Of a stretch of 64,000 bases of DNA, positions 1 to 64,000 are shown piece by piece. The position numbers and the translations under genes were made by a program. A model generated the notes under the pieces. That model was not told where the DNA came from, ran no database searches, and was given only the letters and a program-made list of their open reading frames with translations. How positions within the stretch are numbered: position 1 is the first letter of the stretch; each line of letters starts with the position of its first letter. The stretch covers positions 62,001 through 126,000 of the forward strand of contig NIVC01000709.1 of assembly GCA_002269645.1 (NCBI GenBank). Direction: 5' to 3'. The stretch comes from Macrostomum lignano. Lineage: Eukaryota.

Positions 1-1020
1 TTATATTTTAAGCGAAAAAGCTTCAGATTTATCACGAAAAATTCCCACCAGTCAATCATAGCTTAGGTTTTTTAACTACTAAAGAAAGCACGATGCATCT
101 ATTAAGGTTTTCATTAAAACTCTAAATTTCGAGTACGTTTAAAGATTTGTTAATTTACGAGCATCTTTGACGTACTTCGTGCGGCATGCATACAAAAAAT
201 CAAATTTTATAAATTCTCTATTTTCCAAGAAAAAATTGCTTTCCAGTTTGAACAGTGAACCATAAAAAATAGATAGATTTGGAATTGGTATATAGGATAT
301 TTCTATTTCTATATTTCTACGACTACAAGTCTAAAATTGGTTAAAATTAAATGATTTCTGATTACTAGGCCTATTGCAGTTATTAGTGCCAAGTTTTTAA
401 AATGTAATTGTAGGTCTAGGACTCTTGGACTAGTCTATTTCTTATGTCTATTAATTTAAGTATAATTCCAGTATTTAATCTGTATTTGTTGTAGGCAGAG
501 GCGGATTTATGAGGGCTGTTAAAAAAATTAGTGTTACTTTTCATTATATCTCTTGTCTTGTTCTGCTGATTCAAATAATGAAGAGCTTGCGTGCCATATT
601 GCGGAAGGAGGGGTATACGCTGGAATTTTCCGGCGTACACTTGAGTTCTGTGGCGTACACTGGCCTATATTTCTTGGCTGTGTACAATGTGGCATACAGT
701 GTGGCGTACACAACTGGCGTACAAATTAGGCCTAATATAGAAAATTTTTTGTGCATTTTTCTGTGTTAAGTTATTTCAAAAACCATTTTTTCTGCTACTA
801 TTTTCTCATTTACTAATCATTTTAATTACTGGAATCGTCATAACAATCCTCATGTTGTTAAATTGTTATCATTTTTTTGTCATTTAAATTTAAATATTTG
901 TTGTTTTTTGGCATACATTTAGCGTTAAAGAAAGTTGGCATACATTTAAAATTTGTTGGCGTACAATTAAAAATTCAATCAAAATATGTCCGGCGTACAC
1001 AGAAAACCTTCTGCAATATG

Positions 1021-1407
1021 GCTTGCGTGCATGGCAGCCATTCATGTAAGCTCAGAATTGCGTGCACAGCTGTCAGCAGCTATATATCTTAATAACAGTA
1101 AGTCATATACTGTTCAAATTAGTATTCAAATTAACAAAAAATAGCAATGAATTGAGCTTACATTTGGCATACATGGTGTACATGTGATAAAACATAAAGC
1201 AATATAGTAACAATAATTTTTAATTACGTTTAGTTAGTAGCAACGTGCAGATTAGGCCTATATTGTGGCTAACTGCCAGCTGCCGTGCATGCAATTTAAA
1301 CACTAGGTGAATGGCTGCCATGCAAGCAAATAAAGCACTAGGGCCTAGGTAGATAGCTGCCATGCGTGCGATTCTAAGCTTATGTAAATGGCTGCCATGT
1401 ATGCAAG
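1021..1407. repeat. Imperfect ~55-bp inverted repeat pair (MITE-like remnant)
   Basis: 1021-1075 (gcttgcgtgcatggcagccattcatgtaagctcagaatt) is approximately the reverse complement of ~1355-1407 (attctaagcttatgtaaatggctgccatgtatgcaag); differences are mostly transitions. Confidence 0.45.
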
Positions 1408-2681
1408 ATCTTTGTTCAAATAATATCATTTTGCATAGATTTATAGTGGCAACTCTCTTCTTTATGTTAACTTTAACATCATTAAAAACAAACAATGGAA
1501 AAAAAGTTATAAATTAAAATATAGCAGGACCTTGACAATAGACTTACAATAAATAAACAAGTTAACAAAAATTTGAAATGGTAGCTGACAAATAGGTAAC
1601 TGGCCACAGTGAATACTGCAAAATGATTACAGTAAATGACTGCAATAGACCTATGAGCCAATGAAAGTTGAGCATGAATCTTGGCTCAGTTGTCCCCCAT
1701 CCCCCAAAGGGTATATATCATACTCCTTTGAGCAACACTTGAATGCATATCTAGGAATTTTGGTGCAGCAAAAGGAGAGAACAAACAGCAATATAGTTGA
1801 AGCCTAGTGTGAAATATTTTGTTGCTTTAAAAGCCATATGCTTTTCCAATTTTTGGGAGAACTTTTCCAAATTTTTTAATTACAACTAGCAATCTAGTGC
1901 CCCCTTTGCTTTAGATTGTGCAATAAACAGAGCAAAAATTACAAATAAATCCATTAAAAATAACATTTTCTTAAGAACCAATTCTTTCTTTAGTTTTATA
2001 AAAATAACCTTATTTGAGTAAACTTGTCATGGACAAAGATGATTGTTAAAAATCTCTTTTTTTAAGTTTTAACAATGATTACAATGAATAAATTAAATTT
2101 AACAAAAATTTAAAAAGCCTTCACAAAGATAATAATAATATGAACTTGTTTTAATAGAATGTATCTCCTAGACTGCAAGTATCTTCCCAAATCCCTAGTA
2201 GCCTAGTAGCAGGCACCCCCCAAGATAGCAAGTATCCCTCAGTAGCAAGCATCCCCCAGATAGAAAGCAACCTATTAAATACCAGTCGTTGGTCATTAGC
2301 TATTAGCCCCAATTATATTGTTTTCTTATTTTATTAAATTTAATTCCAGTCTTTTTTTACAAATGATGTCTTTATTCACACTTTAAGACATGCATTAACC
2401 TGTATTGAGGCAGATTTTAGCCATAAGAATGGGGTTGCCAAAATATACACTAAAGAGGCACCAAGCGCCATATTGAACAGAGGGCAATGAGGACCTTTTT
2501 GATTATGACCTGATTCCTGAGCTTATAGTATGAAGTTCATGAAGCAACTTCTATAATTGCATTTTCTGGCACTCCTATGTCCTTTTCCTGTTTTGGATTT
2601 TTGGCTTCAATAACTTAGCTTTGTCCATGTTCAGATTTTCAGAATATTGATATTTCATATTTGGGATTGCCAGGTGCTAGC

Positions 2682-3182
2682 TAGGGATTGCAATCCCAGG
2701 ATCCTGGTATTGGGCCCAAATCCCGGGATTTCTAGTCCCAGGATTTGAGGTCCCATATCCCAGGACTCATTTTTGTTATTATTGTAATATGAACATAATT
2801 TGGCTCACAACAAGTTTATTATACTGTGCAAATTTCCATTAATTGCCTCACATTACGTGGCGCCTTTTTAAACCTTGCATGATGGATTAAAATGTGAAAT
2901 TTATTCCAATGTAAATTTTGATATTTGATTTGCTTCTTTACTATTAATTAGTACTTAAATATGTCACAAGATTGAATAAGCTGTTTTTCATCTACAAATG
3001 GATAATTAACTCTATAACAATTAAAAATGGAAGCAAAAAAGGTTTAGCACAAACCTTTTCAACCCAGAAGCTTGAAAATCTGTACTTTTCAGATCCTGGG
3101 ATTGAATCCCAGGATTGGCCAAATTCTGGGATTAAATCGCAGGATCCCAGGCTCACAGAAAACTGGGATTTTGCAATCCCTA
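2682..3182. mobile_element. MITE-like element with TAGGGATTGCAA termini
   Basis: Left tagggattgcaatcccagg (2682) and right ctgggattttgcaatcccta (ends 3182) are inverted; internal ATCCCAGGAT/ATCCCGGGAT subrepeats; no clear TSD. Confidence 0.5.
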
Positions 3183-3198
3183 CTAGAGGGGCACCATA

Positions 3199-3322
3199 CA
3201 GTGGTGCAACTAGGGCAGTTGCCCCCCCTTAGGTGGAGACCAGAAAAAAATCAAAGGTAGGACCAAGCAAATTTTTGCAAAAAACAGAGCCACCCCTCCG
3301 CCCACCCTTAAATCTGCCCCTG
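3199..3322 (+). mobile_element. Short non-autonomous element, copy A (degenerate)
   Basis: cagtggtgcaactaggg...gaaaaaaatcaaaggtaggaccaagcaaatttttgcaaaaaacagagccacccctccgccc matches the reverse complement of 4141-4308. Confidence 0.55.
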
Positions 3323-4140
3323 CTGAACCTGACCAGTGTTCTTCGAGTCGAGTGCAGCAATGCGGGTCATTGCCAGTGCAGCAGCAGAGCTAAAAATCCT
3401 GCTCAGCATCAGCAGAAAGAAATCGGCCGGCCGGCTCCCGCATCTGCGGTGAACTGAACTGAAAGTGGATTTGACGTTGAGCCACCTGCATTCCTGGAAA
3501 GAACGTGGCTGTAATTTCTCTATCTAGCCCCCCCCCCCAACCCCACCCCCTGGGGTCCTTCCTGGAAAGAACGTGGGCTGTGTAATTCTCTCTATCGAGC
3601 CCCCACTCCCTTAGTGTGTCGCTTAAATTCGAGGCAATTAAATGCCCAACTGAACCGATCAGCCCAGCGGGGGTTCCTGGTGGAGAGTGGGAGTGGGGTG
3701 GGTGGTTTGGGGCGCAGCGCGCAGTCAGCTTGACATAAAATCATTAAACCACCGCCGACCCCCGGCCCAGCCCAGGCCCCACCTACAAAGAGCGCGCGCC
3801 GCGGCTTCTTCAAAAGATGCCGCCAGCCATTCCCGATTGCAGAGGGTGGGGTGGGGGAGGGCAGAGAGGCCTGAAATACACGACAACGAATCTGCATTTC
3901 ATGAAATGGCGTTCTAGAATTGCCCAGCCCAATCTAGAAGCATCAGCCAACCATTCCTCGGAAAAAATAGAAGCCTACTCGAGACTCGAGCATGTGTTTG
4001 TGCCGGTGGGTAAATTTTTACCCACCCAAGTCGTGAGTTTTCTCTTCCCCCAATCGCGTGACGCGTTGTGAACCAACTGTCTTTACTGGCCGGCACCCCC
4101 CGTTCGTGTAGGGCTGGCTGCGGGTCACACGCACAAATTT

Positions 4141-4308
4141 CAGTAGCGCAACCAGAAATTTTTCAAGGGGGGGGGGGGCGGATTCTGAGGGTAAAGTCCC
4201 GGGAGGGGGGGGGGCGGAGGGTGGCTCTGTTTTTGGCGAAAATTCGCTTGGTCCCCCCTTTGATTTTTTTTCGGTCCCCCGCCCCCCCCCCCCCTGGTTG
4301 CGCCACTG
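4141..4308 (-). mobile_element. Short MITE-like element, copy B
   Basis: 15-bp TIR cagtagcgcaaccag ... ctggttgcgccactg (1 mismatch); internal sequence homologous to 3199-3322; no TSD seen. Confidence 0.6.
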
Positions 4309-4789
4309 CGCACAATCGCACATCAAAAGCGCCGATGTCGGCCAGTACAGTGCAGGCTGCAGGACAGGGTCGCCTCTTACTCTCACTCACCCTACTAAGC
4401 CTCTGCTCTCCTCCCTTCTCTTGCCACTCATCTTTGCTTTCACAGGAACAGACTGCATTCAGCAGGCGAAGTAGGCTGCTCATTTTTTAACGCGTCGCAG
4501 ACTCTCAGTTTGACCCGCCAACTCGGAGTGGTATTTTTTCTTTGAATTTCTCACCTGCCTTTGACTGCTCTCACTCACCTGCGGTGTATTGCTGCCCTGC
4601 CTGTTCACTCGGACAGTTCGCATCGAATTCGTCGCAGTAGTCAGACTCAGGTTGGCTCTCTGATTTTATACTACATGCGTTGTGCTAATTCTCAACCGTT
4701 ACTCAGAGTCAGAACATGTATTTTTTGTAGGTTCAAGGTAGGCGGTAAAAGGGTCACACAATTCCGGAATTCAACACTTTTTTCGAGAT

Positions 4790-5091
4790 ATCCCCTCTCT
4801 CTCCTTCTCTCTCTTCTCTGTCTCCCCTTCTCTCGCCATTCCTTCTCTCTCTCCTCCCTGCTCTAATATCTTTCCTCTCGCCATTCCTTCTCTCCTCTCT
4901 CCCTTCTCTCTCTTTCTCTCCATTCTCTACCCTCCCCTTCTCTCTCTCTCTTTCTCCCTTCTCTCCTCTCCCTTCTCTCCCTCTCTCTCCTCCTCTAATA
5001 TCTCTCCTCTCGCCATTCCTCTCCTCTCCCATCCTTCTCTCCTTTCTCTTTCAATTAAATAATTAACACGCCGTGACCTCTCTTCTCTTTC

Positions 5092-5181
<90 letters not shown>

Positions 5182-5290
5182 CCCTTCTCTAATCTCTCTC
5201 ATTCTCTCCCTTCTCCCTTCTCTCTCTCTCCTCCTTTCCCTTCTCTAATCTCTCTCCTCTCCCTTCTCCCTTTCTCTCCCTTTCCTTCAT
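4790..5290 (+). repeat. CT-rich low-complexity tract containing a pure (CT)n array (~5094-5178)
   Basis: Pyrimidine-rich tract with a recurring ctctcgccattccttctct motif and a perfect (CT)n core. Overlapping ERER/SLSL ORFs are artefacts. Confidence 0.95.
5055..5180 (+). mobile_element. Orphan 3' tail of the Penelope-like element family
   Basis: aacacgccgtgacctctcttctct followed by (CT)n matches the reverse complement of the PLE 3' end at ~59915-59943 (gagaagagaggtcacggcgtgtt). Confidence 0.65.
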
Positions 5291-6985
5291 CTGTTCCCGC
5301 GTCGTGTCTCGTTCTTTGAAATATTTTTATCGCCTGATATCCTTCACTCTCCGCCTCCCTTCTCTCTCATTTGCGCTGCCAGCAGAGTTACAAAGTGGCT
5401 TAAATTGGCATCAACTGCTTCATCAGCGTCAGTTCAGTGAATTTGCATATTCGGCTGCAGCACTTTTCTGACCTCCGTGGCCTCCTCGTGAACTGCTGGG
5501 TGTTGGCAACCAGTGCCAGCGGTTCCCCTTTTCTCTCCCTTCATCTCTTATCTGTACCGGCGCCGCTCACGTGCAGATGCTGCGTTCCGAAATTCCTTCG
5601 CCCCAAATTCACCTTATCGACGGGGGGGGGGGGGTAACTAAACTAACACACCAGGTGCGCCCCCGAAAGCAATTTGGTGTTGCTGCAGTGCAGGCAACTT
5701 GTTCCAGATTCCTTCTGGTCATGTGAAAGGGGGAGCTTCGATTCCTTCTGCATCTGCACACTTTCATTGTCATTGTGCTGCGATCGCTGCTGAATCAGAA
5801 ACAAAATCCGTTATTTTATTACTCTACTCATATTTTGAAAGCTATACGAGCTAACTACTTTCAATTTTTGAAATTTTGAAAACCTTTGATTTAAGAGTGG
5901 CAGTGTTTTAGTAAATCTGGAAACAAAACTCTGGATTACAACTCACTCTTGGATCTATAGTTATAAAGTTATTAACATTTTTATGAAACCTGCTCAAAAT
6001 TCGGGGTCTATTGTTTTAAAAGTCGGAAGTTGTTCCCACACTGTTAAAACTATTTCACCTGCCGCATGATGCGACTTCTGCTATGAAGCAAAGCTGGCAA
6101 AGTTCGCAGTTTTTTTGCTTGTGTCTAGAAGAGAGCATATTTTCTTGCAAATTGGGCGCATAAAAGTTCTGTCGCAGATTTTGCAGAAGCAAAGTTTTTC
6201 CTGAAGACGCAGTTATTGCTTCTTTTAGTGCCTCTCAGTGAGGGAGACTGGGAGTGCCCGGCTTGGGTGGGCGCACACTTACTATTTGGGGATCTGGCGG
6301 TAGCTGCTTGTAAAACAGAAATGGAAAAAACTCAGTGGGAGAGCAAAAGCAAGTGAACGCGGCTTCTTGCTTGGTTGGGCAAAGAAACTGCCCAAACCAA
6401 GGAACTGCGCCAAGGAGATCCAGGCAGAGGATCTGGAGCGGCAGTCTTGGTTGTGCCTATGCTCGTGAGTTATGATATTTAGTCCTAGACTAGACTGTTA
6501 GTGTCACTATGTTTGTAAGTTATGAATAGCATTTTTAATAGAAATTTTCATCACAAGCTGCAGATAAAAGTCTATACAGATTCTAAGAACTACTACAGAT
6601 TCCTGTCCAGATTTCTTACTAAAGACGTCCATGCCATAAGCTCCTCTCCCCCCCCCCCGACTTCGCTGCCATTCGCTGTCCCACTTTTTAGCAAGTCTCT
6701 GGGGTGTTGGGATGGGTGGTCAAGCCTCTTTGTGCAGCAAGTGGCGGGCCAGGAACCTCACCTCTGGCTATTTAGCCAAGATTAATGCGCACCGTCCGAT
6801 CCCAAACCCTCCCGAACTCCCATATTTCCAATTTCAGAAGCCTCCCTATTCTATAACATTGCATTGGCGCTTGCAGTGCAAAAGAAGTAGCAGAAAGTAG
6901 CGCAGACAAGCAGAAAATTTCTGAAGAGGATAAAACTGCGCCACCGAGCCGAGTTTCGGGCCCACACCTGACCTGAGCGCGCGCC

Positions 6986-9900
6986 ATGCGCAGCAAGGCC
7001 TGGCGATTCCTGCTCGGCAGCGGCTGCGGCGGCGGCAACGCCAGCTGCACCGACGATGACCGGAGACCTCTGTCCAGTGAGCTCTGCCTTGAGCTTATTG
7101 CCATAGATCTTTGTTCAATTGTTCTAGATATTGTAGCAAATTTATTGAGGGACTGGGCTCTACCCACCTCTCAGTTCCATATTCCAGATCCTGAGTTTCC
7201 AGCTAACGATCGATTTAAATCCCCAGAAAAATCCCGAATTCCTAGATAGATTCCGAATCCCCAGAAAGATCCCGAATCCCCAAACAGAGCCCGAATCCCC
7301 AAACAGAGCCCGAATCCCCAGACAGATCCTGAATCCCCAGACAGATCCCGAATCCCCAGACAGATCCCGAATCCCTAGACAGATCCCGAATCCCCAAACA
7401 GATCCCGAATCCCCAGACAGATCCCGAATCCCCAAACAGAGCCCGAATCCCCAGACAGATCCCGAATCCGCAAACAGATCCCGAATCCACAAACAGAACT
7501 CGGGATCCTCAGACAGAGCCCGAATCTCCAAACAGATCCCGGATCCTCAAACAAATCCCGAATCCCTAGACAGATCCCGAATCCCTAGACAGATCCCGAA
7601 TCCCCAGACAGATACCGAATCCCCAGACAGATCCCGAATCCCCAGACAGATACCGAATCCCCAGACAGAGCCCGAATCTCCAAACAAATCCCGAATCTCC
7701 AAACAAATCCCGAATCTTCAAACAAATCCCGAATTCCCAGACAGATCCCAAATCCCTAGACAGATCCCGAATTCCGAAACCCCAAATTCAGAATCCCTAT
7801 TTCTAAGATTCAACTTCTAGATAGGGAGGGGGTCCCACTCTCAGATGCGCAAAGATCTGTCCTCAATCGACCTCAATCAACATCTCTATGCACCAACATC
7901 CCGACAGTGCTCAACCAATCAGCTGAGTCCATAGTCGGCGAGGACAACCCGATCTCCACTGCCCTGCTGCTCGCCGCGGAACTTGAGCTGGAGTCTGAGC
8001 TGGCGCCCCAGCAGCAGCAGCATCATCATCATCAACAGCAGCATCATGAGAAGCCGCCACAGCTGCAGAAGTCAGCGCTAAAACAGGCAAATGATGTGAG
8101 CAGCAGGTTATCTAATGTTAGCCGTGTTCACCGGGGTGCCAGGTGGCTGGGCGGGCCAAGTTCCCCAGTCCGAATTGCAGGCCAGTTCAGTCTCAGCACA
8201 GAGAATCGCCTGTTCCAATTATGGAAATACGCACCTGCGAGAAAGAGAGAAAGGATAGACGGTCCAGGGCCTTTTGCGCACCTGGCAGTGAAGGTGGGCT
8301 GTGGCAGATGGAATGCGATTAGGCAGAGCCTCGCTGTTCGGTTGCGACCAGATGTTGCCGGCAAACTGAAATGTGCCTCTTCCCCCAGGATCTCGGCTGT
8401 TATCCCCTGCTAACTGCGGGGGTTGGAGGAGGCCTAGCGGGCGTTGCAGCATAATTCCAACCCGGGGCGTTCGGCGGGCGGCAGCAACTGCCCTGAAGGT
8501 TATTGACTGAGAGATTCCGGCAGCCTGTGTTTTTATGATTGCCAGTTGCAATTCGTGACTTCGCTTCTGGCGTGAACAATATTTATGAGCATTTTATGCT
8601 TCTAGGGAATATAGAATTTCTTGGGTTTGGACGTCTGCGGAACTCTGACCGTGATTCTGGCTTGATCAGTGACTGGTCCGTGTCAGTGCCCTTTTATCTG
8701 CTGGTCAGTGACTCTGATCTGCTGGTCAGTGACTCTGATCTGCTGGTCAGTGACTCTGATCTGCTGGTCAGTGACTCTGTGATCTGCTGGTCAGTGACTC
8801 TGATCTTCTGGTCAGTGAATCTCTGATCTGCTGGTCAGTGACTCTGATCTTCTGGTCAGTGAATCTCTGATCTGCTGGTCTGTGACTCTGATCTGCTGGT
8901 CAGTGACTCTGATCTGCTGGTCAGTGACTCTCTGATCTTCTGGTCAGTGACTCTCTGATCTGCTGGTCTGTGACTCTGATCTGCTGGTCAGTGACTCTGA
9001 TCTGCTGGTCAGTGACTCTCTGATCTTCTGGTCAGTGACTCTCTGATCTGCCGGTCAGTAACTCTGATCTGGTGGTCAGTGACTCTGATCTGCTGGTCAG
9101 TGACTCTCTGATCTGCCGGTCAGTAACTCTGATCTGCTGGTCAGTGACTCTGATCTGCTGGTCAGTGACTCTGATCTGCTGGTCAGTGACTCTCTGATCT
9201 GCCGGTCAGTAACTCTGATCTGCTGGTCAGTGACTGATTGGCTGGTCAGTGACTGATTGGCTGGTCAGTGACTGATTGGCTGGTCAGTGACTGATTGGCT
9301 GGTCAGTGACTGATTGGCTGGTCAGTGACTGATTGGCTGGTCAGTGACTGATTGGCTGGCCAGTGACTGATTGGCTGGCCAGTGACTGATTGGCTGGCCA
9401 GTGACTGATTGGCTGGTCAGTGACTGATTGGCTGGTCAGTGAGTGATTGGCTGGCCAGTGACTGATTGGCTGGCCAGTGACTGATTGGCTGGTCAGTAAT
9501 TGCTACAATTACCTCTCAAACATTTACCTCCCAGCAGTTGCTGTCCCGGCCAGAGCAGCAGACGACGACAACGGCGCAGCAGCCCGCGAGGGAGTCAGTG
9601 CTCAGCGCCGCTGAACAGCTGAGCGTTGGGCAGTGCCAGAGCGGCCATTCCGGCCTCGGTCGATGGCACCGTCGGCGAACTTACCGGCACAGAGCATGCG
9701 GCGTCCCGACTGCCGCTTCTGTTGCAGCCCCCGCCTCCGATGCCGCCACAGGGACCGCTGAATGGTCGGTGACACTGTACGACTTCGATGGCCGCGGCTG
9801 CATCACTAAGCAGGTTGGCTGATAGCTGCGTCTGCTGTTTCGTTTGACGCTTGTACTTTTATTACAGTGTCGGTAGCTTATGTTTGTTTTCTGTAGTTTA

Positions 9901-11897
9901 TGGTTGGTTTCTGTAGTTTATGGTTGGTTTCTGTAGTTTATGGTAGGTTTCTGTAGTTTATAGTTGGTTTCTGTAGTTTATGGTAGGTTTCTGTAGTTTA
10001 TGGTAGGTTTCTGTAGTTTATGGTAGGTTTCTGTAGTTTATGATTGGTTTCTGTAGTTTATGGTAGGTTTCTGTAGTTTATGGTAGGTTTCTGTAGTTTA
10101 TGGTTGATTTCTGTAGTTTATGGTTGGATTCTGTAGTTTATGGTGGGTTTCTGTAGTTTATTGTAGGTTTCTGTAGTTTATGGATGGTTTCTGTAGTTTA
10201 TGGTGGATTTTTGCAGTTTATGGTAGGTTTCTGTAGTTTATGGTAGGTTTCTGTAGTTTATAGTAGGTCTATGTAGTTTATTGTAGGTTTCTGTAGTTAT
10301 GGTAGGTTTCTGTAGTTTATAGTAGGTCTCTGTAGTTTATTGTAGGTTTCTGTAGTTTATAGTAGGTTTCTGTAGTTTATGGTTGTTTTCTCTGTAGTTT
10401 ATGGTTTGTTTCTGTAGTTTATGGTTGTTTTCTGTAGTTTATGGTTGGATTCTGTAGTTTATGGTGGGTTTCTGTAGTTTATGGTTGGTTTCTCTAGTTT
10501 ATGGTTGGTTTCTGTAGTTTATGGTAGGTTTCTGTAGTTTATGGTAGGTTTCTGTAGTTTATGGTAGGTTTCTGTAGTTTATGATGGGTTTCTGTAGTTT
10601 ATGGTGGGTTTCTGTAGTTTATGGTAGGTTTCTGTAGTTTATGGTAGGTTTCTGTAGTTTATAGTAGGTTTCTGTAGTTTATGATTGGTTTCTGTAGTTT
10701 ATGGTAGGTTTCTGTAGTTTATGGTAGGTTTCTGTAGTTTATGGTAGGTTTCTGTAGTTTATGGTAGGTTTCTGTAGTTTATGGTTGTTTTCTGTAGTTT
10801 ATGATTGGTTTCTATAGTTTATGGTAGGTTTCTGTAGTTCATGGCTGGCTTCTGTCTCTGGCTGGTCGTGGGCTGAAAGTTCCATTTAAAGGTGTTGAGT
10901 TTTAAACTCGAACAATACGCCATCGCGCCCGCAGGACCTGGCCGCTCTGACGCGGTCTCTCTCAGAGGTCCTCCAGCGAGGAATCTGCGGCGCCAGTGGT
11001 GACTCTGTCGAGACCGGCTGCGGCAGCGGCGGCGGCCGAGTCCCGGCAAGCCTCAGCCTCCGACTGACATTCGTCCCGGCGCCTGACGCCGCAGTGCAGC
11101 AGGAGAACCAGCGGCAGCGGCCCAAGCAGCGGGTCATCAGTGTGCCGTTGTCCGCCTCGGCCGGGCCGCTGCAGAAGCGCCGGCGCCACCGCAGCCACAG
11201 CCGCCGGCGCCAACAGCCTCAGCACCCGCAGCAGAAGACGCGCCACCGCACGCAGAGGGCCACCTCCGCCAGCTTTGTGGAGACCTCCGCGGCCGCCGAC
11301 GCCAGAGACGATCGACAGCGACGTAGGCAGCAACGACGCCGGCGTCGGGTACGCGACGGCGACGCGGACAACAAAGACGCCGTAGACTTGGCGTCAACCA
11401 TCGCTGAACCGCCGGCCCGGCATTCGCCAACAGACCGCGCCGGTAGCGACGGTGGCGGTCGGGGAGCGCGCAGGCAGCAGCGGCGCTTGCGGCGGCGGCA
11501 GCTGCGGCACTGGCCAGCGTCGGCCGACCCGTCGGCGACTGCATCGGAACTTGTCGACGCTCCGACGTCACTAATGCTGCCAGCGTCGGCGCCTCTCCGA
11601 CATCTGCCGTCGGCCTCGGCGGCGGCGGCGGCTGATGCCGGTTACCATTGCGTTGCACTGGACGACGCCACCGCCGCCGTAACCAGCGCCGCTGAACACG
11701 CCGGCCGTCGGGGGCATCAGCAGCAGCCGCACCATCATCGCGTTGTCGAGCGTCATCGATGGCGCCGCCTGGACGCCATGCAGCTCGTGGCCGAGTGGCT
11801 GCAGCGAGAGCCGCTGATGCAGCTGCAGCCGCTGCCCAGCCTGGTGCTGCACGAGCACCGGCATCACCACCACTACCACTACCACTTCTACGACTGA
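6986..11897 (+). CDS. nkd: Naked cuticle homolog (Wnt/Dishevelled antagonist), 4 exons, ~505 aa
   Basis: Exons 6986-7076, 7908-8095, 9538 (or 9535)-9813 and 10935-11897, all GT-AG and phase-compatible (1,0,0). Spliced EWSVTLYDFDGRGCITKQ|DLAALTRSLSEVL...LSLRLTFVP matches the Nkd EF-hand/EFX domain. C-terminus HEHRHHHHYHYHFYD matches the Nkd poly-His tail. Exons 1-2 are less certain than exons 3-4. Confidence 0.88.
7229..7775. repeat. 19-bp minisatellite in nkd intron 1
   Basis: Tandem unit cagatcccgaatccccaga with small variants, roughly 28 copies. Confidence 0.95.
8699..9235. repeat. 21/23-bp minisatellite in nkd intron 2
   Basis: Unit ctggtcagtgactctgatctg, with variants carrying an extra tc. 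Confidence 0.95.
9236..9497. repeat. 19-bp minisatellite in nkd intron 2, related to the preceding array
   Basis: Unit ctggtcagtgactgattgg shares the ctggtcagtgact core with the 21-bp array; about 13-14 copies. Confidence 0.95.
9887..10842. repeat. 20-bp minisatellite in nkd intron 3
   Basis: Unit ttctgtagtttatggtaggt, roughly 47 copies. Confidence 0.97.
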
Positions 11898-12711
11898 CTC
11901 GGGTGCTTCTAGGTTCTAGGTTCAGAAGGTTCTTTTGAAAAAATAAGGCTCATAAGTTCAATGCTTGATATCTGCTCCTTACTACTAATTTTGACTCACA
12001 AGTAGTGGGCTCTGAAATTGAGCAAAAATCGGCAAAATTGTAAATATTATTTCGTTAACGCTTTTCGTACCGCATGTACTCTTTGACCCCCCGATCCGAG
12101 AACTGTCCTCCAGTCCCCACCCGCTTTGCTCCTACGTCTTTCTCATCCCAGCATCGACCTCAGTTGTAAAATAAATGCGCAACTATTGCTACTGTCAGTA
12201 ATATACACTCACTGATTATTAATTGCGCAATGCATCTCGCGGGGATCTCATTAAGCCATGCTTTGCAGCGTCCTGGTGCCCGGCCGAACTCCAAGGACAA
12301 CTGGAAGGACCGGACGCTTCGTTGCCTGGAAACATTTTTGAAGGCCTAAGACACGATATCCGAAATTCGGTGATGTCTTTTCCGGGTAAACGAAGTGTCG
12401 GTTCCGCTTACTTTCAGTAGTTCTTGTGTAAATTTTCTACGTAGGCAAAAACTAGCAAATATTTAACTGGCAATCATTGTTGCGTTTAAAGCAATAATAT
12501 ACAATATTTACTGATATACTAATACAGCTTTGAGTTCATCCTTGTTGGACCGAACGATAAATAATTGTTGTTTAGACTGGTCGTCTTTCTTAATTTGCTT
12601 GTGGAACACGCCGACTGTTATAGGGAATATTTTGCAGCCTTTGTTGCTGGGGCAGAATTCAAAGTGCAGGGCTGCCATTGGCTGAGGAACGAACCCTGAC
12701 CCGCATCCTGT

Positions 12712-12862
12712 CACTCACTCTGTCACTCAGTCTGTTACTCAGTCTGTTACCCTGTCTGTTACCCTGTCACTCCCGTCAATCACCCTGCCACTCACCCTGT
12801 CACTCAGCCCGTCACTTACCCTGTCACTCACCTTGAGCCACACCCTGTCACGCACCCCGTCG
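12712..12862. repeat. Degenerate ~12-bp tandem repeat upstream of ferroportin
   Basis: Recurring ccctgtcactca-like units. Confidence 0.7.
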
Positions 12863-12876
12863 CCCACCCCCTTGCC

Positions 12877-15293
12877 ATGCGCTCTCCCTCACCTCTCCCG
12901 TTCCAGCCGTCCCCCTGCTGCAGCGGCTGCAGCTGCAGCCCCCGCCGCCTGCTGTACGCCCTGTTCTGCCTGTCCTCCTGGGGCGACCGCATGTGGACTT
13001 TCGCGGTCGGCGTCTACCTGGTGCAGATCTCGCCGGCTCGCTGTCGCTCACGGCGGTGTACGGCCTCTCCTGCAGCCTCGGCGTGTTCTCGCTGGGCTCG
13101 GCCATCGGCAACCTCATCGACCGGTCGCCCCGGCTGCTGGCCGCTCGCACCAGCCTGGTGATGCAGAACGGCCTCGTCAGCGTGTGCGCTGTGATCGTCT
13201 GCCTGATTCTCTCCGGTCTGGTGACCGCTCAGGCCGCTGCCGCCTTCGAGGCCGCCAAGGCGCTGGTGGTGGCGACGGCCCTGCTGGCTCAGCTGGCCAG
13301 CGTAGCGTCGAAGATCTGCGTCTCCAAGGACTGGATTGTCGCCATCTGCGGCTCGGACAAAGAGCTGTTAGCGACGGCCACCGCGCACCTGCGCCGCATC
13401 GACCTGTCCTGCCAGGTGCTGGCGCCGCTGCTATTCGGCATGGTGACCACCTTCGTGTCGCCGCTGGCCTCGGCCATCACCGTGGCCTGCTGGAACCTCG
13501 TCTCCATGTGCGTCGAGTGGACGCTGCTGGGCCACATCTACGCCTCGGTGCCGCGGCTGGCTGAGAAAAACCAGCCGGCTGAAGCGGCTCAGCAGGACGC
13601 CGACGTTCTTGTTGAGGACGCCAATGATGACGCTGCACCCGCCGCCGCCCCCGCCGCCGCACCCGCCGCCGATTCCCGTTTGCGGACCCGAATAGTTGGT
13701 CAAATTCGCGACCAGGTGGCGGGCTGGCAGCTGTACTTCCGGCAGCCCGTGTTCTGCGCCGGCCTGGCCCTGTCCAGCCTGTACCTGACCGTGCTGGGCT
13801 TCGACAATGTCACCACTGGCTACGTGTACTCACAGGCGGTGCCAGCGGCCGTGCTGTCCGGCTGCCTGGCCGTGTCGGCCGTATTCGGCCTGCTGGGCAC
13901 CCTGCTGTTCCCGGCGCTGCGGTCCCGCTTCGGCCTGCTGAGCTCCGGCCAGACCGGTTTCGTTCTGCAGGCGCTCAGCCTCCTGCCTTGCGTGCTGTCC
14001 GTCTTCGCGCCAGGCAGCCCCTTCGACCTGACGGCCGCGCCGCCCGTCCAGCAGATCAACGTTACGCAGCCGCAGTTCACCGAGCTGATGCTGTTCACCT
14101 TCGATGTCGGAGGCGCCGCTGGCGGCAACGGCACCGACGGCAGCGGTGGCGATCGACCGTCTTCCTACGCGTCGGTGGCGCTGCTGCTGGCGGGCATCGT
14201 GGTGTCGCGCACGGGGCTGTGGCTGGCCGACCTCAGCATCACCCAGCTGTTCCTGGAGACCGTGCCGGAGCGGGAGCGTGGCCGGGTGTACGGAGTTCAG
14301 GAGAGCCTCAACCAGCTGCTGGACCTGGCCAAGTTCGGCCTGGTGGCCGCCCTGCCGCTGGTCACCCAGTTCGGCCTGCTGGTCTGCCTCTCCTATGCGG
14401 CCATCTGCTGCGGCGGCTGTCTTCACCTGCTGCAGGTGAGCCTTGCTGCCGTCACCACTGCTGCCAACCTCATCTCAGATCATTAAGGTCACATTGCAGG
14501 GGTTCTGCAATGGCTCCCTTCCAGGGCCGGGCTTGTGTACAAGAAAACTGGTCGTGGGTTGTCCCCAAGGCACAGAGTCTACTGTACATGCCTGAAGCTT
14601 AGAATTCAGGGCCGCTGCACACCCCGTGTACATCATGAGCAAACACAGCCTAAAAAGCATTGAAATGGCACGGCTCGACTCATTGATTTTATGAATCTAT
14701 TTTATCAATCTTAGCTGGCTGTGTAACAATATTGTGTAGCAGAGATGATAAAAAAGATTCATAACTTTTCTGATTTTCAGGTACAGGAAATGTACGTAGA
14801 ATAAAAAAAATAGACATAGAATTCTAATTTTCTAAACGAAAGCTTTGAATGTGAATAGAGCTATGAGAAAGGCACAACATATCAAAAGGTGAACATTGGG
14901 TCTGCCTCTTATCTAAAGCAGTAACCATTTTTTGCTGAAAGAATGAAAACTTTTTATCTCGGTAGGTATTTAAAATAGTATTTTTGCTAAAATCGATCGC
15001 ATACCTAGATAGATAGATAGATACCGACAGACCATTTTTAGTATATGGACTAGATATTTCGGCGAAATCCAGCCTCTTAAAGCTGTCCTTGGCAACCCCG
15101 CACCCGAACCCACGATTCTCCGCAGATATTCCGAAGCCGCAGTCGCAGCCGCACGGATTCCGCTGACAGCCGCAGCCTGACGAAGAGGCTCTTGACGGCC
15201 TGCTGCCCGAGCTCCGCCGCGTCTCTGCCGGTGAACCCGCCGCTGCAGTCGCCGATGTACCTGGACACGATCCCGACTGACGGGGCAGTCTAG
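12877..15293 (+). CDS. SLC40A1: Ferroportin (SLC40A1/FPN1 family iron exporter), 2 exons, with a 1-nt frameshift near 13033
   Basis: LYALFCLSSWGDRMWTFAVGVYL, SLTAVYGL...AIGNLIDRSPRL, RRIDLSCQVLAPL, LYLTVLGFD and SRTGLWLADLSITQLFLE are ferroportin motifs. Adding one C at 13033-34 joins the 12877 and 12993 frames. Donor cag|gtgagc at 14435 and acceptor ccgcag| at 15125 give an in-phase last exon 15126-15293 (this exon is inferred). Confidence 0.9.
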
Positions 15294-15985
15294 CCGGCCT
15301 GTTGCTTGGCGCTTCAGTTTTTATTGCTCACTTTCTTCAACTTTACAAGTGCTGCCGTGTCGCAGGAGTGACAGCTGTGGCAGACGCGCTGACATTCCTG
15401 CGACGTCACTTCGCTTTCTTTGAGCTCAGTGCTCACATTTGTCTAGTAAGCTTTAGGAAGATTTATCAGAATTGTGACCTTCTAAAATGATTCGATGATC
15501 GATCGACTGCGTTATTTTTAATCGTGCAAATTTCCAATCTCGCTACTTCGAACTCAAGTAGTATTGCTGTCAAATTTAAATCTAAAACTATTAAAAAAAC
15601 TTCAATTTATCAAATTACTGGTATTCTCCACAGATGCAGTTTTAACTGTCCAGATGTACAAATGTTTTTAAAACCATTTCAGAAATTTATATAACTCTGC
15701 TTTCTCATTCCTTTGGTGGCTTTCCTGGCTTCTAATTTTGCACAGACCTGCCAAACTGATCAAACCGAATTCAACCTCCCTATAGTCCAATTTTATAGTC
15801 CACTTGTTTTGCTCTCGGCGTCCCTTTATTTTTTATTCTTCAGATTTATTTTTTCTGTATTTTAGTTTTATTTTTCCATGCTTTAGAACGAATTTACAAT
15901 ATTTTGATTTGCTATTTCAAGCAACACACATCTATTGCTGTAAGAAATAGCATATTAGTAATTTTAGTGCACTTTTAAGTGCAAA

Positions 15986-16061
15986 CGCAGATCCAGAAAT
16001 TCAGAGATTAAAGCAACTGCTTCAGAGCAGGAGCTGCTAAACTCAAATTTCTGGATCTGCG
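15986..16061. repeat. Perfect 16-bp inverted repeat with 44-nt spacer
   Basis: cgcagatccagaaatt (15986-16001) / aatttctggatctgcg (16046-16061). Confidence 0.7.
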
Positions 16062-17716
16062 CTGATTCTATTGCGTCAAGTGCACAGTATTTTGATTAAA
16101 AGTACATATACAGTACTTGTAGTGTGAGATGAAGAATGTGTTATACAGAGCTCTGCTTCGTGTCGCCATGAACATGAAGCCATGCGAACCATATTCTATC
16201 CATCAACTTTTACATGTGAATGCAAATATAGGTAAATATCAAGCCTACCATTTTTGTAGTAATAGGAGGCTCAAGCATGACTTAGACAGCTCCTGTTTGG
16301 CCACTACGAAAAACTAAACTTTGTTTGATGAATATTTTTTTAACTTTCAATTAAGAGTTTAGCAGTAAACAGTATCTATAAATATCGATCTGTATGCAGG
16401 AATAGAAATCACTGGACTTAGTAAACTAATCCTGAACTTATGCAGTCCCAGTGTAATTTCCCTTTAAAGTCAGTACATGTAATTTAAAAGTTATGTACAT
16501 CCTAACTGCCAGGTTTTTTCGAATCTTCACGGAATGGCCGATTCTAGCTGATTTCCGAAACGTTTTCTTACTGAATTTCACTTGATGAATTTGCGTAAGC
16601 ACAATTAGCTTCGTTAGCCCCACAACTCCGCGAAATATCGATGTTCTTATGAACCTTGAGTTCCTAATTTTCTACTTTAACATTCCGCGGTGTAACATGT
16701 ATTCAGGTCAAAAAGAAAATATAACTCTATACAATAAGACGCCGCATAGAAGAACAGCAATTTGTTATTTTTCGTTAGTAAACAGTAGTAAACAGCCATT
16801 TGTTGGCTGTGACTGCTACCCAGTACAATTCACTTGTCGTACATTGTAAATTGTATATCGTACATGTAAATTCTAGTACATATAAAAATACACGTACATG
16901 TTTATGTACTAAAAATATATCTTCATGCACCGCAATTTAATTTTTTCAATTAAGTGGCAGTCCAACTTTCTTGCCAACTCGATCACTGTCACCTTTTCTA
17001 CTACCCACCCCTCCTCCGCCCTGATACAATTGCATAATAATTGTTCTGTTGAAATCTCTACACACCTTACTTGTTTTTACTTTACTATGGACCACCCAAG
17101 GAACACTATATAGCTCTATATAATTCTATATACAGTGGTCCTTGGTACCACCCCATATACCACCACCACTTTTGTTGCTTTTGATTTTCACTGCTTAAAA
17201 AACAAAATACTTATACTGCGTCATGACAAGCCTTACGCCGAAACTTCTGTCGCCAAAATAACTTTTCGCTGAGATGACTGGATTCCTCTGAGACTGATAA
17301 ACTCATTTCACCTTTCCTGATTGTTAAAATGAAAAAAAATTCATAGAAATACCTGACTATTTCAAACAGCGATTTTTTCTCCACGCTTGCGCGCTGCTCG
17401 AATACAAGTTATATTCTAAGGGCCAACTTTAGTTATTAAAACGATTTTGTACCTAATGTGAACTATTTCCAATTAATATAATTAGCTTAATTAAATTAAA
17501 TTGCTAAAAGTCTTAAAAACTTCCTAAAAAATTAATAGGTGTCACTTGTCAGGTGACTTTCTTTAAATTAAGACTACATCATAATTGATTAGGCTTAATT
17601 TAAAAATTGTGCTTCCGTTTCAATTCAGTTAGTTTTTATAGCTAGACTAGGCTCTAATTTGATTGGTTTAACATTTAGTGCAACTCTTCCTTGAAGTTTT
17701 GAACTTGAAAATTGTC

Positions 17717-20700
17717 ATGTCAGGAATTGGTTCCACTTTGCTAAAAAAGATGGGATGGAAAGAAGGTAAGTTTTGTAAATGAAGTGAGCATTTATGTTAT
17801 AATTTATTCATTTTTATTTGGTTTTATTTTTACTTATACCAAATATAGGTCTATTTGGCAAATATCAGGGTTTTTTTAAATTCATTTTTGGCGATTTGAA
17901 AGCAAGAAAACTATAAGGCAAAATCCAAAAACGTGGGATAAAAGTAAAAACAGAAATGGTAAAACAAATCTGCGGACATTCAATAGAAAGTAATATATCT
18001 AAAAAAGGGTTTTTGATAGATAGATAGGTCTTAAAAAAATAGTTCTAGATAAAAACTATTGTTTTCATGCTTTATATTGTTGAATAAATAAGAAATAACC
18101 ACAAAAAAAGCATTTTAAAAGTCTGAGTTGACCAATTTGCAATTTTTTGTTTCACTTTTTTCATTATTAAACAATTAATTTTTTAAGACTTGTAGGCCTT
18201 AGAGAAGGCTAATTTTTTTACTACTTACGAAACAAAAAGTAATTTGTGTTTTACTTTTTATTCTATTTAAAAAGATGAAGTATTTATAAGGATTTCAAAG
18301 TTTTTCTAAAACCACATAAACTCACAAAAATTCATACTAATTTAAAGTGCAAAGTTTGCTAGCAAACATCTTTCTCTAAAAGTAAATATGAGTATATTGC
18401 TGATTCCTTGTTGCAAAATAATCTTTAAGTTGTTTTCTTTCATTTAAATATTAACTTGCATAGTATTAGTATTTGTAACATGCCTATATTTAGACTTAAA
18501 AAATTTTGGGTAAAAAATGGTACCACAAAATGTGAACCTAGCATCCAAATCAAATGCTTCCTATATGCTTATTAAGTGACAAAGAACAATGAAATTACAC
18601 TAAAACATGTATCATTGCGGCGTGTATGCAGGAAAAAAATAATTTTCCAAATTGCTTCAGTAGAAGCTGAGTAAAATGCAATTTTCCAATCCTTACGGCA
18701 ATTTGTATGTTTAAATAATAGGCCTAAACATACATGCGCAACCTCCAAAATTTGGTCGGCCGTGCGACTTAGTTTTAACAAAAATGCGACGTAGTTTTCG
18801 GCCAAAAATGCGACTTACATGAAAAAACCTGAAAGCAAAATTAACGCAACTTTGGGTAAACGGCAGGAGTAACTATGACTGTCTTTATTAAGGCAAAATG
18901 CTTCGTCAGCTACTTAATACTACTTTGGTATTTATTTGGGTGGGCATTTTTGCAACTTACCTTGGTTGGCCGCCAAATCAGTCGTCCATATCGGCCAACT
19001 ATTGTGCATGTATGGTTTTGACTCTTGTCATTCCTTATCGTATTTGTACCCCATGTGGCACTAGAACAGTACACTTGACACGGAGTGTTTTAGGCATGAT
19101 TGTACAGTGTAAGGTTGCAAAAGTGGGGAGTGGCAGATATACATATGTATATATAGCTGTATGAGTATGATGGCACAAGCTAAGGCTAAGTCAATGCATG
19201 CAGCGATAAAAGCAGTCTGTAAAGCCAAATAGTGAAAGTTAACCTTAACTTATAGCACCTTGGCAGCCTATGCTCTCTGCCTGCATCTGATACGAGCATA
19301 TAACTAAACTGCCAAGGCAATTGGTTGTATTTACACTTACTTTCTGTACATGAATTGGTAAAGGTAAGGGCTTTTAAATGTTTTATTTATATAGTAATAC
19401 TCATAAATCAATTTTATTTTATCACCAAAATCATATACTCGACTTAATCTTTCACAGAATGATGTGCAGCCTTAGTTGTCTTTGCCTACTGATTCTAAGT
19501 GGCATCCTAGCTATCAATGGTATTCTAGCTGAGAGTGAGTGCTCAATTGTTATAAATGAGTTAAATACTGATGAGCCTAATATTGGATCTCAAGAATTTT
19601 CAGAGTTCATTGAGCTAAAGAAAGTTTGTTCTACAACTGCAATGCTATTAGGATCAGTGCCAGTGAGACTCCATGATTTTCTTCTGATTGGAGTTCAAGA
19701 ATATAGCGGCGATTTTAGACGACCTGTGGTTTCATTTTCTGCTGACTTCTATCGGTCCTCGGGCTTCAAAACGGACAGCAGTTTCTTTGTTATTGCATCA
19801 AAAGGGAAGCAGGAAGCAGCAGATATGTTTTTTACCGATACATCTATTGGGTATCAGGGAAAAACTAGACATGGGCTGCCAAGTTCCGCTCCTAGTAGAT
19901 CATCGCAGTCATCCATCATTGATTTTTTCAAGTCTGCTAGTAAGACAATTCCAACAGAACCAAATGCATTAATGAATGGGAATGGTAAAAGTGCTATGGC
20001 CATTATTCTCTTGTATCAACGAGACTTTTCTAGATCAGAATCGGACAGTTCAAGTTCCACAACTGCCAGTAGCATTGGAAAACTGCGACTAGCTAAAATG
20101 CATGCAACACAAAGAAGACCTGTTTATGAAGATAAAATTATCATTGATAACTCATTAGCTGAAATTATTAGGAACAATAACAGGTGCACATTTTTGAGTC
20201 CATTTATCGTAGGCTAAGAGACAAGCCCAACTACATCTTAAAGCCAGCAAGAGAATGGGATGAACTTGGTCATGAGGACTATTCAATAAACCGGTGCCCT
20301 GAATCCAGCAGTGAGTTACGAAAGCCTTTGCTTTTTACAAGGTGGAAACTTGGACAGTTGACTCCAGGTAGATAAAATGACTGCTCAGGTGCTCATTGGA
20401 TTTTAGAGGACAATATTGAAGCCATCATAAATACACCTTCAAGAGAAGCATGTACATTGGCAGACTCAGCATTAGCATCTGCTTCATCAGCAACAGAAAG
20501 AATCGAAATGCGACTAGCTCCTGCTCCAGCTCCATGTTCTGAAAGCTCACACCGTAGTGAATTGGCCAGGTCCTATGAATTTTCAGAGCAAATAGCAGCT
20601 AATCGAGATCATGCTGTTCAAACTGCTGCTGCAGAAAATTCTAATTTTTGCTCTGCTGCAAATGTACAGGAAAGAAGAGAGTTGTTGGAGAATGACCAGC

Positions 20701-23700
20701 AAACAAGCAAACTACAAGTGGAAATTATTAGGCAAGTAAATATTCAAAGACAATCAACGAAACGATCACTTTGCCAAAGTCCTATTGTTGATTTAGATTC
20801 GAGCGACTCAAGGGGTTCAGGTGATGTTGAAATAGTACAAGTAAATACTGCAGAAGCAGGGCCATCGCAAAGAAAAATACCATGCATAAGCACATCTGCA
20901 GACGCATGTCTAGCCACTTCAGCATCAAAGCCCTCGTCTTCCTCTATGATGGGCGAAAATATTGAAGTTTTCCCTAAAAAGGACTGGGAGGATACATCTG
21001 GTTTTCGAGAGGAGTGGTTACATTCTTTGGAGATGCACCAGTCACAGTAAGTAAATGGAAACTGACGAACTGTAAATTAATGTATAGTGTATTGTGTATT
21101 GCACTTATTAGCATATTGCTTTTAGATACTCACAAATAGTCCAAATCCCAAAATATTCTCTAATTTGACCATTGCAGATCATTTTCAAGAAAATTTGTGT
21201 CACAAGAAATGAAGACATGGTTTCAATATGTTCAAAACACCGAAGATCTATCAAGATCTGGAATACAATGTTGGATCTGCAGAAAATTTTTGAATGCACA
21301 TAAGAAAAAGGAGACAAATCTAGAGAGCCAACGTAAGTTAACTTTTGCAACAGAACAAGGCTACATTCCCAAAGGTCATGCAAAAGATAGCGTACGAAGA
21401 AAACTACAGGAACATTCATCAAATACACTTCACAGTGACGCCATAAAGTGGATGAAGGAAAAACATACTTCAGTTCTTGCAAAGCAACTCAAACAGATGA
21501 ATGAGGCCGCTAGACTAGCTAAAACTAAACGAGATGAAATAACAGCCCGAGTTTTGACAACAGTTTTTTCGCCAAAGTCAAATCTAATATTCCATTTAGT
21601 GCTCATCCAAATATGATTGATTTACAAGTAAAAAATGGGTTGGATATAGGGAGCCATCATAAGCATCGCAAAAGTGCCGCAGCAATGGTGGAATCAATCA
21701 GTAATACAATGCATCGGACATTTGTGAATTACATTAAAAGTGCTGACAACCTTCCGATTTCTATTGTACTAGATACAACGTCTGATATTCATTCAAACAG
21801 CTACGTCATGATATACTTCAGAGTTCTTGAAAACAGCCAACCTTTGATGTTTTTTTATCGGTTTAAACGTCTGACTGAAGTAGAGACTGGACGAAGCATT
21901 TATGAACTTCTCATCCGTTTATTTTCGGATGACAAGCTAGAAATGAAATCAAACGAAGGCTATGGGGGTGACAACTGATGGTGCATCCGTAATGACAGGA
22001 AGTCGAGTGGGATTAATAAGTCAACTGAGGCCTTGGGCTAGCAAACAATTTTTTCAGCACCATTGTGCAGCGCATAAGTTAGAACTTTCAATCTATCATG
22101 CCTTTGAAATCTTCCCATTTATGCAACATCTCGATAAGAATATAAATTCTCTACACAAATTTTATATGAGCCACGCTGTTAAACGTAAGGCATCTTTGGC
22201 ACAAACTTCGGAAGCACTCAACTTGGTTTTCTATGAATTAAAAAGAATATATCGTATCAGGTGGGTTGCATCGGAAGTGTCTGCTCTTGATGTGATTCGA
22301 AAGTCATACTACTTGCTTCTGACAAATTTAGAAAATATCAAATCACCTTCCTCAGGCTTTGATGACGAAAGTAAAGCAACTGCCTCTGGATTATTGAAAA
22401 CATTGCAAAATGTCCGGTATTATTCATTACATCTATTTCTCATGGACATTCTAAAATTACTGGAATTTGAGTCCTTGCAGTTTCAAAGAGCCAAGGGTAC
22501 ATTTATTGGCTTGCAAGAACGCCACACTAACCTTATCCATTCACTAGAAACCTTAAAAACGAACAATGGTCCTTGCATTGTGGACTTTTTGGCTTCCTGC
22601 AAGTGTCGTCGAGTTTTGGGAACTGCAGATGGATATCCGCAGCTGGAATACCATTCAGGATGTCACACAAGAGACCTATCTTATTCTAACTTTGCTTGTC
22701 CTTCCGGCCCTGGAAGCAGCGATCCAACAGAGAGGTTTGAGTTGAAGCAACCAGGTTCTGCTGCAGACAGATCTCTAAGAAATAGATTATTTGATGCTAG
22801 TGGACGTGGCAGTGTTGTTGACATGGGAGCTTATCCAGCACTGGATGAGATTCGCAGTCGAATCATTGATAGCATAATTGATCAGCTGCGTAATTATTTT
22901 CCTGAGGATGACTACTCAATATTTAATGTGCTCAACCCAGTGTTATTGCCTAATGCTGAAACATTACATACTGTCTTTACATACAGTTCGAGAATCATAC
23001 CTCTTGCTAGACGGTTTGGAATGGAAGATGACAGCTCTGAATCTGAAACAGAGGACCATCTTTCTGATTCAGACTCTAGAGATGCAGATGCTTCAGAATG
23101 CGCTACAGAAAGGACAATCTCTGGTCAGTTCGGTCTACTCCTAAAAAGTTTGATCACTTTGCATAGTGTTGACTTCTGTGCCTACAAAGGCAAAGGTCCG
23201 GTGAAATTTTGGAGTCACTTTCTAGAGACAAGAACTGTTGAATGGCTGCCCAGAATAAAGAATCTAATTATGGTTGTGTTAACTTTGCCAATATCATCAG
23301 CTGAGGCTAAAAGAGGGTTTTCTATCTATAAGCACATTGCCTATGACAGGAGAACACGCTTGGCACCAAAAACATTGGAGCATCTACTACGGATTCGAAT
23401 AAATGGGCCTCCGCTGATGAAATTTAAGCCGGATATTTATGTCAATGATTGGCTGAAAAAACACTGGCGTTCTGATGCTCCTGGAGGTCTACGGCAAAAA
23501 GAATCCAACGTAGACGAGGAAAATAAAGATTCTGATTCTGATTTGCTAAGTGGACTATTTTAAAAGTTTTTTATCAGTTTTAATCTGCTACAATTTTAAT
23601 CAATTATTACAATGGTACATGCATAATCATTAAGACTACAGTTCTTCTAAGTTCATATATAAGACCGTTAGAATCTTGCAGTTTTAATTTGCTAATTAAA

Positions 23701-26700
23701 TATTATTAAAAGTATGATTTGCAATTGTAATAGGGCTGAAAAATTACTGCTTATAAGTTATTCTATCCCTATTTCTATTCCTTAGCCATTTCTGGCTTCG
23801 TAATTCTTAATTTTTCAAATTGATGCGTTAATGCACACGTAGCCTACACCCTAGTAAGTGATACATTAAATTCATCCTAAACTAATCCTATCCTAATAAT
23901 CCTAAAGATGCTCTGCGACTTAACTCAGTCCTGCTGCGACTTACCTCGGCCCTGCTGCGACTTACTCGGTCCTGCTGCGACTTAGCTCGCCCTCGGTGCG
24001 ACTTAGCTCTCGCTCGGTGCGACTTAGCTCGCCCTCGGTGCGACTTAGCTTGGTCCTGCTGCGACTTAGTGCGACTTAGCTCTCGCTCGGTGCGACTTAG
24101 TTCGCCCTCGGTGCGACTTAGCTCGGTCCTGCTGCGACTTAGCTCGCCCTCGGTGCGACTTAGCTCGGTCCTGCTGCGACTTAGTGCGACTTAGCTCTCG
24201 CTCGGTGCGACTTATTTTGCCCTTGGTGCGACTTAGCTCGCCCTTAGTGTGACTTAGCTCTCGCTCGGTGCGACTTAGTTCGCCCTCGATGCGACTTAGC
24301 TCGGTCCTGCTGCGACTTAGCTTGCCCTCGGTGCGACTTAGCTCGCCCTCGGTGCGACTTACCTTGTCTTCAGTGCTGCAACTTACAGCACTTACAACTC
24401 TTTTTGTGTTTTTCTCTTTCTCTTTGCTCCCTTTTTCTCGTTTTTTCCTTTTCCTTTCCCCTTTTTCGTCTTTTGTTTTTTCGTTTTTTTTGGCGGTTAA
24501 TCAATTTTGCGACTTACTTGGTTGGCCGCCAAATCGGTCGGCCGGATCGGCCGACTCGGCCGACTGTTGCGCATGTATGGGCCTAAACTTACATTGAATA
24601 CAATTTATTGCAAACAAACTCTACAAAATATATGTTGTCAAGAGTAATGAAAGTGATAAATAAATAAACCCTTAAAAATATTGTTAAATATATTGTAGAA
24701 TTATAGTGTAACATTATAAGATAGTTAAAGTTAATAAAATACATTATTATAGCTTTTCTATCATTTTCATTAGAGTCATTTTAGGTCATAATTAAACTTA
24801 CCATTTTAACAAATCATTTTATTAAAAATAAAGTTTAGGAAAATTGCATTTTACTCAGCTTCTATTGAAGCATTTTGGAAAATTCTTTTTCCTGCATACA
24901 CACTGCATCCGCAATAATACATATTTTAGTGTAATTTCATTGTTCTTTGTTGCCTTATAAGCCTACAAGAAGCATTTGATTTGGATGCTGGGTTCATATT
25001 TTGTGGTACCATTTTCCCCCAATTTTTAAATCTAAATATAGGTAAATTACATACACTAATACTATGCAAGTTAATATTTAAATGAAAGAAAACAACTTGA
25101 AGATTATTTTGCAACAAAGAATTAGCAGTATATTTACTTTTAGAAAAGGATGTTTGCTGGCAAACTTTGCACTTTAAATAAGTATGAATCTTTGCAAGTT
25201 AAGTGGTTTTAGAGAAACTCAGAAATCCTTTAAAATACTTCAGCTTTTTGAATAAAATAAAAAGTAAAACACAGATTACTTTCTGTTTTGTAAGTAGTAA
25301 AATATGAGCCTTCTTAAATGTCTAAAAGTCTTAAAAACTTTTGTTTAATTATGAAAAAAGTGAAACAAAAATGTGAATCAGTTAACTTAGACTTTTAAAA
25401 TGCTTTTTTTGTGGTTTTTACTCATTTATTAAATAATGCAAAGCATAAAAACAATAGTTTTTATCCAGAAATTTTTTAAAGACTTAAAGTCCAAATTGAC
25501 CATTATGATTTTTTGTATCCCTAGGCTCATTTCTATCCTCTGAGATGATCTTGCTACTGTCACCAAAAATGTCAAAAGGCCAAACTTCTCTCTTTAAATC
25601 TCAATTGCTACTACCAAAGTAGTGTTCTGCTGTAACTATGGCTATGGCTATGGGATCTTATGGCAAATATGGTAAAATAAGTGCCTATGGCAACTATGGA
25701 TATGCCTATAGTAGCAATGTTGGGCACCAGTCCATTAATAAGTATTAATAAGCATTAAGATTTTTCATTAAAGTTAATAGACTGCCATTAATGGATTAAT
25801 AGACTAATGGATTAACAAATTTGTGTTAATAATTTTGTAAGTTAATAACAAATTCATTGTTAATGTTAATGGCAATGTTAATGACCAGAGATGCAAAGAA
25901 AGAACAAAAATATAAGTCTAAAAAGAAGTTACAACATTATGAATATGTTTGAATTTACCTACATGCCTGATTAATCTCTTTAATAATGCATTAAAATTGT
26001 GAACTTTATTGCTTGTGTGTAAGCATCAATTGCTTTTATTCACTTCTTTCCCAATCTTTTGTAACTTTCTGCTGTACATCTGCTAATGCTACTGAAACAG
26101 CCTTCCTATTTGTATTTTATTATTAAGTATTTAGCTTTCAAGTTTCAAATAAGAAAGTTAATTATTTTACAATATGTTTACTTTTGGTAGTATTATATAT
26201 ACAAGTTTTTTAACTTATTATTTATCACTTTTAAGCTTTTAAATTGCTTAGATGATCTTTGTGTTTCACTAAAAAGATGGAAAAGCAAAGACAGTACATT
26301 GTAAAGTCTGTTTTGTAAAAAAGTGTTAGATTTCTGTATTTTCTGTGTTAACTTTAATGGATTAATGCTTATTAACAATTATAAATTAACTTTTAGTTAC
26401 CTTAACAAAATTAAGAGTTAATAAGTTAGGATTTTTTTGTTTTAATGCTAACACTTTTGCCATTAATAGAAGTTAAGATTTTCATTAATGGTGGTTGTGC
26501 AGGGCCCCTCCCAATTTTTTTATAAAATAGTCACCATTTAGTCAATTTGAATTCACGCCAAAACTAAGAAACATATTTTGTTTTAATACTCGTATTTTCT
26601 ATAATATTTTGCACTAACAAATTTTTGTTTAAAACTGTAGCAAATTTTAGTATAAATAGAAGCAAATTTGGCAGAGGAAGAACCAACCTCGCGCACCGCG

Positions 26701-29700
26701 GTTCACTAACAAAATAGTTGATAACAAATAGTAAGAGTTCCGAGAAAATAAGAATTGAAGTTCTAAGTGTTTTCTGTGTTGGTTCTTTTTAAGAAGTAAG
26801 AGTGAAATAGACTAAAGCGTATACAGTATATATACTATTGAGAAGCAGCAGCATTGAGTAGTAAGAGAATACGAAGTAGTTCTTATGTAATAAGTGTAAG
26901 AATAACCGGAGGCTGTGACCCTCTGATCTCGGTAACGCCCAAGGACTTGCAAAGTACATGAAATACATTTACCAGTATAGCCGATAGACCACTCAGGCCA
27001 GAATAATAATAAACGCTACCAGAACAATAGAAACGCTACCGGAATAACAAGAGAACGATAACAATTGTAAGGGCTAAAGAATATTCTAAGAACGATATAC
27101 TCAGAATAAATACTCAGACTGAATACTCAGACTAAATACTCAGACTGAATACTCAGACTAAATACTCAGACTAAATACTAAGATATATACTCAGATCAAT
27201 TCTAAGAAACATTTCTCGGATTATTCTAAGATTGATAAACTCATAATTTATTAATAGGATAATCCTGGTGGCAGCTACCAACTTAAAAGATTAGTTTAGC
27301 CCCTAGTACAACTTTAGTGACAGCTGTGGAATTATTATTAGAGACAGAAGTAACCCCTACCACAATTTGGTAACAGCAGTGGGATATTATTAAGAAGAAA
27401 GAATCACCCTGGTTACAACTTTGGTGGCATTTAGTAGGATTCTCAGTGCACAGGAAACACGCCTAGTACAACTTGGCGGCATAACGGTGGAATTCTTATA
27501 GAGAGCCAAAAGGCCTGTTACATGCCTAACACTGTATAGTAGATACTGCTCTTATCCTTGACTATGGAGATGTGGTAGTTGTTGTCATATTCAGTAGATT
27601 TCCATAGCCATAGTTATTAATTAAAAAAAATATTAGAAATAGGTAGAATAAAACAAAGATACTTTGGTAAACTAAATTAGAGACTTATAAACTTATAGAT
27701 TATACCTAATAAAGTACAATAAAACATTAGCAAACTCTAACTTTTATCAATGTGAAAAAGTTTAGCGTTAGTACCTTCAGTAGTTATTAAAATTGTTATA
27801 CTAAAAAAGATAAAATATAATCTCTCAAAGGCAATCAAGTGTTTGTTTTATTTCCATCTTTATTTGCAGTTGTTTGAGCACCAGGTTATCTTCTCAATTC
27901 AAAATAGTTTGTTTCCTAGACTTATTGTTAAAACTATGCAGCTATGGCTATAGAAATTATAAGAATATGGTAATATTGAGTTCTTTATGGCTACTGAATA
28001 TAGAGAATTGGAAGCCATAGTTTTGCTTATGGCTATAGCTGACACATAGACCCCCCTTATAGCAGAACACTACCAAAGGTTGTTCTACTAGTTCCTAATG
28101 TTTATAATTTTATAGATATTGCATGAATATGCATATATGCTTCTGGTAGCATGTATTGTTATGCCTTTATATCCAGGCTTAACAACAAGTAATTCTTCTG
28201 CGGCTGCATACCAACTAGCTGTAGAATTCATTATTTATCTATTGGTAGTGACTATATTTATCTGCTGGCCCAAGCAGTCCTATGGCATTATCCTATTCCT
28301 ATATTTATATTTTACTCTTATAAAGGGTTTTTCTGTTAGTCCTAGGTATTCTTGGGTTCTTTGATTTTTTTACTCTGATTCAAATAGAATATTTGGTTGA
28401 TTTGATATCTCTACCAGAAAGTGGATATGATATTAAACCATAAAAAGAGTAGACATGGTAGAGTAAGTATAGTAAAGAGAGTGTAAAGAGAGTATGTATA
28501 AATATTATGAGAGTTTTGGCTATCTAGTTCTTATACTAAATATACTATTATCAATGATCCTAGTATTGAGATAAGATATCTAGCTGAAGTTTATTTTAGA
28601 CTTATTGATATGCCCTATAGTAAAGCTACTAATGCACACTAGAAAATGATAATGCCATACTTAAGAAGGTGGCCTTTGCTGTAGAAAATCTAAATCTAGA
28701 TTTTTGGCATCAGAGGCCATTCTGACAACTTCATTTTCCCCAATGCCAGTTGCCATTTAAAAAAATGATTTTGTAAATATAATAAAAGTGCCATATGAAT
28801 CAATATGATGGAATTAGTTTTTTTTGGTTGCAGCATATACTGTATAGCAAATCTTAGAGTTGAGAGAAAAAAATTCTGCTTTTCAAACATAGCCTTGGAA
28901 ACATCCTCGAGAATTTGGCTAGGCCTAGTTGCCAATGGGCAACCAAAAATAGCCATTGGCAACTGGATTTTGAGCCTTAAGGGCCAGCTGGCAACTGGAT
29001 TTTGAGCCCTAAGGGCCAAATGGCAACTGGATTTCCAACCTTAAAAAAACCTAGTCTATATCTATATATTCTGTCTAAAAAACCTCCATATGTTGCTTCA
29101 ATGACCAACCAATGCCTAATGATAATTATCATCTTAATTACCTTAGGAACTGCAATTGGCAAGTCTGGAAATGGAATCGTGGAGCCAATTAAGCCAAAAC
29201 TGAAAATTGGTACTGAAGGTGTAAGTCAACTTTTTATTACTTCAAATTTAATAGGCTTGTATTCATGAGCTCAATTGTCCCTAACGTTTTTAATGCTTAG
29301 CCTGAAATAATGATGAGTTTGAGTTTCTCTGATCAAAAAACTGAAAGATTACTGCTTGAAATGGCTTGACTTGAGCACAAAGTGCCCTAGCTAAGCTTGG
29401 CGCTCAACTTGGGACTTGCCAAATTCCCCTGCCTGGCTCAGTGTGCAGTGCACTTCATGACCCTAAAAAATTAATAATGCAGCTACAATGCGTCACCCCC
29501 AAAATCACCTGAAGATGGGCTTCAAAGAGTCTGAGCGCCTCTGCTCGGGCTGGTGGATGGACGCCTTCAACCGAGCGGCCGGCGCCTCCGCCTCGCCCGC
29601 AACAGCCACTGCCGCACAGGCAACCGCGGCGCCCGTTCTGGGCCGGCCCTACGGCACGGCCTTCTCCGCGGCCAGCGCCGTCCTTTGCGACGGCCGCGAG

Positions 29701-30066
29701 CAGCCGTCGGGTGCAGCCCCGTCGCCGGCAGAGCTCCCGGTGCCAGCTCATCTGCCGCGGACACCGTCGGACGCGGATCTGCTGGCGGCCTGTGGCGGTC
29801 GCACGGCTCACTGCGCCGCCAGATTCGGCTTGAGTCTGTCGGGCAAACTCGCCCGGGTTCGAGCTCAGGACCTCCAGACAGGCGGCAGCGACTCGACGAC
29901 CGAATCAGCGGGAGCAGCTGTCGAATCAACGAAAAAGAGTAAAAAGGCGAAAAAGCGAAGGCGCGAGAAAGAGGCGGAACTGGAGACCCCCAGCGGCTCA
30001 GTTGTCAAAGCGGTTAAGATGAAGCGGAAACGAACTCGAACTCCTGACAGAGAAGAAGCTGAGTGA
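17717..30066 (+). CDS. GPATCH4: G-patch domain protein 4 homolog, 3 exons, 11.4-kb first intron
   Basis: Exons 17717-17765, 29147-29220 and 29515-30066 (phases 1,0). They splice to MSGIGSTLLKKMGWKEG|TAIGKSGNGIVEPIKPKLKIGTEG|MGFKESERLCSGWWMDAFNRAA, a G-patch followed by the WW..FN motif typical of GPATCH4, with a Lys-rich C-terminus. Confidence 0.82.
19459..23563 (+). pseudogene. hAT transposase gene (ZNF862-like) with N-terminal signal-peptide/LTD-like module; disrupted copy
   Basis: ATG at 19459 follows a 5'UTR intron (19364-19457). A phase-2 intron 21047-21177 (GTAAGT...TTGCAG) joins the upstream frame to the transposase. Motifs: QCWIC...LQEHSSNTLH (TTF-type zinc finger), SIVLDTTSD, GVTTDGASVM, HCAAHKLEL, RWVAS, SSAEAKRGFS. 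Lesions: frameshifts at ~20185, ~21567 and ~21960, TAA at 20373-75, and the catalytic E replaced by K at 23309. Confidence 0.85.
23914..24365. repeat. Subterminal ~21-bp tandem array inside the hAT right end
   Basis: Unit tgcgacttagctcgccctcgg with an invariant TGCGACTTA core, about 20+ copies. Confidence 0.92.
26895..27522 (+). mobile_element. Degenerate LTR-like remnant with 13-bp tandem repeat and PBS-like repeats
   Basis: TGTAAG start and TTACA end without TSD; aatactcagact(a/g) repeats at ~27100-27190; several tggtggcagc-like motifs at 27265-27500. Confidence 0.4.
28958..29035. repeat. 32-bp tandem duplication (~2.5 copies)
   Basis: ggcaactggattttgagcc(t/c)taagggcca repeated. Confidence 0.75.
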
Positions 30067-30564
30067 CATGACTTGCGTGTAGACTGTAGAGTTTCATAAT
30101 TCATACCATACGACCATACATGTGGGTTGGCTGCTGTCAGTCTTAATAAACCGTTACGCTTCCAGTGTATTGCAAGTGACAGGTTAATTAAAAATGAGAA
30201 CTCAGAAATCGGAAAGATTGTCATTTAATTATCAAGTCAAGAGGAACGTCTGGGCGAATGTCTTTATTTGGCAATTTGTAAGCAAGGAACGCGGTTTAAG
30301 AGTTAAGGCATGGATTGTGCAAGTGCATTTTACAAGGTGGCAGGGGAAATTCGGTTGTCTTAGTTCAGCAGTTCAGCTACAGTTTGGGTTTATCACAAAC
30401 CTGGACGGAAAGGTAATTGTAAAATTTTCACAGCAACACTGAGACCGGCCCGCCCATTGGAGTGGGAAGAGAGCAGGGTAGTCTCAATTTTGCACCTGAA
30501 GTGACGTCATGAAAAATATCTCATTAGCTCAATCGTCAATTCTATAGCCATACTCGTCTGCAGT

Positions 30565-32802
30565 CTAGCTGTACATGTGAGTCTGCATCATGACCTTGAC
30601 GAACTCTTCAACATCGACTGCATTGTCGCCGTTTGTGTCGGCTTCCTGGATCATCTCCTCCAGCTCAGAGTCCGGTATGCGCACTTTGTAGTCACGGCAG
30701 AGCTTCTTCAGGTTGGCCAGGGTCACCTTGCCGGTGCCATCTGCGTTCGGGATGAGGGAGAGGAGGATTTGGACTCGTGATTTTGACTAGCTTGATAAGA
30801 CGTTTTCAGGTTTGAGCATTAAATCCCACCTTCTGAACTTCTGAATATAAAATGCAGCATGTGTGTTGTCCAAGGTTTAATTCAAATGTTCTCAGGCTAA
30901 CGATCGGGTTTCAAGACCATTTCAACTGTCCTTATCTCTTCAATGCGTCTCAAGGGTTTCTGGGCTGAATTTTGTCCAGCGCCCCAGATTGTGCAAAGAA
31001 GCAAATCTTGAGAAAATCAGTTTACAGAAGTCGATAACTTCTACATGTAGCTTTATCTTGCCGGTGCATTTTGCAACGATAACCGGCCTTCCTGCAGAGA
31101 AATTTGCATGATAACGCAACAACCTTTGTTGTTTCAATTCTTACCCAAGTCGAAGTGCTTGAATCCCAGCACGATCTCGTCGTGCAGGTCCCTCACGTCG
31201 CCTTGTCGGTCGATGACAAAGTTTAGAAATGCGTTGAAGTCAGTGGCGCTGGAATGAATTGTTGGGATGGCCCGAATGGACATTATTAACTGCCTTGGGA
31301 ACTCTGCTGGTTCGTTCCACCAAACCAAACCACTCGTCCTTTCTGTGTGCATTCAGTATCTGCACTATACATCAACCTCAATGCACCCAACACCCAAACT
31401 CACACAAGCCCTTTGTTAAGCTCGGTCGCCATCTTGTGCACCTGGTCCATGTCGGTCTTGAAGCCCAGAGCTCGCAGGGCCAGACGGACTTCGGCCAGAC
31501 TCAGATTGCTGCATGGAATGAGCAGGCATTTTTGCAAGCCTATAGCTTCTAACTAGCATGAGCTTAAAATAACTCCGGGCCTCACCCGTCTAGATCTGAG
31601 TCGAACACGTCAAACACGAGCTTGAGGTCGCGAATCTCCTGCGGCGTGAGCTCATCCAGGGCCCGTACCCCAATTTTCATGTTGTGCAGCTCTTTCTCCT
31701 CGACTTCGTGCGTTTTTAACACGTGCAGAAGCTATGGGATGTGGCGTTTTGCATTGTCATTGTCACATGCATTTGCTTTTTTTACAAACTAAAACTGTGC
31801 CTTTGCATAAAACCTGTGTGCGTACTGATTAAAGTGCCGCGGAGCTACATGTACATGTATATGTGGGGGTCACGCTCACCCCGCAACAACTGCGCCGCCA
31901 CCATTGAAATTGCGCTCTAAAAACTAAATGAGAAGTACAAATTTGTATAACCAAAGCTCGACAAATTACAGGCGCTGGACAGTTGTCACTTGTTGGACAT
32001 CGCATCGACCGACCTACAGACAGGGAGAGCCCACCAAGAGACAGGTGCAGTGGTCCCTACGCCACTGTCTCAGGCTTCGGGGTCAACTATGACAACTAAA
32101 GTGCGTAATATGCGATTTTAAAGAGATTTCTTGGCTTGTGATCTGTAAATTGGGGCGGGAGTGTGCTCCTGAGGCTCATTTAATTTGCACTGCCATCAAC
32201 TAAAGTCTATTTTTGGTGATCACACTCAGGGAAACGACAAAACTTGGAGGCCGATCTATTAATAACTTAGTCCTCGAAAAGCATTACCTCGATATGTTCT
32301 ACCTTGTAGTCAGTGATGTCTGTGGTAAAAACCAATTAATAGGCCTCCAAGTTTGTCGTTTCCTGTCCCGAGTATTGAGTAGTCCCTGATCACACTGTAC
32401 ATGATTTTTTGTCACGTTTTATACCAGTCACGTGATTTGATTGCAATTTTTTGTGAAGAAGGATCAGTAAGGATGTTGCAGCAGTAGTGAGTGAAAAACA
32501 AGGGTGAAATTGTTAAAAAATTGAAACCCCATGCTTCTGCAGTGTTCTTTAAATGGTATTTTCAAAGGTGCTATCAAAAGGTGCAATTTATTTCATAGTT
32601 TAGGACAGTGGCTACTTACATTTTCTCCCAGCAGTGGTATGTTTGGTGGCAGCGGCTTGGGCATCAGGACGCTGCCAGAATCTGGTGCACCTCTATCAGC
32701 TTTGGGCAGATCAGAACGCCCAGCAATGCTTGCCTTGTTGCCCAACTTCTTGCTGCCTTTCTTGCCACCCTTTTTACCACCTTTCTTGCCACCTTTTGGC
32801 AT
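30565..32802 (-). CDS. Centrin/caltractin-like EF-hand protein with Lys/Gly-rich N-terminal extension, 5 exons, 237 aa
   Basis: Exons 32802-32620, 31731-31586, 31508-31404, 31248-31145 and 30740-30565; GT-AG, phases 0,2,2,1. Translation includes LTPQEIRDLKLVFDVFDSDLDGNLSLAEVRLALRALGF and FDLDGTGKVTLANLKKL...ELEEMIQEADTNGDNAVDVEEFVKVMMQT, collinear with centrin. Confidence 0.88.
32227..32365. mobile_element. Small MITE-like inverted-repeat element in centrin-like intron 1
   Basis: ggaaacgacaaaacttggaggcc / ggcctccaagtttgtcgtttcc inverted pair. Confidence 0.55.
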
Positions 32803-34079
32803 AGCTTGAGCTGAAACATGTATTCAAACATTTTAAGTGATTTTTATTAAGAAATGTTTACATTGCAAACAATAAAAATAAATATTTCAATGATAGTTCA
32901 ATAAAATTTGAAAATATGACTTTAACTTTCTTTTTTTAACTTTTAACAAAGAGTTAGGCTGTCAGGCCCTATATTTATCTTGTTATTATTATTTCAAACA
33001 AGATATAAAAAAACACTAACAAATATTTATCAATCATCATATTCATAGTACTGAACTATCCATTACATTAATAAGTTCAAAGGAAAAAAGGTAATATAAA
33101 AAACTTTTTATGAGCTTCTATTTTATATATACCTATATACCTATTACCTTGTTGGAATAGGTATACACTGAATTTAGTATAACAAAATTCAGTGTATATA
33201 TATATCAGTATTACTGTACTATTACATATTTGACTGGAAGTCTTTCAAAGCTTGACAGTGTAATTTCATCTAGAAAACATAGCTTTTTAGTTTCTTTACT
33301 ATATGTGAAGTATTTTAAGTATAACTTCTCTTTTAATTGTTTAAGTTTTCCAAGAATCTCATATGATTGATTTATTATGCCCAGCTCATGTCTAATAATA
33401 TATTGATCCACAACATTACAATTACAATACAGATTTTTTTCTTTGTATATTTTTTTAAATTTAGACAAAAAATATTTGAATGGACTAAATATATTTACTA
33501 ATTCTACCTTACATCTGAATTATAATACTTTATTCTTGACATTAATTTAATACATACCTATTTAGCTACAATATAAATAACTTCGAGTATTGTTGATCTA
33601 TTCTAATTACAATACAACAGACAATAGTATGATTGTATAGAGTTCGGTTCTACACTGTACAGATCCAGTAGTTATTATTTTGTGCCTTCTGTGCAAATAT
33701 GCATAATTCAGTAATTATAGGCCTTACTAACTTCATTCTATGTATCCAAGATTTATCCATAAATGAATGGATAAATGAATGAATGAATAAGTTTTCGTAA
33801 GACTACGTTAAAAGGTAATAGAAACGATGAAGCTGCACTAAGAAAAGCTAAGCAAACATCTTTTCATAGGGCAAAAGTAACTTTGCTAAAAAAATCTAAA
33901 ACCATGTTAGCGGTTTTTAAACTAACTATTTGGTTTTGGCATAATGCATTCTACTTTTTGTTTTAAATCTGTTTTTTTTACAACGTAGAGTGTACACGCA
34001 CCGAAGTTTTTAGTATGTTACACAGACACCGTACTATAGTGCCCACTCGAAATGAAAGTCTTCTAAAAACAATTCACGT

Positions 34080-34916
34080 TGTCACGTTATTTGATGTTGG
34101 CCGTGACCCTTAAAAGGGCCGTTTTAGTCCCAAAATAAGTTGAAGTCAACTTAGGCGAAGTGGATGGTGTAGCGGAGCACTTGGCAATAAGGGCAGGAAA
34201 CTGCCGTAGTCGTTTTTATTGTTTAATTCAATATTCAAGTTTGGTTAACGTTAATACAGAACTTATTGTACTTTTGGGACACTGGCGGCTGCAACAATGG
34301 TTTCTTTTTTGAAGATAAGTTGGATGTGAGTTCAAGCGACAGACGAGTGATGTAATGGCGACGTAGCGTAATGATCAATGGCAATGAGTACAGTGAAGGC
34401 AGTGAGACGTAGTAGGCAGATGAGCAGTGGCGAGGTTGGCGTCAGTCGTGGCGTGAGGTAAGGAGGCTCGAGGCAGCCAGACAGAGAGAAGGAAAACAAG
34501 GCTAGACGAGGCTAGGCAAGCCAGACGGGACGGAGGCAAGCCTAAGGAGAGAGAACACAGAACACAAGAACAGGGACGAGCAGGGAGAGCGAGAAGTGAA
34601 ACCCCCCAGCCCGCCAGGCAAAGGTTTAATAAAGGGGCGCAGAGGGGTGGTAGCGCGAAGCACGAGTGGTTCTCATTGGCTGGCGAGAGAACTTAAAATT
34701 ATCGATCGTGCCAATTTTATACGGTCGCGAGAGAGGATAGCAAAATATACAGTGAATTAGAAATTGCCACAAAATCGTTGGGCACTACTACAAGTAAACG
34801 TCGCAATAAACAAATGGAAAAGTTTAGTTGAAACGGTGAAACTGAAGGGTTGAAACTATGGAGAAACAGTAGTCCAACGGCCCTTTTCGGGACCCCCTTA
34901 AACTGACAACGTCACA
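34080..34916. mobile_element. TGT...ACA insertion with 4-bp TSD (ACGT) and imperfect TIRs
   Basis: Flanked by acgt (34076-79 / 34917-20). Ends tgtcacgtt...aaaagggccgtt and the reciprocal aacggccctttt...aacgtcaca. Absent from the homologous copy near 62510. Confidence 0.65.
34168..34792 (-). mobile_element. Solo-LTR-like segment nested in the 34080-34916 insertion
   Basis: TGTAG...CTACA termini. On the minus strand: CCAAT (~34675), TATA-like (~34628) and AATAAA (~34215) in LTR order. No TSD found. Confidence 0.45.
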
Positions 34917-37010
34917 ACGTCATTCTATCAAACTAAAGCGCACCCAAAAACGGTTTCAAACTTTTTGTTTGGTATTTTTGCCAGCTGAGCTAGACCAAAT
35001 ATACATGGTGCGCATGCGTGAGCATGGCCGCGTTGTCAGAATTTTGGTACTTTCTTTGTTTTTTAGTAATTGAAACAAGGTGTTTTAGTTGTCTCCTGGT
35101 GATGTTATAATACTTATATATTAACGTCATGTTGTACACTACACAACCTCACGTACACGATCCCCGGAGGATATTTTGTTAGAGACTGCATGGAAGACTC
35201 GAGGAATAAATAATAAAAATGTTTTAATTGTATTTGATACATGTAGATGCATGTATACATGTAAACGGATCATGAATATCAAAGTTCAGTCCCTTCATTC
35301 ATTGAGCTTGGTTATCGGTTTAGTTTTTGCAGGAGAGCAACTCTTAATTAGTCGGCTATAGCCGATTTGTTGGTCAGCTATATAGCCTGTTGCCATATTT
35401 TACATGTATCTTGAAGACATGATGTATGCATAATTTTAGTTTTGTTTCAACAAGCTACAAAGCTTTCTGCGTCGAACTATATACATGTACATGAACGTCG
35501 ATCTAAACGATTTAGATCGATGCAATAGCGATACATGCACATGTGTAGTAGGCCGCGGGTTTCTGACGCTGACAAATTCGAATATTTGTTGCATACAGCA
35601 GCAGTGTGTATGTAAAATATGTAAAATGCATAAACATTTTTCAAGTCAGCAGCGCTTACGAACAAGTCGAAATTCCGGGCTGATGGTATCGGCAATGTGT
35701 TGTTAGCTAAACCAAATATGTCCCTTAGATAGCATATTTCAATTATACTGTAGCACTGACTTCGTCTACACGTCTACATGGCTTATTTTGCAACGAGAAA
35801 TTTATAATGCAAGACAGTTTGAAAATTAAACTTTTCTGCTTGCTTCAAGCGCTTGTATATAAGCCAAACAAACTGTATTTTCATGAGCTACATACATGTA
35901 CACGCAGGGATGCCAAAAGAATAGATAAAGAAAAGTGAATTTAAAACTGCACTACAGGCCCTACTGATTCACACCAGTGAAACAAACACAGCTGTAATCA
36001 GAAACTCCTAGCCATCAAGCATCAGCAGAAATGCCATCCACTGAATCCAGCGGCAGTCTGGGTGAGTCCACAGAACTCCTGACTCCGGGCAGAAGGTCGC
36101 GGATGAGCGGCTCCAGCAAGGTATCCGTGGCCATGCTGCTCGTGATGAAACTCTGCGGCAACATGTACGAAAATCAAATGGCCACGTTTGACGTAAAAGC
36201 GTTCAATCAGACAGCTGCCAACACCGGGATTTGCGTCTACGACAAGCAGACGCCGACTAGCATGCTCAATATTGTTGTAATCGCCATGGCAATTGCAGCG
36301 CTTTGTTTACCAACTCTGGGCGGCCTGCTGTCCGATGCTTTCCTCGGGTGCCTCAGGACTCTGTGGATCGGCGTCGGACTGCAGCTGTGCGGCAGCGCCA
36401 TGCTGACGGCCTTCGACTCGGCTGGCCTGGTTTGCCGAATGCCGATGTACCTGCTGGCCTGGGTTCCCGTTCTGCTGTTCCTGGGCTTCAGCGACTCGCT
36501 GACGCTCTACGCGCCGATGCAAATCGCCACGAGCAGCCGCACCAGGCAGCTGCTGCTCTGCCTGTACTTTTTCGCCGCGGCCACCGGCGAGACGATTGGC
36601 AACGTGCCATCCATGCTGAAGTACTTCACGGAGAGAAGCTACGAGTACTTGTGCGTCATCTTCGCCGTCTGCAGCTTTCTTTGCCTGACGGTGCTGACGT
36701 TGCAAAGCGAAGACGCCGTGCTGAGACACGAAAATGTCGAGAACTTCGTGATGCCTAGAAGAAAGCGGCTGATAAAATTTTATCTGATCGCAGCGGGCAC
36801 GATTCCCCATCTGGCCTCCATCACGATGTGCCGAGTCACTCTGTACTGGTACCAGATCCGGATATTCACTCACGCTTACGGCGACAAGGACGTCCTGGCC
36901 TACTTTATCCCGCTTGGTGGCTATCAGACAGCTACGATTTCCTTGAGCCTGGTGGGAGCAGCTGCAATCTACAAGCTCGGAGCACCTGGCTGGGCGAGCT
37001 TAATGACCCG

Positions 37011-40000
37011 TGTTGTAAAGTGAGTTTACTCACTGGGTTGTTTTGCTAGTCGGTGTTTGGGGGTCAAGGGGATCCGATGTACATGCGCGCTCTGTTTGTA
37101 TATGTACATGCGTTCTCGAGTAAATATAAGAATAGCTCCACCCTTTGGGTGAGGGTTTGAATTTTGTTTGTTGGACTAAACCTGACTGGCTTGTCTCTCG
37201 CTCACCACATTTTGGCGTCGCGCGGAGAAATCAATTGATTTGGGCCAGCGTGATTCAGCACAAGCGCGAACTCTAAAATCTGCCAAGTCATGAGCAGCAC
37301 AGAAGGTGCAAATGCAAGTGCAATTGGCGACCCACAGCGAGGGTCCCAACAAGCAGCAGCCCAACAGTCAAGCAGAGATGCAGCCAACAGAATGAGTGTC
37401 AACATTTCGCCACCGCAGCCGTTTCTGCCAGCCGCTGGAGCACCGCTGATTGAATGGAACCGATGGAAAGCAATGTTCAGCAATTACCTGCTAGCATCGG
37501 GAGCCAGCGATCTGCCGGAGCAAAGAAAACAAGCGTTGCTCATTCACTGTTTGGGTGCAGAGGGACAAAACATCTACATGTCTCTACAGGCCAGCAGCAA
37601 TCAGGAGGAAGGAGAGCAACCGCCATCAACAGTTGATGACACGCTGAAGCTCCTAGACATGCACTTCGGACCCAAAGTCAACGTAGTTGCTGAGAGGCAC
37701 AGATTCCGACAGAGAGCTCAGCGACCGGGCGAAAAGATCAGCGACTTCGTTGCCGCGCTGCGAAACCTGGCTTCGAACTGCGACTTCAAGACCTTCCAGG
37801 AGGAGATGCTGCGTGACCAGCTCGTCGAGAAAGTGCTCAGCAACCACATCAGGGAGCGACTGCTTATGGAGCCGGAGCTGACCTTGGCGACAGCTGTGCA
37901 GTTGGCGGAGCGACTGGAAACTGGACTGCTGGAGGCCCAGGCCATCAAGGGAGGCAGCCACACAGACCCAAACAGCTCGTGTGGAGTCCAGCAGATCAGC
38001 AAGGCCAAGAACAGTGGAGCAGCGGCAAGACAGCACGAGGCACTGAAGTCGACAGCCGACGGCCGGAGCTGCGGCTACTGTGGCTCAGCGGCGCATGTCG
38101 GTGGACAGACCTGCCCAGCAAAGGGGCAGAAGTGCAAGTCCTGCGGCAAGCGCGGGCACTTCGCCAGAGTCTGCAGGAGCGGCAACCGAGTGCGACAGCT
38201 TCAGGATGAGTACTCCATCTGCACTGTGTCGACAGCTGCGGCAGCAAGCAAGCACTGCGAAGTGCTGCTGAACGGGAGGCCTGTCAAGCTGCTCGTTGAC
38301 TCCGGTTCGCGAGTCTCCATCATCACCAAGACGACGTACAATAGACTTCTGTCCAACGTGCCCCTGCAGGCGTCATCACGGAAGCTGGTCGCTTTCAACG
38401 GCAGCAAGATCGGCGTGCTTGGTGATATCCTGACCTCGGTGCAACTCAAGGACAAAGTAGTGCCTTACGTCAACCTTAGCGTGGTTAATACCGGATCTGA
38501 CATCCTGGGGTGCGACCTCATGGATCAGCTGGGACTGCGGATCGTCACTGCAGACGGTGAGCGAGTGCAGACAGTCGGCACCAGAGCCCTGCCTGACTGG
38601 ATCCCAGGCCGGTTCGACCAGTTGACTCAGGGACTCGGACACATCAAAGGATTTCAGCACAGGCCGCGAGTCAACCCCGCGGTGCAACCGACTGCTCAAC
38701 CGTTGCGCAGAGTGCCGCTCAGCCTAAGAGATTCGGTTCAAAAGGAGATCGACCAGCTGCTGCAGCAAGGCATCATCGAGGAGGTCGACGCCTCAGACTG
38801 GGTGTCAAACCTAGTCGTGGTGCCAAAGGCGAACGGCTCGATCCGGATCTGCAACGACCTGAGAGGCCCAAACAAGAGCATCATACCGGACAGATACCCA
38901 CTTCCGACCTTTGAGGAGCTCTCCGCCGAGTTTGCCGGGTCACGATGCTTCTCCAAGTTGGACCTGAATTCGTCTTACCTGCAACTGGAGTTGTCTGAGG
39001 ACTGCAGAAATCTGACCACGTTCGTGACGGAGCGAGGCCTATATCGATATCGGAGGGTGTGCTTCGGCCTGAGTAGTGCACCGGCTGCGTTCCAGAAGGT
39101 GATGGCTAAGATCCTCAGTGGCATCAAAGGCGCAGTGCACTTTATTGACGACATCGTAGTGCACGCGGCATCAAGAGAAGAGCACGACAAGCGCCTGTTC
39201 AAGGTGCTGCAAGCTCTGATGACGCACAACGTGACTATCAATACGGCCAAGTGCACCTGGCGCCAGGACAAGGTCAACTTCCTAGGCTATGAGCTGAGCG
39301 CTTCTGGAGTCCGCCCGTTGCAGTCACACGTCGAAGCTATCGAGAAGGTACAGCCGCCAACGAACACCAAGGAAGTGGCTGCGTTTCTAGGCGTCGTGAA
39401 GTACTTTGGCAACTTCATTCCCAGCCTCTCCAGCACGGCGGAGCCCCTCATGAAACTGCTGAGGAAGGACGAGTCGTGGAAGTGGACCAGTGAGTGCCAG
39501 CAGGCTTTTGAGCAGCTGAAGGCAGGAGTGTGCAAGCCACCTTGCCTCAAGTTTTTCGACGCAGATCAGCCGATCATCGTCAGCTGCGACAGCTCAGCAT
39601 CAGCTCTTGGTGCGATGCTCCTCCAGCAAGACTCCGACGGCCAGTGGCGCCCGGTTGCCTTTGCGAGCCGAACTCTGAGTGCTACGGAGCGCCGCTACTC
39701 GGCGAGCGAGAGGGAAGCCCTGGCCTGCATCTTCGCCTGTGAGCGCTGGAACTTCTTCCTTTACGGCCGACGGTTCGAGCTCCACACCGATCACCAGGCT
39801 CTCACCACGCTACTGTCATCATCTGGGAGCGGACACCGGCCACTCAGACTGCATCGCTGGGCTGATCGTTTGTTAAACTACTCCTTCACCGTCAAGTACG
39901 TCCCGGGTGCCAAGAACATCGTGCCCGACTTTCTGTCGCGCTGCCAGGACACGGCCGAGCCGACGGAAGGCGATGAAACAGACGGTCTGGAAGTCCAAAG

Positions 40001-41623
40001 AGTGCTCCTGGCCGAGGCGCTGACCGTGGTCACCGAGGACGAGCTGGCGGAGGCAACGTCAAAGGACGAGCTCCTGGCACGAGTCGCAGAGTTCACAGTT
40101 TCCGGTTGGCCAGACAAGAAAAAGCTCGATGAGCGCCTGCTGCCCTACTGGAGTGTCAGGAACGAGCTGACTGTTTGGAGCAACGGCAGGTGCTTGGCCA
40201 TGGGAACTCGTGCCGTCATACCGGAAGAACTGCGCCAGCGAGTGCTCGACTTAGCGCATCAAGGTCACAAGGGAGTCAGCAGGACCAAGCATCACTGCCG
40301 AGACACCGCCTGGTGGCCCAAAATGGACAGCGACATCGAGAGGTTCGTCAGCAGCTGCTCTGCGTGCATCATCAGTGAGAAGAGCTTCAAGCCGCATCGG
40401 ACAGTGCTGACCCCGACCAAGTGGCCGAAGGAACCGTGGACAGAGCTGCAGATCGACTTGTTCGGAGAACTGCACGAGGGTGCACCACAGAACTGCCGTT
40501 TCATACTCGGTGTACATGACCTGCATTCAAAGTGGCCCGAACTGGTCTGCCTCTCTTCAGCGACGTCTGCGACTATCATCAAGAGTCTCACGGCGCTGTT
40601 TTGTCGCTGGGGCATTCCGCGCGTAATCACCACCGATGGAGGACCCCAGTTCATCTCCCAGGAGTTCAACGACTTCCTAAAGGCGTACGGCATCAATCAT
40701 CGTCAGACTCCGTTCTACCACCCTCAAGGAAATTCCGGAGTGGAGCGCCTGAACCGCGTAGTCAAAGAGGGCTTGAAGAGCCACCTTCAAGACGGCTACT
40801 CGTTCCTGGAAGCGGTGCAGTCCATCCTGTGGGCGTACCGATCGACACCGCATGCGCTGACCGGCGTGACGCCAGCGGAGCTGATGCTCGGCCGCAAGAT
40901 CACCACGCCGCTGTGGACGCTGCAGCCGAAGCGAGCGACTCGAGAGCACCCACTGGCCGATCAGATCCAGGAGCGGCAAAGACGGCAGTTCAAGCGGCTC
41001 AACAGATCCCGGCAGCCGCCGCGCCAATTCCGGGTCGGCGACCTGGTGCGAGTGCGATCTCCGCGGATGCGAGGCAAGCTGCAGAGCCACGTGTCACCAC
41101 CTCTACGGGTCAGCGACATCATCAGCCCGACGATCGTCAGGTTAGAGGACGGCTCAAGGTGGCACACCAGCCTCTGTATGCCTCATGCGGAGCCCGAGGG
41201 TGCCAGCACGACTTCGGCAACGGCAATGCCGCCACAGCCGCCAGTGGCTGCAGAGCCGGCAGCGCCAGAAGGCCCGACGGACCCGCCGCCGGCGACCGCT
41301 GAGGCCGACGCGGAGCTGCGGCGCAGTACGCGACTGCGGGCACCACCGTTGTGGTACGGCCAGGTCGTGACGCATTGATTGACAGCTGTGAAGGGAATTA
41401 GTGACTGTTAAGGAGGAGGGTGAATGTTGTAAAGTGAGTTTACTCACTGGGTTGTTTTGCTAGTCGGTGTTTGGGGGTCAAGGGGATCCGATGTACATGC
41501 GCGCTCTGTTTGTATATGTACATGCGTTCTCGAGTAAATATAAGAATAGCTCCACCCTTTGGGTGAGGGTTTGAATTTTGTTTGTTGGACTAAACCTGAC
41601 TGGCTTGTCTCTCGCTCACCACA
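37011..41623 (+). mobile_element. Intact Ty3/Gypsy LTR retrotransposon (4613 bp)
   Basis: 199-bp LTRs (37011-37209 and 41425-41623; TG...CA) with no difference seen by eye. 5-bp TSD ACCCG, PBS-like tggcg after the 5' LTR, PPT aaggaggagggtgaa. Confidence 0.98.
37290..41378 (+). CDS. Gag-Pol polyprotein (Gag-CCHC, protease, RT, RNase H, integrase), 1362 aa
   Basis: CKSCGKRGHFARVC zinc knuckle, LLVDSGS protease, FIDDIVV RT, VSCDSS...ELHTDHQAL RNase H, HQGH...CSAC and ITTDGGPQF...VERLNR integrase; PR-RT-RH-IN order. Confidence 0.98.
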   Translation: MSSTEGANASAIGDPQRGSQQAAAQQSSRDAANRMSVNISPPQPFLPAAGAPLIEWNRWKAMFSNYLLASGASDLPEQRKQALLIHCLGAEGQNIYMSLQASSNQEEGEQPPSTVDDTLKLLDMHFGPKVNVVAERHRFRQRAQRPGEKISDFVAALRNLASNCDFKTFQEEMLRDQLVEKVLSNHIRERLLMEPELTLATAVQLAERLETGLLEAQAIKGGSHTDPNSSCGVQQISKAKNSGAAARQHEALKSTADGRSCGYCGSAAHVGGQTCPAKGQKCKSCGKRGHFARVCRSGNRVRQLQDEYSICTVSTAAAASKHCEVLLNGRPVKLLVDSGSRVSIITKTTYNRLLSNVPLQASSRKLVAFNGSKIGVLGDILTSVQLKDKVVPYVNLSVVNTGSDILGCDLMDQLGLRIVTADGERVQTVGTRALPDWIPGRFDQLTQGLGHIKGFQHRPRVNPAVQPTAQPLRRVPLSLRDSVQKEIDQLLQQGIIEEVDASDWVSNLVVVPKANGSIRICNDLRGPNKSIIPDRYPLPTFEELSAEFAGSRCFSKLDLNSSYLQLELSEDCRNLTTFVTERGLYRYRRVCFGLSSAPAAFQKVMAKILSGIKGAVHFIDDIVVHAASREEHDKRLFKVLQALMTHNVTINTAKCTWRQDKVNFLGYELSASGVRPLQSHVEAIEKVQPPTNTKEVAAFLGVVKYFGNFIPSLSSTAEPLMKLLRKDESWKWTSECQQAFEQLKAGVCKPPCLKFFDADQPIIVSCDSSASALGAMLLQQDSDGQWRPVAFASRTLSATERRYSASEREALACIFACERWNFFLYGRRFELHTDHQALTTLLSSSGSGHRPLRLHRWADRLLNYSFTVKYVPGAKNIVPDFLSRCQDTAEPTEGDETDGLEVQRVLLAEALTVVTEDELAEATSKDELLARVAEFTVSGWPDKKKLDERLLPYWSVRNELTVWSNGRCLAMGTRAVIPEELRQRVLDLAHQGHKGVSRTKHHCRDTAWWPKMDSDIERFVSSCSACIISEKSFKPHRTVLTPTKWPKEPWTELQIDLFGELHEGAPQNCRFILGVHDLHSKWPELVCLSSATSATIIKSLTALFCRWGIPRVITTDGGPQFISQEFNDFLKAYGINHRQTPFYHPQGNSGVERLNRVVKEGLKSHLQDGYSFLEAVQSILWAYRSTPHALTGVTPAELMLGRKITTPLWTLQPKRATREHPLADQIQERQRRQFKRLNRSRQPPRQFRVGDLVRVRSPRMRGKLQSHVSPPLRVSDIISPTIVRLEDGSRWHTSLCMPHAEPEGASTTSATAMPPQPPVAAEPAAPEGPTDPPPATAEADAELRRSTRLRAPPLWYGQVVTH

Positions 41624-43050
41624 ACCCGCATTCGAGCCGGTCTCTGCTTGATGACCGCCTCAAAAGTCCCGCTGATGCTGTTGAGTCTGCTCGACTTCCA
41701 TCAGGTGATCAGCATGGAGAGCTGGAGCTCCGCAACAGTGTGGACCGTCTACTTCGTGTCCGCCTTTTGCGACGGAGTCACCAACGTACTCACCACAATG
41801 GCCATCTACGAGATGATCTACCGCATTGCTGACGCCGGCGCCAAAGCGACCATGGTGGGCATTTTCTACACGGTCTGGGGACTTGCCATCTTCCTCAACG
41901 GCGCCATTTTGCTGGCTCTGCAGTTCTGCAACGTGCTGCATTTGGACCTTCACGACAGGATGAAGCCGAAGTCGCACTACGCCTACGGCTGTGTCATCTG
42001 CCTGCTGCTGATCGAAATCGCCTACTGGGAGAAGATCTCGTGGCCTCTGGCCTCCGGGCTGCTGTCGGATCACGAGGCTGAGGAGGCCGAAGGGCAGGAT
42101 GGACCTCAGCTGTGCTCATTTGCCGGGCGGGACTGACGCGTGGATTGCTTGCACTTTATGTGCAGTACATTCAGTAATTATTCAGAGTAGATACAAAGTG
42201 CAAGGCTTTAGTGATTTTGAATGCTTCTGTTGCGAGTAATTTTGAGCTGAAAAAACTGTCACGAGGTTCACAAGAACTGACAAATTTACTATTTAAACTT
42301 TATTCTACTGCTCCAATAAACTTAATCTTCTATCATGCAAATTTTGTAGCATAAAATTTGATTCGAATTTGTTTGTGCTGTTATCCATCTATCAAACTCC
42401 GAGAGATGCACTCAGCAACATGCTTAAGTTTCCACCACGCCTGCGGTTCTCGTCTCAACTGTGGGTGATGCGATTTGCTTCACAAGGCCCCCAAGGCCCC
42501 AGCTCAGGCTGTTAAGGAGAAAGCGGAGAGCGATGGCTTTTAGAGTTGAATTAACTAAGGCTGAAACATGTTGCTGGGGGACCTTGCTTTGAAAATTTAA
42601 CATGTAAGGCTCGTTCATACTGCTCGGACTTATACACCAATTTGCGTTGGCTTTGTAAACTAGCTGTGCTACCTAATAGCAGGGACCACTAGGTAAACTT
42701 GTTCTAGTCTAATAGTCCTTGTTTAATTGCAGAGTGAGGGGCCGCAAAGACGGCCACACGCAGTCAGTCGATCTGCCAAATTCAAAGTTAAGATAATCTT
42801 CGCTTCAAAACTGTACTTGAGTCGAGAGAGCAAAAGCGTACATTTATAGAATCCTAACTAAGCGCGGGGCTGCATGCTCCGATTGTGTGCAACTCTGTAA
42901 AATTGCTGTGAGCGCTGTGATACGAGCTACGCTGTAATAAACAAGTCAGTCAGCTGTTTTTGAATGCTACATTCAAGCTTTTAATCAAAGCGACAATTTT
43001 ATGGTAGAAGGCTACGTAAAAGCTCGAGCACAACTCCATTTGCTAGAGGA

Positions 43051-44786
43051 ATGAAAGCCAAAAACCTCGTCCTCGGTCTAGCGGTGGCGGTGGCGGCCGC
43101 TGCCGCACTGCTGGCCAACAGCGGCCTGCTGCACTCGGCGCTTCCCGGCGGAATCGAAGACCCGGAGCCGCTGCAGCGCATTCTGCCTACGTTCAACTTT
43201 GTGTTTTACACTGGCGTTGCCTCATGGATGCTGGGCGCCACTCGGAAAGTGTTCGAACCTGCCAAGTTTCTGTTGCGAATCATCAGGTCGAGCAATGCGG
43301 CCGTCAGCTTTCCTGAGCTTGAGTCTCGAATTGAGAGCATTACAAGGGTGAGCAATGTGGCGCAGGGTAGCTCTGCGGTTAAAGTGTCTTAACTGTACGG
43401 ATCGACCGTCCCTTGATTTGCGAGAAGTATTACCGTTGAAGCCATTAGAGTTAATCCGTAATGTGACGTTAACTCCCGCACTGAAGGCTGACGGATCGCA
43501 GCTCACACTGAAGATCGATGCTCCAAACAAGCAGCAGATGAAGTCGCAGAAACCATCGCCCGCCATCCTATTCCTGCACGGCGGAGGCTATGTGCTCAAC
43601 AGCCCGGCTGAGTACAGCTACCTTACTGGGAACCTGTCCTCCAGCCTCGGCGTGCCAGTCTTCTCGCCCGACTATCGCAAGAGTCCGGTGTGGACGCATC
43701 CAGCTGCGCTGGAGGACGCCCTGGCGACGCTGCGCCACCTGCGGTCGAATGCCGAGGCTTACGGCATCGATCCCGAGCGGCTTCTGCTCGGCGGGGACAG
43801 CGCCGGCGGCCACCTCAGCATCGGCGTCACCCTGCGGCTCCTGCAGGCTGGCGAGGCCGTGCCGTCGGCCCTGCTGCTCATCTACCCTGCCACGCAGCTC
43901 GTCACTTTCTGCCTGCCCAGCCACCTGGAGAATCGATTCGACGTTTTCTTGTCCGAGTCGACGGCGTGCGCATTTCGACTGGCCTACCTGGTTGGCGACA
44001 CGGCCGACGTGCCGGTGTGGAAGGCCAGCAACCACAGCAGCCCAGCCATCAGGTAGGCCGTCTGGACATATCATTTTTAGTGCTTCCCTTCTTTAAACTA
44101 CAGAAGGGGGTTTTGCAGAGCTTTCAGAAGCTCAAAGCTAAACATCGTAGAGATTTCTAATCGCACTGGGAAGTGACTAGCAAGCTGCAAATATCCAAGC
44201 CTAAGCAATGCCCGCAACCATTAGACAACCATGACTGCTCTGTACCCCGAGTGTACTTTGAGGACGCAGTCGAATGTAGACATGCAGCATTCTGTTGATG
44301 CTTGGAGCAGTTACATGTAGTTCATCGCTGCGACACCGCTCTGCCACGAAGCCCAGCATTCAGTCCCGTCTGCACTCGCATTACAGGTCGGAGTTGGCCA
44401 AGAAGTTCGGCCTGCCCCAGCTGGCCAGCCAGTGCCCCAAGGACATCGGGGGAGCCGGACTGGACTGGGCCATCAGCCGGTACGAGTTCGCCTACAGGGA
44501 CTGGCTGCTGTCTCCGCTGTTCGCTCCGGACGAGTTGCTGGCGAAATTTCCACCCAGCCTCACGCAGACCTGCCAGTTTGATGTACTGCGCGACGAGGGC
44601 CGCATGTTCCACGAGCGGCTGGTGCGAGCCGGCGCCGCAGGCGGTTCCAGAAGCCACAGGCACCGGCGCTACGCCTCAGTGCACGGCATGTACGGCTTCC
44701 TGCGGGCCGGTCACGCACCAGCCGTTGCCGCAATGGACGAAGCCAAGACTTTCGTTGCTTCGGTCCTCGGACTGGACAAAAACTAG
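43051..44786 (+). CDS. Arylacetamide deacetylase / NCEH1-like lipase (HSL-family alpha/beta hydrolase), 3 exons, ~420 aa
   Basis: Exons 43051-43347, 43487-44052 and 44387-44786 (phases 0,2). N-terminal hydrophobic anchor, HGGG, GDSAGG, FDVLRDEG and VHG catalytic motifs. Confidence 0.9.
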
Positions 44787-45303
44787 AAAATTTGTAGCCG
44801 TTTTTTACTCACACAATCGGAGCATCCCCGTGGTCCTTGGCAGGCACATGAAACTCTTAAGGCAGAGAGGAACAGAAACTCGCTAAAACAAATCAAAATG
44901 CTATAAAAACAAATGGGCAACGATATAACCCATATTTGGTGGCAAGACTGCTGTCAACACGTATGACTGGGACCAAGGACCACTCAAGTATGACTGGAAA
45001 CTACGTTTTTTTGGACAATTTTAGGAGGCAGGTACTTTACCGAAAAAATACATTTTCAGATAAGACTTTTTCATTTTTCAGCACAAAATTGTTAATGCTT
45101 TTGGATAGCAGGCAGATCCAATGATCAATTTTTGATGTGACTTGCCTTTCTTATAGCTCCATTTGATATTCATAGCGCCTTCTGTTTAGAAAATTGGGAT
45201 TCTATTCTATGCTAATTTTACCGGTATATCCTACGTACAATCGTACAAACCGCTGCTTGGCCAAGTGCAGGAGTCTTGCTGAGTGTGATAAGCACCGAGA
45301 GGC

Positions 45304-46680
45304 ATGTATTCAGAAAAGCACGGTCCAGTGAATGAGGTCATGCCAAAGGAGTCAACCTTGAAGTTCAAGGCATGGCATAAGACACTTTCGCCTCCGCATG
45401 CGGCTTACGCAGACTTTGGGGCCCTGAATCCTCCCGTTGATGACGTAGAGGCTGATGCCACTACCACCAAGAGGTGCGAATGGTGGCGTTCTACGTTGTC
45501 GCGCGGGAAATCATGTCTGGCCCACCTCTGCTTCAGGAACCGCTAATGCTTTTCCACAGGGTTGCAGGTTCCGCAGGCCTGCATGCTTAGATTTCTTGAT
45601 GCGCTCGAAGACGCGGTGGCAGTAAATGCCTACCACTGGAATAAGCGCTACGCTACAGCCATCAGCAGGCCCTCCGAACTCCCGAGGAGGAAGAAAGGTT
45701 CCGAAGTGCCACACGTTGCTGCTTGTGCGACCGGCCATGGTCAATGATTCTCGGCACTTCCACCATGACCATCTGAACGGCAAGCTATTCGGTGCATCCT
45801 GCCCCGAGTATAACGAAGCGGCCGTTCTCAAGGCGGGACCTGCTTCCAGTCTTCTTCCACAATCTTCGCGGGCTAGGACATTTGCTATGCAGCACTGCGA
45901 TTGGTCGCAAGAAGAACTGGGAGTTGAGTGTATTCGCCCAGACCAAGGAGCGGTACATGACACTAGAGGCCCGCATCATGGTGGAGGAGGCTTACGACAC
46001 TAGAGCAGACAAGTGGGTTCGCAAGTTTATGCGACTGCGCTTTCTCGACTCATATCAGTTCATGGCAAGTAGCCTAGCTCAGCTGGTGAAGAACCTCGAG
46101 CGGGATTGCTGCACTCATACTCTGGCCATGCAGCAGCGCTACCCACGAGTCTCCGAGGACATTCTCTTGCAAAAGGGTTTCTTTCCCTACTCCTATGCAA
46201 CCAGTGTCGAGAGGCTGCGCGATCCTCAGCTGCCCCCCAAGAGGCATTCAGAAATGACCTCACGGGAGAGGCCTGTTCCGAACAAGGATTACGTCACTGC
46301 TCACAGGGTCTGCAGGGAGTCCGAGTGTGATTCAATTCGTGACTACATGCTCGCATATCTCGAAATGGATATTCGGCAACTTGCAGCTCCATTTGACGCC
46401 TTTAGACACATGAGTCTAACTTCGGATGGCCTCGACCCGGCACATAACGTTACCACGCGGCCTGGCATGTTGTTCGATGCGGCACCTGTTTTGCCATCTC
46501 GAGTTGGAAATCCTCCAGGACTCGGAAATGTACCACATGTTTGATGATGCTCGCGGTGGCATGACTTTTGTCAACTCGCACATTGCGACCGCCAACCATG
46601 CTGGTCTTGTTGACGGATTTGACCCAGAACGTCCTCCCAGGCCGCCCCCCTCCGAAGTTGCCCATTGTAAGGCACACTAG
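45304..46680 (+). pseudogene. Degraded Polinton/Maverick-type protein-primed DNA polymerase B fragment
   Basis: Across frameshifts: HHDHLNGKLFG (EndoVII-like), FFHNLRG, ERYMTL, RFLDSYQFMASSLAQLVKNL, KGFFPYSY, DYMLAYLEMDI, GLDPAH and LEILQDSEMY..F...RGG. Confidence 0.85.
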
Positions 46681-47779
46681 ATGCCCACTAAGCCAGAGTG
46701 ATGTAGCAGCTTCCTACAACCAACTGCGGTTAGAAAAGCAAATGGGAGGCGCGAGTTAGGCCTGTGCTGCAATACGAGCTAGATAGGCGCAATGAGTCAG
46801 TGTAGCGGAAGATGGGCCCGCGCCGGCCCAAACGAGTGTTATACAAGATGTTAAAATAGGGGGGTTGAGGCTGATAAAAAATGAGGGGTAAAGTAACGCG
46901 ACTGAGGAAAGAGGCAAGTTTGAAGGGCCAATCAGAAGGCACCGAGGGAGAAAGGTAAAAATAATAAGATTCAAGACTGAATCAGACAAAGAGGGAGAAA
47001 ACAGCTGAGTAAGCAAAGACGAATGGCAAATGAACTGAAGACTTGCAGCTGCGACACTCACATGTACATTGAGGGGTGGCCTCACTTCACGGCTTAGCGA
47101 GTGGCCGACTTCGGAACAGTTTTTGCTACTGGCGCCCACCCCAGTTGGGGCACCCAAGCTTTAAAGTAATTAAACTATTTTAAAAATGTTGCATCTCTCT
47201 GCTGATTTCAAGTTCCTCAAATATTGCAATGTGACATATTTAAATCTCCATTGCGATGAAACGTAGAGCCGCCGGTGTTAGGCTTTCTGTTCTCCGGGGT
47301 CTTAATTTATCCGGGGGACATCGCAAAGCAAAATTATTGTCGCTTTGCGATAACCTACCCTGGATAATCCAAGGCACAACAAAATCGGGCTTTGAAATAT
47401 CCTGGGTCTTAAAATGTCTGGGTGAATAAAGATTTGGGTGGCAAGGTGGTCAAGTTATTTACCTGATAAAGCGCATGTGAATGGGGCATGCAGGACATCA
47501 TTTCGAGAGAATGGGGCTGACTCAGAGGCCAGGGAAGGGCCCTGACTGCACCTTAGACAGGGGAGGGGCAGATGAGGTGCAGTCTAAGAATAAATCGATA
47601 ATGGACTGGCGTCACATTGCTAGCACTACAAGCGTACATGCAATGAAGATCAGTGTACGAGCTAATAGCCCACAAAGGAAAGTGTTGCGCAAATTAGAGA
47701 GAGTATATTACACGTAACTTTAAGATATATAGAGTTTATTTCTTATCGAAGTTCTACCTTTAGGAAAATTTATCTCTCG

Positions 47780-49080
47780 ATGGCTAAAGTATCACTGAAC
47801 CAAGTGTTTTTTTATGTTTTGAAAGACGAGTATGTTGAGCTGCCGGAAAATTCCAATACGAAAGAGAGAGATAATCTAAAAAGAAAAATCAGAGAAAAGA
47901 GCAAAACTTCACGATTCATGAAGGCTCGTTTTACTATCAAGTCAAGAACAAAGCGGACAGTCAGAGAAGGAGGTCTGAAGAGAAGCGCAAAGTTCTTTAC
48001 GACATCGCAGAAGTCAAGAGCAAAATGCAAGCTTTGCACATTCAGGGAAGTCACGTAGGTATAAAGAGCACATTGAGCCTCTTTACGTCGAGGTACTTCA
48101 CTGACTTCCCTGTATCGCCAATAGCCAAATCCGTTGTGGAAGCTTGTGCATGTGCAAGTGCGAAGTGGTCAACAAGAAATTTTCAACCAAGCAAAGCGAA
48201 ATTCATCCGATTGAAATACCGGACAATGCGAGCAGGCTTTTTGGGTTTCTCTGTGTCGACTGCATCACGATGCCAACGACCACCGATTCAGGATCCAAGT
48301 ACATTCTGACAGTGTGCTGTAAATTTACGAAGTTTGCTGTATTCCGGCCTCTGTCTAACATCCAAGCTGCATCCATCGCGAAGGAACTGAAGGACCTCTT
48401 TGCACTGTTCGGTTGGCCGCGCATTATCCTCAGCGATCAGGGACGAGAGTTCTGCAACTCAATTATTGACGTCCTTCTAGAATCTGGTGGAACTGAAAGA
48501 CGAGTAACAAGCGCGTATCACCCAGAGACTAACGGACAGACCGAACGCTTGAACCAGACCTGCATCAGTAAGAAAGTGTTGCTCATCAGAGAATCCAACT
48601 GACTGGGACACCAGGCTCAATGAAATTCAACTGGCCTACAATAGCCGACGACATTCAGTCACTGGAATTTCACCATTTCAGGCCGCGTTTGGTTTCGAAC
48701 CTTTGCTAGGCAACCAGGCAGCGGCGCTGCTGCCTACTGCCTCGAAGCCTAAGTTTGCACCTGTAAATCGGGGTTGGATGATCGAGAAGAACAAACAGCG
48801 AGCTGCATCCCAAAAATTCATCGCGCGGAGAATCAAACTGAGCCAGCAGCGAATGAAAAAGCGCCACGCAGCTTTACGAACTCGAGCGGAGGAGTTCAAG
48901 GTTCGAGATCGGGTGAGACTTCGCAACACACGCCGAGACGACAGGAAGGGCGGAAAGCTGCAGAAGACGTGGAGTGAGCGGGTCTACCGCATCATCCAAT
49001 GCCTCGGCAAAAATACTTATCAGCTGGCTGGGTTGTCAAAATGTGTAAACGGAATTGAAAACATCAGAAGAAGGCTGTGG
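47780..49080 (+). pseudogene. Stand-alone Gypsy-type integrase (Ginger1/GIN-like), frameshifted
   Basis: LHIQGSHVG...C..C zinc motif, VDCIT, ILSDQGREFCN, TSAYHPETNGQTERLNQT and RKGGKLQKTW. ATG preceded by a short intron-like segment; no RT or RNase H upstream. TIRs not demonstrable. Confidence 0.7.
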
Positions 49081-49657
49081 CTCATCACGCTTCATTCAGT
49101 GGATCGCCTGTTTTTGATTGATCGAATTACATGTAGATTGGTGAATCAAGTAGCGGTTTTTCGGTTGACAATGTATAGTATCAATAGCTTTAATGTTACT
49201 TCTGTTTGGAGTGTGTGAAATGCAAAATAGTGATTGAAAATATACTCGGTTAAAGAAGCATGACGCAGATGTTTGCCAATTGAAAAAGTAGAAAAAAGTT
49301 TTTTCTACTTTGTGAAAATTGATTTCAAAATTTTGCTATTCCTAACCTCGGATATCAGTAGCCGGATGTCCTAAAGCAAACCTCTGTCTCCGCAGACTGA
49401 CCCCTCTCTTTCAACCTACAGTCGGATGTCCCAAGACAACTTCCCCTTCTTGTGATCTCCGGGCCGGATAGCAGAGTCAGTGCCGTAGGATGTCCAGGAG
49501 AGACATCTCAAAGTACCCGGACAATGCAAAGCAGCTCAAGATATCTGGGAAGGAGAAAACAAAGCAGGTTTTTTGCAGAAAAAGCTTCGTCTTCTTGAGA
49601 AAAGCGCCAGAAAGACAGTAGGAATTAGCACTTTCCTGAGCAAAGATTCTGGACGTC

Positions 49658-49866
49658 CTGCTGTTGAATCCGGCGCCCCTACTGCTGTTGAATCCGGCGC
49701 TCCTGCTGCTGTTGAATCCGGCGCCCCTACTGCTGTTGAATCCGGCGCTCCTGCTGCTGTTGAATCCGGCGCCCCTGCTGCTGTTGAATCCGGCGCTCCT
49801 GCTGCTGTTGAATCCGGCGCCCCTACTGCTGTTGAATCCGGCGCCCCTACTGCTGTTGAATCCGGA
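49658..49866. repeat. 24-bp minisatellite (~8.6 copies), translates as AVESGAP(T/A)
   Basis: Unit gctgttgaatccggcgc(c/t)cct(a/g)ct. Confidence 0.95.
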
Positions 49867-50640
49867 GACTTGCAGGCCCTGTGTCACACCACTACGAACT
49901 CCCGAACAGTCCGCGACTGTGTCGGGCAGCTCAACAGGCTGGCTCGGAGGAACACCGTCTGGCTTACGTGGATCCCAGGACACTCCGGTTTCAAAGGTAA
50001 CGAGCTCGCCGACTCCCTCGCCAAGGCGGGTAGTACCAGCTCACTCCTTGGCCCCGTGCCTCTGGCCCCCATCCCCGCCACGGTCATTAATCGTCAGATC
50101 AACGACTGGGCGGACATCCTGCATTTGCGCAGACAGGATGGCATTTCCAACTGCCGCCAATCCCGTGCGGCAGTGCCCAATCCGTCCCTCAAGCTGCGGA
50201 GAATCCTTTGAACCAAAATCGAAAAGATAACTAGCTATCCGCGCTCTCACATGACCTTCACAGGTCACGGTTGCTTTGCCACGCACTGCTTCCTCCAAAG
50301 TGTTCGCCGGAGCGAACTCTGCCCTTGCTGCAACCTCGGGAACGAAGACGCCAAGCACTTCGTCTGCTACTGCCCGGCCTTCAACCGAGACCGGCTCCAC
50401 TACCTCGGGCCCAACCCGTCCCTGACGATGCTTGCTGGCCCGAAAAAAATCCCACGGCTCATCCGGTTCCTCCGAGCCACCAAACGAGCCTCCGTCTTCC
50501 CCACCGAAGACAATGCTGCAGACAGGACTGGCAGACCTCCCTGACCGGCCCCGCGCCCTAGCTTATGCGAGCCTTCCAGGGATTAGCGGAATGGGCCACG
50601 CTCACCTCGCCCTGCAGCTAAGTCAAGTAAGTCAAGAAGT
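49867..50640 (+). mobile_element. 5'-truncated non-LTR retrotransposon (RNase H-bearing, R1/LOA/I-like)
   Basis: LTWIPGHSGFKGNELADSLAKAG (RNase H C-terminal half), TGHG and CPCCNLGNEDAKHFVCYCP zinc knuckle, 3' tail taagtcaagtaagtcaag. Confidence 0.85.
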
Positions 50641-50879
50641 GCGCTTTTTGGGCCACCGTCTGGGGATGTACGCAACCAGCAGCTCGGCTTCCTAGTGTCA
50701 AAGCCCTTGAGTAGGTACGACCGTCTGTTTGGTGCAAACGGCTATGTCACCTCCCATGCTGCAACAGCGTATCACCAAGATGCTGTGGCACGCGCGGCCA
50801 CCTTCAAGCAGCAAGCAGCGACGGGGTGAAGCAGCTGGACGAAGCGCGGCAACGACAAGCAGCAGAGAATCGAAATCGA

Positions 50880-51050
50880 CTGCGGCCAATCGTGAAGACG
50901 CCGTTGTTGCATTTTTCCCTAACATTTTCGCATTGCTGAAGATTGCTGCAACTTTACCTGTCTTAACTGCAACTGTTGAAAGATCTTTTTCTAGTTTGCG
51001 GCGCTTGAAGTCGTATTTGCGTTCTACCATGCAGCAGGACAGACTTGTCA
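50880..51050 (+). pseudogene. hAT C-terminal dimerisation-domain fragment
   Basis: FPNIFALLKIAATLPVLTATVERSFSSLRRLKSYLRSTMQQDRL. Confidence 0.85.
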
Positions 51051-52251
51051 TGAATGTGTTATTATGACTGTGTGTACTTTGCTACTTTGCTACGCCGGGC
51101 CAGTCGGCCGTCCTCTCCCCCCTCCTTAGATATTTTCTGACTCACCCACCTGCACTTCTGCGCGTGCGTACCCCTCCCCTCCCTGCCTAGACCTTTTCTG
51201 TTGAGTCAACCCCCCATGCTCTGCGTGCGACCCCCCCCCCTGTGCGACCCCGCCCCATTATTTTGTTAGCTTTGCTGCCCCGCCCCTGTTTGTGATTGGC
51301 TGCCAGTCCCAGTCTGCCGTGCTGCGCCCCGGCGATTGGCTGGTACAGCTCATGCGTTGCCTTGGCTGATGTCTAAGCCCCCTTTTCTGCCTTTATCCCG
51401 CGCCCTCAACCCCCAGTTTGCTGCCTATTTATTCAGACCCCCTTGAGACCCCATTCTCGTCGTCTTCGTGGCTCCTCGGCGATTGTGCCAGCGTTGGTTG
51501 CTGAATTGCTATTCCTCGCAGAATTGCTAGACAAATATATAAGTAAATAATATCGAGATCACCACTGCTCTGACGGCGCTGTTTCTTGTACGACTGAAAT
51601 TGCGGCTGGTAAGCCTTCCAATTCGTACGTCATTTGGGTCTGCATCTGTACTAGGCACCTTAGAGGGATTAAGTGCGTCGTACGCCGGTCCCACCCCAAG
51701 CAGCTCTGCGTCGTACGCGAGTCTGTAGGCTGTCGTGCGTCGTACGCTCGAGCAGCCTAGTCCCGACGGACACCGCGTCGTACGCGTGTCAGTGGAGGAC
51801 CGTAGCCAGGGTCAGTACACGAACCCGGGTCTGGGAAAGGGGCACGAAAGGACCGAGCCCTTGAGCCCCATCATCACAGACTTGTCAGCCTGGCTCTGTT
51901 GCACAGCCACCCTGAGGTTGCAGTGAATGCGGATTAAGTGATTGATCGATTTTGCAGAAGTCGTTCACACCGTAAAGACTTTGTTATTTCATTTTTCACC
52001 CTTTCTGCAAGCATCCGTCTTTCTGCTAGTAACAACTATTATGCTCGTAATACGAGCTGCGCGTGGAATTTTTAATTAAGCTTAGTTAACAACTGGTTAA
52101 TAAAGCTTGCATTGCATTTGCATTTGTAAATAAAGCTAACAATTCACATTTTATAGTCAATATGACGATAATATCCATCAAGCTAACATTCAAGCAGTGC
52201 TAAATACATTACTTGAGCATTTGCTGTTTAATACTTTTTCCGACTTGCTAC

Positions 52252-54573
52252 CAAGGACTACTTAAGAACACAGGACGTTACACTTGCAAATATTGGCAGA
52301 ATTCTAAAAGGCCGCTTTGAATGCATGTGTCTATGGTTTTAGTGGCCTTTTTGCTATTTGAAGCAATGTGTATAATACATGAATAGAAATTTTTGCCTAG
52401 TGAATAAAGCTTTTTACATGCATGTATACCGACAAAATATTTATATTTTCTCCAAAGGTGATCGTGAAAAGGGTGTAGAAGTTTAACAAAAAACGAAGAA
52501 ATACCCAAAAATAACAAGAATGACAATATTGAATGATAGGAACTACACTTGGTCAACAATAATAATACTTATTCGCTCATTTCCCGATTCATGGACTTGT
52601 TTAAAATGTAGAAGCAACACGATGATAGCAAAGATGACAGTGAAAATAGTAATAAATTCGTCAAAAAGTTAATCGGAGTTTAATTTTCGTAACCGTCTTG
52701 CACCAACACCGCTTTGATGTCTCTCAGTTTCAGATTCCTTTCTTACTAAACCCTTTTACAAGGAATTTGCAAACCGGCGAGATATTCTTATAAGTAGCTC
52801 GTTGCCAAGTGCAATATCCAAAAAAGAGTCGAAAATTCTCAGAAACACATTAACTGAACTGTTAACGCAACGCTGTCCGGAGCCGAGAAAGAAGACGTAG
52901 CAGAAACTAGCATACACAACAAGCCATTCTGGCGGATGACTCAATTTTCCGCGAGACACCAACTTTGTGAACTCACAGCTGTTGTCTGTAGCATATGCCT
53001 CGGTGCTTTTCCCGGACAAATTTTCCTTGTACGAGACATAACCGCATATATAGTAAATAGAAGCTTTCTCTTCATCAGAGAGTTCAGCGGCAGACTGGTG
53101 AAGCTTGTCAAAGACGTGTAAATCTCTCTCCAAAAGGTCACTTTGGCAACAAAAAGACTGTTTGTGCTCTGGATAGGAAATCTGAAGCTTGGCGTAGAGT
53201 TGCATACGACGGAGACGTGCCGAAGCCAATATTTGATCAACAGAAACGTAATAACACCCGCCGTGACCCTGCCGATAAATGGAGAACTCTCCCTCCAGCC
53301 GATCAGATTGCAATTCCCCTAAAATGGAGAAATTAAGGGCTTACTCAATAAACTCCTACGCAACAGGCAGGAAACATAACTTTGAGAAAGGTATGCCTAT
53401 GAAACACTTACCGAGCAGTACATAAGAGAAATGAAACGTCTCGATGAGATGCTTACTCACGCAAGTGCCTCAATATGAGCGGCTGCAGCTGTGGTTGCAG
53501 GCAGTTGGAAGTTTTTTACTCTGTTGGCAATAGCTTCTAGTTGACTGTACCGCTCAAGTCGCCGTTGAAAACCCAGCATCTCTGCGACGGGAACCATCAC
53601 GTCACGCCGACTGGCAAGGACGGTAAAATCGCTGTTCACGCGAACAGATGACTCAACAATGCGATCATAAATGAAAAGAAAATCTACTCGATGTTCGTGT
53701 CGCTGAACTAACCACCCTCCAGAGGTCACGAAGCCAAGAGTAAGAACAGATACCAGAAACTGGGCCCCGCACAAAATCTTGTCGATGGCATTGAATGCAA
53801 CGATCTCGTCAGCAATAGCTGCTCTATCAGCAAGCAGAACGCCTCGTTGGCTGGCATCCCTTGAGCGCTCTACAATGCAAAATGTTGTTGTGTCATAGGC
53901 AGTCTGGAACATTGAAAAGATAACTCACATTTCAAATGCACTTTTATTAAATACACTTACTGGAAGCAGAAAGCCGTAAGCTACTGGATGGCCAGCCTTG
54001 AAAGACAGATGGAGGGTCGATAGGTCGCATGTGACGCCCGGCTTGCTTCATTCTAGCATCCTCCGGCCAATGCTTGCGGCATACGCCCATGTACGCAGTA
54101 GCCTGCTGTAATACGAATCGAGCGATTTAATTTATGCTTCGAGACGAAATGGGGAATACCAGAATGCATAAAATGTTATCTTACCTTAGTTGCAATGGGA
54201 AAAGCCTTCATCCAGGAGTCAATTTCAGCCTCTTGTTTCGGAAAAGTATATACGGTGCACCTTTTACCGCTTTTGAAGTTGCTTGTGCAGCCTGGAACGC
54301 AACACTTCGTCGGCATCTTGTATAACTCAATTGATAATTTAATTTGAAGAAAGAAATAAAAGATCCAGAGAACACAATAAAGTGAGCTGTTTGCGATCTT
54401 GTCTGCTTGGTGCTCTAACGTAGACTTATGGGTTATGAGTATCATGCTACGCTGCGATGCGAATTACTAAGCAAAAAGGCCACTAAAACCATAGACACAT
54501 GCATTCAAAGCGGCCTTTTAGAATTCTGCCAATATTTGCAAGTGTAACGTCCTGTGTTCTTAAGTAGTCCTTG
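52252..54573 (-). mobile_element. P-element-like (THAP) transposon, internally deleted, 104-bp TIRs
   Basis: TIRs 52252-52355 / 54470-54573 start CAAGG with no mismatch seen; 8-bp TSD CTTGCTAC. THAP exon MPTKCCVPGC...YTFP...W (~54325-54190), a middle exon (~53900-53460) and the C-terminal QSDRLEGEFSIYRQ...YYICGYV (53313-52756). Confidence 0.93.
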
Positions 54574-54603
54574 CTTGCTACACGCCTAGGCCTAGGGCTA
54601 CTT

Positions 54604-55281
54604 TTATTGCAGCTAAATGCACTAACGCAACTATTGCAGCAGAGTTATTGCAGCTAAATGCACTAATGCAGCTATTGCAGCAGAGTTATTGCAGCTAAAT
54701 GCACTAATGCAGCTATTGCAGCAGAGTTATTGCAGCTAAATGCACTAATGCAGCTATTGCAGCAGAGTTATTGCAGTTAAATGCACTAACGCAACTATTG
54801 CAGCAGAGTTATTGCAGCTAAATGCACTAATGCAGCTATTGCAGCAGAGTTATTGCAGCTAAATGCACTAATTCAGCTATTGCAGCAAAGTTATTGCAGC
54901 TAAATGCACTAATTCAGCTATTGCAGCAAAGTTATTGCAGCTAAATGCACTAATTCAACTATTGCAGCAGAGTTATTGCAGCTAAATGCACTAATTCAGC
55001 TATTGCAGCAAAGTTATTGCAGCTAAATGCACTAATTCAGCTATTGCAGCAAAGTTATTGCAGCTAAATGCACTAATTCAACTATTGCAGCAGAGTTATT
55101 GCAGCTAAATGCACTAATTCAGCTATTGCAGCAAAGTTATTGCAGCTAAATGCACTAATGCAGCTATTGCAGCAGAGTTATTGCAGCTAAATGCACTAAC
55201 GCAACTATTGCAGCAGAGTTATTGCAGCTAAATGCACTAATGCAGCTATTGCAGCAAAGTGATTGCAGCTAAATGCACTAA
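54604..55281. repeat. 41-bp tandem satellite (~16.5 copies)
   Basis: Unit ttattgcagctaaatgcactaatgcagctattgcagcagag. Confidence 0.97.
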
Positions 55282-55625
55282 GACTTAAACTACCACACAG
55301 CAAGAAATTTACATTTTGTGTAAAGTCAATTAGCCATTTCATTTACAATGCTTTGCATGTCAATGGGCCGTATGCAGAAAGCTCTGTCTAGGGTAGTCCG
55401 GTCTTGAAAAGCTAGTCTAGACTTGGATTTGGTATGCAGAAACACAAATTTAGACCGGTCTAGCATAGACAAAACTACCCTAGTTCTGTCTATGGTAGTT
55501 TAGTCTTACTTTGGTATGCATAAAAGCTTTGACTAGTTAGTCTGGACTAGACAAAACCTAGCCTGCTCTAGAGCTGTCTTGATAGCTAATTTTGCATTGC
55601 CTTCGCCCTTAGACGATTGAAAGAA

Positions 55626-56400
55626 ATGAATATTTTGGTTGCGATAGATTTAGTTCAGCGAGACCTCCATCGACAACGCATATTTCGTGATCGGTTGGGC
55701 CCACTTCAACAATTCTCGGAGGTTGAAATTAAAAGACTGTTTCGGTTCGAACCTAGATCACTTCTATCACTTGTGGAGCTTGTCGAGACAGATCTCGAAC
55801 GGACGACAATGCGTAACAGAAGCCTGACTCCCATGCTACAGCTGTGCCTGACACTCTTATCTCGGCACTGGAGGCTTTCAGCAGAACCTGTCTGCTCTTG
55901 GAGGTATCGACCAAAGCACCATGTCCCGCTGCTACTGGGGAGTGGTCAGGATACTGAATCTCTGCTTGAATAACATCCGCTATCCAGAGCCAGGTGTTGA
56001 GCGGACGCGAGTGTCAACGGGGTTTAATCAAATTGGTCAACTGGCAGATGTATCGGTGCTATCGACTGTACGCATGTAAGAATTCAAAGGCCATTTAGTG
56101 AGAACTTTCCAGATGAATTCATTAATCGTAAAAACTACCACTCTATTAACGTCCAAGCAGTCTGCGATGCGAGATACTTCTTTCTCGAAATAACTGCTCA
56201 ATGGCCTGGTTCAGTCCATGACTCGAGAATATTTCGCAACAGTTTTCTTTTCAGATCGCTTCTAGACGCCCAATGGGAGGGCTATCTTGTCGGAGATTCT
56301 GGATACCGACTGCGATTTTCTACTCACTCCATATCAAAACTCAGATGACCGGCAGAGAATATTCAATCGCGAACTCAGCCGAGCGAGAGTTCGAATCGAG
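55626..56400 (+). pseudogene. Harbinger/PIF (HARBI1-like) transposase, frameshifted and 3'-truncated
   Basis: RQRIFRDR...LFRF, then across shifts IGAIDCTHVRI, FINRKNYHSINVQAVCDA, WPGSVHDSRIF and GYLVGDSGY. Confidence 0.88.
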
Positions 56401-57213
56401 CAGACATTCGCAGACACTCCTAATAACACGCTGCACTCCTAAAAATCACTCTTAAACGGCAACTCCCTAGCTCCTACTCCTATTCCCCGCTCCTTATTCT
56501 ATAGCATGCGACAAACCTTAATGAGATCTCCTAAATTCACCAAGGAGTTTCCTACGTCCTTAGGAGCCTAGGAGCCTCTTAAAATTTACTTTTGATTCTA
56601 CGAGTATAGCACAGAAAAGCCATCTAGGAGCTCGGATTTAAGATTTAGGACACTCTATCTAAAGGATTTAATGAGGACGCACTTTTTTCCAAATCCCGCG
56701 CTAGCACATGGGCTCTAAACTTTTACTTGCCTACTAACAGTGGGCAATGGGCATTCTTATCCTTTTTCTGCGAATTGTCATAGAATCTATACTAGATATA
56801 ATGTTTGGTCATACTAGTAGTCATAATAACATAGGCGCAGCTTTTTGGGCATAAATCATCGCTTTCGAAGCTGGTCTTACAGCCACCTGCGCCTCACTCA
56901 GTGTTGAGGCGGGCGCCAGATGGTCTGAGGGGATGCGAATGATAGCTTTTTTCTCATCATTTTTGACAGGCCATCAGATTTATGAGGTCAGAGCCTATTG
57001 TTCGTGTTCACTCAAGCGTGTGACAGCTTTGACAGCTATGCGTTTTACCCCTAAAAGTACTTTGGGATTAGCGATTAGCGATTTCTCTTCATTATCTTCA
57101 CCTTCTACTTGATAAGAGCTTTCTAATGTATATTTTTTCATTAATTTTTGTCATTCCTACGCGGAAAGTCATAAATCATTTTGTAGCGATTTTGATTGAT
57201 TTATGGCCGCACC

Positions 57214-58596
57214 TGTCATGTTTTTACGACCCCGAGGGAGCTGATATGATCTCCCGCTCACGTGATTCTGGGTAGCAACAAGCTTAGCCAATCAGAAAAT
57301 TCGGCGCTCATTTTAACAAATCGGCTCAGCCAATCAGAATCGACGTGTTCCATTATAACAAACTGCGGTCCAGTTGGCGGCTATTTAAACCGGTGTTTTT
57401 GGCCCGCTCGGACTGCAACTTTTCTAGCGTCGGGCTGACACGGCTGCACCGGCCAGGAATTGACCGTCGTTTCTTGATCCCCGGATTGCGACTTCCCCCT
57501 ATCATCATCAAGGACGAATCCCACCGGTCATCAGCAGTGAACATCAAAGTGAAGAGCATCACCTGCTAGCTATCAGCGAAGATTGTGACATCAGCATCAT
57601 CCCGGGCCTTCAGCTGCGAAGCACTAAGCCGATTCGGTCGCTGTGGATTACCTGGTCTCCGGCTGTTGAGTTTCTGATTGGTTGGGTGAGAGGCTACCTA
57701 GACTTGCTTGATTGGGTGATTCCCTGTCTGTCCCCTGTTTCAGTAGCTGGAACTTCAGTAGCTAGTGAGAATCACTAGATGGCACACTTTTGCTCATTTT
57801 GTTCAGTAGTGTTGTTGCTGAGGCAGAAATCACTTAATAATACTGCTAGTAGTCTAAAACTCCAATTCAATCTGAAGTGTGAAGTGATCTAAGGAGAAGG
57901 TTAAATCTAACAGTTATTTTTGTCGGTTTTATTTCTTTGTTCGCCGATGGCTCAGATGAGTAGCTAAGCTAGTAGGCGCCGGTCACAGTGGACCAATGGC
58001 AAGGCAGTTCTCAGTCGACCAATCTATCAAATCAGTGAGCAAAACTGCCAGAAGTGCAGAATCGGCGCCAGAGATGTACTTTGTGCACTCTAGGGTGGCC
58101 AAGCGGCTCGGGTAAATGAATCATGCGGTCTCTGAAGTTCGAGTTAGTCTATCATCAGCGCTATGAGAGGCTAGTTGGCGCGTTGAAGGCCAAAAGTACA
58201 TATCTTCGTATTTAGCAATGTAATAGTACATGTAGCTACCCCATGGACTCGCCACCGCAAGAATCCCCTGCACAAGTCCCCTCTGTACCTGCATGGCCAA
58301 TGCGATCTAGTCCCAGCAGTGTCCCTTATCATCGGCTATGACTTCAAGATTGACAGCAAAAAGACACTAGTTGGCAGGTAAGTGCAAAGCCCCTTCTAGT
58401 CGGAAGCCCGATTTCGAGGGTCCCGGTGTGGTGAGCCAGGACGTACGGGCTGGTGGCAGCGAGTTAGCTAACCTGCTGGTTAACTAATTTCTACCTTAAA
58501 AATTCTCCCTGCTTGTCTCTCGCTGTCCCTCTCTTAGCTATAGGACCTAGACTGCTCGCCACACGATCAAGCTACCATGGGGCTGACCATCTGACA
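57214..58596 (+). mobile_element. Possible solo LTR
   Basis: TGTCA...TGACA termini, two AGCCAATCAG boxes and a ctatttaaa TATA-like motif near the 5' end; no TSD. Confidence 0.35.
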
Positions 58597-59259
58597 GGAG
58601 TGGGGGGCCAGGACTCTAATTGATTTATTTCTGAGACCTGAGGCCCGAAGGCTTCCCCACAAGGGGGCCGGAAGGTCGAAACCCATCAGATTTAGGAGTT
58701 AAGAGTATTTTATAGCACAGGCCCCTGCACCCCCGTGGAGAGGCTACGTTTAGCCATGACAGTTTCGTGAGAAATTCCAACCCCTGTCCTCTGTATAGGC
58801 AACGCTGTGGCAGTTTAACAGTGAATGGCAAATCAAGGCAATGCAGCATGGTTAATAAAACTAAAAGTGAAGTTTATGAAAAAGCGATCATTACAATACA
58901 ATCCAACTAAATTAGTTACACCATGGAAATTTCAACACTAAGTTTCACTTATAAAGGTACTTCCTCCAAAGAAATGCGTGTTTCCTTGGTTGGTAGACTG
59001 CTGCAGACTGCAGTGGATCTGGAGATACACAAATTCCTCCAGGGAATTTCCTCCCAGACAATTAGGAAAGTGTTGGGTGTGGCCATAGACGACTCAGTCG
59101 CACACACACCCAGCCATAAGCTAAAGAAGCAATGCTTCAAGCTTGGAACTAATAAAAGAAAAGTTTAGATAACATGAAATAAGACGCTATGCTGAGAGTG
59201 CAACTTTTAAGTTGACCTTGTTGATCTTGACTCACTGTCTTCCGCTAGAGAAGAAGTCA

Positions 59260-59840
59260 TAACAGAAAGAAAGGAGAGGCGAGAGGGGGATAAGAGAAAA
59301 GATAGAAGATAAGAAAGAGGAGAGACGAGGGGGTGAGGAGAGAGAAGGCGGAGAAAAGGGGAGGGAGAAGTGAGAGGAGAAGGGAGAGAAGTGGAGAGAG
59401 GAGGGAGAGAGTAAAGAGGAGAGAAGAGGGGGTAAAATGGGATAGAAAAGGGGAGAGATAAGAGATAGAAAGAAGAGAGAAGAGAGAAAAGATGAAAGAG
59501 CAGAGAGGGAAGAGGAGAGAGTAATAGTGATAAGAGAGTGGCGATGAGCGAGCAGAGGAGAGAGAGGAGAGATGATGAGACAGGGGGGAAGAGAGAGGAG
59601 AGAGGAGAGGAGTCAGAAGAGGGGAAAGAGAAGAGTACAGAGGAGAGAGGTGAGAGAAAAGATGAGAGAGTAAAGATGACAGAGAGAGAACAGAGGGGAG
59701 AGAGAAGAGATTACAGAGACAAGAGGAGAGAGGAGAGAGAAAAGAGAGGGGAGAAGAGAGAAGAGAGAAGAGAAGAGAGAGAAGACGAGATGATAGATGA
59801 GATTAAAAAGAAAGGAAAGAGGAAAGAGAAGAGAGGAGTG
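59260..59840 (+). repeat. GA-rich low-complexity tract
   Basis: Purine-rich degenerate array adjoining the PLE terminal motif; mirrors the CT tract at 4790-5290. Confidence 0.9.
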
Positions 59841-59856
59841 AAGTTTCAAAGAATCC

Positions 59857-59927
<71 letters not shown>

Positions 59928-59976
59928 AGGTCACGGCGTGTTTAAAAAAATCAAAAGACTTAATTAATTTAATATG

Positions 59977-60014
59977 GGCTACCGGTTTCGAGCCTCTGGG
60001 CTCTTCGTCAGGCC
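59977..60014 (-). ncRNA. Minimal type I hammerhead ribozyme
   Basis: Minus strand ggc-CUGACGA-a-GAGCC-caga-GGCUC-GAAA-CCG-GUA|gcc: core, 5-bp stem II, palindromic ACCGGU stem III, GUA cleavage triplet and 3-bp stem I. Confidence 0.85.
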
Positions 60015-60392
60015 AAAAAATCTGTGTCATGCAGTTCAAGTTGGTCTTTTAAGTATTATTTTTCTTAGTCTGATAGAATTGATGAGTAGTTGTACATACC
60101 GTATGAGGGATGTACATTTAAAACCCTGTTTTGCCTAGCTCTAACTTGTCCCAGAGGCCTTCCACCATTAATTTTAAACGACAGTATATTTGTTATAAAA
60201 AAATTGTTATTTCGAAGTACTATACGATATGCGATACTATACGATTAGATGAAATGCCGGTATTGGGGGTAGGAGCATAAAAATCAATATTGAGCGTACA
60301 ATTAAGCAGTTTGAATAAAATAAAATAAAATAAATGACACGTGAATAAATATTGTACTTCAATAGGGTAAAATAGCGCATTGGTTAAAATGA

Positions 60393-61550
60393 TTAAATGT
60401 TTCCTGGCTGAGACTTGAACTTATTGGGAGCCAGGAGGCTCTGTAAGTTACGTTGCCGTGTAAAAGCGGGCAGAATGCGGGAGCCTGGTTTATTTTGTAG
60501 CTTCTCAAAGTTTTTAGCAATCTCGTTGGCAAGCCAGACCGTAGATGGGTGAAAAGGAAGGACCATTGGGATGGGTCGGAGAAGATGATTGTCAACCCTG
60601 ATGTTCGTGCCTGGCGGTTTGTCAGTCCCTAGTTTTTTAATCCAGATTTCTTCCCTTAGTTCGATTTTGTTGTTATTAGGAACATGTTCGATAGCAATGG
60701 AGACAAAGTTTGCAATCGAGTGACTGGGGGTGAGAAAGTGCTCAGACCCCGAAGTCACGACCCTCCTGTTAATATTTGACCTGTGCTGGTTCATTCTATC
60801 TCTCATTGTTCTTCTAGTCATACCTACATAGAGGATTTTCCCAGGGTGGCACTGGTTGCAGGAGATGCCATATATGATGTTCATGGAGCCACAGGACAGG
60901 CTCTGAGAGATTAAAAAACCAGAAGCCGGTTTCAGTCCCTGGGCGGAGAGAGCAGGCGGTGAGTGGGTGCAGCATTTGCAGCGGGATGACCCACAGGGAT
61001 GGAACCCTTTGGGAAGCAGACCCAGATTGGTCGTTGGTCCTGCAGTCCAGTTCATAAGTATGAGGACATCCTTTTTGCAGTTTCTAAGAAAAATCTTCGA
61101 GTAGCCTAATTGCTTGAGTTCCGATTTTAAAGAATTGAAAGCATCGTTGAAAGACTTGTAGTCATCACAGATACGAGCGTACCGAAGGATTTGGGATTTT
61201 ACTACCCCCTTGAAGGTGTGTGACGGATGGAAGGACTGTCGGTGCAACAATCTATGAGTGTCTGTTTCTTTTGAAAACAGTTGTGTTGTGAAGCGGTTTT
61301 CAGCTTTCCTGATGGTCATGTCAAGGAAACTGACCTCAGTTGATGAGGAGCTGACGGTGAGTTTGATGTTGGGGTTGATTGAATTTAGGTGTACAACAAA
61401 TTCTGTCAGAGTTTCAGCCGGGTGGTCCCAGTGAATGAAGATATCATCTATGTACCTAAAATAGATGTTCGGCTTATAAAGAGCAGTTCTCAGGGCAGTT
61501 TCCTCCCAGAGGCTCATGAAGAGACAGGCATAGCTGGGCGCAACTTTCAA
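60393..61550 (-). CDS. PLE reverse transcriptase (C-terminal part) plus GIY-YIG endonuclease
   Basis: APSYACLFM, YFRYIDDIF, FLDMTI, HPSHTFKGVVKSQILRYARIC, Cys linker CGSSRCKCC and NIIYGISC...LYVGMT...RMNQHR. Confidence 0.93.
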   Translation of the reverse strand: MKVAPSYACLFMSLWEETALRTALYKPNIYFRYIDDIFIHWDHPAETLTEFVVHLNSINPNIKLTVSSSSTEVSFLDMTIRKAENRFTTQLFSKETDTHRLLHRQSFHPSHTFKGVVKSQILRYARICDDYKSFNDAFNSLKSELKQLGYSKIFLRNCKKDVLILMNWTAGPTTNLGLLPKGFHPCGSSRCKCCTHSPPALSAQGLKPASGFLISQSLSCGSMNIIYGISCNQCHPGKILYVGMTRRTMRDRMNQHRSNINRRVVTSGSEHFLTPSHSIANFVSIAIEHVPNNNKIELREEIWIKKLGTDKPPGTNIRVDNHLLRPIPMVLPFHPSTVWLANEIAKNFEKLQNKPGSRILPAFTRQRNLQSLLAPNKFKSQPGNI

Positions 61551-61576
61551 AGTTTCGAAGTTTCAAAGAATCCGAG

Positions 61577-61883
<307 letters not shown>

Positions 61884-62194
61884 GAGAGAGATAGAGAAGC
61901 CAAAGTTTGTCAACACTTGCTTTAGACATGTTTAAAAAGACTTAATCTGTGTGGCACCCCAGTTGACGAGATCAATGCTTGCCTTAGCTCGTAAATCTTA
62001 ATTTAACACAAACTTACTCAATTTTTCAAACGTCTATCCTAACTATTCACAAGTTTTTGTTTGAGATTACTTCAAATATAAGGATGCTTGCAAAAATAGT
62101 TAACCGGGTATTGGAATTCAGCGGGTTCAAAATCCGCGCGGGCATTGACAGCTTGTATAACAAAAGTCTGTTTGTTCTTTATAGCTTTTTCTGT

Positions 62195-62600
62195 AAAATT
62201 TATACAAAACTTTATTTGAAAGGACTACGTAGATTTACTGATTCTGCCTTACATCTGAATTATTATGCTACATTTTTGACATTAATTTAAAAAGTATTGC
62301 ATGCTTATTAGCTAAATACTTCGTGTATTGATCTAGTTACAACTGACAAAAAATTATTGCATAGAGTTCAGCCCTACACTGTATAGATTGAGTAGTTTTT
62401 GTTTTAGTCTGTATTTTACCACTAGATTGCAACACACAACCAATTGTTTTTAGCATGTATTATTAGTACATGTACTAGTGCGCAATCGGAATGAAAGTCC
62501 TCTAAATACAATTTAAGTCATTCTATCAATCTAAAGCGCACCCAAAAACTGTTTCTAATTTTGTGTTTGGGAATTTTCCCAGCTGAGCCAGCTCAGCAAT
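62195..62600 (+). repeat. Old dispersed AT-rich repeat, copy 2 (uninterrupted)
   Basis: Collinear with 33455-34075 plus 34921-35010. Confidence 0.75.
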
Positions 62601-62789
62601 ATGCAGCCAGAATTTTTCCGTTGGTATGACAACGGGGGTAGCGCTTCCTGCCTCTTTGGAGGTGACGCATAAAAATTGTAAGGAGCCCATACCCATGTTG
62701 CAATTATATGTTGCTTGACAAGAATTTTTCTGGTATAGTAAACCAACTGCATGCAGATATGTATTTTCTGCATGTAATTTCTAGTCGCT

Positions 62790-64000
62790 ACACACAATGA
62801 AGGTCACTACAGCGAGAAGTTCCACTCGTGTAGTGCAGTAATTCCGCTCAGCCGTTGACAACGTACGAGACCCGTAGGCGATGACCTTCTCTGATCCGTC
62901 TAGCTGCAGTTGAGAGAGGACGCCTCCAATTCCCACTGACGAACTGCCATCCGTATCTAGTACGAACGACGGAGCATCTGGAGCAAAGTTTGGATATGCC
63001 ATAACTTGGTCGCTTGTCAACGCTTCCTTCATCTGCCGAAACGCCTTGTCTTGAGCAGGGCCCCACTGAAAGCGCGACACAGACCTTGTCAGCTCCGATA
63101 ACTGCTCTGATTTGCGCGAAAAATCCGAAATGAATCGTCGGCAATAACCAACAGTTCCGAGAAACGCTTGAACATCCTTAACGGTACTTGGTGTCTGCCA
63201 CTCATGAATCGCTCGGATTTTACTAGGATCGGTTGCCACGCCGGCCGCCGATACTACATGTATATGGCCCAAAAAACTCAATTCCGCACTGAGCAGCTCA
63301 CATTTTTGGGTTCGGCTTCAACTTAGCCTCCAGCTAAGCCGTCGAAATATCTCGTCAACCTTTCAATGTGCTCTTCCACGGTTTTCTAATATACTAGGAA
63401 ATCATCTAAATACACTAGACAAGTCTTCCACGATAGCGGATGCAGTACCGTCTGCATAATGCGGCTGAACGTAGCAGGCCCATTAGTCACCCGAACGGCA
63501 TCACCAACCATCGGAACTAGCCACTACAAAGGGAACTACGCTCGTACAAAGGCTGTCTTGTCGCGGTCCTCCAGCGCCACTGGCACCTGATGGTAACCTG
63601 ACCGCAAATCTCGGCAACGAAAGAGCATCTTTAACAGTCACTTTGTTGAATCGGCGATAATTCATGCACAACCGTAACGAATTGTCCTTCTTTCTGACGC
63701 ACACAATCGGCGAGCTCCATGGAGACATAGCTTCCTCGATCTTCCCTTGCGTTGGTAGCTAATCCAATTGTTCGTCGACTTCGGCTCGGAGGTGCGGTGG
63801 CACCTTGGTGCATGATTGATCTTGTAGTCCATGTTTCTTTCCATTGTTCACTCATTCGTCACCGTGGTTACTGCCAGATCCGTCGCGAAAACATCGCAGT
63901 TCCGCTGCATCAGCTCTTTGAACTGAGTCACCTGTTCGGTCGACAATCCGCAGTTTCTCCAACTTCTCAGGCTCTTCAGTAGATCGTCTGAGAGCTCACT
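62790..64000 (-). pseudogene. Degenerate Gypsy pol (RT-RNase H) fragment running off the window
   Basis: SPWSSPIVCVRKKDNSLRLC, DLRSGYHQV, CLVYLDD, VQAFLGTVGY and VIAYGSRTLSTAERNYCTT; multiple frameshifts and stops. Confidence 0.92.

What the first reader, a model, noticed from the sequence alone, without database searches (positions are those of the whole stretch)
19459..23563. hAT transposase apparently fused to a signal peptide and lamin-tail-like (LTD) extracellular module
Seen: inside the TIR/TSD-bounded element, the gene starts MMCSLSCLCLLILSGILAINGILA-ESECSIVINELNTDEP...SEFIELK, a hydrophobic leader followed by an INE...EFIEL motif. It continues through a Cys-containing segment (SINRCP...KLGQLTPGR*NDCSGAHWILE) and a Ser-rich linker. 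A clean phase-2 intron (21047-21177) then joins it to the zinc finger and DD(E) core, about 1320 codons once lesions are repaired. Established: hAT transposases are nuclear, and INE..EFIEL is the signature of LTD domains found in secreted proteins. Inference: this family carries an extracellular-type module in its transposase gene. It could yield a secreted or ER-targeted product, an alternatively started nuclear form, or a cargo affecting spread or host interaction. This copy is inactive.
Basis: partly seen in the sequence, partly recalled or inferred. Interest (0 to 1): 0.85.

Follow-up and report, generated by a model that had tools for sequence, protein, structure and literature searches.

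The report
hAT transposase with captured secretory LTD
A dead copy of a flatworm "cut-and-paste" hAT transposon belongs to a large, apparently undescribed family whose transposase starts with a secretion-type leader and a cell-surface-type lamin-tail domain, an odd front end for an enzyme that must work on nuclear DNA.

Summary
Window 18729-24579 is a hAT element with a perfect 14-bp TIR (CATACATGCGCAAC) and an 8-bp TSD (GGCCTAAA). A 98.9%-identical copy sits elsewhere in Macrostomum lignano with its own TSD. Its two-exon gene (19459-21046, 21178-23563) reads: hydrophobic leader, about 300-aa INE..EFIEL module, acidic/Ser-rich linker, zinc finger, Buster-type hAT transposase.

The fusion is not an artefact. 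Relatives at about 30% identity carry the whole architecture as single uninterrupted ORFs of 1000-1250 aa. A profile of the module finds 414 protein clusters.

Pfam's LTD model does not hit the module directly. The module's profile does hit Pfam-positive multi-LTD type-I surface proteins, and it aligns over its full length to their roughly 200-aa unit (hhalign 99.2%, E 1e-19), sharing its invariant residues, including two cysteines. In those proteins a signal peptide directly precedes the first LTD unit, so the transposon most likely captured that 5' end. 61 of 76 members keep a hydrophobic leader, against 1.8% of control windows.

This copy is dead and was mobilised in trans. What the leader does is untested. 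Only sequence rules were applied, not a trained signal-peptide predictor. My best guess is ER diversion that limits nuclear transposase, with the LTD as an accessory binding module. I found no description in the searchable literature.

The parts
18721..18728 (.). Left target-site duplication, GGCCTAAA
   Evidence: It is identical to the 8 bp at 24580-24587. The L006 copy has CTTGGGTT and L007 has AATTTAAA at their own sites.
18729..18742 (+). Left terminal inverted repeat, CATACATGCGCAAC
   Evidence: It is a perfect 14-bp inverse of 24566-24579. The same TIR occurs in the 69%-identity subfamily, L007. The L006 alignment starts exactly here.
18743..18830 (+). Left subterminal region with three TGCGAC(T/G)TA motifs, candidate transposase-binding sites
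   Evidence: Within the window, exact matches to the motif are confined to the element's subtermini.
18945..19014 (+). Internal second copy of the right terminus. With it, 18729-19014 looks like a 286-bp miniature element joined to the gene-bearing part.
   Evidence: Homology to the L003 subfamily begins at 19015.
19459..19530 (+). Start codon and 24-aa hydrophobic leader, MMCSLSCLCLLILSGILAINGILA (signal-peptide-like)
   Evidence: An equivalent leader is present in 61 of 76 family members, against 1.8% of control windows. dN/dS against L003 is 0.13, from few sites.
19531..20405 (+). LTD-type module, from ESECSIVINELNTDEP..EFIEL to SINRCP..TPGR*NDCSGAHWILE. It is broken here by a 39-bp deletion after 20175, a 1-bp deletion near 20190, and a TAA at 20373-20375.
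   Evidence: hhalign against LTD units gives 99.2% probability, E 1e-19. The profile hits Pfam-LTD proteins. The invariant residues are shared. Lesions are. dN/dS is 0.22.
20406..20984 (+). Variable Ser/acid-rich linker with a degraded basic patch (QRKI here, QRKR in P0001). It has a 42-bp indel at 20632 relative to L003.
20985..21046 (+). Conserved WEDTSxF..W motif and the end of exon 1
   Evidence: The motif is conserved across the family.
21047..21177 (+). Phase-2 intron, GTAAGT...TTGCAG
   Evidence: Sequence. Spacing is identical to the intron-less homologs P0003 and P0006. L007 has an intron at the same site. Retention would stop translation at once (TAA at 21045-21047).
21178..23563 (+). 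Exon 2, containing the zinc finger (about 21269-21433, CxxC...HxxxxxH), the Buster-type RNase-H-like core, and the hAT dimerisation region (23246-23395). Lesions: a frameshift near 21565, 1-bp deletions at 21942 and 21963, and Glu->Lys at 23309-23311 in AEA(E>K)RGFS.
   Evidence: Pfam Dimer_Tnp_hAT, E 3.3e-6. PF27073 FAM200-ZBED5_RNase-like on the near-identical P0004. Lesions.
23913..24361 (+). Right subterminal tandem array, about 22 units of 21 bp, each carrying TGCGACTTA on the + strand
   Evidence: The window and L006 differ by 42 bp of array.
24566..24579 (-). Right terminal inverted repeat
24580..24587 (.). Right target-site duplication, GGCCTAAA

Best explanation
SHOWN
- Window 18729-24579 is a non-autonomous, recently trans-mobilised copy of a Buster-clade hAT DNA transposon of Macrostomum lignano or a very close relative.
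- In the family's intact form, the transposase is one polypeptide. It runs: N-terminal hydrophobic leader; one extended LTD unit of about 270-330 aa; variable acidic/Ser-rich linker, often with a basic patch; WEDTSxF..W motif; CxxC..H..H zinc finger; RNase-H-like hAT core; hAT dimerisation region.
- The leader-plus-LTD front end matches the 5' end of metazoan type-I cell-surface multi-LTD proteins, in which a signal peptide is followed directly by the first LTD unit.

INFERRED (origin)
- A hAT ancestor captured that 5' exon once. The capture was kept through deep diversification: 414 clusters at 50% identity, members below 30% identical, and dN/dS of about 0.2 on the module. It is therefore functional for the transposon.

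INFERRED (mechanism, about 40-45% of my belief)
- The leader still acts as an ER signal sequence, so most nascent transposase is diverted co-translationally into the secretory pathway.
- Only the fraction that escapes translocation reaches the nucleus, via the basic patch.
- There the zinc finger reads the subterminal TGCGACTTA repeats, and the LTD acts as an accessory DNA-, chromatin- or protein-binding module beside the catalytic core.
- The leader would thus throttle the nuclear transposase dose, or make it condition-dependent.

This window's copy makes no working protein.
For: Mobility:
- The TIR and TSD are perfect.
- An independent copy has the same ends and a different TSD.
- A 69% subfamily has the same TIR and a third TSD.

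hAT identity:
- PF05699 scores above its cut-off.
- PF27073 hits P0004, P0005 and P0006.

Fusion is real:
- Single uninterrupted ORFs: P0006, P0019, P0055, P0115, P0017.
- P0003 runs from the module into the zinc finger without an intron.

Family size:
- 414 clusters at E<=1e-3 and 212 at E<=1e-10, out of 1.84 billion representatives.

LTD homology:
- The profile hits proteins that Pfam scores as LTD, at E 1e-25 to 1e-101.
- hhalign gives 99.2% probability, E 1.1e-19, over module columns 23-302 against unit columns 7-201.
- The same invariant residues occur in both: Glu (INE), Glu (EFIEL), Asp, Cys, Asn and Cys.

Donor architecture:
- Signal peptide directly before the first LTD unit, with a C-terminal TM anchor.

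Leader:
- 61 of 76 members have KD(11)>=2.0 in the 35 aa before the INE motif, against 1.8% of 1460 control windows.

Selection:
- dN/dS is 0.13 for the leader, 0.22 for the LTD and 0.43 for the linker.

Basic patch:
- At least 4 of 5 K/R in 8 of 28 members, against 0 of 112 control windows.

Subterminal motif:
- Exact TGCGACTTA occurs only in the element's subtermini.

Precedent for signal + LTD + DNA-cleaving enzyme:
- ExeM loses in-vitro activity when its LTD is deleted (PMC6085458).
- LTD has been proposed as a DNA-binding add-on of secreted DNases (PMC4486849).

Copy is dead and moved in trans:
- Lesions are shared with L006 at a different locus.
Against: - No trained signal-peptide predictor and no experiment. 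ER targeting is inferred only.
- An efficient signal peptide would put the whole transposase in the ER lumen, away from DNA. The throttle idea needs an inefficiency that has not been shown.
- About 15 of 76 members lack an obvious leader yet keep the LTD and its cysteines. The leader is therefore dispensable in some lineages, or those N-termini are miscalled.
- Pfam LTD does not hit the module directly.
- Foldseek gives only weak generic Ig-like hits.
- The basic patch is not universal.
- TIRs and TSDs could not be found around two full-length relatives from other organisms. Mobility is therefore demonstrated only in Macrostomum.
- The dN/dS values rest on few substitutions (21 synonymous and 17 nonsynonymous in the module).
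Confidence: 0.6

Rival explanations
1. The LTD works in the nucleus as a DNA-, chromatin- or lamina-binding or oligomerisation module. The hydrophobic leader is a tolerated relic of the capture, or a hydrophobic tether with no ER role. The protein is an ordinary nuclear transposase with an extra domain.
For: - Lamin-type LTDs are nuclear and have been associated with DNA binding (PMC4486849).
- About 20% of members lack a leader but keep the LTD.
- The most conserved positions are all in the LTD, not the leader.
- A basic NLS-like patch is common.
Against: - A useless N-terminal hydrophobic stretch should decay, or the start codon should move, over the divergence seen here. Instead 80% keep one at the same distance from the INE motif, with no sequence conservation. 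That is the signature of selection for hydrophobicity.
- Leader dN/dS is 0.13 (few sites).
- The module keeps the two invariant cysteines of the extracellular unit in 68 of 68 members.
Confidence: 0.3
2. The transposase, or an exon-1-only product made by intron retention, truly travels the secretory pathway. It acts outside the producing cell, for example in soma-to-germline or between-organism spread, or in interaction with the host surface.
For: - The complete secretory-type front end is conserved.
- The putative disulfide cysteines are invariant.
- In Macrostomum-type copies a retained intron stops translation immediately after exon 1. This would yield a leader-LTD-linker protein without the transposase.
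Against: - Most relatives have no intron and make only the full-length protein.
- No route is known by which a lumenal or secreted transposase would reach chromosomal DNA.
- No ER-retention signal or second TM segment was seen when reading the sequences.
- No distribution data were obtained to test for horizontal transfer.
Confidence: 0.08
3. The apparent fusion is an artefact. On this view an LTD gene or gene fragment merely lies next to, or was trapped inside, this one element, and repairing the lesions created a false long ORF.
For: - This copy needs several repairs to read through.
- Annotated M. lignano models (P0004, P0005) contain only the transposase part.
Against: - Uninterrupted ORFs of 1000-1250 aa with the same order of parts occur in many unrelated assemblies.
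- The junction is colinear with the intron-less P0003 and P0006.
- The short NCBI models are explained by the same frameshifts that the window carries.
Confidence: 0.02

Closest known systems
Buster/Charlie-type hAT transposons and their domesticated relatives (ZBED5, FAM200A/B, KIAA1586-like)
   Same: - 8-bp TSD and short TIRs.
- Zinc finger upstream of an RNase-H-like core that matches PF27073 FAM200-ZBED5_RNase-like.
- C-terminal hAT dimerisation region, PF05699.
   Different: - No DUF4371 (PF14291) was detected. The nearest named protein, P0008 (KIAA1586-like), is only 22% identical.
- The distinctive difference is the N-terminal leader plus LTD unit and the WEDTSxF motif. As far as I know and as far as my paper searches show, these are not described for any hAT.
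Metazoan type-I cell-surface multi-LTD proteins (P0033, P0051, P0070, P0134 with an Fz domain, P0137)
   Same: - Signal peptide immediately followed by (I/V)INE(L/I)NxDxP...EF(I/V)EL.
- The same roughly 200-aa unit, ending in S(I/L)(S/N)RC...TPGxxNxC.
- The same invariant Glu, Glu, Asp, Cys, Asn and Cys.
   Different: - Those proteins have 3-13 tandem units, a C-terminal TM anchor and no transposase.
- The transposon keeps one unit, with family-specific insertions and a third conserved Cys (NxC.FF, 93%).
- The transposon's unit falls below Pfam's LTD threshold.
Bacterial secreted LTD-nucleases (ExeM of Shewanella; LTD-DNases of halophiles)
   Same: The same three-part logic: N-terminal signal sequence, then an LTD, then a DNA-cleaving catalytic domain. 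LTD deletion lowers in-vitro nuclease activity (PMC6085458; PMC4486849).
   Different: - They have unrelated catalytic folds (EEP or DNase I, against RNase H-like).
- They are truly extracellular enzymes acting on extracellular DNA.
- No homology beyond the LTD was tested. This is an analogy, not membership.
Transposases that gained host domains by exon capture (THAP on the P element; SCAN/KRAB on ZBED9-type hAT derivatives)
   Same: An accessory N-terminal domain is joined to a DDE/RNase-H-like transposase and kept across a family. This comparison rests on my own knowledge and was not tested here.
   Different: Those additions are nuclear DNA- or protein-binding domains. Here the captured piece comes from a secretory or cell-surface protein and includes its targeting leader.

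Membership tests
hAT superfamily DNA transposon | 8-bp target-site duplication | tested here: met
   There are three independent insertions with perfect 8-bp TSDs: GGCCTAAA in the window, CTTGGGTT in L006 and AATTTAAA in L007.
hAT superfamily DNA transposon | Short terminal inverted repeats that bound the mobile unit | tested here: met
   The 14-bp TIR CATACATGCGCAAC is perfect. The inter-locus alignment starts and stops exactly at the TIRs.
hAT superfamily DNA transposon | C-terminal hAT dimerisation region (PF05699) | tested here: met
   E 3.3e-6, 27.2 bits against a cut-off of 21.4, on the repaired window protein. It also hits P0004 and P0006.
hAT superfamily DNA transposon | RNase-H-like core with a catalytic D, D, E triad | tested here: inconclusive
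   PF27073 (FAM200-ZBED5_RNase-like) is precomputed for P0004, P0005 and P0006, but the local Pfam scans listed only PF05699. The conserved Glu of the AEAERGFS motif is Lys in this copy and in P0004. It is Glu in L007, P0006, P0007 and P0019. That this Glu is the catalytic one is from my memory of Hermes and was not tested.
Lamin tail domain (Pfam LTD, PF00932) | Match to the Pfam LTD model above its gathering score | tested here: not met
   There is no LTD hit at E<=1 on the window module. There is none at E<=10 on P0001, P0002, P0006 or the L001 ORF.
Lamin tail domain (Pfam LTD, PF00932) | Profile-level homology to bona fide LTD sequences | tested here: met
   The module profile finds proteins that Pfam scores as LTD at E 1e-25 to 1e-101. 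hhalign between the module and their units gives 99.2% probability, E 1.1e-19, 191 aligned columns. The units were picked from the profile's own hits, so selection is partly circular. Their LTD status is independent of that selection.
Lamin tail domain (Pfam LTD, PF00932) | Ig-like beta-sandwich fold resembling solved lamin tail domains | tested here: inconclusive
   In AF2 model 2 (mean pLDDT 83.4; module mostly above 90) the module is mainly beta-strand, with several short helices. The best Foldseek PDB hits are antibody-type sandwiches at E>=0.011. Mouse lamin Ig domain 1UFG is rank 50 at E 0.17.
Cleavable ER signal peptide | N-terminal hydrophobic h-region of about 8-20 residues close to the start | tested here: met
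   The window leader is MMCSLSCLCLLILSGILAINGILA. 61 of 76 family members score KD(11)>=2.0, against 1.8% of control windows.
Cleavable ER signal peptide | Call by a trained predictor (SignalP-type), including a -3/-1 cleavage site | not testable with these tools
   No predictor was available. By eye, many leaders end in small residues, for example ILA|E, VFA|Q, SWA|E, VSA|E and VNA|D.
Cleavable ER signal peptide | Demonstrated translocation or cleavage | not testable with these tools
   This needs an expression experiment.

The most novel reading that the evidence does not exclude
The leader is a working ER signal sequence on a working transposase. The family's enzyme would then be made at the ER, and its access to the genome would be gated by how efficiently it is translocated, for example released to the nucleus under ER stress. 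In the extreme version it is exported and acts beyond the producing cell. Either way this would be a mode of transposase control or spread not known for any DNA transposon.
Probability: 0.25. Interest if true: 0.9.

Novelty: new variant of a known kind. Interest (0 to 1): 0.72.

Why it matters
- DNA transposases are assumed to be plain nuclear enzymes. Here a large, old and in at least one animal recently mobile hAT family has kept the targeting leader and one domain of a cell-surface protein at the front of its transposase.
- That poses a concrete, testable question: does compartmental routing regulate transposition?
- It is also a clear example of exon capture from a secretory gene by a transposase.
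- It gives the poorly understood LTD a second, independent pairing with a DNA-cleaving enzyme, after the bacterial LTD-nucleases. This supports a nucleic-acid-related role for the domain.
- On the practical side, it defines a profile that recognises several hundred currently unannotated proteins.
- It also explains the truncated 'hypothetical protein' models in the M. lignano annotation.

Tried and rejected
- Pfam scans of the module. These covered the window, P0001, P0002, P0006 and the L001 ORF, and found no family, LTD included.
- PDB sequence searches. The module profile gave only a weak FGF1 similarity (E 1.3) over DMIIYxRS..NxCxFFE, which I treat as chance. P0006 gave no hit.
- AF2 with 11 sequences. 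The model was poor (pLDDT 61.5) and Foldseek was uninformative.
- AF2 with 68 sequences. The model was good, but Foldseek still gave no significant PDB match.
- Exact-sequence look-up of the window's 533-aa ORF. It is not on record.
- Cluster look-up for names or taxa of ten full-length relatives. None was informative; one carried only the name 'hypothetical protein'. The taxonomic spread remains unknown beyond Macrostomum.
- TIR/TSD search around two full-length relatives, L008 and L009. Nothing convincing was found.
- Cys covariation test. I asked whether the Cys before INE pairs with the NxC Cys. There is no covariation (47/16/3/2), so no disulfide inference was drawn for that pair.
- Long inverted repeat as the element's TIRs. 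I first considered 18030-18694 / 24831-25486 and rejected it. There is no TSD, and it is a separate repeat family into which the hAT inserted.
- Literature searches. These covered hAT or transposase with 'lamin tail domain', 'LTD domain' and 'signal peptide'. Nothing relevant was found.

Full report
**What is at the coordinates.** The + strand from 19459 reads MMCSLSCLCLLILSGILAINGILA-ESECSIVINELNTDEP...SEFIELK. With a few frame changes it continues to a stop at 23561-23563.
- a hydrophobic leader;
- the INE..EFIEL motif;
- a Cys-bearing stretch (SINRCP...LTPGR*NDCSGAHWILE);
- a Ser/acid-rich linker;
- a GT..AG phase-2 intron at 21047-21177;
- a CxxC...H zinc finger;
- a hAT transposase. Pfam finds the hAT dimerisation region at E 3.3e-6, above its cut-off.

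**The element is a real mobile unit.** It is bounded by perfect 14-bp inverted repeats (CATACATGCGCAAC, 18729-18742 and 24566-24579) and a perfect 8-bp duplication, GGCCTAAA.
- A second copy lies in Macrostomum lignano contig NIVC01002610.1 (L006). It aligns from exactly 18729 to exactly 24579 at 98.9% identity, in unrelated flanks, with its own 8-bp duplication CTTGGGTT.
- A 69%-identity subfamily copy (L007) has the same TIR and a third duplication, AATTTAAA.
- The nonamer TGCGACTTA occurs exactly only in the element's subtermini, always on the + strand. There are two exact copies plus two one-mismatch copies (18785, 18951) at the left, and about 24 at the right, most of them in a 21-bp tandem array at 23913-24361. 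These are candidate transposase-binding repeats.
- The near-identical protein P0004 is annotated BOX15_Mlig001790g1, so the window comes from M. lignano or a very close relative.

**This copy is dead, and its lineage moved in trans.** Compared with the intact exon 1 of a sister subfamily (P0001/L003), exon 1 of the window has:
- a 39-bp in-frame deletion after 20175, which removes NVHDMIIYGRSTQ, including an invariant Asp;
- a 1-bp deletion near 20190;
- TAA at 20373-20375, where relatives have GAA;
- a 42-bp linker indel at 20632.

Exon 2 has a frameshift near 21565, two private 1-bp deletions at 21942 and 21963, and Lys in place of the conserved Glu of AEAERGFS at 23309-23311. L006 shares every lesion except the two private deletions, yet it sits at a different site with its own TSD. 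The defective sequence therefore transposed after it was broken. That requires transposase from another copy.

**The fusion is real and family-wide.** The repaired N-terminal 529 aa found an intact exon 1 (P0001, 89% identical), a 50% relative with its own leader (P0002), and a 31% relative (P0003) in which the module runs into the zinc finger with no intron. The transposase part found P0006, a single 1187-aa ORF at 31% identity with the complete order of parts.

An exhaustive profile search with the module found 414 clusters at E<=1e-3, and 212 at E<=1e-10, among 1.84 billion representatives. These include many uninterrupted ORFs of 1000-1250 aa, such as P0017, P0019, P0055 and P0115. Many hits of 250-400 aa end at the WEDTSxF motif, which suggests first exons with an intron at the Macrostomum position. 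After splicing, the window has the same 11-residue spacing between HQxQ and K(T/P)W as the intron-less proteins. That supports the proposed intron.

**Is the module an LTD?**
- *Direct test, negative.* Pfam finds nothing in the module, at E<=1 on the window module and at E<=10 on its relatives.
- *Profile test, positive.* The module's profile also retrieves long proteins with 3-13 repeats, which Pfam scores as LTD at E 1e-25 to 1e-101. Each of their roughly 200-aa units matches first the front and then the end of the module. Profile-profile alignment of the module against 18 such units gives 99.2% probability, E 1.1e-19. It runs from the INE motif to TPGxxNxC, with the module's extra length explained by two insertions.
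- *Invariant residues agree.* The invariant columns of 68 family members are Glu (INE), Glu (EFIEL), Asp (xDMxIY), Cys (NRC) and Asn and Cys (NDC). These are the same positions that are invariant in the units.
- *Fold test, inconclusive.* An AF2 model from the 68-sequence alignment is confident (mean pLDDT 83.4; module mostly above 90). The module is mainly beta-strand, with several short helices. Foldseek returns only generic Ig-like sandwiches (best E 0.011). A lamin Ig domain is at rank 50.

I conclude that the module is a divergent member of the LTD superfamily. It is closest to the extended unit of animal surface proteins, and it is not a Pfam-level member.

**The leader.** In the 35 residues before the INE motif, 61 of 76 scorable members have an 11-residue window with mean Kyte-Doolittle hydropathy of at least 2.0. 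Only 1.8% of 1460 control windows from the same proteins reach that. The leaders share no sequence, only their character: a short N-region, often basic; 12-18 hydrophobic residues; then small residues. This is what signal peptides look like. No trained predictor was available.

The multi-LTD proteins are type-I surface proteins. They have a signal peptide, then immediately the first LTD unit, and a C-terminal TM anchor with a short basic tail. One also has a Frizzled domain. The transposon's front end is therefore colinear with the 5' end of such a gene.

**Selection.** Between the window lineage and L003, dN/dS is 0.13 for the leader, 0.22 for the LTD module and 0.43 for the linker. Counts are small.

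**Origin and mechanism.** The simplest history is a single capture, by a Buster-type hAT, of the first coding exon (signal peptide plus LTD unit 1) of a surface multi-LTD gene. The family-specific insertions are shared by members below 30% identity, which argues for one event.

Function is inferred, not shown.
- The zinc finger probably reads the TGCGACTTA repeats.
- The LTD is probably an accessory binding module. The only functional precedent I could read is bacterial ExeM, which has a signal sequence, an LTD and a nuclease, and which loses in-vitro activity when the LTD is deleted. LTDs on secreted DNases have been proposed as DNA-binding add-ons.
- A basic patch just upstream of WEDTSxF is frequent but not universal: at least 4 of 5 K/R in 8 of 28 members, against 0 of 112 controls. 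It suggests nuclear import.
- A conserved secretory leader on a nuclear enzyme is the unexplained part. My preferred reading is that it diverts most of the protein into the ER and so limits or conditions the nuclear dose. The main rival is that it has no ER role.
- The two invariant cysteines inherited from the extracellular unit fit folding in the ER but do not prove it. Leader-less members keep them too.

**Comparison and novelty.** By TSD, TIR, dimerisation region and PF27073 core, this is a hAT of the Buster/FAM200/ZBED5 kind. The nearest named protein, a KIAA1586-like fish protein, is only 22% identical. I found no paper linking hAT or any transposase to a lamin tail domain or to a signal peptide on the transposase. 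The library is incomplete, and Repbase could not be consulted. I rate this a new variant of a known kind.

**Limits.**
- Host range beyond Macrostomum is unknown. The relatives come from unnamed metagenome and read-archive assemblies.
- Transposon ends were not found for two full-length relatives.
- No intact autonomous Macrostomum copy was recovered.

Noticed in passing
window 18030-18694 and 24831-25486: A pair of roughly 660-bp inverted-repeat arms, 81-97% complementary by segment, flanks the hAT, which sits in the roughly 280-bp spacer. The same repeat family occurs in M. lignano locus L007. There the 69% hAT subfamily has inserted into it at a different point, equivalent to window 18339-18346, which is duplicated as the TSD. 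This could reflect a target preference of the hAT or simply an abundant foldback-like repeat.
   Followed up: partly
window 18729-19014: The first 286 bp of the element carry both a left TIR and an internal copy of the right terminus (18945-19014, TIR with 2 mismatches), like a miniature derivative. Homology to the L003 subfamily begins exactly at 19015. The present left end may therefore have been acquired from an adjacent MITE of the same family.
   Followed up: partly
window 19291-19323 versus L003 427-1099: The sister subfamily has about 670 bp of extra, GC-richer sequence in the upstream region that the window lacks. The last roughly 135 bp before the ATG are about 90% conserved. They contain AAAG|GTAAGG ... 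TTTCACAG|A, which looks like a 5'-UTR intron ending 1 bp before the start codon.
   Followed up: no
window 23913-24361: The 21-bp tandem array carrying TGCGACTTA differs by 42 bp of array between the window and L006, so the array length is unstable.
   Followed up: partly
window 37290-41378 (+): An uninterrupted 1362-aa ORF has PNMA-like gag, aspartyl protease, RT, RNase H and integrase domains. It is an apparently intact Ty3/gypsy-type LTR retrotransposon polyprotein.
   Followed up: no
window 12993-14486 (+): A 497-aa ORF matches Ferroportin1 at E 2e-110. This is a host gene exon in the GC-rich part of the window.
   Followed up: no
window 60393-61550 (-): A 385-aa ORF has a GIY-YIG nuclease domain (E 7e-7), possibly part of a Penelope-like element.
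   Followed up: no
C-termini of the window protein, P0004, P0006, P0007 and P0019: The full-length transposases end in a conserved hydrophobic-Phe C-terminus (SGLF, SVLF, TNLF, SRLF) after a basic/acidic tail. None of these five ends in a KDEL-type signal. The meaning is unknown.
   Followed up: no
module segment DMIIYGRS..NRCTFFE.. (window about 20176-20300; P0001 residues about 260-320): There is a weak sequence resemblance to the FGF1 beta-trefoil segment [25 protein letters not shown] (PDB search, E 1.3). I judge it to be chance, because the same segment aligns to the LTD unit at high confidence.
   Followed up: yes
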